From a virus: DNA of 64,000 nt. The translations under genes and the position numbers were made by a program. The notes below the pieces were generated by a model that had not been told where the DNA came from, searched no databases, and saw only the letters and a program-made list of their open reading frames with translations. Within the stretch, counting starts at the first letter, position 1. Each line of letters begins with the position of its first letter. The stretch spans positions 1 through 64,000 of IMG/VR virus record IMGVR_UViG_3300029922_000029; one strand, written 5' to 3'. Below, one piece after another: positions 1 through 64,000 of the stretch.

Positions 1-28
1 CGCCAGGAGCTATCAGGAAGCCAGGAAG

Positions 29-2731
29 ATGGAGGGGACAGCCACGGACGGTGGAGCCCCGAGTAAGATCGTGCCTTACGGCAACTTCGAAGACGTCATC
101 ATCAACTGCCCGGCACTCCAGCCACTTTGGGCTAAGAACGCTGAAGGCCAGTACATCTGGGACATCAGCAATCCCAAAGGGCTCTTCCACCAAGCCCGAT
201 ATGCTTCCATGACGTTTGGCATGGCAACCAAGGGCGGAGAGGAGTTCCTCAAGCGGAGGTGGCCAGGACCCAGGACCGAGAGTTACATCGCACAGGGAAA
301 AGCCGCGGGCTACACCCCCGTAACATGTAAGTACATGCAGGAGAATGGAATCTGTGTGGTGGGCAAACATCCCAAGCACGGCGACCACTGCATGAAGAAG
401 ATCCCCCCTTCCGTTCGCTCAGGGGGTGTGACTCAAATCAATCCAGACAACCTGCCCGAGGATCAATGGAAAGAGCCCTCTCCTATCCGGAACTCAACCC
501 CAAAACACCTCACTGTAGACGAGGCCATTGAATCGATCGTGTGGTTGTCGGAAGCCAAAACAAAGAAGCTGAGATCAGGGCCTCCTGATATCGACCCAGC
601 CTCTGGCCGTCCGATTGTGGAGGACTCCTATACGCCTGACAACCTCGATGAGCGGATCGAGGGGCTCATGCGGCACATGAGGACCTTCCCGCCCGAGGAT
701 CAGAAGAAGATCCAGGCAGCCATCACGGGCAATAACCTCATGAGTAAGAAGGAGCTCAAGGAGGAGACGAAGCGAATCGACAAAGAGATTCAGATTGATG
801 CCTTTACCAAGAGGGTTGCCGGTAAACGCTCTTATGTGCTGAATGAAAAAATAACCCTCTACGTAGATGATGACGAGCACTATTACAGCGTGAGTGAGCT
901 TGACGCAAAAGGCATCCCTCACGACCGCAGGATATCGAACTTCACCGTTACCATTCAAGAAGAGCACGAGGTGATTCGGATCTCTGACGAACCCGATAGC
1001 GGTCAACAGTCGGTTATTGAAGATCGTTATTTTCTGGGAGTGATTCACGCGCGCGGGCAAGTCAAGCTTCTCCCTAAGATTCGTACGGATGACTGGAATA
1101 AGAGTAGAGATTCCTTTTTCCGGCAGATCGTAAAATCAGCCGGGACTGCGATCGCCTACTTGAGTGCGGATTACGATCTGATTCGTAACTGTGTCCATGA
1201 ATTCAGTCACGAGGGCGTCGTCGTCAAGAGGATCTGCCGGGAGATTGGTCATCATAAATTACAGGGCGGAAGAGACGTCTATATGATGCCTTCGGTGATT
1301 ATCTCCAAGGATGAGATTAAGCCGAATGATGAGTACGTGGTCGAGCCACTGGGAGCGGGGAGCAAGCGAAGCAAACTCGACTTTGCCTTGATGTCGGCCG
1401 AGGAAGCCAAGGATCTGAGCTACCATCTCATCAATGATTACTTCCACTGCAACATCCCGATTCTCACCCGGACAACGTTTGCCCACGCGATGGCGGCCGC
1501 CATCACCCCACAGATTGAGGAAGCGGTCGGATACCGAAAAGCTCCGACTCTCTTTCTCGCCGGATCTTTGGGGGATGGGAAAACGTTCGTTGCGGAGTCA
1601 GCTCAGTGTTTCTACGGGAAGGTTGATATCAGCACGGGGAATTACGGGAGCGCGAAAGCTAAGCTCGCACTCGCCTACATGTTCCGTCATGCGATGCTGT
1701 TGATTGATGATTACAAGCAGAGCTCGAGCGATACAGCGGGCCTGGATATCATGAATCTGATTCAGCAGACCTACGATCGTAGTGAGCGAAACACACTCAA
1801 GAGGGACTCGAGCCTCAAGGACGACGCTCACTGTGCCAGAGGACTGATGACGATCACTGGGGAGGAGTTTCCAGATAAGGAAGCCAGTGCCGTCTCACGC
1901 CTGATCCTTCTGGATATCGAACTGAAGGCGAATCGCGAGAGAGGTGATATCGTCACTAAGCGACGCTCCGAGTACTCAGGCTTCACGGCCCACTTCATTC
2001 ACTTTGTCTATCAGCTAGGGAAAGATGAACTCATCAAGATGTGGGAGACCTACTTCAATGATCTGCACGAGCCCGTGAAGGTAGATCACGCCAATAAGGC
2101 CGCTGGCCGAATTTGCGAGAATCTGACCTTGAACATGGTCGCGTTTCGCCTCAGCATGGAGCTTATGATCCAGCTTGGGGTGGATCCAAAGATCGCTTAT
2201 GGCTTGGCGGAAGAGCATCTGAATGGGATGTACAGGCTTAGGGACACCATGATCCAAGCTGTATCGAACGCCAAGGGTGGCAATCAGTTCCTAGATGCTC
2301 TGGTGGCGATGATGGCGATGCCGAACAAGTATCGGATTCATGGATGGCCTTATGCCAGTGGTGAAATTGATACGTTCGCCAACGGGTCACCTACGGCGGT
2401 TCCGATTGGGTTCTACAAGCACGAGACACCTGACGTCGTCTACATCATCCCGGCCCTGGCTTATCCTGAAGCCAATCAGCTCGTGAGTAAAGGTAAAGAG
2501 AGCCTTCAGACGAAGCAGCATGTGAGTCGTCAACTCAAAGAGGGTAAGCATATGGATAATAATATGCTGACTGATGGTACGAGAAGGGACTGCCAGAGGC
2601 GGTCTCCGCAGGGTGGCCATAGCGTTCGGGTTTGGCCGATCTTGCTGACTTCTGTGGGCGTAGACCGGCTGAAGCTCGTGAATCCTATTCCTGTTGACAG
2701 TGGGAAAAAACTGCCTTACAAGGATAGCTAA
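29..2731 (+). CDS. Primase-helicase, 5'-truncated (Cys-rich primase accessory region plus DUF927-like P-loop ATPase)
   Basis: Frame is open to the window edge. Walker A LAGSLGDGKT, Walker B LLIDD, ITGE...SAVSR motif. N-terminal CPAL...YTPVTC...C...HC cluster. Confidence 0.7.
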   Translation: MEGTATDGGAPSKIVPYGNFEDVIINCPALQPLWAKNAEGQYIWDISNPKGLFHQARYASMTFGMATKGGEEFLKRRWPGPRTESYIAQGKAAGYTPVTCKYMQENGICVVGKHPKHGDHCMKKIPPSVRSGGVTQINPDNLPEDQWKEPSPIRNSTPKHLTVDEAIESIVWLSEAKTKKLRSGPPDIDPASGRPIVEDSYTPDNLDERIEGLMRHMRTFPPEDQKKIQAAITGNNLMSKKELKEETKRIDKEIQIDAFTKRVAGKRSYVLNEKITLYVDDDEHYYSVSELDAKGIPHDRRISNFTVTIQEEHEVIRISDEPDSGQQSVIEDRYFLGVIHARGQVKLLPKIRTDDWNKSRDSFFRQIVKSAGTAIAYLSADYDLIRNCVHEFSHEGVVVKRICREIGHHKLQGGRDVYMMPSVIISKDEIKPNDEYVVEPLGAGSKRSKLDFALMSAEEAKDLSYHLINDYFHCNIPILTRTTFAHAMAAAITPQIEEAVGYRKAPTLFLAGSLGDGKTFVAESAQCFYGKVDISTGNYGSAKAKLALAYMFRHAMLLIDDYKQSSSDTAGLDIMNLIQQTYDRSERNTLKRDSSLKDDAHCARGLMTITGEEFPDKEASAVSRLILLDIELKANRERGDIVTKRRSEYSGFTAHFIHFVYQLGKDELIKMWETYFNDLHEPVKVDHANKAAGRICENLTLNMVAFRLSMELMIQLGVDPKIAYGLAEEHLNGMYRLRDTMIQAVSNAKGGNQFLDALVAMMAMPNKYRIHGWPYASGEIDTFANGSPTAVPIGFYKHETPDVVYIIPALAYPEANQLVSKGKESLQTKQHVSRQLKEGKHMDNNMLTDGTRRDCQRRSPQGGHSVRVWPILLTSVGVDRLKLVNPIPVDSGKKLPYKDS

Positions 2732-2740
2732 CCACACATG

Positions 2741-2778
2741 ACTCCTCTCGCTCCATGGTGGGGCGGGAGGAGTTTTTT
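2741..2778 (+). terminator. Intrinsic terminator
   Basis: ACTCCTCTCGCTCCA-TGG-TGGGGCGGGAGGAGT hairpin followed by a T run, just after the stop codon. Confidence 0.7.
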
Positions 2779-2795
2779 AGCTTACAGGAGATCTT

Positions 2796-3047
2796 ATGAG
2801 CAACGCTGAACAACTGACCGTCGTCGAGAACGAGCCCCCTGCCAAAACCAAGAAGGTACGTGCGCCTTACAGCTACCTGGTGATCTACCACCTCGAAGGG
2901 GATGAGTACACCCGCACCCAGGAAGTTGCTGACCGCGGCTCCCTCAAGGCCGTCGTCGAAGCCATGGGACCTGGCTACACGGTCGACAAGATCCTCAAGG
3001 TCGTCGGCGAAGTGAAGATGAAGGCTTCTGTTGAATTCGAATTCTGA
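2796..3047 (+). CDS. Hypothetical protein
   Basis: AGGAG RBS, 83 aa. Confidence 0.8.
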   Translation: MSNAEQLTVVENEPPAKTKKVRAPYSYLVIYHLEGDEYTRTQEVADRGSLKAVVEAMGPGYTVDKILKVVGEVKMKASVEFEF

Positions 3048-3096
3048 GTTTTTCCTGGTATAGGTCTTTTAGATCTAAACTTGGAGATTAAAAAAA

Positions 3097-5058
3097 ATGA
3101 ACTGGAACCTCGCCCGCGAAACGATCCGTCAGCTCTCAGACGGGACTCACGCTACGGCGGGGTTCCGGCTTCTTCCCTACCAAACTAAAGCCTGCCTTGA
3201 GATGGTCAGCCATTTCGAAAAGGGCCGTAGGTTTGTCATCATCGACGCTCCGACCGGCGTCGGTAAGTCGTTCCTCGATATGGTCGGTCCTTGGGTTTTC
3301 CAAGAGCAATCCCTCGACTCCCATATCGTCCATCCCACCCGCGATCTCCAGACCCAGCACCTCAACTCCTTCCGGCAGCACGAAAGGATCTACCGGGTCG
3401 CGAAGGGCAAACACAACTACTCGTGCCTGCTCTTCAACGGGAAGGACGGCAAGCCTCTCCCGGTTCCCTATGCACCCTGCCAGGGCGGCGGGGATTCGTT
3501 CTGCCATGGCAGTTACCGGAAGACTCCGCTCGGAATAGCACCTCAAACCGACCATCGAGACTTCGATACCGAGACCCTGAAATCGGCAGAGCGTTACCTG
3601 AAGAACCCATCGGCTTATGTCGACGAGATGGATGAGTTCCCGCTGAAGAAGGGCAAGCAAAAGAAGGTCTGCATGGAGAGGGGGATCTGCCCCTACCTGA
3701 CTGCGCGTGAGGCGACTCAGACGGCTCCGATCGCATCGCTGAACCTGCCGGCCTACGTGCTTTGGAATACGCTCTTAATTGATGCTCCGTTCTATAAGCC
3801 GCGGGCTCTCCTCGTGATTGATGAGTGCCATAATCTTGAAGGGCAGCTTAGAGACGCCTACACGCTGTCCTACACCGAGGAATCGCTCCACAAGACCTAC
3901 AAGGCCCTCCTGGGTACACGAAAGGACCAGAAGCGCTGGGTGAGCTTCGAGCGCGATATCTCTGGCCTGGCGCCTGACGGCGTCCACAGGAAGCTTAAGC
4001 CCGAGGAATATCCAGAAGAAAAAGTGGTCGAGATCGCCCGCTACCTCAATAACGTGAACGAATACGTGTTGAACGAGATCACCCAGAAGCACTCGAAAGA
4101 GTTGATTGCCGAGATGGCTGAAGAGGATGGAGATCTGCTCACGGTTCTCAAGATCCAGGCCGCCATGAAGCAAGCGCTGCCTCCGGCCGGTATGACTCGG
4201 TTCACTCAATATGGGGGTGAATTCAGAAGGAATGAATCAAAGGCCCTCCAGCTCGTCTTGGCGCCCGTCCGGATCCCGCAGGACTCGCTCAAGATCTATG
4301 GGACCTACACGGTTATGCTGTCAGCCACGATTCCCGACAAAAGAGTCTTCGCATCCACTCTAGGATTGGATCCAACTCAAGTAGGCGTGGTGGTGGTGCC
4401 TGAGATCTTCAAGCCTGCCCATCGTCCTATTGTTTTTCTCGATACTCTAGATATGAGCCAACGGGCCGTAAAGGAGAAGGGAGAGGATCGGGCCTTTACG
4501 ATGGTAGCAGATCAGGTTTACGAAATTATGGATCACTTCCTCCATCAAGGGATTCGCGGACTCGTGCATGTGACTTCTTATGATCAAGCCCAACAGATTC
4601 ATAGTCGGTTCGCAAGGGTAACGCCACGGCTCTTGGTAGACACAAAAACGAAACCTGGGAAAGCCTACGATCAGTTCATGTCGATACAAGGCCCGTGGTG
4701 GCTCATGAGTCCGTCCATCAAGGAGGGCAAGGACTTCAAAGGAGACCTGGCTCGAGTGCAGATCGTGGTGAAGTGTGCCAAGCTTCCGCCCGAAGGCATC
4801 ACCAAGCGGATTGACGCCGAGATCAACGGCTGGTATGCCAATAAAACGGCTACCACGATGAGGCAGGAGTACGGCCGTACGACTAGGTCCGCCGACGACT
4901 TTTCGCTCACGATTTACTTGGATTCCGCTGCCCGAGTCTTTACGCGGAAGTGTTCAGGACTCTTTACGAAAGAATATCATCAGGCGGCGGATATTGGGTC
5001 GCGGATTCGGTGGCAGGATGTCAGATTTACGGAGAAAGGGATTGAGTATGGAAAATGA
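3097..5058 (+). CDS. dinG: DinG/XPD (Rad3)-family SF2 helicase
   Basis: APTGVGKS, IDECHN, LSAT, EGKDFKGD and QEYGRTTRS..D motifs. Cysteines lie in the expected Fe-S region. Confidence 0.9.
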   Translation: MNWNLARETIRQLSDGTHATAGFRLLPYQTKACLEMVSHFEKGRRFVIIDAPTGVGKSFLDMVGPWVFQEQSLDSHIVHPTRDLQTQHLNSFRQHERIYRVAKGKHNYSCLLFNGKDGKPLPVPYAPCQGGGDSFCHGSYRKTPLGIAPQTDHRDFDTETLKSAERYLKNPSAYVDEMDEFPLKKGKQKKVCMERGICPYLTAREATQTAPIASLNLPAYVLWNTLLIDAPFYKPRALLVIDECHNLEGQLRDAYTLSYTEESLHKTYKALLGTRKDQKRWVSFERDISGLAPDGVHRKLKPEEYPEEKVVEIARYLNNVNEYVLNEITQKHSKELIAEMAEEDGDLLTVLKIQAAMKQALPPAGMTRFTQYGGEFRRNESKALQLVLAPVRIPQDSLKIYGTYTVMLSATIPDKRVFASTLGLDPTQVGVVVVPEIFKPAHRPIVFLDTLDMSQRAVKEKGEDRAFTMVADQVYEIMDHFLHQGIRGLVHVTSYDQAQQIHSRFARVTPRLLVDTKTKPGKAYDQFMSIQGPWWLMSPSIKEGKDFKGDLARVQIVVKCAKLPPEGITKRIDAEINGWYANKTATTMRQEYGRTTRSADDFSLTIYLDSAARVFTRKCSGLFTKEYHQAADIGSRIRWQDVRFTEKGIEYGK

Positions 5059-5314
5059 AGACGCAACGCCTACCTATGGAGAGCTGATAGGATTTATTGT
5101 CCTCGCTATAGCGGTGCTCGGCGGAGCAGCCTGGTACGGAGAAAATGTCGCAGGACCCGCCCGAGATGCAGCTAGGCCTTATCATAGGTACAGACTCCAA
5201 ACCGGAGAGATTGTTGAGTGTAAGGAGCTCGGGTGCACCTCTTTGGGTTGTTATCTAGAAGGGTGCAAGGGCGGCGACATAGTGCACGTGAGTAACGTGA
5301 GACTTGTGGAGTGA
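5048..5314 (+). CDS. Small membrane-anchored protein
   Basis: One TM segment (LIGFIVLAIAVLGGAAWY) and a Cys-rich tail. Confidence 0.6.
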   Translation: MENEDATPTYGELIGFIVLAIAVLGGAAWYGENVAGPARDAARPYHRYRLQTGEIVECKELGCTSLGCYLEGCKGGDIVHVSNVRLVE

Positions 5315-5589
5315 ATGCAATGCCCGACGATAATACATGGTCCGGGTATATCCCCACCCACGTACTGAAGCATCACGGTGATAATCCAGCGATGCAGAGG
5401 TACATCGAAGACTTCAAAAGTTTAGAAAAGCATGTAGGCGGCCTATCCGGGATTTGTTCGTTGTTTAGTGCCATCAGCAAGCTTGAATCTGAACGCGCAA
5501 TGTGGAAGAAAGAAGTCGATGACCAGAAAGCCTATGTGACTGGTCTAGAAAATAGGCTATCCAGTCTGATCAACCCAAAAGGATTATAA
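5311..5589 (+). CDS. Hypothetical protein
   Basis: Coupled ORF with a coiled-coil C-terminus. Confidence 0.65.
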   Translation: MNAMPDDNTWSGYIPTHVLKHHGDNPAMQRYIEDFKSLEKHVGGLSGICSLFSAISKLESERAMWKKEVDDQKAYVTGLENRLSSLINPKGL

Positions 5590-5590
5590 A

Positions 5591-5944
5591 ATGACCACAC
5601 CCGAAAAACTAGAAGTCTGGGCAGTCGTAGAACTCATGGGCCATGTCAAAGTAGCGGGGCTCGTCACTGAAGAGGAACGGTTCGGTTGCAAGATGGGCCG
5701 CATCGACATCCCGATGAAAGAAGGCGGCCTCACGACTCAATACTTCGGTGGCAGTTCGGTTTACCGCATGACTCCGACCACTGAGGAAGTCGCACGCGCG
5801 ATCGCAACCAAAAACCAGCCGGCGCCGATTCATTCTTGGGAGCTGCCGCAGGCTCAACTTCCAGGGACTACTGAGCATATCTCGCGTCCTCCTTATGAGG
5901 AGGATTTGGATGGCGGCCGCGATGATGACCGGGATGACTACTGA
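5591..5944 (+). CDS. Conserved phage hypothetical protein
   Basis: WAVVELMGH...AG...YRMTPTTEE pattern, recalled from other phage proteins. Confidence 0.75.
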   Translation: MTTPEKLEVWAVVELMGHVKVAGLVTEEERFGCKMGRIDIPMKEGGLTTQYFGGSSVYRMTPTTEEVARAIATKNQPAPIHSWELPQAQLPGTTEHISRPPYEEDLDGGRDDDRDDY

Positions 5945-5953
5945 GGAGATCCA

Positions 5954-6307
5954 ATGAAATACATTATTTGTGATGCCGGGATCGAGCAGGAGATCAACGG
6001 ATACAAGCAAAAGATTGTACTCGGGATCCGTCTTGAAGACCACGTACCCGTGAGAGTCACCGGAGACACTATGACAGCGGTCCCCGAGAATGAATTTATT
6101 GTTCTCAAGAAAGGTTTTGACCAACTTCACGCCGACTTCAACGCCTATAAGGAGACGACACAAGAACTCCAAGACATTGAGCTTGAGCGGAAGAAGAATC
6201 ACATCGAGCTTCTGAAGTACATTGCCGGAGGTTGCGCACATGGGTTTGCTGTGAAGTATGCAAATCAGATGTTGAACTCTTATGGGATATCTGAGAGTGA
6301 AACGTGA
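5954..6307 (+). CDS. Hypothetical protein
   Basis: GAGGAG RBS, 117 aa. Confidence 0.75.
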   Translation: MKYIICDAGIEQEINGYKQKIVLGIRLEDHVPVRVTGDTMTAVPENEFIVLKKGFDQLHADFNAYKETTQELQDIELERKKNHIELLKYIAGGCAHGFAVKYANQMLNSYGISESET

Positions 6308-6483
6308 CCGACACTCTCGACGAATGGACCGATAAAAACGCCTCATTTCTTCGCGAAAATCTAAAAGTGAACATCCGCGTCTACTGCGATCACCTCAGTG
6401 AAGACGAGCAGGACGACTTGCTTCGGATGCATCTTATTATGGTGAGGCAGTGGAAAGAGAACCCTGGGAGTGAGAAAAAATAG
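6304..6483 (+). CDS. Small hypothetical protein (59 aa, below the ORF-track cutoff)
   Basis: GTGA overlap start; reads TDTLDEWTDKNASFLREN...SEKK to a stop. Confidence 0.55.
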   Translation: MTDTLDEWTDKNASFLRENLKVNIRVYCDHLSEDEQDDLLRMHLIMVRQWKENPGSEKK

Positions 6484-6522
6484 TTGACACCGAAGAACGC
6501 CTTGATAGGCTCCTGATTGAAT

Positions 6523-6735
6523 ATGGCAGATTCGCTCCGCTCCCCAAACAAAGATGACGACGATGACGTGACCCTGAACGTTCAGGCCTATCACAAGTTT
6601 CTCGCCGAAAAAGCTTTGACCAAGCATCACGGAAACCGGACCCATGCTGCCCATGACTTAGGCATCTCCATCCGAACCCTTCGGAACTGGATTGCCAAGT
6701 TTCATCTCGCCAAACGCTACCCATCCGCAACCTAG
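6523..6735 (+). CDS. Stand-alone Fis-family HTH protein
   Basis: ALTKHHGNRTHAAHDLGISIRTLRNWI matches the HTH_8 pattern. TTGACA at 6484. Confidence 0.85.
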   Translation: MADSLRSPNKDDDDDVTLNVQAYHKFLAEKALTKHHGNRTHAAHDLGISIRTLRNWIAKFHLAKRYPSAT

Positions 6736-6857
6736 CCAAACGCTATCCACCTGCACCGGGTCCCTCAGACCCCAAAAACTCAAAATAACACTAGTTGTCA
6801 TAAATAGGCAATTCCCCTCTTCTCTCTGGCATAAGGGTGATGGGAGGATTCTGTCAT

Positions 6858-7142
6858 ATGAACACCAACGATCAGGACCAGCAATCTCAGCATCAGGAAG
6901 AAGTAGTACAATCCCATGGAGCACCATCTCAGCATTACCGCAGTACGTTCGAAGTCCGCAGCCGGAAGATCAAGAATGCACATAAAGTGCAGTTCTATCT
7001 GGACTACGGATTCAGTCAGTCAGGGCCCTGGCTGCAGATCGCGATGAACGATACGGAGTACGGTATCGGCTACAATCCCGGTCAAACGTTCAAGGCTCGC
7101 GAAGCTGTGACGCCTCTGCGCGTCGCTCCTGATCTGGCTTAA
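6858..7142 (+). CDS. Hypothetical protein
   Basis: GGGAGG RBS, preceded by the CTGGCATAAG motif. Confidence 0.7.
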   Translation: MNTNDQDQQSQHQEEVVQSHGAPSQHYRSTFEVRSRKIKNAHKVQFYLDYGFSQSGPWLQIAMNDTEYGIGYNPGQTFKAREAVTPLRVAPDLA

Positions 7143-7168
7143 CCGCTAGATCTCTCGCACACCACAGG

Positions 7169-7213
7169 AACCCGAGTCATCCCTCACACACACGGGGGTG
7201 GCTCGGGTTTTTT
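7169..7213 (+). terminator. Intrinsic terminator
   Basis: AACCCGAGTCATCCC...GGGGTGGCTCGGGTT hairpin followed by a T run. Confidence 0.75.
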
Positions 7214-7235
7214 GTGTTACGAATCGTAACACAAA
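7211..7235. promoter_or_regulatory. Perfect 12-1-12 palindrome, candidate operator
   Basis: TTTGTGTTACGA-A-TCGTAACACAAA. Confidence 0.55.
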
Positions 7236-7285
7236 TTTAATAGCATCGGAAATACCGACGCTAAGCTATCAAGCAAAGGATATTT

Positions 7286-7804
7286 ATGAAGTTAGTTCAC
7301 TGGGAATTTCAGGGCCTACACGTACCAATGGTTGAAGATGACAATAGAGAGCTCTATTGCACCAGCAAGGCAATCTGTGGAGCATTAGGAATGAAAGAGG
7401 GCCACCTCTGGAAGATTACCTCGCTTCACTCGAAGGAACTATCTGAGCTTAGCCTTACCAATAGTAAGGCTAAGGATTTTCTCCAAGAAAATCGGATAGC
7501 ATTTGGCATTACTAGGATGAGAAAAGACATGCGTATTTGGTCAGAAGACGACATGCTGACTTTCGCATTCCACTCTGGTTCTGACAAATCCATGGAGTTC
7601 AGAAAGAATCTGCGTCAGTTCATCAAGCGGCACGCTGCCAGAAATTACGTCACTCAAGAGCAATACCAAGAACTCGACGATAAGCTTGGCCTTGTCTTAG
7701 ACGTGGTAAAAAGGTATTACCCTGCCGCAAACAAAACCGCCTCACTCGCAGGCTCCATGCTCCGAGCTCAGCGGGAAACAAAACACCTCAGAAATCTACA
7801 CTAA
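7286..7804 (+). CDS. Antirepressor-like (Bro-N/Ant-type) DNA-binding protein
   Basis: FQG..VPMV....LYCTSKAICGALG N-terminus, then WSEDDM and SDKSMEFRK. Confidence 0.6.
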   Translation: MKLVHWEFQGLHVPMVEDDNRELYCTSKAICGALGMKEGHLWKITSLHSKELSELSLTNSKAKDFLQENRIAFGITRMRKDMRIWSEDDMLTFAFHSGSDKSMEFRKNLRQFIKRHAARNYVTQEQYQELDDKLGLVLDVVKRYYPAANKTASLAGSMLRAQRETKHLRNLH

Positions 7805-7813
7805 GGAGATCTC

Positions 7814-8614
7814 ATGACTGCACTCCACGCCGCTGCCGATCCCGTACCTTCCACTGAACCCCATCTCTTTCCAGTCGCACTAGAGAATATCTTCACCCAT
7901 GATGGTATCCCGATCCCGCGGGTAAAGTCAGTCGTCCGCCAGGACAGCCGGGATCCACTCTCAGTCGTCAGTGATCGCTACAGGCTCATCACTCATGGCC
8001 AAGCCGAATCTCGCGTGAAACCGTTCACCGATGCTCTTGGGGTGGCGAAGATTACTCGGTTCCTAGAGAAGAATGGAGCACGCCTCATTTCTCGCTACAC
8101 CTATGCTGATCAGACAGTCACCATTCCTGCAGTCGGGGATATCGTTGCCCTCGAGGTGAATGTCATCAACTCCTACGACTCACATCTGCCCCTAAAATAT
8201 ACTCTCGGAGCGCGTGTGCTGCGGTGCAGCAACGGGATGACAGTCATTGGCGGCGAGTTCGAGTTCAGCTGGAAACACACAGGTGAAGAACAAGAGATCA
8301 TCTTGCCGGATCCCGTGAAAGTGCTGGCTCACTTCAAAAAAGCCGGCGACACCTGGGACCTTTGGGCCCGTACCGAACTAAAGTATGAGGATCGTCTCAA
8401 AGTCATGAGTTCGATCGTCGCCATGAAGGTTCTGACTGAGACCCAAATCAAAAAGTGGGAGAGCAACTTCGAGCAAGCGAAGACCGTCTGGACTCTCTAT
8501 GACTCTTTCACCTACATCATCACGCACGAGTTTGCCAAGCTCCGCGAGTCGAGCCGCCTGCACAAACTCTCGCAGCTCCAGTTCGCCTTCAGCACTCTTA
8601 CGCAATCTCTGTAG
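7814..8614 (+). CDS. DUF932/DUF945-family protein
   Basis: VVSDRYRLITH, NSYDS, RVLRCSNGM and KHTG motifs. Confidence 0.85.
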   Translation: MTALHAAADPVPSTEPHLFPVALENIFTHDGIPIPRVKSVVRQDSRDPLSVVSDRYRLITHGQAESRVKPFTDALGVAKITRFLEKNGARLISRYTYADQTVTIPAVGDIVALEVNVINSYDSHLPLKYTLGARVLRCSNGMTVIGGEFEFSWKHTGEEQEIILPDPVKVLAHFKKAGDTWDLWARTELKYEDRLKVMSSIVAMKVLTETQIKKWESNFEQAKTVWTLYDSFTYIITHEFAKLRESSRLHKLSQLQFAFSTLTQSL

Positions 8615-8682
8615 TTTGAGTGGAGCACGTGGACCACAGGATGTGGACGCAAGTTGATCGCATCAGGCTTCCCATTCAAATG

Positions 8683-8718
8683 GATCGTCTCGGGACTTCG
8701 GTCCTGGGGCGATCTTTT
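8683..8718 (+). terminator. Intrinsic terminator
   Basis: GATCGTCTCGGGAC-TTCG-GTCCTGGGGCGATC followed by TTTT. Confidence 0.75.
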
Positions 8719-8847
8719 AGCTCACATCAAGTGGTCTTTTAACCCCTAGGGTCGCTCTTTTTAGCTCACCCAAGACCGCTCAGAAACTGACTTTTTCGGG
8801 TATAAGTCTACTAGAGAGAAGAATTATCTTCTTTTAAAGGAGACTCT

Positions 8848-9138
8848 ATGCAAATCAAAGTCTTCAACCTGCCGAACCTTCTTCAGGCCAAGCAGACGAG
8901 CACAGGCGTTGCCGAATGGATCTTCAAAGAGTTCGTCGACAAGAGTTTCTTCTTTCATGACCTAACTCATAGCCCTGAGTACTCGAGATTATCTTGCGAG
9001 GAATTAGCTATTGGCCGCTGGGTCAAGGTGCTTCATCTGAAAAATATCGACAGTATTTTTGAAGGAAAAGTCGAGGGAGGCTCAGAACTCGTTTGCCATT
9101 TTCAGGGGTCCGCTTATAGGTTCTGTGTCAAGCTTTAG
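8848..9138 (+). CDS. Hypothetical protein
   Basis: AAGGAG RBS, with its own promoter motif and terminator. Confidence 0.75.
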   Translation: MQIKVFNLPNLLQAKQTSTGVAEWIFKEFVDKSFFFHDLTHSPEYSRLSCEELAIGRWVKVLHLKNIDSIFEGKVEGGSELVCHFQGSAYRFCVKL

Positions 9139-9260
9139 GAAAATCACTCGGGTCAGGTTCTGACTCGGGGATTTTCTTTACCTAAAAACACCACCGTAAA
9201 CACCACTCAGAAACAGTCTGTTTTCAGGTATAAGTTGATTAGGAAGGGTAATAATCACTC

Positions 9261-9494
9261 ATGAGAAAATTCAGAAAAAAAGACAGTAAAAAAATCAGAG
9301 GCCGTATTGGACATCTCGTCTGCGACCTTAGAAAAAAGGCCAACCTCACCCAATCGGTATTATCGAAGTCCATCGGGCTAGAGCAGTCATCGCTTTCCCT
9401 GATCGAGAATGGGAAGCGGGATTTGACCGCAGTCCAGTGGTTTATGTTGTGCGACAAGCTAAAGGTTTCTCCAGACCTGCTGTCAGATGCCTAG
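9261..9494 (+). CDS. XRE/Cro-CI HTH regulator
   Basis: LRKKANLTQSVLSKSIGLEQSSLSLIENGKR. Confidence 0.9.
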   Translation: MRKFRKKDSKKIRGRIGHLVCDLRKKANLTQSVLSKSIGLEQSSLSLIENGKRDLTAVQWFMLCDKLKVSPDLLSDA

Positions 9495-9573
9495 TAACTC
9501 TTAATCCCCGGGCCAGGTTCTGAGTCCGGGGATTTTTCTTTACGTGGAAATTATTGCCTGTTACCTTCTCCAC

Positions 9574-9813
9574 ATGATTCAGGTCTACACTACTGCCGCT
9601 CTCGCACATCAGAGCTTCGAGTCTGGTTTCGGCCCTGAATGGTTCGCCGAGGTCCGTCCGGCTGGAGTTTGTTTTGCGGCCGAGCTATTTAAGTTCGTCA
9701 AGACGGAGAGCCTGGACATCGAGAAGGGCTACCTCATTCAGAAGCAAAGCGGCACCATTCGCCACCTTGATTCAGAAGCAGTCATTATCTGGAGAGACGA
9801 TCTAAAGCCATGA
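9574..9813 (+). CDS. Hypothetical protein, probably leaderless
   Basis: ATG lies 6 nt after a -10 box. ATGA overlap with the next gene. Confidence 0.6.
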   Translation: MIQVYTTAALAHQSFESGFGPEWFAEVRPAGVCFAAELFKFVKTESLDIEKGYLIQKQSGTIRHLDSEAVIIWRDDLKP

Positions 9814-10790
9814 ACCCAATTCGAGTCGTTCACATCACCGAGAACCCGATTGCTGGCGCGCCGATCAATCTCTCTAACGCCATGAATAAGTGGTCGCGCG
9901 GTACAATACACTCACGACACATTGCTATGTCTGATCGTAATGAAAACAGGGTGTTCGACAGCGATTTGTTGACCACACGACCCTCAGACCAAGCCCAGAT
10001 CTACTACAACTTTGATGATGCCGACATCCTGCACTTCCACAATTTCTACGACGACCAGGACCTTTTCCGCCGCTACCCCGACCTCTGGCATGTGGCCCTC
10101 AAGAAGAAGCGCGTCATCCAAATCCACACCCAGCGCGACATCGGCTGGATGGACATCGAAGCCGGCCTCCGGGATCCCGAGACCAAGAAGCTCGTCATTG
10201 CTCAATACCACCCGCGGCAGTATCCGGAGTGTGAGGTCGTGCAGAACGTAGTCGACATCTTCGATGACAGGCTCATGCCACGGCCAATCCCCTACTCAAA
10301 GCCCAGGGTCGTCTACAGCCCTTCCCGGCTCCGAGCTCCGGGCTGGGACAACAAGGGCTACGATGAGACCGCGCCGGTCCTCCAGCGTCTGGTGAATGAG
10401 GGCGTGATCGAGGCTGAGATCATCTATGACCAGCCGCATGACTACTGCCTGATGCGGAAACAGATCGGGAATATCGCGATCGACGAAATTATCACGGGGT
10501 CCTACCACCTCTGCAGTCTCGAAGCGCTTTCGATGGGGCTCGTGACAATTGCCAATCTCGACCTTCAGCAGATGGAAACGCTCTGCCAAGTGACTGGCTC
10601 GACGCCAGCCGAGCTACCTTGGATCCGCGCCAGCCAATATTCACTCGATGTCGTGCTTCGCGCGCTCACCAAACCTGAAGCCGAGCTCGCACAGCGGCAA
10701 GCCTACGGTCGGGCCTGGATGGAAAAGTACTGGCATCCCGCTGGGATCGTGGCAAAATTTGAGAAGATCTACCGGGAGATGCTAAGATGA
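9810..10790 (+). CDS. GT-B fold glycosyltransferase
   Basis: ADILHFHN, SPS...NKG and SLEALSMG motifs, with a C-terminal WMEKYWH...IY helix. Confidence 0.75.
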   Translation: MNPIRVVHITENPIAGAPINLSNAMNKWSRGTIHSRHIAMSDRNENRVFDSDLLTTRPSDQAQIYYNFDDADILHFHNFYDDQDLFRRYPDLWHVALKKKRVIQIHTQRDIGWMDIEAGLRDPETKKLVIAQYHPRQYPECEVVQNVVDIFDDRLMPRPIPYSKPRVVYSPSRLRAPGWDNKGYDETAPVLQRLVNEGVIEAEIIYDQPHDYCLMRKQIGNIAIDEIITGSYHLCSLEALSMGLVTIANLDLQQMETLCQVTGSTPAELPWIRASQYSLDVVLRALTKPEAELAQRQAYGRAWMEKYWHPAGIVAKFEKIYREMLR

Positions 10791-10976
10791 TCGGACCCAA
10801 GGAAGTGAGAGAACTCCAGCTGAGTGTTTCCTATATGTCCGAGCAAATAAAATATGCATTCCGACATAAAGGTTCCGATTCCTACCTTCCGTATAAGCCT
10901 GCTTATCGACAATTCAGAAACAGAATCAGAAAGCTCTCTAGGATGAGAATGGTCATGAGAAAAATACTCAAACGTC

Positions 10977-11246
10977 ATGGATGAACCCATCCTTACCCCA
11001 GCCCAACAAGCCACCCACGAGCAACAACTCGCCGAGCGTGCTGTCTTCATCAAGCAATGGCGCCTCGAGGCAGCCGCCGGCATTGCCCACCTCGAGAAAC
11101 ATATCCGCGCGGCAGCAAGCGGCCGGCCGGCACGGGGAATGATCCTGATGGACGGCCGCCCCGAGTACCGAATTTTCAGACAGTCAATCAGGGCTTGCTC
11201 AAAACACCGCGCTGAGCTAAAAAAGTTGTTAAGGACTGTGAAATAA
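10977..11246 (+). CDS. Hypothetical protein
   Basis: 89-aa ORF in a coupled run. Confidence 0.6.
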   Translation: MDEPILTPAQQATHEQQLAERAVFIKQWRLEAAAGIAHLEKHIRAAASGRPARGMILMDGRPEYRIFRQSIRACSKHRAELKKLLRTVK

Positions 11247-11248
11247 AA

Positions 11249-12322
11249 ATGCGTATCCTCTTCCTGGTGAAAAAAAACGAGACCTACGGCTTCCAGAGTT
11301 ACCCCGGCTATTCGGAGAACTGTGAGTCCAAACCCAGCGTTTATGTTAAGAAATCGGCTGGTCTCTATAACTCAACCCGTTTCATTGTGGAAGGCCTGGC
11401 GGCCCGGGGCGTCCATGCCAAGATTGTCGAGGTCCAGGACAACAACGCGATCGACAAAGAGGTCACCCTCTTTAAGCCCCAGGCAGTCGTGATCGAGGCC
11501 CTTTGGGTGGTGCCTGAAAAGTTCCAAGTGCTGCAACGCCTTCACCCTTCCGTCCAGTGGTTCTGCCACCTTCACAGCCACATGCCGTTCCTGGCGCTCG
11601 AGGGCATTGCGCTTGAGTGGCTACTGTCCTACGCCGGTATCGGTGTGGGCCTCATCGCGAACTCAGAGGCCTCCTACGAAGCCCTGCGGTGCGTTTTGGA
11701 GTCGGATGAAGTCATTTACCTTCCGAACGTCTATATCCCCGAGGACCGCACGCGGGCGGTGGAGCACCACAAGAGGCATCGGATCGATGTCGGCTGCTTT
11801 GGAGCCGTCAGGCCCATGAAGAACCATCTTCTCCAGGCCCTGGCCGCAATCGAATTTGCCCGGGACTGCAGGAAGCATCTGCACTTTCACATCAACGGAT
11901 CCCGGACTGAAGTGGGTGGCGAGCCGGTCCTCAAGAACTTGCGCCGGCTTTTCGAAATGACCCCCCATGCCGAGCTCATTGAGCACCCCTGGATGGATCC
12001 GTCCATGTTTCTAAATGTCCTACGGGACGAGATCGATATCGGCCTTCAGGTCTCGATGTCTGAAACTTTCAACGTGGTGACGGCCGATTACGTGACGGCC
12101 GGCATACCCGTGGTTGTCTCTAAGCAGGTACCTTGGGTTTCTAGCTTCTGCCAGGCCCGGGAAGACTCGGCCCTCGACATTGTCGACAAGATGCATAAAA
12201 TGTTGTCGGCACGCTGGGTGATCCGGCGGAATCTCAAGCTTCTGAAAAAACACTCGAAGAGAGCTCAAGATGCCTGGTTTGAGTTTGTGCGGGCTGTTTA
12301 TGTGAGGTCGCAGAGTGGATAA
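11249..12322 (+). CDS. GT4-like glycosyltransferase
   Basis: GCFGAVRPMKNH and SMSETFNVVTADYVTAGIPVVVS (variant of the E-x7-E motif). Confidence 0.85.
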   Translation: MRILFLVKKNETYGFQSYPGYSENCESKPSVYVKKSAGLYNSTRFIVEGLAARGVHAKIVEVQDNNAIDKEVTLFKPQAVVIEALWVVPEKFQVLQRLHPSVQWFCHLHSHMPFLALEGIALEWLLSYAGIGVGLIANSEASYEALRCVLESDEVIYLPNVYIPEDRTRAVEHHKRHRIDVGCFGAVRPMKNHLLQALAAIEFARDCRKHLHFHINGSRTEVGGEPVLKNLRRLFEMTPHAELIEHPWMDPSMFLNVLRDEIDIGLQVSMSETFNVVTADYVTAGIPVVVSKQVPWVSSFCQAREDSALDIVDKMHKMLSARWVIRRNLKLLKKHSKRAQDAWFEFVRAVYVRSQSG

Positions 12323-12553
12323 TCAGAATCAGATCTATAGCGGCCATTGCTGCGCCTGCACCGGCGTTTGCGGGCATGTGGGTCCTCCTGCTTTTTGTCC
12401 AAGGCATTCTTCGGCACCTATCCAAGGAATCTCTCTCCCGTTTTTTCAGCACGCCTGGATCTGCCCGGCTTGCCGCGGAGGCGTGGCGCCCGGAGTTCAG
12501 CGTTGCCCTTGTGTACCCTTGACAACACTAACCTTCACGGGTATCTCAGACGG

Positions 12554-13423
12554 ATGCGTACTCAAGACCTCAGAGACAATGAGCGAGACAGAAAGAGATA
12601 TTTCTTCCACAAACGTGGATGGCTGAAGCACTGGCAGTGGGAAGCATTGCTCTGCAGATCCCGATTCAAAGAACACATCCTGACGTGCAACCTCTCATTG
12701 GGCGGTGAGGATCCGCGCGAGGTCCAGTTTACGTTCGCACTCCTAGGCGCCGCGATCTACCTGACATTCCACAACCTACTGCCTGAGAAATGGGCAGTAG
12801 GCTGGTACATGCGAGGCGAAGTGAAAAACCCTCGCTGGCATGAAGACTCCATGGGCAAGGACTGGGGTTTCTACATCTACGACGACTCCTTTGTGTTCCA
12901 GTGGAACCACACGGCGGCCGTCAGCGGTAAGGATCCTAAGTATGGCTATTCGAAGCACTTCTACTTTCCTTGGAGCTGGGGCTCAAGCGTCCGTAATCAG
13001 GTTCTGACGGCCGACGGCAAGTGGGTCGACGCTCCTTATGAGGCAAGGTCGAAGGCCTGGCGGAATCTTCGTAAGCTTAACCCAGACGCAAGCTTCTTTG
13101 ACCTAAAGGATGCTGACTACCCTGATCTGGCCGAGTACCACACCGCTGACTACACCTACACCCGAAAGAACGGCGAAGTCCAGAAACGGATCGCCAAGTT
13201 CCATGTTGAAGAACGGGAATGGCGCTGGCTCATGTTCCATAAGCTTCCCTTTGCTTTTGGGCCCAAGCTGGTCAATCGCTGCATTGACGTGCGCTTCGAT
13301 AAGGAAGTGGGAGAGAAATCTGGTTCGTGGAAGGGTGGCACGACCGGGTGTGGATACGAGATGAAGCGCGGGGAGACGCCGCTTGAGTGTTTACGGCGCA
13401 TGGAGAAGGAGAGGAAATTTTGA
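12554..13423 (+). CDS. Conserved phage hypothetical protein (Trp-rich)
   Basis: C-terminal EVGEKSGSWKGGTTGCGYEM...LRRME; start position uncertain. Confidence 0.7.
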   Translation: MRTQDLRDNERDRKRYFFHKRGWLKHWQWEALLCRSRFKEHILTCNLSLGGEDPREVQFTFALLGAAIYLTFHNLLPEKWAVGWYMRGEVKNPRWHEDSMGKDWGFYIYDDSFVFQWNHTAAVSGKDPKYGYSKHFYFPWSWGSSVRNQVLTADGKWVDAPYEARSKAWRNLRKLNPDASFFDLKDADYPDLAEYHTADYTYTRKNGEVQKRIAKFHVEEREWRWLMFHKLPFAFGPKLVNRCIDVRFDKEVGEKSGSWKGGTTGCGYEMKRGETPLECLRRMEKERKF

Positions 13424-14341
13424 GTGCCAGTCAGATGTGAATGTAAAACCTGCGGTAAAGTTTTCTTTAAGCCTCCATTTACAGTGAAGGACGGCCGCGG
13501 CCGTTTTTGTTCAAGGGTGTGTCTTTATAAAAACACATCCATCCGACTCAAGGGAAAACCTACTGGAAGACAGCTTTTTGGGTCCGCCGGACCTAACTGG
13601 AGAGGTGGAATACCTCAAAAAGAATGTCCATGGTGCAAAAAATCATTCACGGGAAAGGTCCGTAGTCAGGTCACATGCTCTAGGAGATGCGGCCTTCTTT
13701 TAGGTCAATCCAAGAGGACTGGCGACAATAACGGGGCTAGAAAAAAGAATCCACCAAAACAAAAAGTATGTAGGTCATGTGGAAGGTTGTTTTCTAGGAA
13801 TAACGGTGAGGTTCAGAAGAGAGGTTCTGGAGTATGTCCTGGTGGTGGTAAATATTACTGCTCAAACTCCTGTTCTCAAAAAAAGTTATGGCAAAGTGTT
13901 CGACAAATGCGGATAAATCAAGAATTAAAGTCGCGCGGATTCGATACTGAACTTGAGAAATCCTGGCCTTGGTTAGTTAGTCCATTTAGCAAGAACAAGC
14001 TAAGAGTAGATATATTCCTGGAAAAGTTCAGTCTGGCTATAGAATACGATGGCCGACAGCACTATCAGCAAGCCTTCGCCAAGGGGACAGAAGCCCTAGA
14101 GAAGATACAAAAGAAAGATCAGCATAAAAACAGTACACTTAATTCCAGGGGTTTCTCGGTATTGAGGATTCGTCATTACCCCGTAAACATGCGGCAGTTA
14201 GAAGAGTTTATCCTGCTCTTGCACAAAGAAACTCATAGTGGCCGACCACTTACAGTTGTGGTAAAATCAAATGATGAACTTTTCCAGTGGCTTAAAAAAA
14301 TCCGCTCATATCACTGCCACAAAACGTCACTCCCTCCCTAA
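13424..14341 (+). CDS. Zn-finger plus DUF559/Vsr-like PD-(D/E)XK free-standing endonuclease, homing-endonuclease-like
   Basis: Repeated CxxC...CS..C zinc ribbons, PNWRGG, and RVDIFL...AIEYDGRQHY...KD..KN...G..VLRI. More AT-rich than neighbours. Confidence 0.8.
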   Translation: MPVRCECKTCGKVFFKPPFTVKDGRGRFCSRVCLYKNTSIRLKGKPTGRQLFGSAGPNWRGGIPQKECPWCKKSFTGKVRSQVTCSRRCGLLLGQSKRTGDNNGARKKNPPKQKVCRSCGRLFSRNNGEVQKRGSGVCPGGGKYYCSNSCSQKKLWQSVRQMRINQELKSRGFDTELEKSWPWLVSPFSKNKLRVDIFLEKFSLAIEYDGRQHYQQAFAKGTEALEKIQKKDQHKNSTLNSRGFSVLRIRHYPVNMRQLEEFILLLHKETHSGRPLTVVVKSNDELFQWLKKIRSYHCHKTSLPP

Positions 14342-14504
14342 GAAGGAGTTTGCTCTGCCAGGTGAGCACTATCCAATCGACACGGAAGCCCGCGGCCGCG
14401 CGGCGCTCTCTTATGGAGCTCGCTTTGCTTCGCCCGAGCAATACGAAACGATCAAACGCAAAGTGCACGCGAAATATCCGAACATCGGTAAAAAGAAGAG
14501 TTGA
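14271..14504 (+). CDS. Small conserved phage protein (DUF6582-like)
   Basis: RHSLPKKEFALPGEHYPIDTEARGRAAL. Overlaps the 3' end of the endonuclease gene. Confidence 0.65.
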   Translation: MMNFSSGLKKSAHITATKRHSLPKKEFALPGEHYPIDTEARGRAALSYGARFASPEQYETIKRKVHAKYPNIGKKKS

Positions 14505-14791
14505 CTCGCAAAGACCTAGACCTCATGGTCGCCAAACTCCTCCAGCACCAATGCACTTGGGACGGCAGGAACTGGGAATCCATCGACTCCGACGATCGCG
14601 CACGCTACACCCGCAGCGCTGAGGAGATCACCTCTACTCTAGACTATCTGGGTCTGCTGGTGGGTCAAGTGAGTCGCCAGAATGCCCAGGCTTGGCGGAA
14701 TGCCGTAAAAGCTTTAGCAGGGCCTCCTTCTGCGGACAGCTCAGAGAAGAAACCTTCTGCGCCCGAAACTCCTGCGTTAAAATACTCTTGA
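14501..14791 (+). CDS. Hypothetical protein
   Basis: TTGA overlap with the previous stop codon. Confidence 0.55.
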   Translation: MTRKDLDLMVAKLLQHQCTWDGRNWESIDSDDRARYTRSAEEITSTLDYLGLLVGQVSRQNAQAWRNAVKALAGPPSADSSEKKPSAPETPALKYS

Positions 14792-14915
14792 GGTTCTCGA
14801 GCGGGATGCGCCTGACCTCCGGCATCAGGAGGTGGTCGAGCTCGAGGTGGGATCGGTTGGATTCAGCCATATCGTAGGTGTACAGCATGCGACTGTATGC
14901 TTCAAGGGAATTTAA

Positions 14916-15055
14916 AGTCCAGATGGGGCTCGAACCCACGACCCACTAGATATTTCACTAGGTACTCTACCTGACTTTCGTCATGCCCTACTCAGCCTGC
15001 ATCCCTCTCGGCGCCGATCCGTATGCAAACCTTTTGGCCACTGAGCTACTGGACA
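14916..15055 (-). ncRNA. tRNA-like RNA with a 68-nt D-loop insertion and a non-canonical anticodon arm
   Basis: Minus strand reads GTCCAG-TA-GCTCAGTGG-[68 nt]-TAGAGT-A-CCTAG-TGAAATAT-CTAG-TGGGTC-GTGGG-TTCGAGC-CCCAT-CTGGAC. Confidence 0.7.
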
Positions 15056-15075
15056 AAACGAACATATCATAAAAT

Positions 15076-15490
15076 TGGTTGAGGTGGGGTGAATCGAACA
15101 CCCGTCCGAAATCTATCCAATCGACTTTCTACACATGCTTTGCCACAGTTTTGATTCTCGTGGCCCGAAATAGGGACGACCTGGCTTTCGCTAGACCTTC
15201 CTCCACCATCCGGTTTTTTAGCCCCAGACCGGCAACAGGGCTTCGGATTAATACTGGCCTTACGGCCTTCATCATCGCGGAAGCGCGCGATTTTTGCCGG
15301 ATTCCTTTGACGGGCTCTCGGCGCCCCGCTACCTAATTACTTAGGCGGCTTTGGCGACTTCCACAACCCGGCGGGCTGCGAAGTCGACCACGATCACATT
15401 GTCAGTCTGTGAATGCCCATTTTTAGGTGGTCCTAGGCGCCACCGCATGCAAGTCGATTTTCAAAGATCCCGTCGAAACCTTTCACCCCA
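15076..15490 (-). ncRNA. ssrA: tmRNA
   Basis: 5' TGGGGTGAAAGGTTTCGACGGG and 3' GGACGGGTGTTCGATTCACCCCACCTCAACCA, with a G3:U70 pair and encoded CCA. Internal tag ORF 15403-15341 reads DNVIVVDFAARRVVEVAKAA*. Confidence 0.95.
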
Positions 15491-15523
15491 ATGACCAACC
15501 AGTATACCACACACAGTTCGCGG

Positions 15524-16375
15524 TCAAGCCCTAGAAATCAAAATCCCCAAATCCACCAAATCCTTCGCGGTGCCCGCCCGAATCCTCGAATGCTCCCAGG
15601 AATTGATGGTCATCCAGAAGCCCATCGGTCGAAACAAAATGATCTTGTAAGAGCCCGAAGGGTCCGAGAATAATCCCGAGACCTCCCGCATGCGCTTGAG
15701 TGCGCTCCGCGGTGCCCAGATGACCACGAGACCTTCGTCATCAAAGGTAGCCGCTACTGCGGTCTTGGCCCCAAGTTCTAACGCCTTACTGAGCCGGAAG
15801 AGGTACTCCGATCGATCGAAGACTGCCTTGGACTCCGGCTGAAGGCCGACCTCAGGCTCACCTCGCGTATCCAGAAAGGTCGTAGCAGCAATCTCAGCGA
15901 AACGACCCTCTGGCTTTGGGCCAGCGGAGCTCAGTGCATCTAAATATTCTTTCCCGGCTTTCAGACTGCCGAGCCCATCCAGACCTAGGGATGCCACGGA
16001 ATCACGTAGCGGAGGCGGCAAGATCATTCGAGACATGACTGGATCTGGCGCTGCTGATGCGGGGAGTCCACCACTGAAAGGCCTGATCCGACTCGCCGGC
16101 CGATGCTGAATAATATTGGGACTGACATGATTGTAGCGGGTTTCCTTAGTATCCATCTCCCGGACAATCACGAAGCTGGGCTCGCGATAAAAGACAGTCT
16201 CTTTTTTAGGGCTGATGGTTCTGGCTCGATTTCCATGGCAGAACTGGCCTAGCGTCGTGCGCTCGCCGAGCTCGAGACGTTTCAATATTTTCCCCGTGTG
16301 GGTCCTCTGCACCTGGAGTGATGGCACGACCGTTTCCCACTCAACCATCTCGCCTTCTTTGTAGTCAGTTTTCAT
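15524..16375 (-). CDS. Hypothetical protein
   Basis: 283 aa on the minus strand, upstream of the tmRNA. TAGGGT -10 box 6 nt before the ATG. Confidence 0.7.
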   Translation of the reverse strand: MKTDYKEGEMVEWETVVPSLQVQRTHTGKILKRLELGERTTLGQFCHGNRARTISPKKETVFYREPSFVIVREMDTKETRYNHVSPNIIQHRPASRIRPFSGGLPASAAPDPVMSRMILPPPLRDSVASLGLDGLGSLKAGKEYLDALSSAGPKPEGRFAEIAATTFLDTRGEPEVGLQPESKAVFDRSEYLFRLSKALELGAKTAVAATFDDEGLVVIWAPRSALKRMREVSGLFSDPSGSYKIILFRPMGFWMTINSWEHSRIRAGTAKDLVDLGILISRA

Positions 16376-16446
16376 AGTTCAACCCTATATCATTGTGCTG
16401 GAAAATTTCAACATTCTTAGGGTATAAGTCTTTTGAGGAGAAAATT

Positions 16447-19400
16447 ATGAAACGACTTAAGAAACGCCTCGCAGAACTGAAGCAAAAACTCAGGTTCGCG
16501 TGGCTTGCGTTCAAGCACTTCGACCAAGTCCAGTACGGCTTAACGCTTGCCACCGAACTCAATACCGAAAACGTAAACGCAATGCCGTCTCAGATCGCGG
16601 ATCTCTTGGCGTCTTGTCTGCGGGTCAGGAGACTCAGCAAGCTAACGGGGGCCGTGACGACTCAGCAGTTCAGGTTATTTGAATGACCACAAATCTGGAC
16701 CGCTTTCCTGTAGGCGGCACCTTCCGGCCGCTCTCCGATGGGCAAGTCATGCTGCTTCACCAGCTCCGTCAACAGCAAGAATCGGGACGACTCCCAGGAC
16801 TCTGGAATACCGACCCCGGGTTGTGCGGAATCCGTGTGAAGCAAATCAGAGAATGCATCCAAGCACAGTCGCTTCCCATTGATTTTTCTCCTTGGGCCTT
16901 CATTGCTGCCGGTCACGTCTACGTCCGGACATGGGAAGACGCGGCCGTGCTGTTGGTCGACTGTCTCCATCGCTTGAGGCCGTATAATAACGTCGTCCAG
17001 CTTGAGCATCTTGAAGATCTGTATCCGAACGGATTCTTCGATCAGATGACCGTGAACAAGTACATCGACGACTACATGGTGCCTGGGCTGGTTCCATTTG
17101 GTGAGGTCTACGAATCCTAACTTTTATCCCCACTCAAATAGATGTCGCTAGTCAGCGGGTCTTCCGCAAGAGGCTGCAACTTACCACCGTCTATAAAAAC
17201 ATTAAAAATCCCGGGACAACGGACTTGAGTGAGGGTCCCGGGATTTTTAATTTTAGAAAGGAGTCCTCTATGCCTAATGCAAATATGCCCCATACTCATC
17301 TTCCTACTGCAATCCCCCCTGGTGCGATTCTTCCCAATATTAAGACCACTAAAGCCTCTGCTGATATCAAAATCCCCGCTTCTGCAAAAGCACCCAACGA
17401 TGTAAAAATACTTGGCCGAGAGAAAATGAAATTAGGCCGAGAGAATACTAGCTTAAGAGCTCGTTCCGGAAACATTGATGTGAATGATCCGCTGGTCAGT
17501 TTTCTCTACGACTTACTCCGGGATCATCTGGCTCCTGGCCTGGTTGAGAGACTTGTCCAAGAGGCGGTTACTTATCCAAACGTCATGTACACGAATGGTT
17601 ACATCGCGAAGTACTGCCAGGATTTAGCGGCGAGGCTTCGGGGAGAGACGACATGATTCACATGAGTGGAGATAACATATGACCATCATCAGCTGCCTCT
17701 GCAAAATCAATCCACCCACTACAGTCCTCAGGAGCGTAGTCGACCCAAGAGAGATGACGGCCTATCAGTGGATCCGGGATTTTATGAAAGCTGGCAAGGG
17801 CACCCAGCACTCCGATGGCATCGGGTGGTGCGTCGCTCAGGGGCCTGACGGCTGGCGGATCTACAGCGAGAGAGGCTATGGCTTACTGATGTCAGAAGTC
17901 AAAAGAGAGGAGCCGATGTAATGGCGGAGCGATTTGGCGTGATTGAACATACTCAAGACAAAAGGGCTATGCTTCACCTTCTCACTCATCACCGCGAGAT
18001 CTGCGAAGGATGGATCGGTCGGTGGCCTACCCACTGTCAATCAGTCTTCGCGATCTATGAAGAAAGCAAGCTGCCCGAGGGCTATACCAAGGTGCAAAAG
18101 CCATCCGAAGACAAAATCCATAGCCGGTCTTGGTGGTTTCAGGACCGCTACTACGTCCATATGACCAAGACCACGAATCAAGGCACGTGGTGGGGGAAGG
18201 TTGAGTGGAAAGCGAATCCACGGGAGCCGGGACTCAAGAAGATCGGAGCGTTCATCTGCGATACCACGAAGGATGCCCGGCACCAGGCTTTGGCGATCAT
18301 CAACAAGCATCGGAAAGACAAGGAACGGGATGAATAGAATACCAGTCGAGCCCAACTTCATTGCATTTACTCTGGACGGTAAGGAAAGATTCCTGCATCT
18401 AGAATGTAGACGGCTAGGTTGGGTGGTTTGTGCGGGAAAAACAGAGGGTACTGGCATGAGTGAGGCATTTCGGTTTAAACAAGAAGCAGCGCGACACATG
18501 CGATTTATGGTCGATGGGGTGACTGACAATGGCTGACCGACACAAAGATCTGAAGACGTGGTGCCAGCAAAAGCTGTCCAACCAAGACATTACTGAGGAA
18601 GAGGTTCTTTTGGTGAAGGAGATTAATGATCTGATTTCTGTGGTGGGCACCCTCAAGGTACGACTCACTACTGCAGAAGAAAACCTGGGTAAAGCTTTTG
18701 CTGAAAACTTCATTCTCTCTCAGAGGGTTGAGGACGATCGTGTTGCACACCGGAATGAAGCCATCAAAGGAAGACTCTGGCAGGAATCGGTCCAGCGCAA
18801 CCGAGAAGCACTTCAGGCACTCGAGGCGGGTGTCCGGTTCTTCTCTGGTCAAATCAACTTTGGCAAAACTGAATATATAATGCGCAAGGCTATTGAACGA
18901 ATCAAAGAAGAGGTCCCCGTATGAAATCTAAAACATCAGCAGCCGTCCTTCTCAGTACACTCGCAGCGCTTGGTGGCCTTGGGGCGATCGAGGCGCTGGG
19001 AAGCAATGGCACCGTTCGTGTATCGACTATCCCCACTGAAGACGAACTGGAGTGGATGAACCTGCTCCAGCCCTTTAGGCGCAAAGAATGGCAGGCTCGA
19101 TTCAAGCGTGGGCTGACACCAGACCAGCGCGCGTACGTCAACGAAGAGGTGGCAAGATATGTCCAGGACCCGAGCTGAAAACGGAGACATCTGGCAAGCC
19201 GGCCGCCCCGTCATGGCAAAGCTCCACGGCAACGACAACGCGCGCAGAGTTGTCATCGAGACCGGCGAGATGGTGGAATTTCGGTTTTGGAACCCAGCCA
19301 ATGTCAGGACACGTGACGGACTCTACTTGTCGATCGAGGAGAAGCAGTTTAGTGATGACTTCTGCTACGTCGGAAAGATCTTAGAAGAGATCTATAGACG

Positions 19401-21044
19401 AAACAATAACACCACAGCCGAGATCCTGGATGCCAGGCTCTATACCACACCGAAGGAAGACGAATGACCCTACCAGACGAGCGAACGAGGGCTATTCAAT
19501 ACGCCCGTCAATTCCTGACAGATCTCGTGCACCCACATAAGACTAAAAAGATTCCGCTCGAGATCAGAAAGCGGGCGAGGTCAGTGCTGAAGCATTTTCC
19601 TGGTGAACTGGACATGGAGGCTGTGGCTCGAATTGTTCCTGGAGTCTTTGGGCTGCCTGATAAGAAGGAAGACGCATGAGCGGAGACACGAAAGACTGTG
19701 AAACCAAGAAAGACATCATCGATGGGATGCGGGAGAAACTCGAGGACACCCTCCTTACGGCTACAAAAGAGACCGAAACCGAGAAACCAGTGATCCGCGA
19801 TGTGGTGAAAATAAACGAGATCGTGATGACCACTACACGCAAGATTCAAAAAGTCATCGATGATAGCGCTGAACCGCTCCATGAGCGTCAGGCGTGGCTG
19901 ATTCGCAGTCGCGTGATCAATGCCGTATTCCAGATGCACTACGGCATGTCCATTCAGGCGGCTGAAAACTTAATTAGAAAAGAGGACCCAGATGGCGAAA
20001 GATCTTAAAGTCGGAGAGCGAGTCAGAGTCTATGGGCACTTCATTGATGGTCTTGATTGGATCTGCACCTCTTGGAGGGGCGAAAAAGGGACCGTTCAAG
20101 ATTTCTTAGGTGGGGTGGGGGCGCGCGGTATTACCGTCAGTCTAGATGAGCCTATCGGTAACAAGAGTACTAAATTAGTACGAGTTCACATCAATCAGTG
20201 CCGACGGCTGAGAAAGAAAAAGAAACTGAAGGCCATCTGGATTCACTGGAAAGCTGTTCAGACTTTGGCAGATACTGGCGAGTCTTATGATGGTGCCACT
20301 ATTCTTTGTTCGCCTCCTGTGGCTGTTGTTGAGAGTAACTGGGTTAAATTTGAAAGGACAAAATGAAATACACAGACCTCATCGAAGCCATTCAGACTGC
20401 AGCCGAACTCTATAAACGGAAGCATAATAAACCAATGGAGATCTTCGACTTCAACTTCGAGGATGACCGCTCGGCCGGCATCCGAATCGAGGCTTGCTCG
20501 AAGGTTATCTGTGAGCACGGCGAGTTTATGGGAAGCAAAACAGGAAAGAAACCGCTCGCCAAGATCATCATCACTTTCGAATTCTTTGGCGGAAAGCTGG
20601 ATGACCGGGCTGTGCAATTTGAAGACGAGGATGACGAATGAGCTTATGTGGAGATAGTTATTGCGGATTGAGTCACACACACTGCTGTGGGTGCGACATC
20701 GACATGGGCCGGGGTGACGTCCATTATTACATCTCAGATCGAATCCACTGCACTTCATGCTGGGTGAAAAATCAGTCTGTTGAGGTGTGGAAACGGTCGC
20801 CGGAGAGTACGGGGGAGGCAACGGGAGTATGAACCCAATGTATCAATCAACCCTCTTTGATGCCACACAGCATGCAATTGACCGATCCAGGCGGCAGGGT
20901 GTTCCAATGTATGTCTACGGAGACGGTGAGAAAGTGTACGTGAGATCAAAAGAAGAGGGCGTTCCAGATGGTACTGAACTCATCACTACACGAGACTGGA
21001 TCAAAGAAAATGGGAGTCCTAGAGTATGGCCAAAACCAAACTGA
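16447..21044 (+). other. Run of about 15 small, translationally coupled hypothetical phage ORFs
   Basis: ORFs at 16447, 16683, 17270, 17679, 17921, 18529, 18921, 19159, 19464, 19676, 19992, 20363, 20638 and 20829, mostly with RBS or ATGA overlaps. Confidence 0.75.
19464..19679 (+). CDS. BPSL0761-like small phage protein
   Basis: MTLPDERTRA...FL.DL...P.EIRKRARSVLKHFP. Confidence 0.65.
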   Translation: MTLPDERTRAIQYARQFLTDLVHPHKTKKIPLEIRKRARSVLKHFPGELDMEAVARIVPGVFGLPDKKEDA

Positions 21045-21502
21045 ATGACCTGACCTATACAAAAATCCAACAACGCACTCACAACGACTGCGGAATCGCC
21101 TGCATCGCCATGTATGCGAGAGTGTCTTATGAAGATGCCCACAAAGCAGTCCTGAACTACGATTCCCACATGCCGAAGATCGGAGTCAGCCGCGGAACCA
21201 TGATCCGGGCTCTCAAAGATCTCGGCGTGAACGCAGCCAAGTCTTGGCAGTTCTTCGATGGAATCCCGTGCATTGTTTCAGTCCCATCCTTGAATACTGA
21301 GGCGGCGATGCATTCTGTCTTTTGGAACGGAAACACGCAAGAGGTCTACGACCCTCAAGCCGGCAAAGAGGCCAAGAAGTTCTACACCTCCGATCTCATC
21401 TACAAAGGCTGGTCGACCACCGTGGTGGACATCGACGCGGCAGCTGAAGGGATGGGGGTCAGTGTGGCTGAAATTAAGAGGTTTATTAATCGAGATGAGT
21501 GA
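21026..21502 (+). CDS. Peptidase C39-like papain-fold cysteine protease
   Basis: QQRTHNDCGIACIAM ... HSVFW ... YDP. Confidence 0.8.
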   Translation: MAKTKLNDLTYTKIQQRTHNDCGIACIAMYARVSYEDAHKAVLNYDSHMPKIGVSRGTMIRALKDLGVNAAKSWQFFDGIPCIVSVPSLNTEAAMHSVFWNGNTQEVYDPQAGKEAKKFYTSDLIYKGWSTTVVDIDAAAEGMGVSVAEIKRFINRDE

Positions 21503-21618
21503 TCCTAAAGACGTCCAGTGCACCCTATGCCCAGAAATAGTCCGGTATGGCTCCACTTGTTGCCTCTGGGAAGGTGCGCGCGTTCACCCCATCTGTTTTA
21601 TAAAAATCAGGGAGAAGC

Positions 21619-21990
21619 ATGCCCATCAGACCCGAGAACAAGAAGCTCTACCCGTCAAATTGGAAAGAGATCCGCCGTGGAATAATCGAACGATCCGGAA
21701 ACCGCTGTGAGTGGCCTGGATGTGGCGTAGCAAATGGAGCCATCGGATTCTGGGCGGCGGAAACTTTTGTCAGCCGACATGGCGAGACAGATAAAGCAGA
21801 GGCTGCTAGCTACTTTGATCATCCCGTCATTAAAATCGTCTTAACGACGGCACATCTGGATCACAATCCGCCCAACTGCGACCCAAGCAATCTCAGGGCT
21901 TGGTGTCAAAGGCACCACCTGAGGTATGATGCGCCGATGAAGGCATTGAATCGAAAGAAACGAAAGGAACAATCATGCAAGACCAAGTAG
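21619..21990 (+). CDS. HNH-like nuclease
   Basis: CEWPGC ... LTTAHLDHNPPNCDPSNLRAWCQRHHLRYD. Confidence 0.8.
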   Translation: MPIRPENKKLYPSNWKEIRRGIIERSGNRCEWPGCGVANGAIGFWAAETFVSRHGETDKAEAASYFDHPVIKIVLTTAHLDHNPPNCDPSNLRAWCQRHHLRYDAPMKALNRKKRKEQSCKTK

Positions 21991-22307
21991 AAATCACAGT
22001 CCACGCCCTATTCCCAGCTTCCACCCCAACCTTCTCGAATATTTGGCTCCAAACCTTTTCCAAGACGTATCTACACCATCTCGAGCGGGCTGTTGCAGAG
22101 TTGCCCGCATCTTACTCGTATCGCTTCGCAGAAGTCCCAGCGGTTCATGCTCGGATGATGGCAGCCGTGATCAAGAGAGCCTTCAATAAGGACTCGATTG
22201 CATTCAAAAGAACCTGCAAGGAACTCAACATCCCCTATACCTACGCGGGGATCAAAAACTATCTGGAGAAAGGAAAAACCAGCGATGCCCCAGCCGAAGC
22301 CCAGTGA
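21975..22307 (+). CDS. Hypothetical protein
   Basis: AAGGA RBS, 110 aa. Confidence 0.65.
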   Translation: MQDQVEITVHALFPASTPTFSNIWLQTFSKTYLHHLERAVAELPASYSYRFAEVPAVHARMMAAVIKRAFNKDSIAFKRTCKELNIPYTYAGIKNYLEKGKTSDAPAEAQ

Positions 22308-22680
22308 CCCCAAACTCATCGAGCTTGCCACTCGAATCCGAACCCTCATGAGAGAATACGATGCCGGTGGCACAATCTCTTTAGTCTCAAAGACGCACGG
22401 CGAGTTTGCAATCGTGTTCCCTCGGTGGTCAGGGATCTCTGAAGAGCCTCAGGGGATTCGAATGAGGTTTAAGAAAGAAGAGCAAGAAATCGCAGAAGGT
22501 GCCGCACACTTCGTCGTCAGTTCGATGCAGGTGAACGAAATGTTTGTTGAGGATTTCTCCGAGCTATTCGACGCTTTGAGAGCCAAGAATATCATTTCTT
22601 TCAGTAATCTAGACAGCCGGATCACAAGATCAGAAGTCTCCAAACTTCCTGCGGTTCATCTTGTGCCACTACAAGATTGA
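22285..22680 (+). CDS. Hypothetical protein
   Basis: MPQPKPSDPK... preceded by an RBS. Confidence 0.65.
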   Translation: MPQPKPSDPKLIELATRIRTLMREYDAGGTISLVSKTHGEFAIVFPRWSGISEEPQGIRMRFKKEEQEIAEGAAHFVVSSMQVNEMFVEDFSELFDALRAKNIISFSNLDSRITRSEVSKLPAVHLVPLQD

Positions 22681-22822
22681 GACTGAGGAACTCAACAGGC
22701 GAGTATTCCGCTGCTGACACACGGCTCGTCTGGCTGGTATCACTCACTCTCATGACTCCGGGCTTGCCTTTCGGGTGGGCCCGGAGTATTTGTTTACCTA
22801 TGAAATCTCGGAGTATATTCTC

Positions 22823-23823
22823 ATGAAGATCCCGATGGCTCAGAGCGACGGATGGTTCCGGTATTATGCCTCTTCGCCCAACTACAATCTACTCGTCACT
22901 CCCCACCCGGACTTCGAACAGATCGTGATCCGGCAGCCCATGGATTATGAGTTTGCTCGCTCGCGCGCGATTGAAGTCGGCTGCATCGTGGTGGATGAAA
23001 TCTGCCTGCCTCACTTCATTGATCTTCCGAACGTCGCGGTCTTTGGAATCGGCGACGACCTCCATTCTTGGGATCAGAAGCGGTACGACATGACCAGTCA
23101 CTTCTCAAGAAATTGCAACCTGGTCTTCTCCGATTACATGCTCACCCGACCTCACCCTATGACCTGGGGGCGCAGCCTCGCCCTGAGCGTGGAAACTACA
23201 TCTTCTGCCCGAACCACGCTCAGGGAACGACTGCCCCCAAGTGGCGCGAGTGGGGAGAACGAAAAAGCGTCATTGTACCTGGCACCATCAATCCTAAGGT
23301 CTACCCCTTCCGGACGATGTGCTCGGAGCTCCCGGGAGTCGAAAAACAGCTCATCTCCTCGATTCCTAAGCAGGACGAGCAGTGGCGATATCATGAGGGG
23401 TTCGTCGACTGGATTTCTCATTACAGGATTGGCATCACCTGCAATTCGGTACTCGGCTATACGGTGGCGAAGTACTTCGAGATTCCTTTGGCAGGCGCTC
23501 TTCTTTTTGCGGCCGACATCGAGAACTCCTTTGAGAAAATGATGTACGGATTCACAGGTGAGAACTCTGTGCTCATCTCACGGAAACATTGGGACCACGC
23601 TAAATATTCATTAGGCTCGATGCTCGGCACGGACAATTGCGCTCAGATTATTGCACAGGAGGGGCAGCGTCTCATCCTGCACCGCCACACAGCCGTGCAG
23701 CGTCTCAACCTCATTTCATCGATCGTCAAAGATTACTTGGCGGGAACATTCCAGCCCTACGATCAGTGGCAGCATTTTGTGGATTCTTGGGGGCCGGCTA
23801 AGTCTCACTGGGGCAATACATGA
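22823..23823 (+). pseudogene. Glycosyltransferase (Glyco_trans_1_2-like) split by a frameshift at G5 (23166-23170)
   Basis: The N-half (…GDDLHSW…VFSDY…) and the C-half (…VYPFR…YTVAKYFEIPLAGALL…EGQRLILHRHT) are in different frames. One extra G joins them. Confidence 0.7.
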
Positions 23824-23936
23824 AGTGGTTTTTGAAACTCATGGAAATCGTCATGGTCGCAGGAATCTTTACGATCGTCTTCATTATTTTGTTGTTGGCT
23901 AAACAAATCTGTTTCGACCTCTTGGGTCATCTATGA
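23820..23936 (+). CDS. Small single-TM protein between two glycosyltransferases
   Basis: MKWFLKLMEIVMVAGIFTIVFIILLLAKQICFDLLGHL*, with ATGA overlaps at both ends. Confidence 0.6.
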   Translation: MKWFLKLMEIVMVAGIFTIVFIILLLAKQICFDLLGHL

Positions 23937-24967
23937 AAATCCTCGGCATTTCCAACCCAGAATTCATCGGCGTGACGGTTGCCACCAAAGCGATTTGCAC
24001 GTCGCACTATCCAGTGCCTCACCTGGATCCCGGCCCTCAAATCGCCCGCATGGCTGAAGTAGTCTTAGATCAGAAACCTAATCTTCTGACTGTGGGCGGC
24101 TGGAGCCGCGGTTATCTCGAGTTGCTCGAATATCTAAGGCGTGCTGGCCGCAAGTTCCCTGTCATCTGTGTGCACCACGGAACCGTGTTCCACCGGCAGG
24201 CCTTTAATGACGGGATCTACCGGCCCCAGATGGATGCGGCTGTGACGAAAGGCTTGATTGATCTCATGGGTTATGTGCACCCCGGTGAGGCCGACTACCA
24301 GCGGACATTCCTCAAGAAAAGGCGAACTCTTTGGGTGCCTCACGCCTTCCCGGCGAGCCCGATTGAACCCCGGAAGCACGACCTGAAGCACTTCCGCGTG
24401 GGCGTACTAGGCGGCATGACAAGCGTCTTAAAAAACACGGATGGTGCGATCCAGGTGGCTGAGGCTTGGTGCCGACAGTACTCGGGGGGTACGGCCGAAG
24501 TCGTGAGTCAACAAGCCTATGACAAGCCCCATGCCGAGTTTCTCCACCTCCTGAGCTCATGTGACTCTCTTCTCCATCTCTCATGGCTTGAGTGCTACCC
24601 CAACATACTCCAGGAGGCATGGGGACTGGGTGTGCCAACTCTGGCGGGCCCGGCATCGCTCGGTCTCATGCACTCGCCCTTTTTTAGCCCCGAGGTTCGT
24701 CAGATGCTAGATCTCCTGACCATGAAGTCGACCAACGACGCCTTTGAAGTTTTTGAGGGTCTCGAGCGGATCCTGATATCCGGTCATGATCTTCGGCTTA
24801 GGCTTTGGGGGATCCAAAAACAACTCCATGCCAGCACAAACGCCTACCTTTGGGAGATGTTCCAGAGGATCTGGGATGGTTACCGGAACCACTCGCTCTA
24901 TGACGCCAGGCTCTTCGACGCCTATCCGACTAATTCACTTCAGCGGGTTTCCCATCTCGGCATGTGA
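23933..24967 (+). CDS. GT-B (GT4-like) glycosyltransferase
   Basis: SWLECYPNILQEAWGLGVP (E-x7-E motif) and LKN. Confidence 0.75.
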   Translation: MKILGISNPEFIGVTVATKAICTSHYPVPHLDPGPQIARMAEVVLDQKPNLLTVGGWSRGYLELLEYLRRAGRKFPVICVHHGTVFHRQAFNDGIYRPQMDAAVTKGLIDLMGYVHPGEADYQRTFLKKRRTLWVPHAFPASPIEPRKHDLKHFRVGVLGGMTSVLKNTDGAIQVAEAWCRQYSGGTAEVVSQQAYDKPHAEFLHLLSSCDSLLHLSWLECYPNILQEAWGLGVPTLAGPASLGLMHSPFFSPEVRQMLDLLTMKSTNDAFEVFEGLERILISGHDLRLRLWGIQKQLHASTNAYLWEMFQRIWDGYRNHSLYDARLFDAYPTNSLQRVSHLGM

Positions 24968-25069
24968 GAGCACCGCATTAAAAACCACTTTGCACATCTA
25001 TTTATCGGACTGATTAAATCAGGATTGATTCGGCGCTCTGGCTGAATTGCTGTGTTTTTAATCCCGACT

Positions 25070-25527
25070 GGTTTCCTCAACAACAGCATGCACCCAAAAA
25101 GTTGGGTGCAGATTATGACTTTCAACTTACTGAGAGCATTCAGTAACGCAGTGCTGCGCACCCAATGCACCCAACTTTTACTACTAGAGAGCAAGTTTAT
25201 AGGGGGTATGAATCTTCACCCAACTCCCCAGTTCTAGTATTGTACGTTCAACAGGGTTTTCTAACTCATAATATACTACCTTTCAGATCAACTATACACC
25301 ATTACCCTATATAGCTTAGTGTTATCACTTGGCTAGGCAATGACTCAGTGTATATAGAGTAACCGTTTGAATTGGTTTCTACGCATTGTGTTGATGATTC
25401 TTTTCCCTATAAACTTGCTCTCTAGTAGTAAAAGTTGGGTGTTTGGGTGCACGAGTACTTATCTATTTGAAATGATTCAGTTCATCTGCACCCAACCCAG
25501 TTGGGTGCACGATTTGTTGATTGAACC
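25070..25527. repeat. Large inverted repeat with CACCCAA boxes around an AT-rich core, probable replication origin
   Basis: Perfect 37-bp arms at 25168-25204 and 25405-25441, outer palindromes at 25089-25110 and ~25487-25510, all in non-coding DNA. Confidence 0.7.
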
Positions 25528-25639
25528 ACTCGCCCATAGCACAGTCCTGTCTCCCTGGAGTCAAGACTGTAATCAGCCCGACGCTTCCTCTTTGGGGCCT
25601 CTGATTTGCCCTAGGAGCCCGCGCATGTCATGATGAGAA

Positions 25640-25746
25640 GTGTGAGGTCGCCTGGCCACGTGATTGGCCAACCACGGACTCCCTGGGCCCCGGGAAGAGG
25701 GATAATCTAGGTGCCGGGGCATTCACTCCGGGGGCGGCCGCCACAC
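25640..25746 (+). ncRNA. Candidate multibranch structured RNA or 5' leader
   Basis: Closing stem GTGTGAGGTCGCC/GGCGGCCGCCACAC encloses three hairpins. It starts just after TTGCCC-17-CATGAT. Confidence 0.45.
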
Positions 25747-25982
25747 AAGATAACGAGGTGCAGCATTGGACCCCGCTCCTGAGATCCGTTATGGCACGCT
25801 GTGGCATAGGTCAGCCGCTAACCTCTGCGTCCTCGACACGCAAGGGATCCTCTGGTGGCTCCAAGAAGGCGCAGATCGCGGCGTCTACAAAACCATGCAA
25901 GAAGGTTCCTGTGTCCTCGTCCATGTGATAGGAAGTAAGCTGAAGCCCGGCTTACACGTGGTCGCTGTCGAGGAGATTCGAA

Positions 25983-26525
25983 ATGGACACGATGAGTCGA
26001 AAAAAAGCTGAGCCGCAGCGTTCGCTACTCGACGCAGATTCCGTGACTCCGGTCGTCGCCGATCCGAACTCAGCTGACCAGCTCATCAAAGCCGATCATC
26101 TCAATTTTTACACCTCAACCGTCCACTACACGACGGAACCTCTTCCCACGCTCGTCCTCCAGTTCACGACAACTCCGGCGCCATCCATGAGTCTGTTTAA
26201 TCGACTCGAGTCTTTACTGATCGATCATGCGCCTGATGAAGAGAAACCCAAGAACACCGAGATCGTTCTCACCTTCCTGTTTGAGCCCGAGGGCAATGAC
26301 AAGCGAATCTTTCGCGACAAGATTGGGTCCGGCACCCATCTCGAGTCGGTGAGCACTTCGATCAGTTTCCCTAAAAAAGATCCCGCTAAATTCTTGGAAA
26401 AGATCGACGAACTTCAGCGAGTTCTTTTGATCGTCAGTTGCCTCGACTATGAAGCGCTGCTCGTGATCGATCGTGAGGCGAATGAGATCGAATACAGGCA
26501 TCTGCTGTGCCGACGGTTGCACTGA
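25983..26525 (+). CDS. Hypothetical protein
   Basis: GAGGAG RBS, 180 aa. Confidence 0.75.
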   Translation: MDTMSRKKAEPQRSLLDADSVTPVVADPNSADQLIKADHLNFYTSTVHYTTEPLPTLVLQFTTTPAPSMSLFNRLESLLIDHAPDEEKPKNTEIVLTFLFEPEGNDKRIFRDKIGSGTHLESVSTSISFPKKDPAKFLEKIDELQRVLLIVSCLDYEALLVIDREANEIEYRHLLCRRLH

Positions 26526-26548
26526 CTACACAGGCATGGGATAATCAG

Positions 26549-26744
26549 GGTGGGTGAGGAGATTGTTTGCTGAGGCCCGATGTTGATCGCCCCACCTAGA
26601 CTGCTGGTATTTCTGGGCTCACGGATGAGCCACTCTGCCGGGTAAGCCCCGTGTCGAGACCCAGACAAGGATGTCAGACGGAAACGCCCGGTTTAGGTCT
26701 GGCTGCGATTCCGTCCCCCTCGGCCCCTTTCTCCTCACCTCACC
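26549..26744 (+). ncRNA. Candidate ~195-nt rod-shaped ncRNA (6S-like architecture)
   Basis: GGTGGGTGAGGAGA pairs with TCTCCTCACCTCACC, with nested stems inside. Promoter TTGCAC-17-GATAAT at 26517-26545. Confidence 0.55.
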
Positions 26745-27085
26745 TCAAAGCAGTGTAGTCAGCAATTAAACCCAAGCAAAAATTGATTCGAAGCGGGTAT
26801 GAGTTTTACAGAGGAAACTTATATGGCCACTGATCAATGGGAAGTCCGGTCTGCAGAAGGTTCACACGTCGTTATCCGTCCCGATGACGGACAAATGATC
26901 GCCCGGTTCTATGGCGATTTCGACAGTAATCAAAACGCCTTCAAGCGAGCAAATCTATTTAAGAAGTGCCCGCGAGTTCTCGAGGAACTCGCTGACCTCA
27001 TCAATGCCTGCGAAAAGGAACTTCCTGAACATGTGCGGGATCGCGTGCTGAAGGCGCCACTGGAGTTGCTTCGGGAGTTGCGGCG

Positions 27086-27555
27086 GTGATTTGGCTTTGG
27101 ATTGTATTGGGTCTATGTCTCGCCAATTTAGTATTTTTCTTGGGCATTTGTGTAGGCTACGTGAACGGAAAAGAGCAGGTAAGAAAAGTAGAAGGCGAAG
27201 AAATATGGCACTGGCTTTTCCGTAGGCGTAACGAGGCGCCTATGGGGAGTGGTGAAGAAGAAGCATTCAAAGAGGCACATGAAATGATCGAACATTGGCA
27301 GCTCATGGGGAGGGTAGGATGACTTTATTGTCTGGAATAAAGATTGTCAGCGTCGAGAGTCTAATGTTTACCACCTATAGTTTTGGTCTCATCTCTGCGC
27401 TCTACATTATGAGGATACAGAGACGAATTGTGGGGCATAAGATGGTGGAATGGCTTTACAAAAAAGAGAAGGCTGATGTGTTGGATGGTTTAAATGCCTT
27501 CAATACCACGAGGTGTATGGTGAGACGCTGGATGCAAACTGGAAGGGTGGAATGA
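27086..27555 (+). other. Two similar small single-TM proteins (27086-27322 and ~27319-27555)
   Basis: Each has an N-terminal TM, a W(L)F/Y motif and a W.. .GRV ending. Confidence 0.55.
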
Positions 27556-27654
27556 ATGACATGGGAATGGGAGCTACTCCGGTTTATCGCAGAAGCTTTC
27601 GGATGCCTCTGCATTGGTTACATCTTAGGAATTCTTTTCTAACAGGAGATTAAA

Positions 27655-29487
27655 TTGTTAAAAACCCTCAGTATTAAGCATTTCAGGGGACACAACGGCA
27701 CTTTCCACTTCGGCCCAGGCCTGAACCTGATCCGAGGCCCGAACGAAGGCGGCAAAACCACCATCGCTGAGGCCATCAAGTTCTTGTTCACGGGCTCCGA
27801 TATCTTGGATTCGCCGTCGACAGAGCATCTCATTACGACCGGGCATGACGCATGCGAAGTCACTCTGATCACGGCCAAGTCAGCCGTCACGCGCAAGAAG
27901 AAACGAAACGGAACCAGTCAGATCAAGGTGGCAATCGGCGACACGCCGGCAGTCGAGATCAAGCAGCAAGACATAGACGAACGGCTGATTGGGATGTCTC
28001 CGCAACTCTTCACGGCTTGCTGGCTGTCGGGTTACTTCATGAATTCCCTCGATGAGGAAGGGCGCATGCAGCTCTTGGGCTCAGTGAGCAATGTCAACCG
28101 TGCCGACATTCTCTTGAGCCTCCTGCCTCCGGATTCTCAGATTCCATACAAGGTGAAGTGCGAGGACCCGGCTGTTGACTTGCGAGTCATCACTGAAGAC
28201 AGAAGGAGTCTTCAGAACGTATTGTCGTCTGACGAAGGTGCGCTGCGTGAAGTCGTGGCGTCGATTGAGGCCACACTCTCAGGTGGAAAGGAGGCCACTC
28301 CGGATTCCGGAGTCATCCAGCAACACGTGAATGAACTCACGGCCCAGCTCGAGCTCCATGCGGGTTACCAGCGGGATCTGTCCCGGTATGAGAACTCGCT
28401 GAGGTTGAAAGAGCAGTATGACCAATCTGTGAAGGGAGCGCATGATCGGTTCAATGCGGCCGAGCAAAACGTCTTGGCATTGAGTGCAAAGCTGTCACCT
28501 AATTCACTCGGAGATGTGCCGATCCTTCAGGACTATTCGCCCGAAGTGTTTCGACTCACCGGTCTCAAGAAGGTGCTTCCGCAGGCCCCACAAAAGCCGA
28601 AGCTGCCAGAAGGAGATCAGAGTGGCAGTTGCCCCGTCTGCCTTCAGACCATCACGAGTGATCACCGGCATGCCGTCATCAACGAGTACGAAACGACGCT
28701 CATGGCTTACAACAAGGAGGCGTCCGAAGTCAGTCAGCACAACCTCAAGATCCAAGCCGAGATCGATAGCCTTCAGAAGAAAGCTAACGAAGAGCAGGTT
28801 GCCAAGAACGAGTACCACAGGGTTGAGACTCAGATTACGCGCGAGCTCGAGACTGCCAGAAAACTGGTTGCAGATCTCAGGAAAGAGATCATGTCCCAGA
28901 AGGAGCCGACAGTCGTCTTTGCTCCAGCCAAGCCCGAAGGAGATCAGCAGGAGCTTAGTAACCAGTTGGTTACTAAGAAGGCGCTGCTTCAAAACCTCAT
29001 GGACAGGCAGGGAAAACTTGAGGGTCAACAGGAGCGCCGTAATCTTCTCGAGCAGACGATCCAGAATCGGAAAGCACAGATCGCTTGGCTTGAAGTGGTG
29101 GGTCGGGCGCTCGAACAACTCCCGATTGTCGAAGCCGAAGCAATCGCGAAGACTCTCCAGATTGATGACGGCAGACTCACGATCCAGAGGTTCCAGCGGA
29201 AATCGGCCGGCAAGACCTTGGAGCGTGCGGAGCCCGTCATCACGGATGCGAATGGGGTGAACTATCTGGCACTGTCCTCGGGACGCCGGATCAGGCTCGA
29301 TTCCGAGCTTTGCTATAAGTTCCAGGAACTCACGGATGCGGCTGGGCTACGGGCTCCGAAGCTTCTCTTTGTTGACAACAAAGACCTGGTGGACCGGCAA
29401 GTCAAGCTGGTTCCTGGTGTTCAAGTTCTCCTCTGCCATGTCGACCCTTCGGTGGGCACGGGCATTCTCGTTGATATCGTTGAATAA
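27655..29487 (+). CDS. sbcC: SbcC/Rad50-like ABC ATPase (recombination nuclease subunit)
   Basis: GPNEGGKTT, coiled coil with a CPVC hook, LSSG signature and LFVDN. Confidence 0.9.
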   Translation: MLKTLSIKHFRGHNGTFHFGPGLNLIRGPNEGGKTTIAEAIKFLFTGSDILDSPSTEHLITTGHDACEVTLITAKSAVTRKKKRNGTSQIKVAIGDTPAVEIKQQDIDERLIGMSPQLFTACWLSGYFMNSLDEEGRMQLLGSVSNVNRADILLSLLPPDSQIPYKVKCEDPAVDLRVITEDRRSLQNVLSSDEGALREVVASIEATLSGGKEATPDSGVIQQHVNELTAQLELHAGYQRDLSRYENSLRLKEQYDQSVKGAHDRFNAAEQNVLALSAKLSPNSLGDVPILQDYSPEVFRLTGLKKVLPQAPQKPKLPEGDQSGSCPVCLQTITSDHRHAVINEYETTLMAYNKEASEVSQHNLKIQAEIDSLQKKANEEQVAKNEYHRVETQITRELETARKLVADLRKEIMSQKEPTVVFAPAKPEGDQQELSNQLVTKKALLQNLMDRQGKLEGQQERRNLLEQTIQNRKAQIAWLEVVGRALEQLPIVEAEAIAKTLQIDDGRLTIQRFQRKSAGKTLERAEPVITDANGVNYLALSSGRRIRLDSELCYKFQELTDAAGLRAPKLLFVDNKDLVDRQVKLVPGVQVLLCHVDPSVGTGILVDIVE

Positions 29488-29530
29488 CAGAGTTTGACTT
29501 CTCCCCCGCACTGAGGTTAGGGTGCGGGGG

Positions 29531-29782
29531 ATGGGGAAACCAAAGCAAAATTTAACTCCCGAACGTCTCTGTGAGGTCTGCGATGAAGAAATCGTGGCCG
29601 ACCGAATTGCCGCTATGCCGGCCGCGAAACGCTGCATCCACTGCGAGGAAGTCAGAGAGCGGAAATGGGGCGTGCGAGTTCGATCGATGGAAGTCATTAC
29701 GAGCTCGACGGATGCGGAGAGCTTTGAAGGCGCCGAACTTTTTTTTACACGTGACCGACTGAGGAAGCCGAGGCCCAAATGA
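29531..29782 (+). CDS. DksA/TraR C4 zinc-finger protein
   Basis: CEVCDEEIVADRIAAMPAAKRCIHC. Confidence 0.85.
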   Translation: MGKPKQNLTPERLCEVCDEEIVADRIAAMPAAKRCIHCEEVRERKWGVRVRSMEVITSSTDAESFEGAELFFTRDRLRKPRPK

Positions 29783-29963
29783 CTGAGTCGATCGACTTTA
29801 GTATTCAGCCAGGAGAGATCCGGTGGAGCGTACCGGGTTGGCCGAGTATTTTGGCCGTCAAGCCCAACGGCGATATTCTGGTGAAGGGTAAACTGATTGC
29901 GAACGATATCGAAGTTTATGAGGCCCTGAAATATATGGCCGGAAGGTACAAGGCAAATTAAAT

Positions 29964-30752
29964 ATGTCCATTGTCTCATCCATTCTCTCCGACCTGCATG
30001 ACCCCTTCAAAGACCAACTCCCCGCCCAGCCCAACACGACGGAAGGCCAAGACTTCCTCCGCCAACTCTCGAACACCGAGCAGCCCGACCCGAGCCAAAA
30101 AGGCACGCGCGCGCTCTGGTACCCGCTCGCCAAAGTCTACCCGCAAAAAATGAAGACTCGGGGCAAGTACCCGAACGGATATCCTGAAGGGGCTGTCGTC
30201 CACTTCACGGCCGGCGTAGATGGAACCGGAGCACTCGAGCAGGGGATCGTAAACGGTTTCTCCTATTTTCTCATCACGCGCGACGGCACGGTGTGGCAGG
30301 CCGCACCGCTCGATGAGTGGGGATTTCATGCGGGACCCAGTACCTATCCGGGCCTCGGCAACGGCATCAGCCCGAAGCTGGTCGGCATCGAGATGTGCAC
30401 GGCAGGCATCGTAGATCCGCAGCCCGTGGTCGCTGGCCAGGCGCCGATGTTTAAACAGTGGTACGAACGCGACCCACGAAAGTACCTGTCGGCGGCCGAG
30501 GTCAGGTACTCGGTTAAGAAGGATAATATCCATTCGGGCTACTACCACATCTACACGCCGGCACAGGAGCACTCGCTCGTAGGTCTTTTGCTCTGGCTCA
30601 AGAGTAACAATCCAGGCGTGTTCAGTTTTGATCACGTACTGGGGCATGACGAGATCTGCGTGCCACCGGGCCGGAAGGTCGATCCGGGAGCTGCGCTCAC
30701 GATGTCGATGCCGGAGTTTCGGGCGTTTTTGAAGACGCAGGGGCCTGTATGA
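29964..30752 (+). CDS. N-acetylmuramoyl-L-alanine amidase (Amidase_2), endolysin-like
   Basis: VVHFTAG, FHAG, GIEM and GHDEI...KVDPG motifs. Confidence 0.9.
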   Translation: MSIVSSILSDLHDPFKDQLPAQPNTTEGQDFLRQLSNTEQPDPSQKGTRALWYPLAKVYPQKMKTRGKYPNGYPEGAVVHFTAGVDGTGALEQGIVNGFSYFLITRDGTVWQAAPLDEWGFHAGPSTYPGLGNGISPKLVGIEMCTAGIVDPQPVVAGQAPMFKQWYERDPRKYLSAAEVRYSVKKDNIHSGYYHIYTPAQEHSLVGLLLWLKSNNPGVFSFDHVLGHDEICVPPGRKVDPGAALTMSMPEFRAFLKTQGPV

Positions 30753-30966
30753 TCACTGTGGGAAAGATGTGCGTAGAGGATCTCGGCAAGCAGGGCGAGT
30801 TCAATATGGTTAAGGTCACCTTTGATATCCGAGACGAGGGAGTCGAGCCTGGTAGTGGCCCTGTCCTCGAGTACAAGAGAGGTTTGATTATCAGCATGAG
30901 ACCAGAGGATCTTCCAGTGCAAAGCAGAGACGGAAACTCGCTTGAGTATAGAATTCGGATGGGGCG

Positions 30967-31260
30967 ATGAAGAAGATTACAGCCAAAGAGTTCAGGGAAC
31001 TGGGCCTCCTCCAAGAAATGAACCGACAGTTCCTTCATCCGATGGGGCTAGCGCTGGAAGTCATCATAGAGGCTGATGGCAATGAAAGCTTTGGAGGAGT
31101 TTGGGACTCAAGAGAGGACCCTAGAGGAATTACTTTCGCAGATGAAATACTTTCACCCGCAAGAGCTAATACGGTAGCTGCCATATTCAATGAAAAGTCT
31201 GCCGTGCGGAAAGCGAAATTCGGATGGCATATCCAGCCGATCCCTGGCAATGAAAACTAA
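30967..31260 (+). CDS. Conserved phage hypothetical protein
   Basis: EFRELGLLQEMNRQFLHPMGLALEV...WD.REDP.G. Confidence 0.75.
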   Translation: MKKITAKEFRELGLLQEMNRQFLHPMGLALEVIIEADGNESFGGVWDSREDPRGITFADEILSPARANTVAAIFNEKSAVRKAKFGWHIQPIPGNEN

Positions 31261-31308
31261 GTAAAGGAAGTTCTTGCCTACCCCTCGACCCTGATGTAAG
31301 GTGACGCC

Positions 31309-31995
31309 ATGACCAACAAAAACTACGACCACCTGAAGCCAGTCATTGCCAAACTCATGGGACATTTTAACGATGGGACGCTCGCGATTCAGAAGGAGTT
31401 CCCGGAGCTCAAAGACAATGATCTCTATGTGGTGCTTTACGAAGCATCGCTTGCGGTGGTGGGTCAGGTGATCGGAAGCGCATTCGTCGCCAACCCCCAG
31501 ATGAATCAGCCCGATGTCTACCGGCAGGCCGCGAAGTCGCTTCAGATTCATACGCAGAAATTTCAGGAGTGGTCGCTCCTACTGAAGGAACAGAAGCAGG
31601 AGGAGGGAGCTGCAAAGATCGAGACAGTTGCAGAGGGTATGTCCCGTGAACATCTCTTGGCTGCGATGGGGTCTAAGGAGCCATTCCAACAGCCACCAGA
31701 CGGAGCTCATAACCCTAATCCGAGTCAAGTTGGCGGTCAGACCGCTGAACAACTCGCCGCTCATCGCGCGAAGATGGAAGAAGTTAGGGCTTATTTTGAA
31801 GCCGAGAATCGGGTGGCGAAGCAACGGATGGGTAAGCGTGAATACACGCCGGAGGAGATAGCGAAGATTACGGAGGCTATGGCTGAGGCGAAACCGTGGC
31901 AAGGGATGACCGAAGCGGGGTATGAACCAGTTATCGAAGACCTCGGCCCCCCAACTCAGCCGCGGTCGATGTGGGTTCCTGATGGCCAAGCCTGA
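31309..31995 (+). CDS. Hypothetical protein, probably leaderless
   Basis: TTGCCT-17-TAAGGT-6-ATG. Confidence 0.7.
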   Translation: MTNKNYDHLKPVIAKLMGHFNDGTLAIQKEFPELKDNDLYVVLYEASLAVVGQVIGSAFVANPQMNQPDVYRQAAKSLQIHTQKFQEWSLLLKEQKQEEGAAKIETVAEGMSREHLLAAMGSKEPFQQPPDGAHNPNPSQVGGQTAEQLAAHRAKMEEVRAYFEAENRVAKQRMGKREYTPEEIAKITEAMAEAKPWQGMTEAGYEPVIEDLGPPTQPRSMWVPDGQA

Positions 31996-32656
31996 GCTCT
32001 GGCTTGATTTTGAAACCGGCGGTGTCGACCCTATGGTGCACTCACCCCTTTCGTTTGCGATGGAGGGTTATGATTCGAACGGAAACGCACTGGGATGCTG
32101 GGATGTTCAGATTCGGATCCAGCCGCTGGTCGTCGAGCCGCAGGCTCTGAAGATCAACAAGATCGATCCCACGACGCCAGGCATCGGCCTGGAAGAGTTC
32201 AAGAACGGCTACTTCCGAAGGCTGAACGACTGGTTCTACAATGGCAATAAAGAAGGCCGCACCGAGCCCATGATCCGGCCGTACGCCGAGATCATGCCTT
32301 TGGTTTGTGGCCACAACACTTCGGGCTTCGATAATCTGATGCTGAAGCGACTCTTAGGTGACTGGGTCGGTGCCATCACGCAGGGCATCGACACGATGGT
32401 GCTCGCCGCCACTCTCCGGCAGTGGGGAATCATTAATCCCGAGAACATAAAACTCGGGACTTTACTGGCCTACTTTGATATTAGTCCGCTGGAAGGTGAA
32501 CTCCATACGGCTCTCACCGATATCCGAGGCTGTAAGCGCCTCAACGAAACCATGAAAGGGATTCTCAATGGAAGCCGCTACTCTCCTGAAATACAAGCAG
32601 CTCTCGACGCTCCAGGGGCGTTCGATCCAATTGGTTTTATGGCAGCAGGAGAATGA
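31982..32656 (+). CDS. DEDDh 3'-5' exonuclease (DnaQ-like)
   Basis: LDFETGG, GHNTSGFD, IDT and HTALTD motifs. Confidence 0.9.
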   Translation: MAKPELWLDFETGGVDPMVHSPLSFAMEGYDSNGNALGCWDVQIRIQPLVVEPQALKINKIDPTTPGIGLEEFKNGYFRRLNDWFYNGNKEGRTEPMIRPYAEIMPLVCGHNTSGFDNLMLKRLLGDWVGAITQGIDTMVLAATLRQWGIINPENIKLGTLLAYFDISPLEGELHTALTDIRGCKRLNETMKGILNGSRYSPEIQAALDAPGAFDPIGFMAAGE

Positions 32657-33377
32657 CCAGTTTGTTTGCCTGATGGATGACGGCACCCAGTTCGCGATCG
32701 CGGAAGACGCGTTTGTCGGCAAGGCTTCGATGGTCCCTTTGCAGAAGGCGGTTGCCACCGAGGGCCATCACGCGGAGCAGATCCTACGACTCAAGGGGAT
32801 TGTTTGTGAAAAGGCTTACCAGCGCGGTAAAGAGTGTGGTAAGACCGGGACACTAGCGGCCGACAACGAATTCGAAACGGCCGACGAGAAGAAGGCCTAT
32901 AAACAGGGGTTGGAAGATGGAACAGCAGAACACGCCAAACGAAGTGTCGATCCCACTAGCACCGCAGGAAAACTTTCTCCAGATGAAGAAGGAGCTCTCA
33001 ATGAATGCCTCGAGTCAGCTCGGCCCATCGACATGCTCGCAAACTGCGGAACCCTTGGCGGCACCGACCGACTCGGCCGACAGTCTGTCGATGCAGTCCT
33101 CCCACCTGGATCCGCTGGGTCTGGAGACACCATCACAGTCGCAAGTCCCGTCCCCGAATGGGGAGACCTTGAAATCCCCATCACAGGACGAGCGGTCCTT
33201 ACCGAGATCTCCCCAGATCCTCAGCCCGGAGGAAGCCCAACTCCAGCAACCGTTGCCTTCTATGCCGCAGACGGATCCGCAGTCGACCCAACCCAGCCTC
33301 CAGGAGATGTCCCCGTCAACGCTGCTCAAGTGGCTCCAGTTCAAGCTGAACCGGGAACCGACAGTCAGCCGACTTAA
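32568..33377 (+). CDS. Hypothetical protein
   Basis: Globular-looking N-terminus. The tail overlaps the next ORF. Confidence 0.6.
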   Translation: MEAATLLKYKQLSTLQGRSIQLVLWQQENDQFVCLMDDGTQFAIAEDAFVGKASMVPLQKAVATEGHHAEQILRLKGIVCEKAYQRGKECGKTGTLAADNEFETADEKKAYKQGLEDGTAEHAKRSVDPTSTAGKLSPDEEGALNECLESARPIDMLANCGTLGGTDRLGRQSVDAVLPPGSAGSGDTITVASPVPEWGDLEIPITGRAVLTEISPDPQPGGSPTPATVAFYAADGSAVDPTQPPGDVPVNAAQVAPVQAEPGTDSQPT

Positions 33378-33513
33378 GGACGGAAAATTCTTCGCCGACT
33401 ATTTCGCCCTGACTGCGCCGGCGACTCAGTTCATTGGAGATACCGAACACGAAGCTTATCTGGGGCTCGCCAAGTGGCTAGCCTCTCAACCTCAAGAGGA
33501 ATTACCTACATGA
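32917..33513 (+). CDS. Hypothetical protein (disordered N-terminus, small globular C-terminus)
   Basis: Ends in an ATGA overlap with the RyR gene; start position uncertain. Confidence 0.55.
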   Translation: MEQQNTPNEVSIPLAPQENFLQMKKELSMNASSQLGPSTCSQTAEPLAAPTDSADSLSMQSSHLDPLGLETPSQSQVPSPNGETLKSPSQDERSLPRSPQILSPEEAQLQQPLPSMPQTDPQSTQPSLQEMSPSTLLKWLQFKLNREPTVSRLKDGKFFADYFALTAPATQFIGDTEHEAYLGLAKWLASQPQEELPT

Positions 33514-34037
33514 TGGACTCTAAAATGATTCAGCCTGATCCCCGAATTGTGGACGCGATCGCATCCGTCGCCCACGCCGTGAATGACTCCTACCGCGCCG
33601 CCACGGGCGAGATTCCGAAGGGTCCTTGGGTTACGCTCTCCAACCAAACGAAACAAGGCACCCTGCAAGGCGTCGTGAACCACCTCATGAATCCAGGCGG
33701 CATCGACCCGCGCCACTCACACGAGCTCTGGCTCGAGGGCAAACTCCGCCAGGGCTGGCGGTACGGTGAGACGGAAGACGCGGAGGAAAAGGTTCATCCG
33801 TGCCTGTTGCCCTATCATTCGTTGCCTGAGAATCAGCGCGTGAAGGATTATCTCTTCGGAGCCGTTGTGGCAGCGCTCGGGCCTCTCCTGATCCCAAAGC
33901 CCAGCATCGGGAAATCGATGCGGTCGCCGGAAGAAAAGACTTTTGTTCCCGGGCCACTCAAGGGCGGTCTTGTACAGGGTATGACCAAAGCCTCAGGCGA
34001 ACGCCAGGAAGTGAGCGATGCTCATGGCAGCAGCTGA
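33510..34037 (+). CDS. RyR-domain protein
   Basis: HELWLEGKLRQGWRYG...KVHPCLLPYHSLPENQRVKD. Confidence 0.9.
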   Translation: MMDSKMIQPDPRIVDAIASVAHAVNDSYRAATGEIPKGPWVTLSNQTKQGTLQGVVNHLMNPGGIDPRHSHELWLEGKLRQGWRYGETEDAEEKVHPCLLPYHSLPENQRVKDYLFGAVVAALGPLLIPKPSIGKSMRSPEEKTFVPGPLKGGLVQGMTKASGERQEVSDAHGSS

Positions 34038-34815
34038 AGACCAACCGCAGTTTGAGATCACAGAAGACCAGGCGACTGAGATCAGTGAGCTGATCCGCGG
34101 GGCGAGTGATGAGACTTATGATGAGGATGACCTCGAGCGGATTGACAATGCGCCTCCTCCAGTTCAGATCGATGAATTTGTCCCTACCACTCCAGCCGAA
34201 GATGATGAAATCGCTCTGCGCATCAAACTCTCACCCGAGACCATCAAACGGATGAAGGTCTTGGCGATCCTGGGTTCTCCTCAGGTCATCGTCTCACTCA
34301 AGGAGCAACTCCAGGTGACGGTGAACGATTGCTTCGACCAGCTGATCCAAGACGAACTCAGGCAACACCTGGCGTCATCAGGCGTCCTTCCTGAGTCTCA
34401 GCTTCAGCCCGCAATCCCCGGAACCACTGCAGGTCCGGCGCCCACCACTCCCCGCGCTACGCGCGCGGCCCAGGCAGCACAAGCTGCGGCGACTGACTCA
34501 TTCAGTCACAGCCTCTCCAATGACGAAGAGGATCCTCCCGAGGATGAAGATCCGACCGGCGAGAAAAAACCCATGGTTTTGGCCGGCCAGTTCGAGGACG
34601 TCGGTGAGGATGCCGATGCACACCTGGATGCGATCTTCACGGAAATCAAACCGTCGCGGCAGAGCCGTCAACAGAATGAAGACCAGCAACTGGCTGCTCT
34701 CGCCGGCGCGCCCGGAGTTTCTGGCGGCAGCGGTGGCATGACGGATGCCCGCAAGGCTTACGACGGTAAGAAGAAGGCCAATGTGTATGTGGCTCGAGCG
34801 GGTGAATTGAATTGA
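34018..34815 (+). CDS. Acidic hypothetical protein
   Basis: 265 aa, coupled to neighbouring ORFs. Confidence 0.7.
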   Translation: MLMAAAEDQPQFEITEDQATEISELIRGASDETYDEDDLERIDNAPPPVQIDEFVPTTPAEDDEIALRIKLSPETIKRMKVLAILGSPQVIVSLKEQLQVTVNDCFDQLIQDELRQHLASSGVLPESQLQPAIPGTTAGPAPTTPRATRAAQAAQAAATDSFSHSLSNDEEDPPEDEDPTGEKKPMVLAGQFEDVGEDADAHLDAIFTEIKPSRQSRQQNEDQQLAALAGAPGVSGGSGGMTDARKAYDGKKKANVYVARAGELN

Positions 34816-35120
34816 CCCACACCTGTAAACACTGCTCAGGCCCGCTTCTCCACGTGAAGCCAGGCCCGGTGGACCTGCTGTGGTGTAACCCCTGCACGGC
34901 CGCGCACGACATGAACGGCGCCATGCTGGCAACCCCCGGGGATCAGCTGAAGAGCTCATTCGATGCATTGAAGGTTACACGCCAGCATATCCATCCCCCG
35001 GCCGGCGTAAAGGGCCTGATGCAGAACACTCTCGAAGCCGCCTACATGGAAGGCCTGCTGCAGTCCTACATGGCGGGCGTGAAGGATGGGCTGTTACTGG
35101 CTTATCAGACGCCGAAATAG
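34812..35120 (+). CDS. Zn-ribbon hypothetical protein
   Basis: CKHC...CNPC. Confidence 0.6.
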   Translation: MTHTCKHCSGPLLHVKPGPVDLLWCNPCTAAHDMNGAMLATPGDQLKSSFDALKVTRQHIHPPAGVKGLMQNTLEAAYMEGLLQSYMAGVKDGLLLAYQTPK

Positions 35121-35353
35121 TTCTTGCCAACTAAGACTTTTCTGCCTATGGTCTCTCCACAGGAGACCTTTATGATCGAAAAACTCGGTGTATCGCAGGA
35201 ACAACTGAAGACGGAACTCACGCAGGAGCTCGCCGCACTCAAAGAAAAGAAGAACGGCCTTTCGAAGTTGGGCTCAGTCGAAGAATCCGGCGCATCCGCA
35301 GCAGTGGATGCCGAGATCGCGGCCGTCAAGAAGCAGATGGATGAGTTGGTCTG

Positions 35354-36295
35354 ATGTCAGCCACGCCTGAGAATGGGGAGCCGATCCTCTTTCGTGTCGT
35401 AGCATTCGGCACTCGCGACAAAGACAAGCTCTACACGGTCGAGCTGTTTAGCCGGATCTTCGAGCATGAGCAGGATGCCAGGACTTTCGGAAAAGCCCTC
35501 CTGGCTGCAGAGGGCACAATCCATGGGATCGTCGATAGCTATGTGTTCCAGAAGATCCGTATCGAGGAGCAGTCGTCGCACGCCTTGATTAAGTTTGTGG
35601 ATCTGGCCGATCAAAATCCTCCACCCACCTGCCGACAGATCCTCGAAGCTTGCCCAGATAACCGGCCCTTTACCGAGCAAGACATGAACCATGTCCGCAA
35701 GATCATCACGGATGCCATCGCACCAACCTGTCCGAAGAAATACCTGTTCAACCAAGAGACGGCCGATGCCATCAACGAACTCCAGCCACTCAACCAAGCC
35801 GAAGAGAATAAACTGCAGGAGAGGTTAAAGGGATATCTCGAGACTACGGCCATAAAGCCAAGTGACTTTGGTCGCCCTAAGACCGCGACAGAACACCTCG
35901 AGGAGCAAGATCATTTCAAAAGATCCTATCGCAAGACGATGGATCAAATCTCGCAAGGCTATCCGACTTACGCTGAAATCATCGCTTCGCCTGATCCAGC
36001 CCAACTCCTAGCGGACTATGCAGCCAAACGTGCCGCAAGACTCGAAGATGAAGAGGTCAGTCGTGCCGGTAAAATTAGGCATATTAAGGTCCCCACTCTC
36101 ACCCACGATGAAGAAAAAAACACCCTATACATGAGTGGTCCAGTGACGCCAGAACCCTATACCTATCCAATCACGGATGTGATTGAGGAGATCCCAGTCC
36201 GTGGCAAAATCACGAAACTTCCCGGTACAAGTCAGGTGAAGCAAGATGCTTCAGAACAAAACGACTTTGATCCCAACTCACCTTCGATCGCCTGA
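35354..36295 (+). CDS. Hypothetical protein
   Basis: 313 aa, TGATG overlap. Confidence 0.75.
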   Translation: MSATPENGEPILFRVVAFGTRDKDKLYTVELFSRIFEHEQDARTFGKALLAAEGTIHGIVDSYVFQKIRIEEQSSHALIKFVDLADQNPPPTCRQILEACPDNRPFTEQDMNHVRKIITDAIAPTCPKKYLFNQETADAINELQPLNQAEENKLQERLKGYLETTAIKPSDFGRPKTATEHLEEQDHFKRSYRKTMDQISQGYPTYAEIIASPDPAQLLADYAAKRAARLEDEEVSRAGKIRHIKVPTLTHDEEKNTLYMSGPVTPEPYTYPITDVIEEIPVRGKITKLPGTSQVKQDASEQNDFDPNSPSIA

Positions 36296-36307
36296 AAGGA
36301 ATCATTC

Positions 36308-37663
36308 ATGATTATTGGATTGACCGACAAACCCGTTATTCGCCGTGATGGTAAAATCCGCTGTGGTACCGGCCCAAAAACGGGCGGCTTCAAGAACTCC
36401 CCTCACTTCCTGCTCCGCGATGCCGAGCAGCTCATTCCAGTCCTGGGCGCCGAACCCACCGAGATCTTCTTCACCTTCCACTCGGATAATCCAAGTGAGG
36501 TCGCCAAGATCGATCTTCGCTGGTACAGCCAGACCAAGCTCCTCTGCCAGTCCATGCACAACACGACGGACAAGACGAAGCCAATTGGCCAGTGGGCCGT
36601 CTACCGCGGGCAGAACGAAGTTCCTGGAATGACGCAAGAGCCCTACCTCGGACTTGCCCGTACCCGGAAGCGCCAATGTGATTACAAGGGCTGCGCTCAA
36701 TACCAAACCGGTGACTGCGGCGAGCACTTGTTCCTCAACATCATGATCCCGCAGTACAGCATGGGCTCAATCTTCACGCTCGACTCGGTCTCAATTCTGG
36801 CCGTCGTCAATGCGCTCGGACTGTTCGAGAAGGCCGGAACCCAGCATGGCGGCAAGTTTTCGGGCGAGATCTATCGCATGTTCAAGAAAGAAGTCGAGTC
36901 TGAATTCTTCGATACGAACGCCGGTAAGGACGTGAAGCGGAAGCAGCTCGTGGTTCAGTTTGCTCAAGTCAACTATCAGGACTATATCACCAGGTTTGGA
37001 AACAAGATCAGCCCAGAGAACATGCATGCACTCGAGGCATTACGGGCGCGTGGGCACGTCGGGAATCGAAGCATCTATTCCTTGGCATCGGATCTCAGTC
37101 GCCAACAAGAACCTCTCGCATTGGTCGATCACAGCTTCGAAGAAGATCTTGAAGCTCTGCCATCACCAGAACAAGTCTCTGCTCCCCTGACTCCGCTGGG
37201 GGGTGGTGATGACAAAGCCATTAAAGACCGAGGAAACCATCCTGCTCTCGCCGCTCTGTTCGTGGAGCTCTCAACACTTGCAAAGGTGGATAATTCAGAG
37301 CTCAACCGATACAACGTGGCGAAGACCGTAAACAGTGTCGAGAACCTCGCCACTTATTTGAAAGCCAAGATTGCCGAACACAAGAAGCGACTCGCACTCA
37401 AAGAAGGTCCGGTTGTCAGTCCGCATTCTCACACACCTGCTCATGTCACGGGCACCGCTCTACCAGCCGGATCCGTTCAATCAGCGAGACCAGCAGGACA
37501 ATCGCAACCAGCAGGATTAGCGCAGGCCAAGCCGCAACCAGCCGCGGGCCCAGCACAGTCTGTCGTCAGCAAGCCAACCGGTGCGCCCGTAGTCGTGCCT
37601 GCCGGTACGCCCATCCCAGGGGCAGCCCAAAAGGTTGCTTCCATCGTAAGTCCTTTATTCTAA
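36308..37663 (+). CDS. Gp3-like (recombination directionality factor-like) putative strand-annealing protein
   Basis: GKIRCG...HF...Y...LLC...C...C...C..H..L...S pattern with a disordered tail. A PD-(D/E)XK exonuclease gene lies nearby. Confidence 0.6.
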   Translation: MIIGLTDKPVIRRDGKIRCGTGPKTGGFKNSPHFLLRDAEQLIPVLGAEPTEIFFTFHSDNPSEVAKIDLRWYSQTKLLCQSMHNTTDKTKPIGQWAVYRGQNEVPGMTQEPYLGLARTRKRQCDYKGCAQYQTGDCGEHLFLNIMIPQYSMGSIFTLDSVSILAVVNALGLFEKAGTQHGGKFSGEIYRMFKKEVESEFFDTNAGKDVKRKQLVVQFAQVNYQDYITRFGNKISPENMHALEALRARGHVGNRSIYSLASDLSRQQEPLALVDHSFEEDLEALPSPEQVSAPLTPLGGGDDKAIKDRGNHPALAALFVELSTLAKVDNSELNRYNVAKTVNSVENLATYLKAKIAEHKKRLALKEGPVVSPHSHTPAHVTGTALPAGSVQSARPAGQSQPAGLAQAKPQPAAGPAQSVVSKPTGAPVVVPAGTPIPGAAQKVASIVSPLF

Positions 37664-37727
37664 TCACCGAACCCTCTGCTCCTCGCGGGGCAGGGGGTTT
37701 TCTTTAACTCTCGAAGGAGCTCTCGCC

Positions 37728-38777
37728 GTGATCAAATTCATCCTCGTCCTCCAAGGTAACCACCCAGAAATCAAAAGCTCCCTCATCAAAGGACTCCAGA
37801 CGGTCCAGGACAAGTTCTTCGTGAGAGCAGTCGTCAGCCAGAAGTATAACGGCCCCATCAAAGACCTCCACGACATCTTCATGGACTACTTCAGCCAGTA
37901 CGGGCAGACGGTTCAGGACAAGAACGACGTTGTGTTGCGTTCGGTAGCAGAGATGGGTCGCGCGGTTTATGGTCCGGATGCCTGGACGAACCTTCTTCAC
38001 GCTAGTCTCCGGCAAATTTCGGCTGCTGCCGAACCCATGGGAGTCGTCGTTGAGGATCTCACAAGTCACGACCAACTCGCACAGCTAGAAGAATTCGCTA
38101 GCGGCTTAGGTGGAGCGCCTGTGATCACGGTCAGGCTCCACCAGCCGCTGGACAAGACTTTGACCGCCTGGAAGGATTCCGACTTCGACCTCACGATCGA
38201 TCCCGACAAAGGGATGTTCCATATCTTCGGACCCCTGACGGCCGCGATCCGAGCCAAACTGCCCTCCGAACAGACAACGCCCTCCTCTCAAAGTTCTACC
38301 CACCAGGCGGTCGTCGCTCTCAACGAGGAGCTGAAGAAGCTATTGGCTCAGGGCTATGGAGCTGATTTCCAATGGGTTTATGACACCACCACGGGCTGCA
38401 AGCAGCTCAAGCTGAAAAAGCTTGAACCCATCGTGAAACTGGACAAGACTGAAGAGACGCGAATCGCGGAGCTCACGCAACAAACCTTGAGTGAAGCTCA
38501 GCCCGCGGTGCCAGTTGCGGTTCCACCCACGGAGTCCAAAGTTGACGAAGCCCCCCTCGCAGCAGAATCAGTCCCAAATGACGGAAGCGGACCAGCAGCA
38601 AGCGAAGCTGTCGGCGACGTTAGCCATGACGAAAGCAGTCCGGGCCATGATTCTGGAAATCCTGACACGTTCGATGGGTCGGGGGGACCTGCTTCTGATG
38701 GAAGCGTTGGGGCTGGACTCGCGCAAGATGTTGATGGAAGCAATAACGCAGGAAGCACAAGCGCTGTTGGGACGTGA
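37728..38777 (+). CDS. Degenerate dNMP-kinase-like protein
   Basis: EMGRAVYGPDAW, VVVEDL and DFDLTID. The P-loop position reads QGNHPEIKS. Confidence 0.45.
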   Translation: MIKFILVLQGNHPEIKSSLIKGLQTVQDKFFVRAVVSQKYNGPIKDLHDIFMDYFSQYGQTVQDKNDVVLRSVAEMGRAVYGPDAWTNLLHASLRQISAAAEPMGVVVEDLTSHDQLAQLEEFASGLGGAPVITVRLHQPLDKTLTAWKDSDFDLTIDPDKGMFHIFGPLTAAIRAKLPSEQTTPSSQSSTHQAVVALNEELKKLLAQGYGADFQWVYDTTTGCKQLKLKKLEPIVKLDKTEETRIAELTQQTLSEAQPAVPVAVPPTESKVDEAPLAAESVPNDGSGPAASEAVGDVSHDESSPGHDSGNPDTFDGSGGPASDGSVGAGLAQDVDGSNNAGSTSAVGT

Positions 38778-38811
38778 AGACCCGCTAGCGCCATTACAGG
38801 AGATCTGAACA

Positions 38812-39063
38812 ATGCCCCCACGTGAGAAAAGTGTTGAAGACGAAGCGGAAGCCATCATGAATGACAGTTCGCTCGAGGGTGATGAAACTCTCACCGCAGA
38901 GACTGAACTTCCAGAGGAAGAGTCTGGCTTCAACGAAGAAGGCGACCCAGAAGAAGTGAATCTGGGTGAGGATGATGACTCGGTTGAGGAGCCCGTCGAA
39001 GAAGATAGCTACGAAGATCAGCCGGAATCCGAAGGCGAAGCGGAAGGCAACGAGGCCGGGTAA
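38812..39063 (+). CDS. Extremely acidic small protein
   Basis: Glu/Asp-rich, AGGAG RBS. Confidence 0.65.
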   Translation: MPPREKSVEDEAEAIMNDSSLEGDETLTAETELPEEESGFNEEGDPEEVNLGEDDDSVEEPVEEDSYEDQPESEGEAEGNEAG

Positions 39064-39289
39064 TCGGGTATAAGCTTAATAGAGAAAAGCAACTCTTGAA
39101 CGGCCACTCACTTTTGTGCAGTGGCCGTTTTTATTTGAGGCGTGATGTGGATAAAAAGGTTGTAGATCAGTTTAATCAACTCTTCATTGAGCGTCTCTCT
39201 CTATCAGACAAGCCCATGGGAAGAGTCGCTGAAGTTATGGCAGAGATCATCGCTGAAGAATTAGGGCTCAAGCTGCCCAAGGAGAATAG

Positions 39290-40642
39290 ATGCAAGTCGT
39301 TAAAGAAATCCCGCAAGGCTACAAAGAATGGAAACCCAAGTACGGCCCGTACTCCGCATCGCGCCTGATCACGGCCAAGTGTCCCCAGCGCTACTTCGGA
39401 CAGTACGTCCGCGGCGATCGCAGTATCGGCTTCTCGCAGGCAGCAAGCCGCGGGTCAGCTATCCATGAGATCTGCGCCAGGATCACGACAGCCAAGACCC
39501 AAGGGGTCAGTCTCACTCCAGTTCTGGTTGACCAGTGGGTAGGAGAGGCTATCGGAAGATACCCAGCCGCTTACGAGCAAGTCGACATGGTGAAGGCCGC
39601 AGCCGGAGCCTACATCGGTAATCCGTCTCGTTACGTGAACGCAACGACGAAGTGCGAAGTGCCTTTGGCATTCCGGTATTTCGTTGAAGAGTTGATGGAC
39701 GATTCGATCAGTCCAAAGGTACTCCTGCTCCAGGAGCCTTATGAGATTGAGGGTAGGCCCAATCCAGCAGCCTTCATCGGCGGCCGGATCGACCAAGTCA
39801 GTATGGACAGGGTGACCAATACGATTACGCTCCTTGATCATAAGAGCACACCCTCTGCGGTTCAGAATGAAGACACGAACTTCCAGATGGGAGTCTACGC
39901 TTGGTTTCTGCACCTCCTCTATCCATCGTTCACAATCAGAACCGTAATCCACTACGCTCACCCTGATCTGAACTTCTACGGAAGTCCAGTTGTGTGGAGC
40001 AAACAGGAGCTCGATGATGTGGGCTCGTACGTCATCACGCGGATTCGGGCGATCGAATCTTTCGAAGAGTTTCAGGCGATCCCTGGAAAACAGTGTGACT
40101 ACTGCCATATGGTGCAGTCGTGCGACATTAATCTTCAAATGGAAGAGCAGCGGGCACGAGGCACGATCGATCTCAACGTTCGATCGGTTCAGGATGCCCA
40201 GCGTATCGCTGAGCAAATGCATGTGGTCGGCAAGATGTACGATGACCTTCAGAAGACCTATAAGGATGGTCTTGAGAAGTTCGGCATCACGGGAACTGGG
40301 GTCGCGATCGATGGTTATGTCTACAAGCACAAGACGATGGATGAAGCCGTGGATTGGGTTGCTACTGACTTCAACGTGAGGGATCAAGCTTTGATTGCGA
40401 TCCAGGCGCTCACCGATCCTCAACTCGAAGGCGAGGCGAGGCAGAAAGCAGAGCTGATGTCCAAGCTTCCGAGTCTTCATGCGGTTCTTGCCCACTATGG
40501 CGTGCAGCCGGATGAATTCAAGAAGTGGGACAGTGACAGCCTGAAGAGTTTGTGGAGGCTCGACAAGCCTCAGCTACTCGAGAGAATCAAGGGGTACATT
40601 GTGAATAAGCGGAACACTAAATTTGGGAGGTACAAGATATGA
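39290..40642 (+). CDS. PD-(D/E)XK exonuclease (RecB/AddB/Cas4-like)
   Basis: SASRL...CP, GSAIH, GRID...LDHKS, Q..VY and CDYC....C motifs. Confidence 0.9.
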   Translation: MQVVKEIPQGYKEWKPKYGPYSASRLITAKCPQRYFGQYVRGDRSIGFSQAASRGSAIHEICARITTAKTQGVSLTPVLVDQWVGEAIGRYPAAYEQVDMVKAAAGAYIGNPSRYVNATTKCEVPLAFRYFVEELMDDSISPKVLLLQEPYEIEGRPNPAAFIGGRIDQVSMDRVTNTITLLDHKSTPSAVQNEDTNFQMGVYAWFLHLLYPSFTIRTVIHYAHPDLNFYGSPVVWSKQELDDVGSYVITRIRAIESFEEFQAIPGKQCDYCHMVQSCDINLQMEEQRARGTIDLNVRSVQDAQRIAEQMHVVGKMYDDLQKTYKDGLEKFGITGTGVAIDGYVYKHKTMDEAVDWVATDFNVRDQALIAIQALTDPQLEGEARQKAELMSKLPSLHAVLAHYGVQPDEFKKWDSDSLKSLWRLDKPQLLERIKGYIVNKRNTKFGRYKI

Positions 40643-43385
40643 GCACACCCGAAGAACAAATGGCAGCAGTGAGGAACTCACTCGCCGTAGCGGAACGAAG
40701 ACTCAAGGAACTCATGGGGAAAGATCCTGACCTCCTCACGAGATCGGAGCAGTTTGAACTCGATATGACAATTGATTGCATTCGGATGGGAAAGCAATTA
40801 CTCGGAGACAATGGAATTTCAAAGCAACCTCTTTAAGGAGATCGACTATGTTTAAAAAATGGATCCTCAAATTTCTCAACATCCACTTCTTTGCAATCCT
40901 CAAGGCAGAACGCGAGCAAACCTATGCCGAAGCAGTGAAGCTATCAACACTCGCCGTAAAGTGTGACATTCAGAAGTACTGCGCTCAACTCGATGCTCAT
41001 AGGGAGTTGGAGAAAAAAGTTTCCGATGATTGGCGAAAGGAAAGATCAGCCAAGCATGAAGAGCATGAACGTTATATGGAGGGCCACGCGAAGCAAGTCG
41101 AGCAGTACCTCTCTGGGTTTAATGCTCTGTTGCAGGAATTCATGAAGAAGCCTGAGATCAAGAGGAAGAAATAATGGCTGAATCACTCCCCAGTTGGTCC
41201 GACTTCAAGCTTATTGTCCAGCGCGAGGCTCAAAAGTATTTTGGTCCGAACGCCACGGTGGATCGCCTCGAGGTGTGGGAGCCGGAGGGAACTTACAGTT
41301 ACTCGCGATATCGAAGACCGCAGAATAAGGAACCCAAGAAGCGTAAGATGAAGAAGGAGACAGAATGAGTAACTGTAAGCATGAAACATGTCAGAGTCAG
41401 GAGGAGTGTAATCTACGGGATCAGGCCGTGCATGACAATAACCTCTTGGTTGACTGCCAGCATCGCCTTTCTGCCTGCGAAAAGGAACGAGATCTTTTCC
41501 GTTCGGAATCCATGAAAAATGGCGAGTTTGCTTCGCGTGAGTCCCAGAGATGTTGGCATCTCACACATAAGCTTATAGCGATGGAAAAGGAGCGCGATAC
41601 CTGGGGTAATGAGTTTAATGCGGTCTGCATTGTGAAGGAGCAACTCTTGGAGGCGCAGTCAAAGCTGGCTTGCGCCGTTGAAGCGCTAGAGAATTGCACT
41701 GGAGGAGATTTAGCTTCTGGAGAGGGCATTTATAAAGCGGAAATCGCCCGCGAAGCCCTCGCCAAGATCGATGTTGATAGTTCACCTGGAACTGTAAACC
41801 ATCAGCCTGGACCCGATACGCATGCTCTGACTGCTGACGAGCGAAAGCTAATCGAGCGCACCGCCAAGCATGATGCCTATCAAGCTGTACTTCTGTGGGG
41901 ATTGAGTCAGACTCCATCGATAAGAAAACTACGCTTTGGTACGCCAAAGAAAAGAGGGAGGGGCACCGCCAGTGGTTAGAGGAGCAACCAATGCTCTACG
42001 ATTACGTGGGCGGGTTCGTAAAGAAAGTGCAGACCGAAAAGGTCAACACCATGAGTGACCTTTCCGATCGCATGATTGCTCTCCGCGAAAGGTGCCTTCG
42101 CTGCTGGGCGGACGAATTCAGTGACATTTTCCCGCAGGGGAGAAACTTAAAGATCGCCGGAGAAGAGATGAAAAAATACGGAAATCCAGGACACAGCGAG
42201 AGATGCGAAAAGGAAAAGGTCGGAGGACGCGTCGTCCTTTCCGGACAACGAGGTTCAAATGAGTAAACCGTCTGAAATTCTTGATGAGTACCGCGACCGA
42301 TATCCTGAACCAGAGCATGACTGGCGTTTCCGGGCCGGGCGAATGGCCGAGCAAATGGCGATGCTTGGTACTGACCTATTGCAGGCGCAGAAGTTACTTA
42401 CTAAGGCACGACATCAGCGGGACTCCCTTGCGGTGACGTTAGTTGACGCTCAGAGGGAGCGCCTCACCGCCGAGTCCAAGCTGGACTCGGCCAATCGAAT
42501 CATCGGCGAGCAGCTTGCAACGATTGCGGTTCTGAATCGAATCAAGCCGAGTCCCGATACGAGTAGGCTGATCAAGGCCGCTAAAGCGTTGCTTCAGAAC
42601 TACGAGAAGTGCCCGCAGAACCCGCACAATGACCCGACGATCCGCCGCAGATACCTCGATGGTTTGCGGGACGCGTTAGTGCAGACCGAAAAGGCCTGCG
42701 ATGCTTGCATCGATGCGGGCTCTGGCATGACCGGCCAATCTATGAAATGTCCCGCACACTCCGCGAAGGAGTGCAATCGATGAGTAGATCAAGTGGCCGC
42801 GGCCGAGGCCCGGATGGAATTTCAGCAGTACCTGGAGTTTTTTCCGGGTGTCTGATCATGATTGCGATGGGTTGTTTTATGCTGTTTTTGGCGGCCGCCT
42901 GCTTTAGAGCCTGCGGATGAGAGGAAAAAAATGAAACACAGTGGAAGCGGTAGCGGTTCTGGAAAGTATGCTCTTTATCACACTCATAAGGGACGTCGCT
43001 CCGTTGAGGTGCAGGATTTACCCGAGGACATTGCGTCGGTAAGAATTGTCATCCGTGAGATGGATATCGAAAATAAACTCATGATGGATGAGGATCATGC
43101 CTATCTCTTATGGGCATCGCTTGATCAGATGGCAAAAAATAAGGGTTGGTTGAATGAGCTGGAATTGCCGCCAATGTCGCCGGGAGAGGGTCTGCGATGA
43201 TTGAAATCGATGACGGCAAGAAGGATTGCATGATTCAATATCAAGGTAAGACGGTCATGCTGATGACCGAGGACGGCTACACGGCGATCGGACTATCATA
43301 TGAGCAAGCCAAGAACGTTACGGTTCTGCTTTCCACAATTTTAGCCGAAATAGTTAATGGCCTAACTAGTGCCGAAGAGTCCTGA
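40639..43385 (+). other. Run of small hypothetical ORFs
   Basis: Coupled ORFs starting at about 40639, 40848, 41174, 41365, 42259, 42931 and 43197. Confidence 0.7.
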
Positions 43386-43472
43386 GATGACTCCAAACTG
43401 AATCACCCGGGCCTCGCAAGAGTGCCCGGGATTTTTCTTTACCCCCCACTCGAGCTGCGCTATGTTCCACCC

Positions 43473-43970
43473 ATGATGGCAGAAACAGATGACGATCGCT
43501 TTGTCAGGCAACCCCTCAGCGACTGGCTCAAGGAGCGGCCGCTCTTTCACCTCTACCGTGACGTGACCGGAGAAGAGATCATACTCGAGTTGCCAGCGAA
43601 CATTGATCGGCCCAATCTTCACAAACTCGCAGACCACACGTACGAGTTCGTCGAAACTCTCCCCGACAAGTCGATGTGCCACACCATCCGAACTCAATTC
43701 GTCAGGAATGGCCACATCGCTTACGAATACAAACTCCCGGGCGGCCAGCGTTTCACGCGTTCCGCGACACGCGAGAACTGGGAGCATAATCTCGGCAACC
43801 TCGGCGCAAAGCGTCAAGCGGAGCTCGGGACCCAGATCTCGAAGACGATCCACACGCCTAAGGTCCAGAATATCGTTGATCGGGTCGAGCGGGCCAAGAA
43901 GGAGAAGCTGAAGGGCTTCATCACCCAGAATGTCCGGAACGTCCTTGACCCTAAGAGTAAGAAAAAGTAA
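43473..43970 (+). CDS. Hypothetical protein, probably leaderless
   Basis: TTTACC-17-TATGTT-6-ATG. Confidence 0.7.
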   Translation: MMAETDDDRFVRQPLSDWLKERPLFHLYRDVTGEEIILELPANIDRPNLHKLADHTYEFVETLPDKSMCHTIRTQFVRNGHIAYEYKLPGGQRFTRSATRENWEHNLGNLGAKRQAELGTQISKTIHTPKVQNIVDRVERAKKEKLKGFITQNVRNVLDPKSKKK

Positions 43971-43979
43971 ACTCACCCC

Positions 43980-44489
43980 ATGTTCATCAAGTCTATTACT
44001 AAAAAAGGTCAGCCAGTCCCATTCACCCCCAAGGAATGCCTGGAGCGCGCACTGACCCTGGGGTTGAAAAACGAGGCGACCGCTGAGTCGGACAAGAAGT
44101 TCATCTTCTTCTTGACCAAAAGTTCGGCCGTAGCCACCCAGTTCGCTGAGCACCCAGGCCCCGTGACGGCTGTGAAGAAGAGTAAAGCGCCGGCGCTTCC
44201 GAGTTGGATCGCAGTGGCTTCAGGCACCTGTCTCCTCGGCAAGCACGATGTCGCCAAGAACCGCTTCTACAAGGCCAAGTCCTACGCCTTCCAGATTACC
44301 TACGCAAGCGGTAAGGACGCACTCGGGATCCCCGACGTCAGTGTGACCACCTGTGCGTTTACCGCGGTCGAGACCAATCCGGGCGGCGCACACGGCCCCC
44401 GCAAAACCAATCCACCTGTGGTCGTGGGCGAGCTTACGCCTCAGCCCGGTGGGCTCGTGGCTCCGGCTCCAGACGCTTCTCTCGCCTAA
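43980..44489 (+). CDS. Hypothetical protein
   Basis: 169 aa, follows the previous ORF after 9 nt. Confidence 0.75.
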   Translation: MFIKSITKKGQPVPFTPKECLERALTLGLKNEATAESDKKFIFFLTKSSAVATQFAEHPGPVTAVKKSKAPALPSWIAVASGTCLLGKHDVAKNRFYKAKSYAFQITYASGKDALGIPDVSVTTCAFTAVETNPGGAHGPRKTNPPVVVGELTPQPGGLVAPAPDASLA

Positions 44490-44525
44490 GCGGGCAAAAT
44501 CATAGCTTCTTCTGGCATAAGCTAA

Positions 44526-45995
44526 ATGCAAGGAGAGATTATGAATACAGCTACTGAGTCGGAACGTTTCACGGAGCAAGATAGCACATTCACTGGAGGC
44601 GGCGAGAGCCTTTTCAGTCGGTCTGAAGACCTGAACCAGCCCGAATACCAAGCCCGCATCCAGGCACCAGAATCTCCGCAGGAGGGCGACGGCATCCTCT
44701 GGGAGGTCGAGGATCACAAAGCGGCCTACGGGCAGGGCGATCGCTTCAATCGATCCCGGGACGTGCTGAGCGAAGCCACGATCGAGGCATGGGGCCAAGG
44801 CGTCTTTGAATCGATCAGTCAAAGCAGTCTGCGAGAAATCAAAAAATACGTCGATGACTTCCTTGACTTCCTCCACTGCCCGACCTTCAAGAGTTTCGAC
44901 TCGATGGACATGATCCGGATCATGTTCGCCTACCTCGACTATCACGACATGTACTTCTGCTTCTATGACATGCCGGTCCAGATGTGCATGGATCAGCACG
45001 AGTTCACCTACATCAATAAAGCGACTGGCGAGACCCTGAACCCAGAGCATACCGAAGTCTTTCGGGTCGCACGCGGCTGGGACTTTGCTCCGTTCCGAAC
45101 CTTCAAGCAGCGTATCTCTCATCCTTCCGTTCAGGCATTCGGAAAGGGTGAACAAGTCATGCACTCGAAGGAACAAAGACCCATCACAAGAGAGGATATT
45201 CTTAGAGTTCTCTGCGAACCAGTTTATGGAAATTACGATGAAAACTCTTCTCAATCCAGGCAGTCCGGCCTCAAGGAGTATGTTGAAGATCAGGTCGATG
45301 CTTACTTGAGCGAGCAGACTTTCGATGTGCGCAACGACATGGAGAAGGTCCAGGACTTCAACGATGTTAGGCAGGCCATTATCGAAGCGACAGTCGCAGC
45401 TGGGATCGCGGTCTGCGCGTGGATTAAGTCTCCGATGGCTGTCCCGTTTCTGTCCCAGTGGCATCCGGTCTACTATCATATCTTGGGTTGGGACAACGAC
45501 ACCAACAAAGCCTATATCGAACCCGGAACCGGAGGAGAGGCGGTCGTGACCGGCTGGGAAGTCATGACTCTCAAGTCAGTCACAAAGCTCGAGAATATGC
45601 CGGCCGGCAGCTGCCGGAGCTGTCAGCTTACTCTTCACTGCACCCACATTCTGAATGCTAACGCATTGATCTACAAAGTTTGCAGTTGCGGGAAGCCAGT
45701 TCATCCTGATGACCTGGAGCTCGATCTCCACTCAATCCCTGGTCCTTATCGCGGGACCGCAAGGGATGAACGGTGCGTCCCTTATCGGAAGGCGCACCCG
45801 AGTCTGCCTTCGTTTGTCTGTTATCGCTGCGCTGAGAAGCACCTGCTGTTTGAGACCGCCATGCAGGCACCCCCTCAGTACAAATGCTCACGCACAGTCT
45901 GCCCGAATACGGGTTGCGCCCACCATTGGGGTGAGGCAACGCGCCGGCAAGTCCTGAATCAGAGGCGGAGGCAAATGTTGCCAGCCCCATCGTAA
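44526..45995 (+). CDS. Hypothetical protein with a Cys/His-rich C-terminus
   Basis: CRSC, CSC, CYRC and CSRTVCPNTGCAHH. Preceded by CTGGCATAAG. Confidence 0.8.
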   Translation: MQGEIMNTATESERFTEQDSTFTGGGESLFSRSEDLNQPEYQARIQAPESPQEGDGILWEVEDHKAAYGQGDRFNRSRDVLSEATIEAWGQGVFESISQSSLREIKKYVDDFLDFLHCPTFKSFDSMDMIRIMFAYLDYHDMYFCFYDMPVQMCMDQHEFTYINKATGETLNPEHTEVFRVARGWDFAPFRTFKQRISHPSVQAFGKGEQVMHSKEQRPITREDILRVLCEPVYGNYDENSSQSRQSGLKEYVEDQVDAYLSEQTFDVRNDMEKVQDFNDVRQAIIEATVAAGIAVCAWIKSPMAVPFLSQWHPVYYHILGWDNDTNKAYIEPGTGGEAVVTGWEVMTLKSVTKLENMPAGSCRSCQLTLHCTHILNANALIYKVCSCGKPVHPDDLELDLHSIPGPYRGTARDERCVPYRKAHPSLPSFVCYRCAEKHLLFETAMQAPPQYKCSRTVCPNTGCAHHWGEATRRQVLNQRRRQMLPAPS

Positions 45996-46060
45996 GGTGT
46001 TAAAAAGAATGTCGAGGCGCCTGTACGAGGCCTCGGCAATTTCTTTACCTCTGAGGACGC

Positions 46061-46543
46061 ATGGACGAGGCAAAATTCAAGAAGCAACTTAGAGCCTCCT
46101 TTCTAGCGCAGACAGCGCTCGCCCAGGGCTACGAGTGGCCGGTCACCGATCCCTTCCGGACTGGCACCGCCGACTTCTTTCTTGCTGTCCGTGGCTGCGT
46201 GATGGCATGCGAGGCCAAGCATATGAAAGAGCTTCCGGTCCGAGAAAACTCGAGAGTCCTCGACCACCCCGTCTCGATGGAGCAGTACAGGTTTCTCAGA
46301 CGTTACCAGGAGAGCGGCTCGCCATCGTTTGTGCTCATCGGTGTTGGTAAGGATGCGGCTGCTTACACCAACCGGATTCAGCTCAATTACACGAAGAAGG
46401 AGCTCATGTTCTTGCCGAGGCTGCAAAGACTCGGGAAAGACCTCTGGGACATGGGACCTTTGATTACGATCATGGCGGATCACAATAAAACCTGGCAGCC
46501 CTATCTCAACCTCCCTGCGGACGCACATGCCAACACCCCCTGA
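46061..46543 (+). CDS. RecU/Hjc-like Holliday junction resolvase (PD-(D/E)XK)
   Basis: E..F...GTADF...ACEAK...Q.RFL...G..SFV. Confidence 0.75.
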   Translation: MDEAKFKKQLRASFLAQTALAQGYEWPVTDPFRTGTADFFLAVRGCVMACEAKHMKELPVRENSRVLDHPVSMEQYRFLRRYQESGSPSFVLIGVGKDAAAYTNRIQLNYTKKELMFLPRLQRLGKDLWDMGPLITIMADHNKTWQPYLNLPADAHANTP

Positions 46544-47102
46544 AAAACCTCAGTCAAAACCCCAAGGCTTCTTCTTCGAGGAAGATCCGGACTCGACCGA
46601 GAGTGGCGTCGACTGGTCTGAGCAATCCGCATTTTTCAATAGCGTGATCCAGACCGAGGGTAAACATAAAGCTAAAGAAGGCAGCGAGATGCCGTCCATG
46701 GTTCCGATGGGGATCCAGTCGGAAGCAAGCCTTAAGCGTCTCCAGAATGGTTGGATCGCAGTGGAGTTTGGGAAAGTCAGGAAAGACTACGCGATCCACA
46801 CCATCCCCATCAACCCGCGAGTCGACTTCGGAAACAAGGACGTCTTCGCGCAGACTTGTCGGATCACGATCCTTCTCCTGAACGAGATCGTGCCCTTCGA
46901 TCTTCAAGTGAACGTATTCCCTCCGGATCCGAACTGGTCGGTGAAAGCGGTCAGCTATAAAATCATTGGTGGCGTGGATGCTTGGAACCTCGACCTGGAT
47001 AAACTCGAAGCAGAGGTCATGCCTAAAATCCTCGAGCAGCTCACCCAGTACTGCATGGCCAAAAATACTCAGCGCGGCCCTCAACCGGGTCCACGGCGAT
47101 GA
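46527..47102 (+). CDS. Hypothetical protein
   Basis: 191 aa, ATGA-coupled to the next gene. Confidence 0.75.
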   Translation: MPTPPEKPQSKPQGFFFEEDPDSTESGVDWSEQSAFFNSVIQTEGKHKAKEGSEMPSMVPMGIQSEASLKRLQNGWIAVEFGKVRKDYAIHTIPINPRVDFGNKDVFAQTCRITILLLNEIVPFDLQVNVFPPDPNWSVKAVSYKIIGGVDAWNLDLDKLEAEVMPKILEQLTQYCMAKNTQRGPQPGPRR

Positions 47103-47899
47103 AACTCAGGTCACTGGGGTCCGGTTCCTCCACCTGTCGTCACCCGCTCGTGCCGTCCTGCTGGCTTCTTCAGTCGGCCGGCGCGACTGTGGTGATTGGA
47201 GCTCCTTGGCAGCTGGCAGCTAGGCTTGAAGCGATCGGAATCAGTCTTGACCAGATTGATATGATCCTTCCCCTCTCGCCCCGCGGCGACCAGATCGGTG
47301 GCCTGGAAGAGATTGCTCACTATTTCATGGGCAAGTCGAAGAAACCCTACCTTGTGGCACCCGAGAAGCTGCTTCAGAAAATCAAGGAGCGGATCGAGCC
47401 GGCCTTCCTATTTTACCTGAAGGAACTGTTTCAGGTGAAGGCAGTGTCTCGGATCCAGGTAAAAGAAGAGCATATCTCAGAGACCCTGAGCTTCGTGCCC
47501 AACTACTTGGACCTCAACATCCCTTCCTACGGCATCCGACTCGAGGACGCCAAGATCTTCATCACAGGCGAGACGGCCCTCAATGAAACCTGGCTGTTCA
47601 AGGAAATGGGCTGCAACGCGATCCTACACAGCTGTAATTTATCAGCAGGCATTACGGGTTATCCAGGCCCTCCAAGTCTTGCCGAGCTTCAGACCCTCCC
47701 CGTCTATCTGCAGAACAAACTCTGGCTCTACGGTTACGGCAATGCGTTCGCTGAGCACGAGTCCCAGATTATCCCTATGCTCTTTCTGCCTCAGGGCGCC
47801 GCAGTCTATGACAGCGCGAGGCGTGACAAGATTCTCAACAAAGAGCGTTATTTACGGGAAAACGCAAAGCGTCTTCTGGGTAACGAACGAGAACCCTGA
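47099..47899 (+). CDS. Apyc1/RNase Z-like metallo-beta-lactamase fold protein lacking metal ligands (pseudo-enzyme)
   Basis: LGSGS, ID.I.., SPRGDQIGGLEEIA (for THxHxDHIGGLEE), SYG, FITGET (for SGDT), ILHSC, PSLAEL, LYGYG (for LMHYG) and PQG. Confidence 0.75.
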   Translation: MKLRSLGSGSSTCRHPLVPSCWLLQSAGATVVIGAPWQLAARLEAIGISLDQIDMILPLSPRGDQIGGLEEIAHYFMGKSKKPYLVAPEKLLQKIKERIEPAFLFYLKELFQVKAVSRIQVKEEHISETLSFVPNYLDLNIPSYGIRLEDAKIFITGETALNETWLFKEMGCNAILHSCNLSAGITGYPGPPSLAELQTLPVYLQNKLWLYGYGNAFAEHESQIIPMLFLPQGAAVYDSARRDKILNKERYLRENAKRLLGNEREP

Positions 47900-47966
47900 G
47901 TCCCGACGCTAATGCCCAAGAGTCCCAAGAGTTGACAGGGAAGTAATTGCCGAGTAATCTCGGCAC

Positions 47967-48254
47967 ATGAAGAAGAACAAGGCGCAATGCCAACGAGTCC
48001 ACGCAAAGAAACGGGCACTGGAAAGGTATGACCTAGACCTCAATCGAGACGCCCTCGAGGAGATCGTCAGCCGCATCCAAAACGGGGTCGGCATTAAGAT
48101 GGTGCTCAAACAAAGCCTCAGGATCTCCCACTACGAGATGACGGTTCAGGAGAAACTGGTGCGAGTCGTTTATGACCGGTCTCGCAAGACAGTCGTCACC
48201 TTTCTGCCCCTGATTCCTGCCACCGATATTCAGCACGACCCCGTGGATTGGTGA
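47967..48254 (+). CDS. Hypothetical protein, probably leaderless
   Basis: TTGACA-17-TAATCT-6-ATG; HAKKRALERY...VVTFLP. Confidence 0.7.
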   Translation: MKKNKAQCQRVHAKKRALERYDLDLNRDALEEIVSRIQNGVGIKMVLKQSLRISHYEMTVQEKLVRVVYDRSRKTVVTFLPLIPATDIQHDPVDW

Positions 48255-48301
48255 ATCAAAAAGTCGGGATTATCTGGCATAAGAAAGATAGGAGAAAACT
48301 T

Positions 48302-48733
48302 ATGAAAACAGCTGAGAAGATTGTGAAGGGGAGCTATTGGGCTACCGACAGTGGAGATTGCGCTCGAATCGATGCGGATGATTATCCCACCGAAGACTCG
48401 ATTGTGGGTCGTATTTATTCACGTCGACTGAATAAGTGGCGCATAAGTCCGTCCTCATGGCGGAGCGATGGGGAGTACTATAATGGCCCTGGGACCTTGA
48501 CTGATAATAAGTTGCTCAAGCCTTGGACCGGTCCTCTGCCTTGGGCAGAGAAAAAATCAGAACCAAAACCCCGCATGCTGGCCTACTTGGTCAACGTGAA
48601 GGTGAAGAACACGACTCGCCGTCGGTGGTCTCTGAGATTCTATAAAGAAACCGACATGGTCGGAATTGACAACGACTTCGTGAAACGCGCCCCCTGGCTC
48701 GATGAACCCTTTAACCCGACTGGACAACCATGA
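48302..48733 (+). CDS. Hypothetical protein
   Basis: AGGAG RBS after CTGGCATAAG. Confidence 0.75.
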   Translation: MKTAEKIVKGSYWATDSGDCARIDADDYPTEDSIVGRIYSRRLNKWRISPSSWRSDGEYYNGPGTLTDNKLLKPWTGPLPWAEKKSEPKPRMLAYLVNVKVKNTTRRRWSLRFYKETDMVGIDNDFVKRAPWLDEPFNPTGQP

Positions 48734-49356
48734 AACTCATCACTCTGATTCCCTTTCTTTCACTCCTTCTGCTGTCTACTGGCTTCGCTCATCATGCCCC
48801 GGCCCCATTGCCGAGCTCAACGCCTGCTGTCGTTGCAGCCCTCCCAAGTCCCGCTCCGACCGCCACCACCCACGTGGACCCGCTCTCTCCAACGATCACT
48901 CTCGATTGTGATTCGACTTGTCTACCCAACGAGGTGGCCCAGCTACCGGCGCTGCAAGCCAAGATGAATGAGGTTTTGAACTCGGATTGCCTATCTGCTT
49001 ACTTCCTTACTCCTCATCGCCGGATCGATAATAGGGACGACCTCACGCCCGAGCAGGTATTGTTGAAGCTCAGGCAGCCCTCCCATCTCACGCTCAACTA
49101 TTTCTACAAGAGCGGGACCAAAGAAGAAGGCTACGAGTCGGCCGTCGACTTCTCCGTTATTCACATGAATCGAGCCTATACGGCTACGTGGACGTTATGC
49201 GAGGTGACATCGCTAGGTCTTCATGAGATGACCCATACCAAGCAATTCTGGCATCCGGGTGGATTCAATCAAGCGAAGAAAGATTACTTCACGGTTCCCT
49301 ATCAAGCCAATAATGCAACCGAAGGAAGGGACAATATGTCTGCGTGCTGCCAGTGA
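48730..49356 (+). CDS. Secreted zincin-like metalloprotease
   Basis: Signal peptide, Pro/Thr linker, HEMTH..Q.WH and VPY. Confidence 0.7.
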   Translation: MKLITLIPFLSLLLLSTGFAHHAPAPLPSSTPAVVAALPSPAPTATTHVDPLSPTITLDCDSTCLPNEVAQLPALQAKMNEVLNSDCLSAYFLTPHRRIDNRDDLTPEQVLLKLRQPSHLTLNYFYKSGTKEEGYESAVDFSVIHMNRAYTATWTLCEVTSLGLHEMTHTKQFWHPGGFNQAKKDYFTVPYQANNATEGRDNMSACCQ

Positions 49357-49987
49357 TCAACATCCCACAGCCCAGACAGGACAAGGTCCTCACCGACCTC
49401 GACGGGAATCGTTATATTTGGGAGGCCGATGCCAAAGAAACATTCGCCGATCTGACCCACCGCCTGAACAAAGCGGAAGAGGTCATTCAGTATTTCGTCG
49501 ATCGGGCTACCGACTTCAACCATCCAGAAGGTTGGATCCAGAGCAAAAAGACTCTTGCTCGGATGCAGTTTGCCCTCACTGTTGTTCAGACCGGGAAGGA
49601 ACCACCGCCGGAAGCCCCAACCCGCCCAGAACAGCCACACAACACTCCGTCATCTCACTACGAACGACGTCCACTCTAACGCAAGGAAGCCAAATGATCA
49701 CCCTTCTCCTCGCTCTCGCTTCTGCCCCTCAGTTCGAACATCCTCACCCCGGTCACGAACCCGGTCCATCTATAGGCCATGGATCCTGCATCAAGGAACA
49801 CCCTGCGGCTGATTCGGATCGCGGAGTCACGGATATGCCGTATCTGATTGACCACCAAGAAGTCGAAGCGGTGGCGAGTCCATTGCCTGGGCAGATCAAA
49901 AAGAAGCAGAAGTACGCCTCTCACTTTCATCACAGTTATCCTCACTGCCTCGACTCTTGTGGTAATTGGATTGCGGGGTGTAGATAA

Positions 49988-50512
49988 ATGATTATTCCGC
50001 TCGATGTCCAAGAACAGAGACCTATGGTTGAGCTTCCCCTCCGAGGTGTAGATCTCAGAGCCTTTCTGCTTCGCGTAGAGTTCGCATTGATCGTCCAGGC
50101 ACTCGAACGAACGAGCAACCACAAGACTCATGCCGCCGAGATTCTTCACATCAAACGTTCCACTTTGATAGAAAAGATGCGGCGTTTGGGATTACCTTTG
50201 TGCGTGAAGACTCGCCAGACTCCGGACACCGGAAGTCTCAAAGACAGGGCAAATGCGCATACAAAACGAGTTCAAGCTAAGAAAAAAAAGAGAGCGCGGC
50301 TAAAACCTAAATTAGAAATACAAAAAGAAGAAATCATCCATCGTGTCATGGGACTAATGGGATGGGACGCCGATAGGGCTGCTGTTTGGTACCGCACCTC
50401 TAACCCAAACTTTGGGGGCGCATCAGCTGATCATCTTGTTCAAATGAATCGCGGCCGCAAAGTCTTAGCCTTTATTGAATCAGCAGAGAAAGAAAGTAAG
50501 CCAGCCGCCTGA
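49988..50512 (+). CDS. Fis-HTH fused to an MbcA/ParS/Xre antitoxin-type C-terminal domain
   Basis: ALERTSNHKTHAAEILHIKRSTLIEKM and AAVWYRTSNPNFGG...GRKV. Confidence 0.75.
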   Translation: MIIPLDVQEQRPMVELPLRGVDLRAFLLRVEFALIVQALERTSNHKTHAAEILHIKRSTLIEKMRRLGLPLCVKTRQTPDTGSLKDRANAHTKRVQAKKKKRARLKPKLEIQKEEIIHRVMGLMGWDADRAAVWYRTSNPNFGGASADHLVQMNRGRKVLAFIESAEKESKPAA

Positions 50513-50571
50513 ATCCGCTATGAAGTAGAATCGTCATCCTTTCAAACTACAAACACCACCGGAACCCCACC

Positions 50572-52317
50572 ATGAAAAAACTGATTGTGCTGTTTTCGGC
50601 CATCTTGCTCAGCCTGCTCTATTACACCTTCACGTTGACGGAGTCCTTGTCAAACAGTGAATCTCAGGAGAACAGTAAACAAGCTACCATCGACGACCTC
50701 TCGAAATGGCTTGCCGAATCGCGACTTCAAACGATCCAAGCTGAAATCGAAATCAAAAAGAACAAGCTCATCACGGAAGCAGAATGCTCCATCAGGCTTC
50801 TTGAGGTTGCGAAGAAGGCCGAGCCACCTCAAAATGATGAATCCGTAACGGATCCGCAAGTTGTTTGGACTTCGGCTTATGGAACTCGGGAGACTTCGGG
50901 GACATCTGTCAGTGATCGATATGAAAAGGAGCAGGCAAATGAGTAAAATAGGTAAACCGATCCGATCGAGACTGAATCAGGTTGAGCGAGGAGTTTACGA
51001 AAAAAATCTTTCAATGGGAAGTATGAGAAGCGCTAAGGAAGATGCAGAAATCATTCTAGAGTTGGATGACGCCCTAATCATCATGACGAAGCGTTACGAA
51101 GACCAGCTTTCATGCTGGCAAGTCAGCGAGCACGAATTCATCACGAAACGTGAAGCAGGTTATCTGGCGAAAATAGCCGAACTTGAGAAAAGACCGGCCA
51201 CAGGGCCTCGTGAGTGGTCAATAACGGAACAGTACATCATCGACGGCCCAGATCTGATTGAAGGCGAAGTGGTTACGGTCGTAGAAGTCTTGGAAGGAAA
51301 ATAGTATGGATAGCAGTGGAAAAATTCATCATCTCACAGAAGAAGAATCAGCAGCAACCAAGCTTCGGTATGACGCCGAGACGGCGGCAGGAGAGAAGCA
51401 CGAGATGACTCCCATCACGGAGAAGCTGGCTCGATTCATGGCTTCACGGAGCAAACTCTTTCGGGAGACGTGGGGTAGGAAGTTCTCTCGTGGGCTCACG
51501 CCAGTCGAGAAGAATGGGCTACAGACGATGTTGTTCGAGTTTCTCCACAAGGAGAAGGACGCGCAACTGAAGAAGTTGGGTGATATCCCCATGCAGCGTC
51601 ATCAAGCAGCCCAGATTGTTATGGCCCCAGAAGGAGAGCGAAGTCATGAAAGAAGTATCGCAGCCGAACAAATCCTTGGAGAGCGAATCCGCGGGCAACG
51701 AGTCGAAGACATGCCTGACGGAAGCTGAACTCAAACTCATCGACAGGGCATGGAAGTCGGGTCAATTCCAGAATTATGTGCAAGGGCCTGCGAACGCCAC
51801 GATGCTTGTAGCAAAGATGGTAAAAGAAATTAGGCGTCTGCGGATAAAGTGCGGGGAAAGCCGGATGATTATGGGTTACTTGGTCCCTTGGGATACCTGT
51901 AGCATCTGCGGAAACAAGGCAGAATCGAAGGAGGACCTTTGTGGTCATCTTAGGGTCAACAGAGATCAGGTACACCCCGATCCACTTCGGCCACTGCAAA
52001 AGGTGCCGGAAGATCCGAACGTTTAAGTGTACTTTCTCACTGCCATTCGTTATGTATTGGTGCAGTCACTGCCGATTAGGTGGGTCGGCCACAACCTTGA
52101 GAGAATGGAGTAAGAAATGCAGGTCACGCAAATGAATCTGATCTTCGATGTTTTCTTTCTGGCAAGTCCTCTCATCTTGTTGGGCATAGGCATCTTCCGC
52201 TACCTCGAGCACGGGTGGGGTGCCTGCTGGTTGGAATTTCTGTTTGCACTCTTTCTGTTGTGTTTTGTGGTAAATTCGGTGCGGGAAATGGGCTGGTTCC
52301 CGGCGAGTGGGTATTAA
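50572..52317 (+). other. Run of small hypothetical and membrane ORFs
   Basis: ORFs at about 50572 (TM plus coiled coil), 50939, 51306, 51645 and 52132 (2 TM). Confidence 0.65.
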
Positions 52318-52341
52318 GCTGATGACGGCGAAAGGTTGTTG

Positions 52342-52593
52342 ATGGCAGCACATACCGTTCAGTTCATTGTCTACTTTGATGATTCCAAGAAGCGTCGCAA
52401 TCTTTGCTGGCCGGGAACAAAGGAGAAGCTCCCTATTCCATCCTGCGAGTTCTGTCACCGGGAACCACCCGAGGTAAAACGGTTCTTGATCTTAGAGGGG
52501 GTATCTCTGTGTGCGGAGTGTGTGGAGCTCGATCTGAAGAGGATGCGGGAGACCGAAGAGCGTTCTGAACGCCAGAGAGGGATAGAGAAATGA
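52342..52593 (+). CDS. Stand-alone ClpX-type C4 zinc-finger protein
   Basis: CEFCHREPPEVKRFLILEGVSLCAECVE resembles ClpX CSFCGK..EV.KLI....V.ICDECV. Confidence 0.75.
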   Translation: MAAHTVQFIVYFDDSKKRRNLCWPGTKEKLPIPSCEFCHREPPEVKRFLILEGVSLCAECVELDLKRMRETEERSERQRGIEK

Positions 52594-53000
52594 GCCACTA
52601 CTGCGGCCACGGATTCATCAAGGCTTGCCAGAAATGCTTCGACGAGAAAATGGGCGTTGCCCAAGACAGGATCAAGACCCTCGAGAAAGCTCTCCACGAA
52701 CTCTGTGAGCTCAAGATCGTCAAGGATGTGCAGGGTGACGTGCCCTGGTATCGGGAGCGTAAGGGGCCGGCATGGGCGAGTGCTTTTGCTTGCTTTCCGG
52801 AGTACGCCAAGGAGGAGGCTCTGAATGGAGCAGAAACTTCGTAAAAACGTAGGAGATGTATTGCACCTCGTGGTATCAGCACTGACCAAAGCTAAAATCA
52901 CACAAGATGACTACAACTTTGACAGGTACAGCACACTCCTTAAGGCCAGGCTTCTCACGCAAGCTGAAATTAATGATTGTATGGAGTACCTGGAGCCTTC

Positions 53001-53333
53001 ATGAAAACCGTCATCAAGAGCAAAAATCTCAGTTTCCAAGAAGCAGTGAGTGCCTGGAAAACCGACAAGCGCAGGTTCAGGCGAAAGGACGATGAGTACT
53101 GGCATGAGATGCACGAAGGAAAGTTGACCCGTGGCGAAGGCGGCAACGGGATCCGAGGACTCACTGTAGATGATGCTCTGGCTCAAGATTGGGAGCTCGA
53201 GCAGATCTATAGGCAGTGCAGTGCCGAGGAAATCATTGAGGCCATGCTCATCTCTGTCCGTCAAACCGCTAACCATCGTCTGGGCCCTATGGAGCATCTG
53301 AACAATGCTCTGATTGAGCTCGGGCTCCTCTAG
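53001..53333 (+). CDS. DUF2829/Tad2-like protein
   Basis: LSFQEAV.A......RR...LTVDDALAQDWE. Confidence 0.5.
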   Translation: MKTVIKSKNLSFQEAVSAWKTDKRRFRRKDDEYWHEMHEGKLTRGEGGNGIRGLTVDDALAQDWELEQIYRQCSAEEIIEAMLISVRQTANHRLGPMEHLNNALIELGLL

Positions 53334-53486
53334 GAGTTATCGTATGTACAACGGTCCCCTGAAAAAGACGCCGCCTGGATTTGGTCTGAGTCTATTCGTC
53401 TTGATCCTGAGTGTAGGTTTTGTTACATCAGGCAGTATGCTTCTCTATATTTCATACAAACTAATTCGCGCCGCAGGAGGTCATCC

Positions 53487-53723
53487 ATGAAGAAGGTCCA
53501 CGTAAAACAAGTCCCTGAAGCCGAAGTCCCCGTTGAGATCCTGGCCTCCTCGATTGTCCAGGTCGCCGCCGGCATGAAGCGGATCAATGAATCCCGGCTG
53601 ACTCGTAAGGCACTCGTTGTGCTCCTCGTTCATGATACGGGCTTGGGCCACGGAGCCGTATCCACTGTTCTCGATAGTCTCGACTCACTCGAGGCTACGT
53701 ACCTCAAACCCCTGAAGAAGTAA
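53487..53723 (+). CDS. Conserved phage hypothetical protein
   Basis: AGGAGG RBS. Confidence 0.75.
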   Translation: MKKVHVKQVPEAEVPVEILASSIVQVAAGMKRINESRLTRKALVVLLVHDTGLGHGAVSTVLDSLDSLEATYLKPLKK

Positions 53724-53758
53724 CTGAAGATTTGTCCGGTGCTTTCCCGGGCAATCAT

Positions 53759-53994
53759 GGCGGTGGGTCGTAAGGGTCGAAGTGCGGTAAAGTCCAAACT
53801 AGATTCCTGAACTCACCGCCTGAATTTTACAAAGATTGTCGCGGCGCTGGCTCTGTTTTACCGCGCGGTACCTAAACGGACCTAGGTACCCAGGGCGCGA
53901 CATGATGGCGGTGGGCGTAGAGGCCGGGTTTGATCCCCACCTCTCGTGGCAATATGGTCTGGCGCGGCCAGGCTGATGAAGCCGACCCACCGCC
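53759..53994. ncRNA. Three consecutive stem-closed RNA-like domains
   Basis: GGCGGTGGG...CTCACCGCC, TGTCGCG...CGCGACA and GGCGGTGGG...CCCACCGCC in an intergenic gap. Confidence 0.45.
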
Positions 53995-54025
53995 TTATTT
54001 TAAGTTTTTCTGGTATAGGTTCAGT

Positions 54026-54529
54026 ATGGCAACTGCAATCAAAATGACATCCGCCGATATCGAGCTCGCCCTCACACATGCCGGTGCGCCGCTTTGCAGG
54101 CGGCGTTGGGTCGTGGTGCCCAATGTGAGTTGGGGATGGGGCCTTCGATATGAGGCCGATCTGATTGCGCTCAGCAAGACCGGCAACGCTACTGAGGTAG
54201 AAATCAAAGTCAGCAAGTACGATCTCCGTGCCGATGCCGCTAAGGATAAGTGGAAAGATGGGATTTCAAAAAAGATCTCTAGGTTTTTCTATGCCGTACC
54301 TTCTGAACTAGAGCAAGAAGCTCTAGCCGTCATTCCGCCCGACTGCGGGCTCTATGTCGTTACTGAATCTAAGTCAGGTCTCCGGACAGCTAAGATAGTT
54401 AGACCAGCAAAGGAGCGCGCTGGATCCCGAAAGCCAGATGCCGAAGAGATTCTGAAGCTGCACCATCTGGCCTGCATGCGGTATTGGGATCTCAGGAGTC
54501 GGCAGAACACAAATCGAGCTCAATCGTGA
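54026..54529 (+). CDS. MmcB-like PD-(D/E)XK nuclease
   Basis: EADL...EVEIKVSKYDLRAD..K.KW...FFYAVP. Confidence 0.8.
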   Translation: MATAIKMTSADIELALTHAGAPLCRRRWVVVPNVSWGWGLRYEADLIALSKTGNATEVEIKVSKYDLRADAAKDKWKDGISKKISRFFYAVPSELEQEALAVIPPDCGLYVVTESKSGLRTAKIVRPAKERAGSRKPDAEEILKLHHLACMRYWDLRSRQNTNRAQS

Positions 54530-54538
54530 AAGGTCTAG

Positions 54539-56028
54539 TTGGACATGAGTTATACAGAATTGAAAGTACGGTTTCCGGTGGGTCGAAAGGATTATTCTTG
54601 CGAGTGGTGCGCGCAAACCATTCCTAAAGCCGAAAAACATTTTCACCGCACCTATATTTGGGAGAATGAATTCAATGATGGTCGTATGCATTTGGAGTGC
54701 GAAAGGGCTATGCACGAGGTGCCACGTGAGCATCTAGACGAGGGTTGGACTCCAGGTGATTATGCGCGCGGATCAGTTGACAGTATTTGAAAAAGAAAGG
54801 ACATCATGCCCAAGAAAACCAAAGTAGTAGCGAAGAGCATCAAAGTCTATCCGGCGAACATAAGGAAAGCATTTCAGAAGGAGATGGATCAACAAGCGAG
54901 GTCAGTAGCGCTCCATCAATCCAAGTCCAGATCAAACCGACCAAAGCCCCATCGGTTTGTAGTGATGCTCAACCAAGAACTCCTGGATGCGCAGATTCAA
55001 GAGGTGCTCCGCTTGAAGGAGAAACACGCCCTTCGGGGGAAGAGCCCAGTGGTCAAGGAAGTTTTTGTTGATTCCGATGATCTGTTCTATGGGATTCTCG
55101 GTGCATTGAAAGATATGCCATTTGCGCTTCCGATCAAAGAGCGGGCTGCATTCATAAAACTGAGAGTTGCTAAGGTTTTGGAGGAATCGGGTATTCGGGT
55201 AGGCCTAACATGAAATCAAAGCTAACCGTTCGTAGAGAACTCAACCGCCTCGTGAGAAGTGAGAAGAACATCAAGGATCCAGTCGAAGCATCTAAAGCAT
55301 CTATGGTCTTAGCTCTTCGATGGGTGATGGATGATGGCACTCACGGCACTTTGCAGCCCAGCAGAATCATCGAGATGATGGAGCAGGTATCCAAGTTGCA
55401 CACCAACAGAAAAGGAATCACGAATGGGTTTTGACGTGACACATGACTGACTGGGTGATAACACTCCCCAAGGCTATCGAATGGTCTGATTATGAGAAAG
55501 AGTTCGCAGCAGTCAAGGACTGGAGCCAGGTGATGAATTATCGCCTGGCTCGTTTCCCCAAGGGCTTACAGTCTAACGACCGGTGCTTTGTCTGCTACCG
55601 CGGTAAGATCAGAGGTTGGATGCGGATCGTGAGCTGGAAGCTTCATTGGTATGACATGGTTTGCTCCACCACCGGAGCGCCCTGGCCGAAGGGTTTTTAT
55701 CTTCACCGATCAGGCCCGTTCACTTATGTAGACGGACCCGAAATGCGGGGATTTCAGGGTATAAGGAGACTGAAGCATGAGTAAGACCTACACAATCAAG
55801 CCTTTCACTCTTGAAGGTTTCCGCGCCGTAATGAAACAAGTGATGGAGGCCGGTCTGCAAGCAGAGCCGACCCTGTGCTTCAGATGTAACCGTCCCTTCG
55901 ATGGAAGACTTCCCAGGAATCATGCCCTAGTGAAAGCTTTCTGTGCGCTCTGCCTAGCGGAGCCCGATATCGAGGATTTCCAACGAGCAGTCGCTTATTT
56001 AAACGGAGTTAAAAATGAAGATCGATGA
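54539..56028 (+). other. Small hypothetical ORFs
   Basis: Coupled ORFs at 54539 (CEWC...H..C), 54806, 55210, 55443 and 55777. Confidence 0.65.
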
Positions 56029-56362
56029 AGCAGCAAAGACAGGCTTACCTCTCAGAAGAAGCGGCTGGAGTGATTGGTTGACCGAACAAACCTGTGCAGG
56101 AACCATGGGAGGAGACAGTGTTCAGGCCCTCTGTTTTCCTGATCGAGTCAATCCTCATTTGGATTTTGAGGATCTTACGGCAGACGACTGGGAAGTCCAG
56201 CACAAGCCCATGAACCTGATTGAGGCTGTGCAGAGTGGTAAGCCCTTCAAAAGATCAGGCTGGGTAGAATTCATGGACTTCGCGAAGAAGTCTCCTGCTC
56301 AGGCTCAAGGCTTTTACCGCGAAGACCTTCTGGCGACTGACTACATTCTGGAGGACTCGTGA
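56015..56362 (+). CDS. Tandem DUF2829/Tad2-like protein
   Basis: Two repeats: EAAKTGLPLRRSGW...EDLTADDWE and EAVQSGKPFKRSGW...EDLLATDY. Confidence 0.6.
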   Translation: MKIDEAAKTGLPLRRSGWSDWLTEQTCAGTMGGDSVQALCFPDRVNPHLDFEDLTADDWEVQHKPMNLIEAVQSGKPFKRSGWVEFMDFAKKSPAQAQGFYREDLLATDYILEDS

Positions 56363-56742
56363 TCCAAAGCGAAACCGCACCATTCATCAGAGGCTCAACC
56401 GAAATCATCGTCACCGGCGGCCGCGACTATAAAGATGCTAAAAGAGTGCAAGAAGTCCTGACCCTCTTCTATCCAAAAACCATCATCCAAGGCGGAGCCA
56501 AGGGTGCCGATCATCTCGCCCGAATGTTTGCGTCCGAGTTCAATCTCAAGTGCGTCAGCTGGCCGGCCGACTGGGACCAGTGGGGCAAGGCAGCGGGCCC
56601 GAGGCGAAACAAGGAGATGATCTTGGCTCATCCGAACGCAATTGTTGTAGCTTTTCCTGGTGGGGCCGGAACGGAGAACTGTGTGGAGTTTGCGATCAGG
56701 CAGAAGAGATTGGTTCTCAGGGTGGAGCCGCAATGGACTTAA
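56359..56742 (+). CDS. DUF2493 / YspA-like SLOG family protein
   Basis: VTGGRDY, GGAKGAD, PADW..GKAAGPRRN..M and AFPGG.GT motifs. Confidence 0.9.
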   Translation: MIQSETAPFIRGSTEIIVTGGRDYKDAKRVQEVLTLFYPKTIIQGGAKGADHLARMFASEFNLKCVSWPADWDQWGKAAGPRRNKEMILAHPNAIVVAFPGGAGTENCVEFAIRQKRLVLRVEPQWT

Positions 56743-58862
56743 AACCCCACCCTCTCGACAACACCCTGATTCAGTACATCAACGCCGCAGAGGATGCTGG
56801 GTATGAGTGGGAGATCAGCGGTGGTCGCATGAGCAAGGAATCGTCCGTGGTCTTGCATCACGCTATCGATAGGACGGTATATAGCACGGACTCACAACCC
56901 AACTACGCATTCCACAGCGCCCTCAAGAAAGCAGGAGTTATCCGTGAGTAGGGTGGGTTGGATCGAAGCAACCCTTTTGTTGTTGTTTTTGGGTGTCATC
57001 GCTTATTTCACTATGCAATTGGTCATACAATAGGAGAGCCGAATGAGTCAGGAAACCCTCGTAGAAAAGCACCTTCGCGGCGCCACAACCGAAGAAGAAG
57101 ACGAAAGACTCGAGGCCGACCCGAAAGCCTGGAAAGACGAGCTGACCAAGATCATCATCGATTGTGACCGCGAGATGCAGACTGCTAAGGCTAGATCGAT
57201 CGAAGAAAAAACACCGGCCGCGAAGCTCGCCTACGAACAAGTGAAGATCATCTGTATCGCGAAGAAGCAGAAGGCTGTCGAGGTTTCGCGTGAGCTGAAG
57301 GAACAGCTACGGGGGCCGAGTCACACTGAGAGTACGAGCGTCCTGTCACAGAAATCTCAAATGGTTATAGAGTTGCAGGCGATCCGGGCTATCTTGGAAA
57401 GAATGGAGCAACGAGCATGAGAAAATGGGGACAGAAAAAGTATCGACCAGGAGCGGTATGGCAGGCAAAAGACTACGATACTTCGCCGCAGCCCGTACAC
57501 TTTCAGATTATTGCACCTGGCGAATTTCCGAATGAACGGAAGTGCACCATCATCCACAAGTACTCGCATCACGAAAAGCATAACACGGAGGGTGTCTACA
57601 CGCTCAGGCATCTGAAGAAGCACTTTGTTTGCATCAAAGAAGGAAAATGATATGAGAGACCTGAAGATCAACCCAAGCAATTTTGAAATCAGCCTCAGGG
57701 AAGAGAACCTCGAAAAGGCCGTCGACCGAACTGAAATCAGTGCTGCTACTGTCTGCATGATTTTTGGCGATCAAAGCGTAGAGCAATGTATAGACGCGAA
57801 AGAGGCCGCAGCCATCGGGAAGTGGTTCTCTGCTTTGGCGCTTCGCCTGAAGCAATTCGATAAACGGGCCAACAAAATCGCACCTCAGCGTGAATCTTCG
57901 GAGTGCTAACCATGAAAATTATAGTCGGTCACATCTGTTTGATGATTTTCCTCATGAACGTATAGTTGCTTCTCCACCCCAGAATGAAGGTAGATTTTGT
58001 TGCTGCGCTTATCTGGGGCGTCTGTCTGGGTATTTTTTCTGGAGCAGCTCATCTGCTGCTTTTTGGGTAAGCCGTGAAAAAACGAATCAAAGTCTTCGTG
58101 GGTAGAAGTAAGGACTCCAACTGGGAGCTCGCTGAAAAGATTGGGATCGATCTCAATACGGCAGCGGTTAGTGAATTCTCTCACCTCGCAACCGAAGTGG
58201 AGCTCATAGTCGATGTAGACACTGTATCAGGCAGACATGAGATCGTAGCCTGTGATGGTAAATTCCTCGGAGACGAATTGGTTAGTTCCGGAGAAGTCGA
58301 GGTATGCGAATGAAACTTTTATTTGCTGCCGTCTTTCTTCTGATGGTGGGGTGCGCTTTTACGGTCATTGGCTACAGACACGTTGTGTCAGGCTTTCCGA
58401 AAATACAGAAGCCCAAATGACCAACGAACAGCAAGTCCAGTACCTCGCGAAAGAGTACGGGTTCAATGAGGTGATGCAAGCGGTCTTGTTGAAGGCATTG
58501 GACCACGCCTTCAACCAGGGTATGATGCACGTCCGCGTGGACCGTCAATACGTGAGCGTGCACGGGACTGATGGATGCCTGAACTGTGAGACCGGCCGTA
58601 TCACGACCTATGCCCATTCGAGGTGGTGTGTGGAGTGTTTACATGAGAAGGAGACGAGAAGATGCAAAAAATAAACCAGCTCAAGATGGCTAAGGCATCC
58701 GCTTCGATCGGATACGCGATCGGAGTCATGGAGGGTTTAGCTGATCTCTGTAGGGGGTTGAATAAGAGACAGAAGGAATGCCTCGACGATGCTTGCGAAG
58801 GGCTACAATCCATTGATCTGTGCGAGATTATGGGAATCACGGGGGAGAGGCCCGATGCATAA
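56733..58862 (+). other. Run of small hypothetical ORFs
   Basis: ORFs at about 56733, 57043, 57417, 57652, 58074, 58417 and 58662. Confidence 0.65.
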
Positions 58863-59466
58863 GATCTGGCTGACCTCTGACCAGCACTTTGGACATCGGA
58901 ACGTTATCACCTACTGTTCTCGGCCCTTCAAAGATGTGGATCACATGAAAGAAGAGCTCGTGAGTCGGTTCAACGCAAAGGTGAGCCATGATGACATGAC
59001 TTGGCACCTGGGCGACTTCTCCATGCATCCGCGCGAGCTAGATGTGCTGCGAAGACTGAATGGTTGGCATGCCCTAGTTGTTGGAAATCATGATGGCTGC
59101 CATCCGGTTCAGTGTAAGAGCGATGAAAAGCTGAAGCGACTGACGCAAGTCTACCTGGATGCTGGTTTCGCTGAGGTATCTACCGAAGATAAACTAGTGA
59201 TGACGGATCACCCGTTTGAAACCATTAAACTCCATCACATGCCGTACAGTGGTGACCACGGAGAGAAGGAGCGATTCACGCAGTACAGGCCCCAAGATGA
59301 CGGACTCTGGCTACTTCACGGGCACGTCCATACGGAATGGAAAGTTCGTGGTAAGCAGATTAATATCGGTGTTGACCAGTGGGGCTATGCGCCAGTAGCA
59401 CTCGACACGATCAAAGAGATCGTACGTAACAAGGAGAATAAAAATGACGGTCACGCTGACAAATGA
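58855..59466 (+). CDS. Calcineurin-like metallophosphoesterase
   Basis: SDQHFGH, LGD, GNHD, HMP and HGHVH motifs. Confidence 0.92.
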   Translation: MHKIWLTSDQHFGHRNVITYCSRPFKDVDHMKEELVSRFNAKVSHDDMTWHLGDFSMHPRELDVLRRLNGWHALVVGNHDGCHPVQCKSDEKLKRLTQVYLDAGFAEVSTEDKLVMTDHPFETIKLHHMPYSGDHGEKERFTQYRPQDDGLWLLHGHVHTEWKVRGKQINIGVDQWGYAPVALDTIKEIVRNKENKNDGHADK

Positions 59467-59840
59467 AGGCATGTGGTTTGTTTCTTTTGTAGTTCTGGTA
59501 GGTGCGATAGCCGGGGGGCTCTGCTTCAACCACCTTGTGTCGCAAATCAAAAAATGAAGATCCGAGTCGAAGACGGATTCGGCCGGCCAGTGGGGATGCT
59601 AGAGATTCCGGAGAGCTTCACCGCCCAGGTGTCCGTCCGGATTGAGTGGCATACTAAGATCAAGCACGGCCTGAATGAGCACGGCTACGTGCACAGTATC
59701 GTTCTACCTCTTGGAGAGGTCATACCCTATGGCTGGCACATCAGGACCGGTTGGAAAGAGCGGGAGCGGCTCAAACGTGCCGGGCTTCTGTTGCCTTACG
59801 AGGAGATCATACGGTACCGGCTGAACGAGGAGAAAACAAA

Positions 59841-60212
59841 ATGGGTGAAGATTTAGTCAGGCCAAGCGGTGAAGATCGAGTCAGTGTAAGTAATGAAGAT
59901 CGAGTCAGGCCAAGCATGGGTGCTCTAGTTAGTGCAAGCAGTGAAGGTCCAGTCAGTCCAGCCAGTGGCGCTCCAGTCGACCCCAAAGAGAAGTACCTCC
60001 TGATTGTCCGCCGCTGGAAATACTACTGGATGAGTCAAGAAGACAGCTACCCGGAACGCGCTAGGAGGGTGGATGCCAACATGGTCCATGACCTGGCTCG
60101 AAGGCTGGCTGATGAAGAGTTCGGGCCTACCTCAATCACGAAAACAAAGGAGAATGAAAATGGTGAAGATCGATCTGGCAGACCTGAAGAAAATGTCCCA
60201 GGCACTCCTTAA
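59841..60212 (+). CDS. Hypothetical protein with an N-terminal 8-aa repeat
   Basis: GAGGAG RBS; about six 24-bp units. Confidence 0.65.
   Translation: MGEDLVRPSGEDRVSVSNEDRVRPSMGALVSASSEGPVSPASGAPVDPKEKYLLIVRRWKYYWMSQEDSYPERARRVDANMVHDLARRLADEEFGPTSITKTKENENGEDRSGRPEENVPGTP
59847..59990 (+). repeat. Degenerate 24-bp tandem repeat, about six copies
   Basis: Units resemble GAAGATCGAGTCAGGCCAAGCATG. Confidence 0.75.
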
Positions 60213-60926
60213 GGATCCGACCAATAACAAGGCCCACACTGAGTTCCGGATTCAGTTCAATCCGATTTTAGTGGCTCACTTGCTCGACGACCTCGAGTAT
60301 GCACTTAAGCTGTTGAAAGAGGGGAAGACCAAATTCGCGCCCCACACAACAAACAGTAATGTGGATGATTTCCTGAAGAAGTATGAGGTGAAAGGGTGAA
60401 AAAATTCGAGAAAGGTACCCGCGTCCGGTTTCATGGGTTTGCCTGGAATTCAGCATCCATGACAGCTGCTCTTTGTAAGGATGTCTGCCGCCTAGTTGAG
60501 GAGGACTTCGATTGGCCTGTGCCTATCATGTGGAAAGTGAAAAATGAAATCTCTGGGCGAACCCATATCGTCCATCCTTTTCAATGTAGGAAGATGAAGA
60601 AGCAGGACATATGAGAGTTAAAAACTACAGTAAAGAAACAGTGACGACCGAAGACCTTAAACGCCATAACGAAAAGTATTCGGACTCAAGTGAAGAATCA
60701 CGTACTCCTGAAGCCATCCTCGCTGACTTTCAAGATGAAGACTCTGCAATCAGTATGATGGAACTTCACTATCTGGCATGCTGGCTCATGACTGAACGTG
60801 AGCAGTTTAAAAAAGCACTCGAGGAGATTGACAGTTTCGATGCCGATCCATTTCTTCATAACCATGCCAACCCGGCAATGTGTGCGATCTGTGTCGCTAA
60901 GCGAGCCCTCGGAAAAGAGGAGTGAG

Positions 60927-61409
60927 ATGAGCGCAATTCTAAGCCCTGACCTTAAGTACCGCTATGTCCTGACTCGCCAAATCCCACAAGCGGTGAGGTG
61001 GGTGAAGCCCTGTCTGTTTGTAATGTTAAATCCATCGAAAGCAACAGCCGAGCTCGACGACCCCACAATCCGGAGATGCCTTGGCTTTGCGAAACGTGAA
61101 GTCTGTACCTCGCTGACAGTCGTCAATCTTTTCGCTCTCCGGTCCACCGACCCAAAAGCGCTTCTGAAAGCAGAAGATCCAGTGGGGATAGAGAACGACC
61201 ACCATATCCAAGAGCAGGTACTTAAGCACTCCACGGGCTGGATCATTGCGGCATGGGGCGCTCATCCGATGGCAATCAAACGAGCCCAGCATGTCATTCC
61301 GATGCTGGGTGATGTTCACTGTTTGGGTACCACCAAAAACGGAAGTCCGCGGCATCCGCTCTATGTGAGGTCGGATCAACCGTTCGTTAAATATAAAGGA
61401 GCCGTATGA
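60927..61409 (+). CDS. DUF1643 family protein
   Basis: YRY.L.R, MLNPSKA...DDPTIRRC, VNLFA.RSTDP, AAWG and G.PRHPLY motifs. Confidence 0.92.
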   Translation: MSAILSPDLKYRYVLTRQIPQAVRWVKPCLFVMLNPSKATAELDDPTIRRCLGFAKREVCTSLTVVNLFALRSTDPKALLKAEDPVGIENDHHIQEQVLKHSTGWIIAAWGAHPMAIKRAQHVIPMLGDVHCLGTTKNGSPRHPLYVRSDQPFVKYKGAV

Positions 61410-61569
61410 CCCCAGCAGAAACAAAAGCCTACAACAAAGGCTTAGAAGCCGCAGCCAAGCTGGCGGGTTACCAAGTCTTTGAGGTGCGGGATGAAAAGAA
61501 CCGACTGCACACATGGCAAGTCGGAGAGGCTATCGCGAAGCTGATCCGAGCCAAGAAAAAGAAAGTCAA

Positions 61570-62667
61570 ATGACTCTCTACCAACTGTGGGAGCAAATTG
61601 GAACTATCGGGCTAAGGGACTCTGATCCCGGCTGCTTCAAGTTCTACCAGCTTCAGGAGCGTAGAGCCTACGCCGGCGACCACCAGCCTGTGCTAGATTT
61701 GATCAAGTACCTACTGAAGGAGCGTGACCATTACAGGGACTTATTCCTGGATAAAAAACTCAGCGAGCCGTTGCCACCGATAGTTTTGTGTAAGTGTTGC
61801 GCTCCAGCCGTGCAACTAGAAGGACCAAAAACAAAATGACAAAAGACGAAAGAAAAGTCCTCCGTGATCTAGCTAATCAATCTACCTTGGTGAATGCCTG
61901 GTATCCCCATCACGGCGGAAAAGATAGTACGGCCGAAGCAACAGTCCGCGGTCCGTTCAATCGTTGGTTCAAGTGCACAAACATTGAGCTTAAGTACAGC
62001 CATCATGTCGCTGAAGACTACGACGACTGCCGGTTCGCCGCGGCCGCGATGAATAATCTGGTCCCATTACTGGATGAAGTGGACCGACTGGAGGCCGAGA
62101 CCAAGAAGCTGCGAGCCCTTGTCAACAAAAACGCTGAAGCCTGCGAAGGGCTGAGCCAGGAAATCGACAGACTTTGCCGCGCGCAGAACAATTCCAGATA
62201 ACCCAGCAGTACAACCCCAGGAGAATCAAAATGAGTGTCCAAGCCCATGTCCAAACTGTGATCAACAAGATTAACGAAAAGGCTGAGCGCAATACCGAGC
62301 AAACGGTAGAAAACCTCGTGAATAAAATCATCTCGACCAAAGCCGACATTGCGCAGAGCCAAAAGAACCTCGTGGAGTACACCAAGCAACTCAAAGAGCT
62401 TGAGATGCCTACGCCTGTCACGTTGGACCTCGAATAATGGAGGTCTCACTCGTACTCAAAAATTGGGGCATCAAGCAAGATGCTGAGACAAAGCTTCCCA
62501 AGCTGGTCGGCTCTTTCGGAGTCATGGCTGGCGAGAAAGAAATTAGTTCCCAGGAATTCAATGAGGGTTACACACATAAGAAAGTCACCTTCAGCCCAGG
62601 ACTCACTACGAAGATCCAGACTCTTGAAGCAGAGATCCAGGCGGAATTGACCCAGCTGTTGTCGTGA
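61570..62667 (+). other. Small hypothetical ORFs
   Basis: ORFs at about 61570, 61836, 62231 and 62437. Confidence 0.65.
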
Positions 62668-62685
62668 GGTAGGATCATCCTCTGT

Positions 62686-62760
62686 TCCGGGGTGCACCAC
62701 AAGTAGGTGAGCACACTGTTAATGTGCCGTATGCTGGAGCGTTACCAGCCCCCGGAGCCA
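62686..62760 (+). tRNA. tRNA-Asn(GTT) with non-canonical D and T loops
   Basis: TCCGGGG/CCCCGGA-G-CCA acceptor, CACC/GGTG D stem, GCACA-CTGTTAA-TGTGC anticodon arm and GCTGG-AGCGTTA-CCAGC T arm. Confidence 0.88.
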
Positions 62761-62790
62761 TAAATCAAACGCTGACTTCTCTTCGGAGGG

Positions 62791-63129
62791 TCAGCGTTTT
62801 TTTACTTTACCCATCAGAAGCGGCCGCAAAACCGCCCTGAACATCTGAGCCGCGATGTGCTCGACGATGAGCTCCTCGAGGTCCTCGTGGAGCGATGTGT
62901 TCTCGACTCCGAGTTCGTCAAGCACGGCATGCCCGAACTCGTGCAGAAACGTTTCCCAGCGGTGAGCGCTGTCCTGAGTCTGGTCAATCTTGATGGTTCG
63001 GGTTTCTGGATTCGTCGTACCCACGACGCCATCCTTGAGGTCAGCCGTCAGCTTCACCTTCCAGTGGTGACCCAGGATCCGCACGTACCGCGGGATATCG
63101 GGAAGGTCAGCCACGGTAGAGCTCGCCAT
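62791..63129 (-). CDS. HExxH (ImmA/IrrE-like) small metallopeptidase-domain protein
   Basis: GTT.....IKID...ETFLHEFGHA...EE. Confidence 0.75.
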   Translation of the reverse strand: MASSTVADLPDIPRYVRILGHHWKVKLTADLKDGVVGTTNPETRTIKIDQTQDSAHRWETFLHEFGHAVLDELGVENTSLHEDLEELIVEHIAAQMFRAVLRPLLMGKVKKR

Positions 63130-63889
63130 TCCAGAAGGCCTGGACGTCTCCCTTTTTAATGTCGGTCTCGTGGATCCGGATCGGCTCGTGGTGGAACCAA
63201 CCGCTCGACGGATCGTAGTGGATGATGGAGAAGCCAAGGCTCCAGTTCGGCGTCTGCTTCAGGTACCGGAACACGTCCATCCGCTTGTCACCCAACCACC
63301 CCGGGCAGATCGCGACTTTAGGCTTCTGGTCGAGGCCTACCAAATAGGCTTCCTCAGCCCGGTGCACGTGCCCGTAGATATGCGATACCAGCGCGCGCTG
63401 AACACTGAGGCGAGGATTCGGGGCAAACGGCTCGTGACGGGCCCAGAGATGAGATCCCAGTACCTGGTGGCGCTGATCCGCGTGGTAGGGGATCCAGGTC
63501 CAATGCTTGCGCTCGTGCATCTTGAACAAGCCTGAGACGGAGTAAATACCGTAGAGCGGCATGGCATTTTGGATCAGGAACCGCTCGAGCCGGAACTCGT
63601 GATTTCCCTCGAGGTAGATCTTCTTGACGCCGTGAAACGCGGAGTCGAATTCATCCAGCCCCACATTGACGTCATCAATCTCTTCCTTGGCACTCGGGAT
63701 CACATCCGGGTGCCGTAGCCCATGCATCTGGAAACCGTAGAAGTCGGCGTAATCGCCGAGCACCACGAGTTCGTCCAGGCGGGGTAGCTTCTTTGCTATT
63801 TTCATCGCGAGCGCGTAAGCCCGGCGATGATGGAAGGGGCGGTGTGTATCCGGAATCACGAGCGCGATCTTGGATTGTGCCATCTCCAC
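63107..63889 (-). CDS. Calcineurin-like metallophosphoesterase
   Basis: PDTH.P, LGD..D, EGNHE.R and GHVHR motifs. Confidence 0.9.
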   Translation of the reverse strand: MEMAQSKIALVIPDTHRPFHHRRAYALAMKIAKKLPRLDELVVLGDYADFYGFQMHGLRHPDVIPSAKEEIDDVNVGLDEFDSAFHGVKKIYLEGNHEFRLERFLIQNAMPLYGIYSVSGLFKMHERKHWTWIPYHADQRHQVLGSHLWARHEPFAPNPRLSVQRALVSHIYGHVHRAEEAYLVGLDQKPKVAICPGWLGDKRMDVFRYLKQTPNWSLGFSIIHYDPSSGWFHHEPIRIHETDIKKGDVQAFWNGELYRG

Positions 63890-64000
63890 AAGCCTGACAT
63901 GAGCGCGTCCTCAGTGCAAATTTTTACACTATACGTGTGTAGTCGGAGATTGGCTCTAGTGGCCCAAACTAATAAAATAATGCTATTGTGATAGTCTTGT

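Follow-up and report, generated by a model that had tools for sequence, protein, structure and literature searches.

A tRNA-like gene with a 68-nt D-loop insertion lies directly behind the tmRNA gene of an uncultured peat-soil phage and may encode a non-decoding tRNA mimic

The window analyzed here is the first 64 kb of the 108.7-kb IMG/VR virus record IMGVR_UViG_3300029922_000029 (52.6% G+C, ∼70% complete), whose genes include those for a large terminase and a DNA polymerase as well as several of anti-defense type. Among the sequencing runs listed, those containing the record are peat metagenomes and none containing the locus is an RNA run; no close relatives of this uncultured peat-soil phage were found among cultured phages or in IMG/VR. 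A compact RNA cassette lies on the minus strand. It is headed by a tmRNA gene (15076..15490 (-); ARAGORN and Rfam RF00023, 95 bits) with an encoded CCA and, according to ARAGORN, a 25-residue tag. Ten nucleotides separate the tmRNA 5′ end from the end of a promoter-like site read from the sequence (15501..15527 (-); TTGACC, a 15-nt spacer with TG, and TATACT), which a consensus promoter scan skipped because of its 15-nt spacer. An A/U-rich stretch of 20 nt (15056..15075 (-)) leads from the tmRNA CCA to the 5′ end of a tRNA-like gene (herein the element; 14915..15055 (-)), and 44 nt beyond the element follows P0002, an orphan ORF of 78 aa (14634..14870 (-)). A weak sigma-70-like site (TTCACC-16-TATGAT; 15066..15093 (-)) has its predicted start at the 5′ end of the element; it shows 9/12 matches, and ∼1.7 sites of this kind are expected by chance in the scanned region. 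Since the site scan found no terminator-like site between the element and P0002, the two probably share one transcript.

Flanking the element are two same-strand proteins, P0001 (283 aa) and P0002, both orphans with no family or fold assigned. P0001 has no homologs among 5.8 billion proteins, and searches of Pfam, PHROGs and the ESM Atlas were uninformative for P0001, P0002 and the small upstream ORFs alike. At a distance of 1.5 kb from the cassette, 12347-13423 (+) encodes a 358-aa protein with a match (E = 2.8e-43) to PF25187, the Acb3 family of CBASS inhibitors. The closest homologs of this protein are P0004 on a 149-kb contig (64% identity) and P0005 on a 110-kb contig (54%), and the two contigs may represent related phages. 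An SmpB gene was not found in the 108.7-kb record (∼70% complete).

The element comprises 141 nt including a discriminator U. In a 271-nt search, the Rfam tRNA model RF00005 aligned with 14915-15055 (-) over model positions 1-71 at 25.8 bits (E = 0.002). The alignment puts one insertion of 70 nt into the D-loop, makes the anticodon loop 8 nt long, and has nonstandard pairs at 1:72 and 27:43. The gathering threshold of the family is 29 bits, so that by score the element falls short of a canonical tRNA, and it does not appear in the Rfam search of the whole window at E ≤ 5. ARAGORN makes no call on the element with its insert; once 15037-14970 is deleted exactly, its output is a tRNA-?(Phe|Ile) of 73 nt whose loop has 8 bases and whose anticodon it proposes as AAAU.

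The 5′ part (15038..15055 (-)) holds the acceptor strand with U1 unpaired, U8 and A9, the D-stem strand GCUC, and A14, G15, U16, G18 and G19; its 18 nt agree with all conserved tRNA positions, and the D-loop bases AGUGG occupy 15042-38. The 68-nt insert (14970..15037 (-); placed by the sequence, RNAfold and ARAGORN) follows between G19 and U20/A21. The halves that flank it pair across it, forming six of the seven acceptor pairs (15055-15049 with 14922-16) and all four pairs of the D stem (15046-43 with 14967-64). Downstream of the insert, 14945..14969 (-) contains U20, A21, the 3′ D-stem strand GAGU, A26 and the anticodon arm, an assignment on which sequence, Rfam and ARAGORN agree. Four of the five anticodon-stem pairs form (C27·U43 is mismatched), and the 8-nt loop, UGAAAUAU, has a G at position 33 after its first U, in place of the 7-nt loop with U33 of a canonical tRNA. 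The 3′ part (14915..14944 (-)) consists of the variable loop GGGUC, a canonical T arm (14939-14923; GUGGG-UUCGAGC-CCCAU, 5/5 pairs), the acceptor 3′ strand, the discriminator U and a U/A-rich trailer. A U1·U72 mismatch tops the acceptor stem and CCA is not encoded, although it is in both the tmRNA and the tRNA-Asn of the phage. The first-pass annotation had described these features, namely a tRNA-like gene with a 68-nt D-loop insertion directly behind the tmRNA, a 6-bp acceptor stem, U8-A9, a GCTC/GAGT D stem, a canonical T arm, an ordinary D arm on removal of 15037-14970, an 8-nt anticodon loop, and no encoded CCA. All were reproduced, and the gap that it put at about 20 nt on the same strand after the tmRNA CCA is exactly 20 nt.

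Read from the sequence and the Rfam alignment, the tertiary core is canonical throughout: U8-A14, A9 with U12-A23, G10-U25 with G45, C13-G22 with G46, G15-C48, G18 and G19, A21, and, on the T side, G53-C61, U54, U55, C56 and A58. The cloverleaf stems and conserved core nucleotides of a canonical tRNA are present, and the deviations are confined to the decoding and charging ends while the core is intact. Shuffled sequence would be expected to contain 0.75 canonical T arms; the whole 108.7-kb record contains two, those of the element and the tmRNA.

The phage's only ARAGORN-called tRNA, a tRNA-Asn(GUU) at 62686-62760 (+), is a mirror image of the element, with a normal anticodon arm and an abnormal elbow. 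It has four perfect stems and an encoded CCA, with a promoter-like TTGACC-17-TAGGAT upstream and a hairpin followed by a T-run downstream. Its D-loop (ACAAGUA) lacks G18 and G19, its T-loop is AGCGUUA rather than UUCRA, and the Rfam tRNA model does not report it either at the gathering score or at E ≤ 5.

In other peat runs, contigs cover the full element with no differences (X2, 14824-15166; X6, 14867-15089). This identity excludes an assembly artifact, and the element is real DNA. The contigs of the four peat runs show no differences at all, which gives no information on constraint.

RNAfold predicts that the insert forms a longer hairpin with an internal loop and a second hairpin, UGAC-GAAA-GUCA. 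The hairpins drawn by eye in the first-pass annotation were thereby recovered, but the fold is not significantly more stable than that of shuffled sequence (z about -1.1 to -1.25, p about 0.1-0.14). The same holds for an alternative fold in which the 5′ part of the tRNA pairs with the insert: this foldback was reproduced and is close in energy to the cloverleaf (-43.3 versus -41.2 kcal/mol), but it is not significant (p = 0.18), and a conformational switch between the two forms is unsupported at this p value. The energies of insert duplexes with the tmRNA or neighboring mRNAs are no better than those of shuffles, and docking of the insert on the P0002 mRNA was rejected on finding a 12-nt complement at chance level. 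By inspection, the insert ends can be closed by two C-G pairs only.

A record-wide word search identified an 11-mer within the insert, GGCGCCGAGAG (15005..15015 (-)), whose second and only other copy in the 108.7-kb record lies in the tmRNA (15315-15325 (-)), just past the stop codon of the tag. Sharing of this word has p = 0.016 against shuffled inserts in a single test. A tmRNA-associated RNA had been among the interpretations first offered; only adjacency and this one shared word would speak for a functional tie between the element and the tmRNA. The insert is not a copy of tmRNA sequence, the 11-mer being all that is common to both, nor a repeated mobile element, being unique in the 108.7-kb record. 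Its final bases, UCAGG, echo the UCAGUGG that immediately precedes it.

Within the 271-nt element region, Rfam returned only tRNA, tmRNA and permuted tmRNA at E ≤ 10 with permissive filters, and the insert itself, for which the first-pass annotation had suggested an Rfam search, matches no known family at that cutoff. The permuted tmRNA alignment (RF04321) reaches 18.9 bits versus 47 and rests on the T arm of the real tmRNA. A tmRNA remnant of either family (RF00023 or RF04321) was dismissed, the element having a full D stem and anticodon arm, unlike the tRNA-like domain of a tmRNA. A leader duplicate or tRNA-linked repeat was likewise set aside: only UCAGG recurs before U20, and there is no second copy of the acceptor or D-stem strand.

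Relatives of the locus were sought at several levels. Blastn with the tmRNA and the element against 50,697 phage records was blank. In the viral contigs, no relatives of P0001, the Acb3-like protein or TerL were found, nor any match to the exact junction and 3′-half patterns, and the tmRNA 3′ end had a single match, on the unrelated AT-rich contig L286. An element-specific pattern found no match in the metagenome contigs, nor did the insert-free body in the genome contigs, where the insert pattern gave 34 matches that were all tandem tRNA-like pairs or leader duplicates. Among the collections searched the element is thus a single orphan locus, an observation of limited weight. Nothing relevant on tRNAs of phages or bacteria with D-loop insertions or introns was found in the literature searched.

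Contig L286 (IMGVR_UViG_3300033143_001396) carries at 150-700 (-) a chain of permuted tRNA/tmRNA-like pieces on which ARAGORN makes no call. A T arm with CACCUCA-ACCA is followed 28 nt on by the complementary UGAGGUG and a D-arm-like hairpin, and a second T arm with CCCCAUCAC is followed ∼100 nt on by GUGAUGGGG.

A structural pattern, the two D-arm halves separated by 42-72 nt and followed by a T loop, uncovered three unrelated tRNA genes with inserts of 53-71 nt at the D-loop spot occupied in the element, on two viral contigs and one metagenome contig, and each is called by ARAGORN only once its insert has been removed. Two are otherwise canonical: L010, on a 174-kb viral contig, has anticodon CUA and a 53-nt insert, and L125, on a viral contig of 253 kb, has anticodon UAU and a 71-nt insert that folds very stably (z = -5). 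The third, L153, is intergenic on a metagenome contig and has a 66-nt insert, a GUU loop with A33, and U1·U72, so that it shares with the element both the 1:72 mismatch and the missing U33. The four inserts have no common sequence; tblastx revealed no protein similarity between the contigs of the three analogs and the 108.7-kb record, and blastn of L010 and L125 against phage isolates retrieved generic tRNA 3′ halves only. These genes show that long inserts after G19 recur in otherwise intact phage tRNA genes and, by the example of L153, that the combination of an insert with disabled ends is not peculiar to the peat phage. The search pattern itself fixed the insertion site, so the analogs are no proof of a site preference.

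What looks like a small version of such an insertion is present on a 145-kb viral contig (L002:7890-7999 (-)), where two tRNA genes adjoin and the second contains a D-loop hairpin of ∼14 nt after G18 and G19.

Non-decoding, tRNA-shaped phage RNAs have been known since species 1 and 2 of T4, encoded by rnaC and rnaD in the T4 tRNA cluster (AF158101 70908-71171), and these provide the best analogy for how the element might work. The T4 RNAs are small (∼120-140 nt), phage-encoded and part of one transcription unit with tRNA-type genes, as the RNA of the element would be. In the rnaC RNA a canonical T arm is combined with an acceptor-like helix that closes the molecule, and Rfam gives it a weak tRNA-Sec-like alignment (17.5 bits). 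Unlike the element, it does not retain a whole cloverleaf interrupted by one insertion; neither rnaC nor rnaD resembles the element in sequence, and the T4 genes lie in a tRNA array whereas the element adjoins a tmRNA. To our knowledge, the function of T4 species 1 and 2 RNA is still not known.

A second comparison is with YrlA and related bacterial and phage Y RNAs, non-decoding RNAs whose tRNA-like domain has D, T and acceptor elements (PMC4201824). YrlA is recognized by RNase P, the CCA-adding enzyme, DusA and TruB, and is present in phages (Chen et al. 2014, PMC4201824). The family is defined by a Ro60-binding stem and linkage to TROVE/Ro60, whereas the extra RNA of the element exits from the D-loop and its ends form an ordinary acceptor stem in place of a Ro-binding stem. 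No match to TROVE/Ro60 (PF05731) was found in the 108.7-kb record (∼70% complete) in a search in which control genomes were positive. With neither this gene nor an Rfam hit, the specific YrlA-like role raised in the first-pass annotation finds no support; its more general suggestion of a tRNA mimic or decoy is the one that best fits a canonical core combined with a defective loop, 1:72 pair and CCA end.

As architectures, class II tRNAs and engineered tRNA scaffolds resemble the element in combining a tRNA frame with an extra helical arm while keeping the L-shape. The natural extra arm of class II tRNAs is at the variable loop (positions 44-48), and in engineered scaffolds the insert takes the place of the anticodon arm. 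The literature searched contained no example of an arm at D-loop position 20.

We propose that the element is a tRNA-derived gene for a stable non-decoding tRNA mimic of ∼141 nt with an extra arm at the elbow, a reading to which we assign a probability of about 0.45. Judged by its sequence, the element retains all the features needed to fold into the tRNA L-shape, and its decoding loop and 1:72 end appear unfit for normal translation. The mimic would be transcribed together with the phage tmRNA, or from just behind it, and should be open to processing by RNase P, RNase Z, the CCA-adding enzyme and the enzymes that modify the tRNA core. The 68-nt arm would leave the D-loop in the variable stretch from G19 to A21. 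In canonical tRNA structures the D-loop around residue 20 varies in length and its residues point outward at the elbow; on these steric grounds the arm could protrude without breaking the contacts of G18 and G19 with the T-loop. So built, the mimic might occupy or divert a host or phage factor that recognizes the tRNA shape, such as a tRNA-targeting defense nuclease; alternatively, it might serve as a stable tRNA frame that presents the extra arm. A decoy for tRNA-directed defense enzymes is plausible given the anti-defense genes nearby, including the Acb3-family gene at 12347-13423.

Three things tentatively favor the mimic: the core left intact while the ends for decoding and charging are selectively disabled, the tight and expressed-looking same-strand cassette (tmRNA, 20 nt, element, 44 nt, P0002), and the parallel in L153. 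Counting against it are the lack of homologs in the searches, the shuffle-level fold of the insert and the sub-threshold Rfam score. As for a partner, the record (∼70% complete) yielded no TROVE, RtcB or SmpB, and the neighboring proteins are orphans.

The set of defects that marks the element would also be expected of a decaying gene, and this too counts against the mimic. A former phage tRNA that was broken up by an insertion or small mobile piece of 68 bp and has drifted since, its loop and mismatches being decay, is unlikely in our estimation, although it would account for several independent defects, for an insert without significant structure, for the UCAGUGG/UCAGG echo, which resembles a decayed target-site duplication, and for the absence of the element from any relative in the collections searched. 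What speaks for maintenance is the pattern of change: the core tertiary positions, D stem, T stem and six acceptor pairs are intact, and the changes lie at functionally separable ends. Moreover, 140 nt of dead DNA in a tight cassette would be rare for a phage genome, L153 independently combines an insert with U1·U72 and the lack of U33, and the insert sequence, found nowhere else in the record, gives no sign of a mobile family. A purely cis-acting role, in which RNase P or RNase Z would cut at the element, so that the tmRNA is freed at its 3′ end and the 78-aa mRNA gains its 5′ end, and in which the released RNA would itself have no role, we consider improbable. The position of the element would suit such a signal, 20 nt from the tmRNA and 44 nt from the ORF on one strand with no terminator-like site, and its intact parts (acceptor, T arm and elbow) are the determinants of RNase P and RNase Z. 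Such a signal would leave the 68-nt insert and the retained anticodon arm and D stem unexplained, the tmRNA already encodes its CCA, and a promoter-like site stands ahead of the element itself.

Removal of the insert from the RNA was the basis of another early proposal, a new mini-intron, which fared poorly and which we place lowest in probability. Here the 68 nt would be excised and the resulting 73-nt tRNA, with CCA added, would decode by its 8-nt loop, for example as a four-base or +1 frameshifting tRNA. Exact removal does leave an ordinary 7-nt D-loop and an ARAGORN tRNA call, and L010 (CUA) and L125 (UAU) are otherwise canonical decoders in which the inserts must be either tolerated or removed. 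Self-splicing introns, however, are far larger than 68 nt; the group I introns of bacterial and phage tRNA genes, which likewise interrupt tRNA genes, measure at least 200 nt and sit in the anticodon loop, whereas this insert lies in the D-loop and matches no Rfam intron. Models of group I and group II intron cores gave no match at E ≤ 10 in the 271-nt search, nor did hammerhead, twister, pistol, hatchet and HDV-like/theta ribozymes in the element at that cutoff; self-cleaving ribozyme families were equally without a match in L010 and L125. Archaeal noncanonical tRNA introns, which include D-arm positions and are cut at bulge-helix-bulge motifs, are closer in kind, being short, protein-free, outside the anticodon loop and removable to give a normal tRNA. 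The carrier here is instead a bacteriophage with a tmRNA, a bacterial system. Inspection of the junctions (15038/15037 and 14970/14969) revealed no bulge-helix-bulge, that is, no 3-nt bulges flanking a 4-bp helix, and neither a splicing endonuclease nor RtcB was found in the 108.7-kb record (∼70% complete). An insert-less DNA form was not seen in the contigs of the four peat runs. The product would be a poor decoder in any case, since G33, A34 and U1·U72 are unfavorable for ribosomal decoding and EF-Tu binding, and no gene in the 64-kb window was seen to require an AUUU-type shift.

If the mimic reading is true, D-loop position 20 is a natural place for adding RNA domains, and the element offers a clean construct with which to identify the tRNA-binding host factor that such mimics target. 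A broader and decidedly speculative extension, which we consider rather doubtful, is that the element, L010, L125 and L153 represent an unrecognized polyphyletic class of phage tRNAs and mimics with a folded arm at D-loop position 20, for which the elbow would be a natural scaffold; the non-decoding members (the element and L153) would then be decoys or inhibitors of tRNA-directed host defense enzymes. Standard tRNA finders miss such genes, as ARAGORN called the element and its three analogs only with the insert deleted.

Two other arrangements of tRNA-like genes came to light. For many metagenome tRNA genes the first ∼19 nt, through GCUCAGUGG, are also present as an exact copy ahead of the gene (L134, L149, L151, L179, L198, L201, L205 and L245); the spacer is 45-65 nt long and often contains a hairpin and a complement of the copy, and the copies end at the D-loop position where the insert of the element starts. 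Metagenome-assembled genomes of Hyphomicrobiaceae and other Alphaproteobacteria contain a conserved tandem pair (L259, L260, L264, L266, L270, L274 and others), which opens with a shortened tRNA-like gene that has a GC stem and a 4-nt loop for its anticodon arm; the second gene, directly after it, is also tRNA-like and has no encoded CCA.

Follow-up and report, generated by a model that had tools for sequence, protein, structure and literature searches.

The Apyc1-like gene and its neighbourhood

The window analysed here is the first 64 kb (64,000 nucleotides) of a 108.7-kb linear IMG/VR record, IMGVR_UViG_3300029922_000029, with a CheckV completeness of ~70%. At positions 47099..47899 on the + strand it carries an intact open reading frame (ORF) of 266 amino acids, P0001, which was identified by phmmer, an AF2 model, Foldseek, VIA-align and alignment to the Apyc1 of SBSphiJ as an Apyc1-like MBL-fold protein without metal ligands. 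The ATG of this ORF overlaps the stop codon of an upstream 191-aa ORF as ATGA, which bears out the original prediction of an intact, translationally coupled gene. Since the N-terminus of P0001 aligned residue for residue with the N-termini of all its homologues, the start codon is right.

Members of the ligand-less clade to which P0001 belongs (see below) were found at 10 IMG/VR loci, the contigs of which reach 182 kb. At all seven loci with enough upstream sequence, the Apyc1-like gene was preceded by the same six genes in the same order, encoding a 450-aa PD-(D/E)XK nuclease, two small unknowns, and proteins of 489, 160 (RecU-like) and 191 aa; nothing was conserved downstream. The nuclease gene (39290..40642, +; PF12705, E = 3e-16) lies at the 5' end of this block. 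The 489-aa Cys/His-rich protein (44526..45995, +), to which no function could be assigned, is encoded by the first gene of a putative transcription unit, and a search with it returned the same seven contigs as the Apyc1-like gene (co-occurrence 7/7). The 160-aa RecU-like or PD-(D/E)XK-type protein (46061..46543, +) matched phrog_2165 (E = 1.5e-9) and the Holliday junction resolvase phrog_843 (E = 2.5e-4). The 191-aa protein (46527..47102, +) is acidic, with a conserved N-terminal FFFEEDP motif and an N-terminal segment that has a charge of −2 to −8; its gene lies next to that for the Apyc1-like protein at 8 related loci, with close coupling of the two in about half of the related loci only.

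A motif scan revealed a phage-specific promoter-like motif, GCAA-N16-GGCATAAG, with 8 matches as against 0.72 expected by chance. One copy lies at the head of the unit (44494..44521, +) and the next, with 1 mismatch, at 48256..48283 (+), which is the likely end of the unit. These two copies bracket five genes, and no terminator-like site was found on the + strand within them. Because of these bracketing motifs and the ATGA overlap, which support co-expression, the Apyc1-like gene appears to be co-transcribed with those for the Cys-rich, RecU-like and acidic 191-aa proteins.

The neighbouring proteins were also examined by structure. In Foldseek, the model of the 191-aa protein (pLDDT 74.7) weakly resembled T3SS chaperones (E = 5e-3), and structural alignment gave generic alpha/beta matches (Z ≤ 7.5), so that its fold offered no functional clue by either method. 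Neither this protein nor the 489-aa protein had a match in profile searches of the PDB, nor did the 489-aa protein in a search of the Atlas. Searches for fused or longer forms of P0001 or of the 191-aa protein found none, which is weak evidence.

The Apyc1-like protein evolves slowly for this neighbourhood, with a mean pairwise identity of 0.456 compared to 0.35–0.39 for four of its five syntenic neighbours; the PD-(D/E)XK nuclease (0.50) was the sole one above it. Three relatives with a rated completeness of 100% (175–182 kb) had no second, canonical Apyc1 that scored above the cut-off, and a PF23023 profile search of the 108.7-kb record matched P0001 alone, at 21.2 bits. Among cultured phages, none was closely related to this one. 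The gene thus behaves as part of the core of an uncultured phage lineage with genomes of ~175–180 kb: it is present once, keeps its gene order and evolves slowly.

Relationship to Apyc1

Apyc1 is the founding anti-Pycsar enzyme. In a phmmer search of P0001 against all PDB sequences, the only significant matches were Apyc1 proteins (7U2R, E = 8.8e-11; 7T28, 4.8e-7; 7U2S, 1.7e-5). The AF2 model of P0001, built with 29 homologues as input, had a pLDDT of 91.8 and a pTM of 0.89. Foldseek placed four Apyc1 chains at the top of the list for this model (E = 1e-20 to 2e-16; TM 0.79/0.85), followed by YhfI, ElaC and RNase Z, and all structural matches were MBL proteins. By VIA-align, P0001 superposed on 7U2R with a Z of 31.1 and an rmsd of 1.8 Å over 230 residues, whereas other MBL proteins reached Z ≤ 24, which is 7 Z units below Apyc1. 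These results show that P0001 is a true Apyc1-fold protein, with homology far beyond chance, and the colinearity with the Apyc1/RNase Z-like family that had at first been noticed by eye was confirmed by both sequence and structure.

Apyc1 (SBSphiJ gp147; PDB 7T28, 7U2R, 7U2S; PF23023) is therefore the best match of P0001 in sequence as well as in structure. Both are phage-encoded, residues 1–238 of P0001 are colinear with Apyc1, and the two have in common G-x-G-S, GGLEE, F111, I-L-H-x-C, L-x-x-L-P, K207 and Y213. YhfI and ElaC/RNase Z (PDB 6KNS, 1ZKP and 1Y44) share the superfamily fold with P0001 (Z = 21–22) but are more distant than Apyc1, with 11–15% identity, and none of them has lost the metal site; the flexible arm of RNase Z is absent from P0001. 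The Pfam family PF23023 was matched at 22.2 bits (E = 1.1e-4), short of its gathering score of 50 bits. It was the sole family match, as P0001 matched no family in PHROGs, PADLOC or NCBIfam and had no homology to the known sponge families Tad1, Tad2, Acb2 and Acb4. We regard P0001 as an Apyc1 homologue that lies outside the functional enzyme family.

Loss of the metal-binding site and catalytic residues

Residues were mapped by alignment to the Apyc1 of SBSphiJ, the numbering of which reproduces H64, H66 and H69 of Hobbs et al. (PMC9117128). Motif II of the enzyme, H64-x-H66-x-D68-H69, corresponds to S60-P-R62-G-D64-Q65 in P0001 (47276..47293, +), a remnant in which Q65 is kept in 36/39 clade members and positions 60–64 are variable. 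The bridging Asp ("DT") is replaced by E158, the His of the HST loop ("HAS") by P191 and the last His ("MHY") by G212. Each of the substitutions that had been read from the sequence alone (HxHxDH to SPRGDQ, DT to ET, HAS to PPS and MHY to YGY) was thus recovered in the alignment. Beyond these, the motif-I Asp has become G34, the motif-III His has become L137, and a 10-residue deletion falls exactly where the SBSphiJ loop with the catalytic Y112 sits. This loop follows the canonical LKGGL motif, which is lost in the clade. E74 of the SBSphiJ enzyme corresponds to E70, which is present in P0001 and kept in 18/39 clade members. In sum, P0001 has replacements at all five His ligands of Apyc1 as well as at the His of the HST loop and the Asp of motif I; across the clade, the Y112 loop is missing and the equivalent of E74 is not a conserved residue.

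In Apyc1, two Zn ions hold the phosphate of the substrate, the nucleobase contacts are weak and the base pocket is weakly defined; E74 and Y112 are further catalytic residues that are given in trans by the opposing protomer (PMC9117128). In a published survey that covered more than 350 homologues of Apyc1, the catalytic site was described as kept in all sequences examined (PMC11370490), and we found no description of an inactive Apyc1 in the literature. Judged from the alignment, the two-metal mechanism is gone from P0001, and hydrolysis of cNMPs in the manner of Apyc1 would thereby be excluded. We infer from this that P0001 is not catalytic.

An anciently diverged clade under purifying selection

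A word-indexed search returned 28 homologues with 42–63% identity to P0001, all of which lacked HxHxDH, and one protein with 30% identity that retains it. In an exhaustive profile search covering 1.84 billion representatives, ~17 clusters matched P0001 over its full length, including the C-terminal tail, at E ≤ 1e-52. Three intermediates followed near 1e-32, and the canonical bulk appeared at 1e-25 or weaker, with matches to positions 1–215 only. We then compared alignment columns between 39 clade sequences and 122 canonical sequences. The ligand columns held H or D in 116–121 of the 122 canonical proteins. In the clade, some of these columns were fixed on another residue (Q65 in 36/39, G212 and G34 in 37/39 each), whereas positions 60, 62, 137, 158 and 191 were variable or gapped. 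An acidic residue (D or E) stood at position 64 in 26/39 and at position 158 in 20/39, and the HST loop was variable or deleted.

In trees built after removal of the ligand columns, the 42 sequences without these His residues fell on one side of a long branch (FastTree support 99; IQ-TREE SH-aLRT 99), and ligand loss was seen in all 42. The clade comprises ~40 clusters at 50% identity. Three intermediates (P0045–P0047) were sister to the rest of it and, from their sequences, look transitional: P0046 still has three His residues, and G212 is already there. Neither P0046, P0047 nor P0029, the nearest canonical relative, had a match when looked for in IMG/VR. On the canonical side of the tree, P0141 and P0132, two unrelated singletons, are also degenerate, and ligands have therefore been lost more than once in the Apyc1 family. 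No clade member was found among ~185,000 bacterial and archaeal species genomes or in cultured phages, in which only the canonical Apyc1 of SPO1-like Bacillus phages was matched (25–28% identity). The clade is thus monophyletic, anciently diverged, and found only in uncultured viral and metagenomic contigs.

The coding sequences were intact at 10/10 orthologous loci. Among these, pS was 0.72–0.92 (synonymous sites are saturated) and pN was 0.28–0.44; as dS was saturated in nearly all pairs, formal dN/dS values were restricted to the two computable pairs, for which they were 0.15 and 0.25. The clade is under long-term purifying selection. Thus, the original prediction that the scaffold had been kept while several ligands were lost together, and that this was not decay, was substantiated across the clade, and close homologues share the ligand loss and do not retain the histidines.

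We considered whether P0001 might nevertheless be a decaying relic of Apyc1, as the loss of its catalytic residues would suggest. This explanation was rejected and is now hardly credible, given the 10/10 intact loci and a pN far below the saturated pS; the new invariant residues across ~40 diverged clusters, the pLDDT of 91.8 and the conserved synteny likewise rule out decay.

Clade-specific residues and the C-terminal extension

The clade has gained features with no counterpart in canonical Apyc1. A conserved loop, C13-R-H-P-L17 (47135..47149, +; C13 in 28/35 and H15 in 30/35 members), takes the place of S/T/A-K-K in the canonical alignment. An acidic hairpin, E123-E-H-x-S-E128 (47465..47482, +), is specific to the clade, with E123, E124 and E128 each present in 33/39. 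In addition, E71 is found in 39/39 members, H177 and N162 in 33/39 each and N135 in 32/39, and Q65, N135, N162, H177, K207 and Y213 are conserved beside the former ligand positions, the last two being shared with Apyc1. Y203, Q205, W209 and a P-x-P-M motif at 224–227 are further conserved features without a canonical equivalent.

By alignment and in the AF2 model, residues 239–266 (47813..47896, +) form a basic C-terminal extension of ~28 residues that canonical Apyc1 lacks. R241 and K248 are present in 39/39 members and R250 in 37/39, and R253 and E254 are nearly invariant; residues 248–264 are predicted by AF2 to fold as an amphipathic helix. The net charge of the extension is +2 to +6 in 39/39 members, compared to a mean of −7 for the core. 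No Apyc1 structure spans this region in VIA-align, and the last helix of the model has a counterpart only in human ELAC2, on the C-terminal region of which it superposes. Together, the polar residues found only in the clade and the invariant basic tail point to what may be new functional surfaces.

For a pure scaffold, conserved polar residues are unusually numerous (E71 in 39/39, others in 28/35 to 33/39), which would also fit a protein that has remained an enzyme by rebuilding its active site, with a nucleotide or nucleic acid as substrate. Candidate sites could be a carboxylate Mg/Mn centre (D64, E71, E123, E124 and E128) or a Cys/His centre (C13, H15, H125, H177 and C179), and the slower evolution of P0001 than most of its neighbours and the operon that it shares with nucleases are consistent with such a role. 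However, both Asp ligand positions are acidic in only part of the clade (D64 in 26/39, E158 in 20/39), and no MBL-fold enzyme is known to work without the canonical metal site. We consider a rebuilt enzyme improbable, though a serious alternative.

Sequestration of nucleotide signals and mimicry of MBL proteins

The original prediction was that P0001 is a candidate cyclic-nucleotide sponge or decoy. In a broader form of this idea, a metal-free Apyc1 scaffold, probably dimeric, would sequester a nucleotide immune signal, be it cCMP/cUMP or a different one, and leave it uncleaved, with the basic tail and the R14/H15 loop standing in for the metals as phosphate binders. One part of this prediction stood: the ancestry is that of an anti-Pycsar enzyme, the scaffold is kept, and the catalytic residues have been lost under purifying selection. 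The conserved residues beside the former ligand positions also speak for a sponge, and the positive net charge of the tail in all members recalls the positive pockets that are typical of sponges (10.1101/2025.07.12.664507). There is also a phage sponge against Pycsar, MoTad2, which is the first of its kind and belongs to the Tad2 family, unrelated to Apyc1 (PMC12393519).

The other part, binding of cyclic nucleotides and action as an anti-defence sponge or decoy, is not supported by our results. Apyc1 holds the phosphate through Zn and makes weak base contacts (PMC9117128), and in the clade the ligand positions have turned variable rather than into conserved basic residues. Because the Zn-phosphate site, the HST loop, E74 and the Y112 loop are lost or not conserved, the known cNMP site, as judged by alignment, is dismantled rather than disarmed. 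P0001 is also larger than the known phage sponges (Tad1, Tad2 including MoTad2, Acb2 and Acb4), is derived from an enzyme, and has no relation to them in sequence or fold; it would have its mode of action in common with them only if it is itself a sponge. Moreover, canonical Apyc1 is a patchy accessory gene, whereas the gene for P0001 belongs to the core of its lineage, where it evolves slowly and is syntenic. Such behaviour in a unit for DNA metabolism is not typical of accessory anti-defence genes, although it remains compatible with an anti-defence role; the canonical Apyc1 of SBSphiJ likewise lies among nucleotide-metabolism genes (PMC9117128), and the neighbourhood is therefore no argument against such a role. 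Overall, we regard sequestration of a nucleotide signal as unlikely, on a par with a rebuilt enzyme.

A protein decoy or dominant-negative is a further alternative, in which P0001 would mimic Apyc1 or a host MBL phosphodiesterase and engage a host protein without any enzymatic activity of its own; the target would be either a protein that senses relatives of Apyc1 or a host dimer of the YhfI/RNase Z type. The fold is retained, presumably together with the dimerisation helices around G68-L69-E71, and as the active sites of Apyc1 are completed in trans (PMC9117128), a heterodimer would be inactive. However, P0001 has at most ~25–30% identity to any canonical relative and the mechanism is without precedent, and this is the least likely of the functional explanations.

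A putative non-catalytic binding module

We favour the view, at a rough probability of 45%, that P0001 is a module without catalytic activity that binds a macromolecular partner. This is because the cNMP site appears dismantled, the gene is a slowly evolving core gene within a DNA-metabolism unit, and charged surfaces have been gained. P0001 derives from the class II (MBL-fold) cyclic-nucleotide phosphodiesterases of the Apyc1 type but is no longer able to use the two-metal mechanism of the family, and its retained MBL scaffold would display newly fixed surfaces, namely a remodelled cleft (the CRHPL loop, Q65, E71, N135, N162 and H177), the acidic hairpin EEHxSE and the basic amphipathic C-terminal helix. 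These surfaces may bind nucleic acid or a protein, either the 191-aa one or another that acts in replication or recombination. The acidic 191-aa protein with its FFFEEDP motif, which is presumably co-translated, is one candidate partner. It is from the features described above that we infer how P0001 acts, by binding, and what its partner may be. Against a macromolecular partner, the conserved acidic and polar residues E71, E123, E124, E128 and H177 would also suit a newly built site for catalysis or for a small ligand, the 191-aa neighbour has a fold that is silent on function, and its coupling to the Apyc1-like gene is seen in about half of the loci.

CPSF100 and INTS9 are inactive MBL partners of CPSF73 and INTS11, respectively. 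These inactive partners in CPSF and Integrator are the nearest conceptual parallel to P0001: like P0001, they combine degenerate metal motifs with a conserved MBL scaffold, which in their case has been selected for non-catalytic binding. They differ from P0001 in that they are beta-CASP proteins paired with an active paralogue, whereas none was found in this phage or its three complete relatives, and a paralogue in the host is possible.

Implications for the Apyc1 family

An entire, anciently diverged clade of phage proteins has dropped its catalytic site and yet stays strongly constrained, with new invariant surfaces, and its ~40 natural variants are a ready set for biochemistry. If P0001 is a sponge, it would show a route from nucleases to sponges and, retained by its lineage as a core gene for counter-defence, would mark the first change from enzyme to sponge in phage counter-defence. 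If it instead has a role in replication or recombination, this would caution against calling every PF23023 match anti-Pycsar. Whatever is bound, the clade is a clear instance of the scaffold of a counter-defence enzyme being re-used for another job.

Neighbours of the Apyc1-like gene

Two genes upstream of the Apyc1-like gene, in the same putative transcription unit, were examined. Sequence conservation in the 489-aa protein (44526–45995, + strand), which was kept in all seven related phages that share this gene order, revealed a Cys/His array with invariant residues near the C-terminus (C363, H371, C372, C386, C388, C417, C454, C459, C464 and H467). None of the searches, including a PDB profile search and an Atlas search, detected a family for this protein. 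The 191-aa protein (46527–47102, + strand) was examined by conservation and predicted fold, and combined an acidic, disordered N-terminus, in which an FFF(E/D) motif was invariant, with a confidently predicted alpha/beta domain at residues 66–182; structure comparison of the predicted fold returned no clear relative.

A promoter-like motif

We counted 8 matches to the promoter-like motif GCAA-N16-GGYATARG in the window, cf. 0.72 expected by chance, and no shuffled control contained as many. Seven of the eight were on the + strand (6808, 16401, 26776, 36204, 39047, 44494 and 48256) and one was on the - strand (21551). The copies examined (39047, 44494 and 48256) were each located at gene starts. 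The motif reads like a sigma-70-type promoter, ttGCAA-N18-YATAAG.

Apyc1 relatives in the databases

Because its Apyc1-like domain (residues 748–981) is C-terminal, canonical and His-intact, the 1011-aa database match P0063 is a fusion form of the active Apyc1-type enzyme. Two other database matches from outside the window, P0141 and P0132, were independent degenerate singletons within the canonical Apyc1 radiation. Both carried Gln in place of the fourth motif-II residue (H69 of SBSphiJ Apyc1), as did the His-less clade.

Other genes in the window

Further + strand genes encoded a 610-aa SbcC-like protein (27655–29487; phrog_77, E 3e-25), a 451-aa protein with a Gp3-like recombination-directionality-factor domain (36308–37663; PF18897, E 3e-11) and a 174-aa protein with a Fis-type HTH (49988–50512; PF02954, E 2.4e-11), the last of which also gave a weak PADLOC match, to the HTH end of the RtcR/PspF CARF-AAA-HTH model. 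ARAGORN also identified a phage-encoded tmRNA (15076–15490, - strand), the tag peptide of which ends in AKAA, and a tRNA-Asn (GTT) (62686–62760, + strand), either of which could be of use in host prediction.
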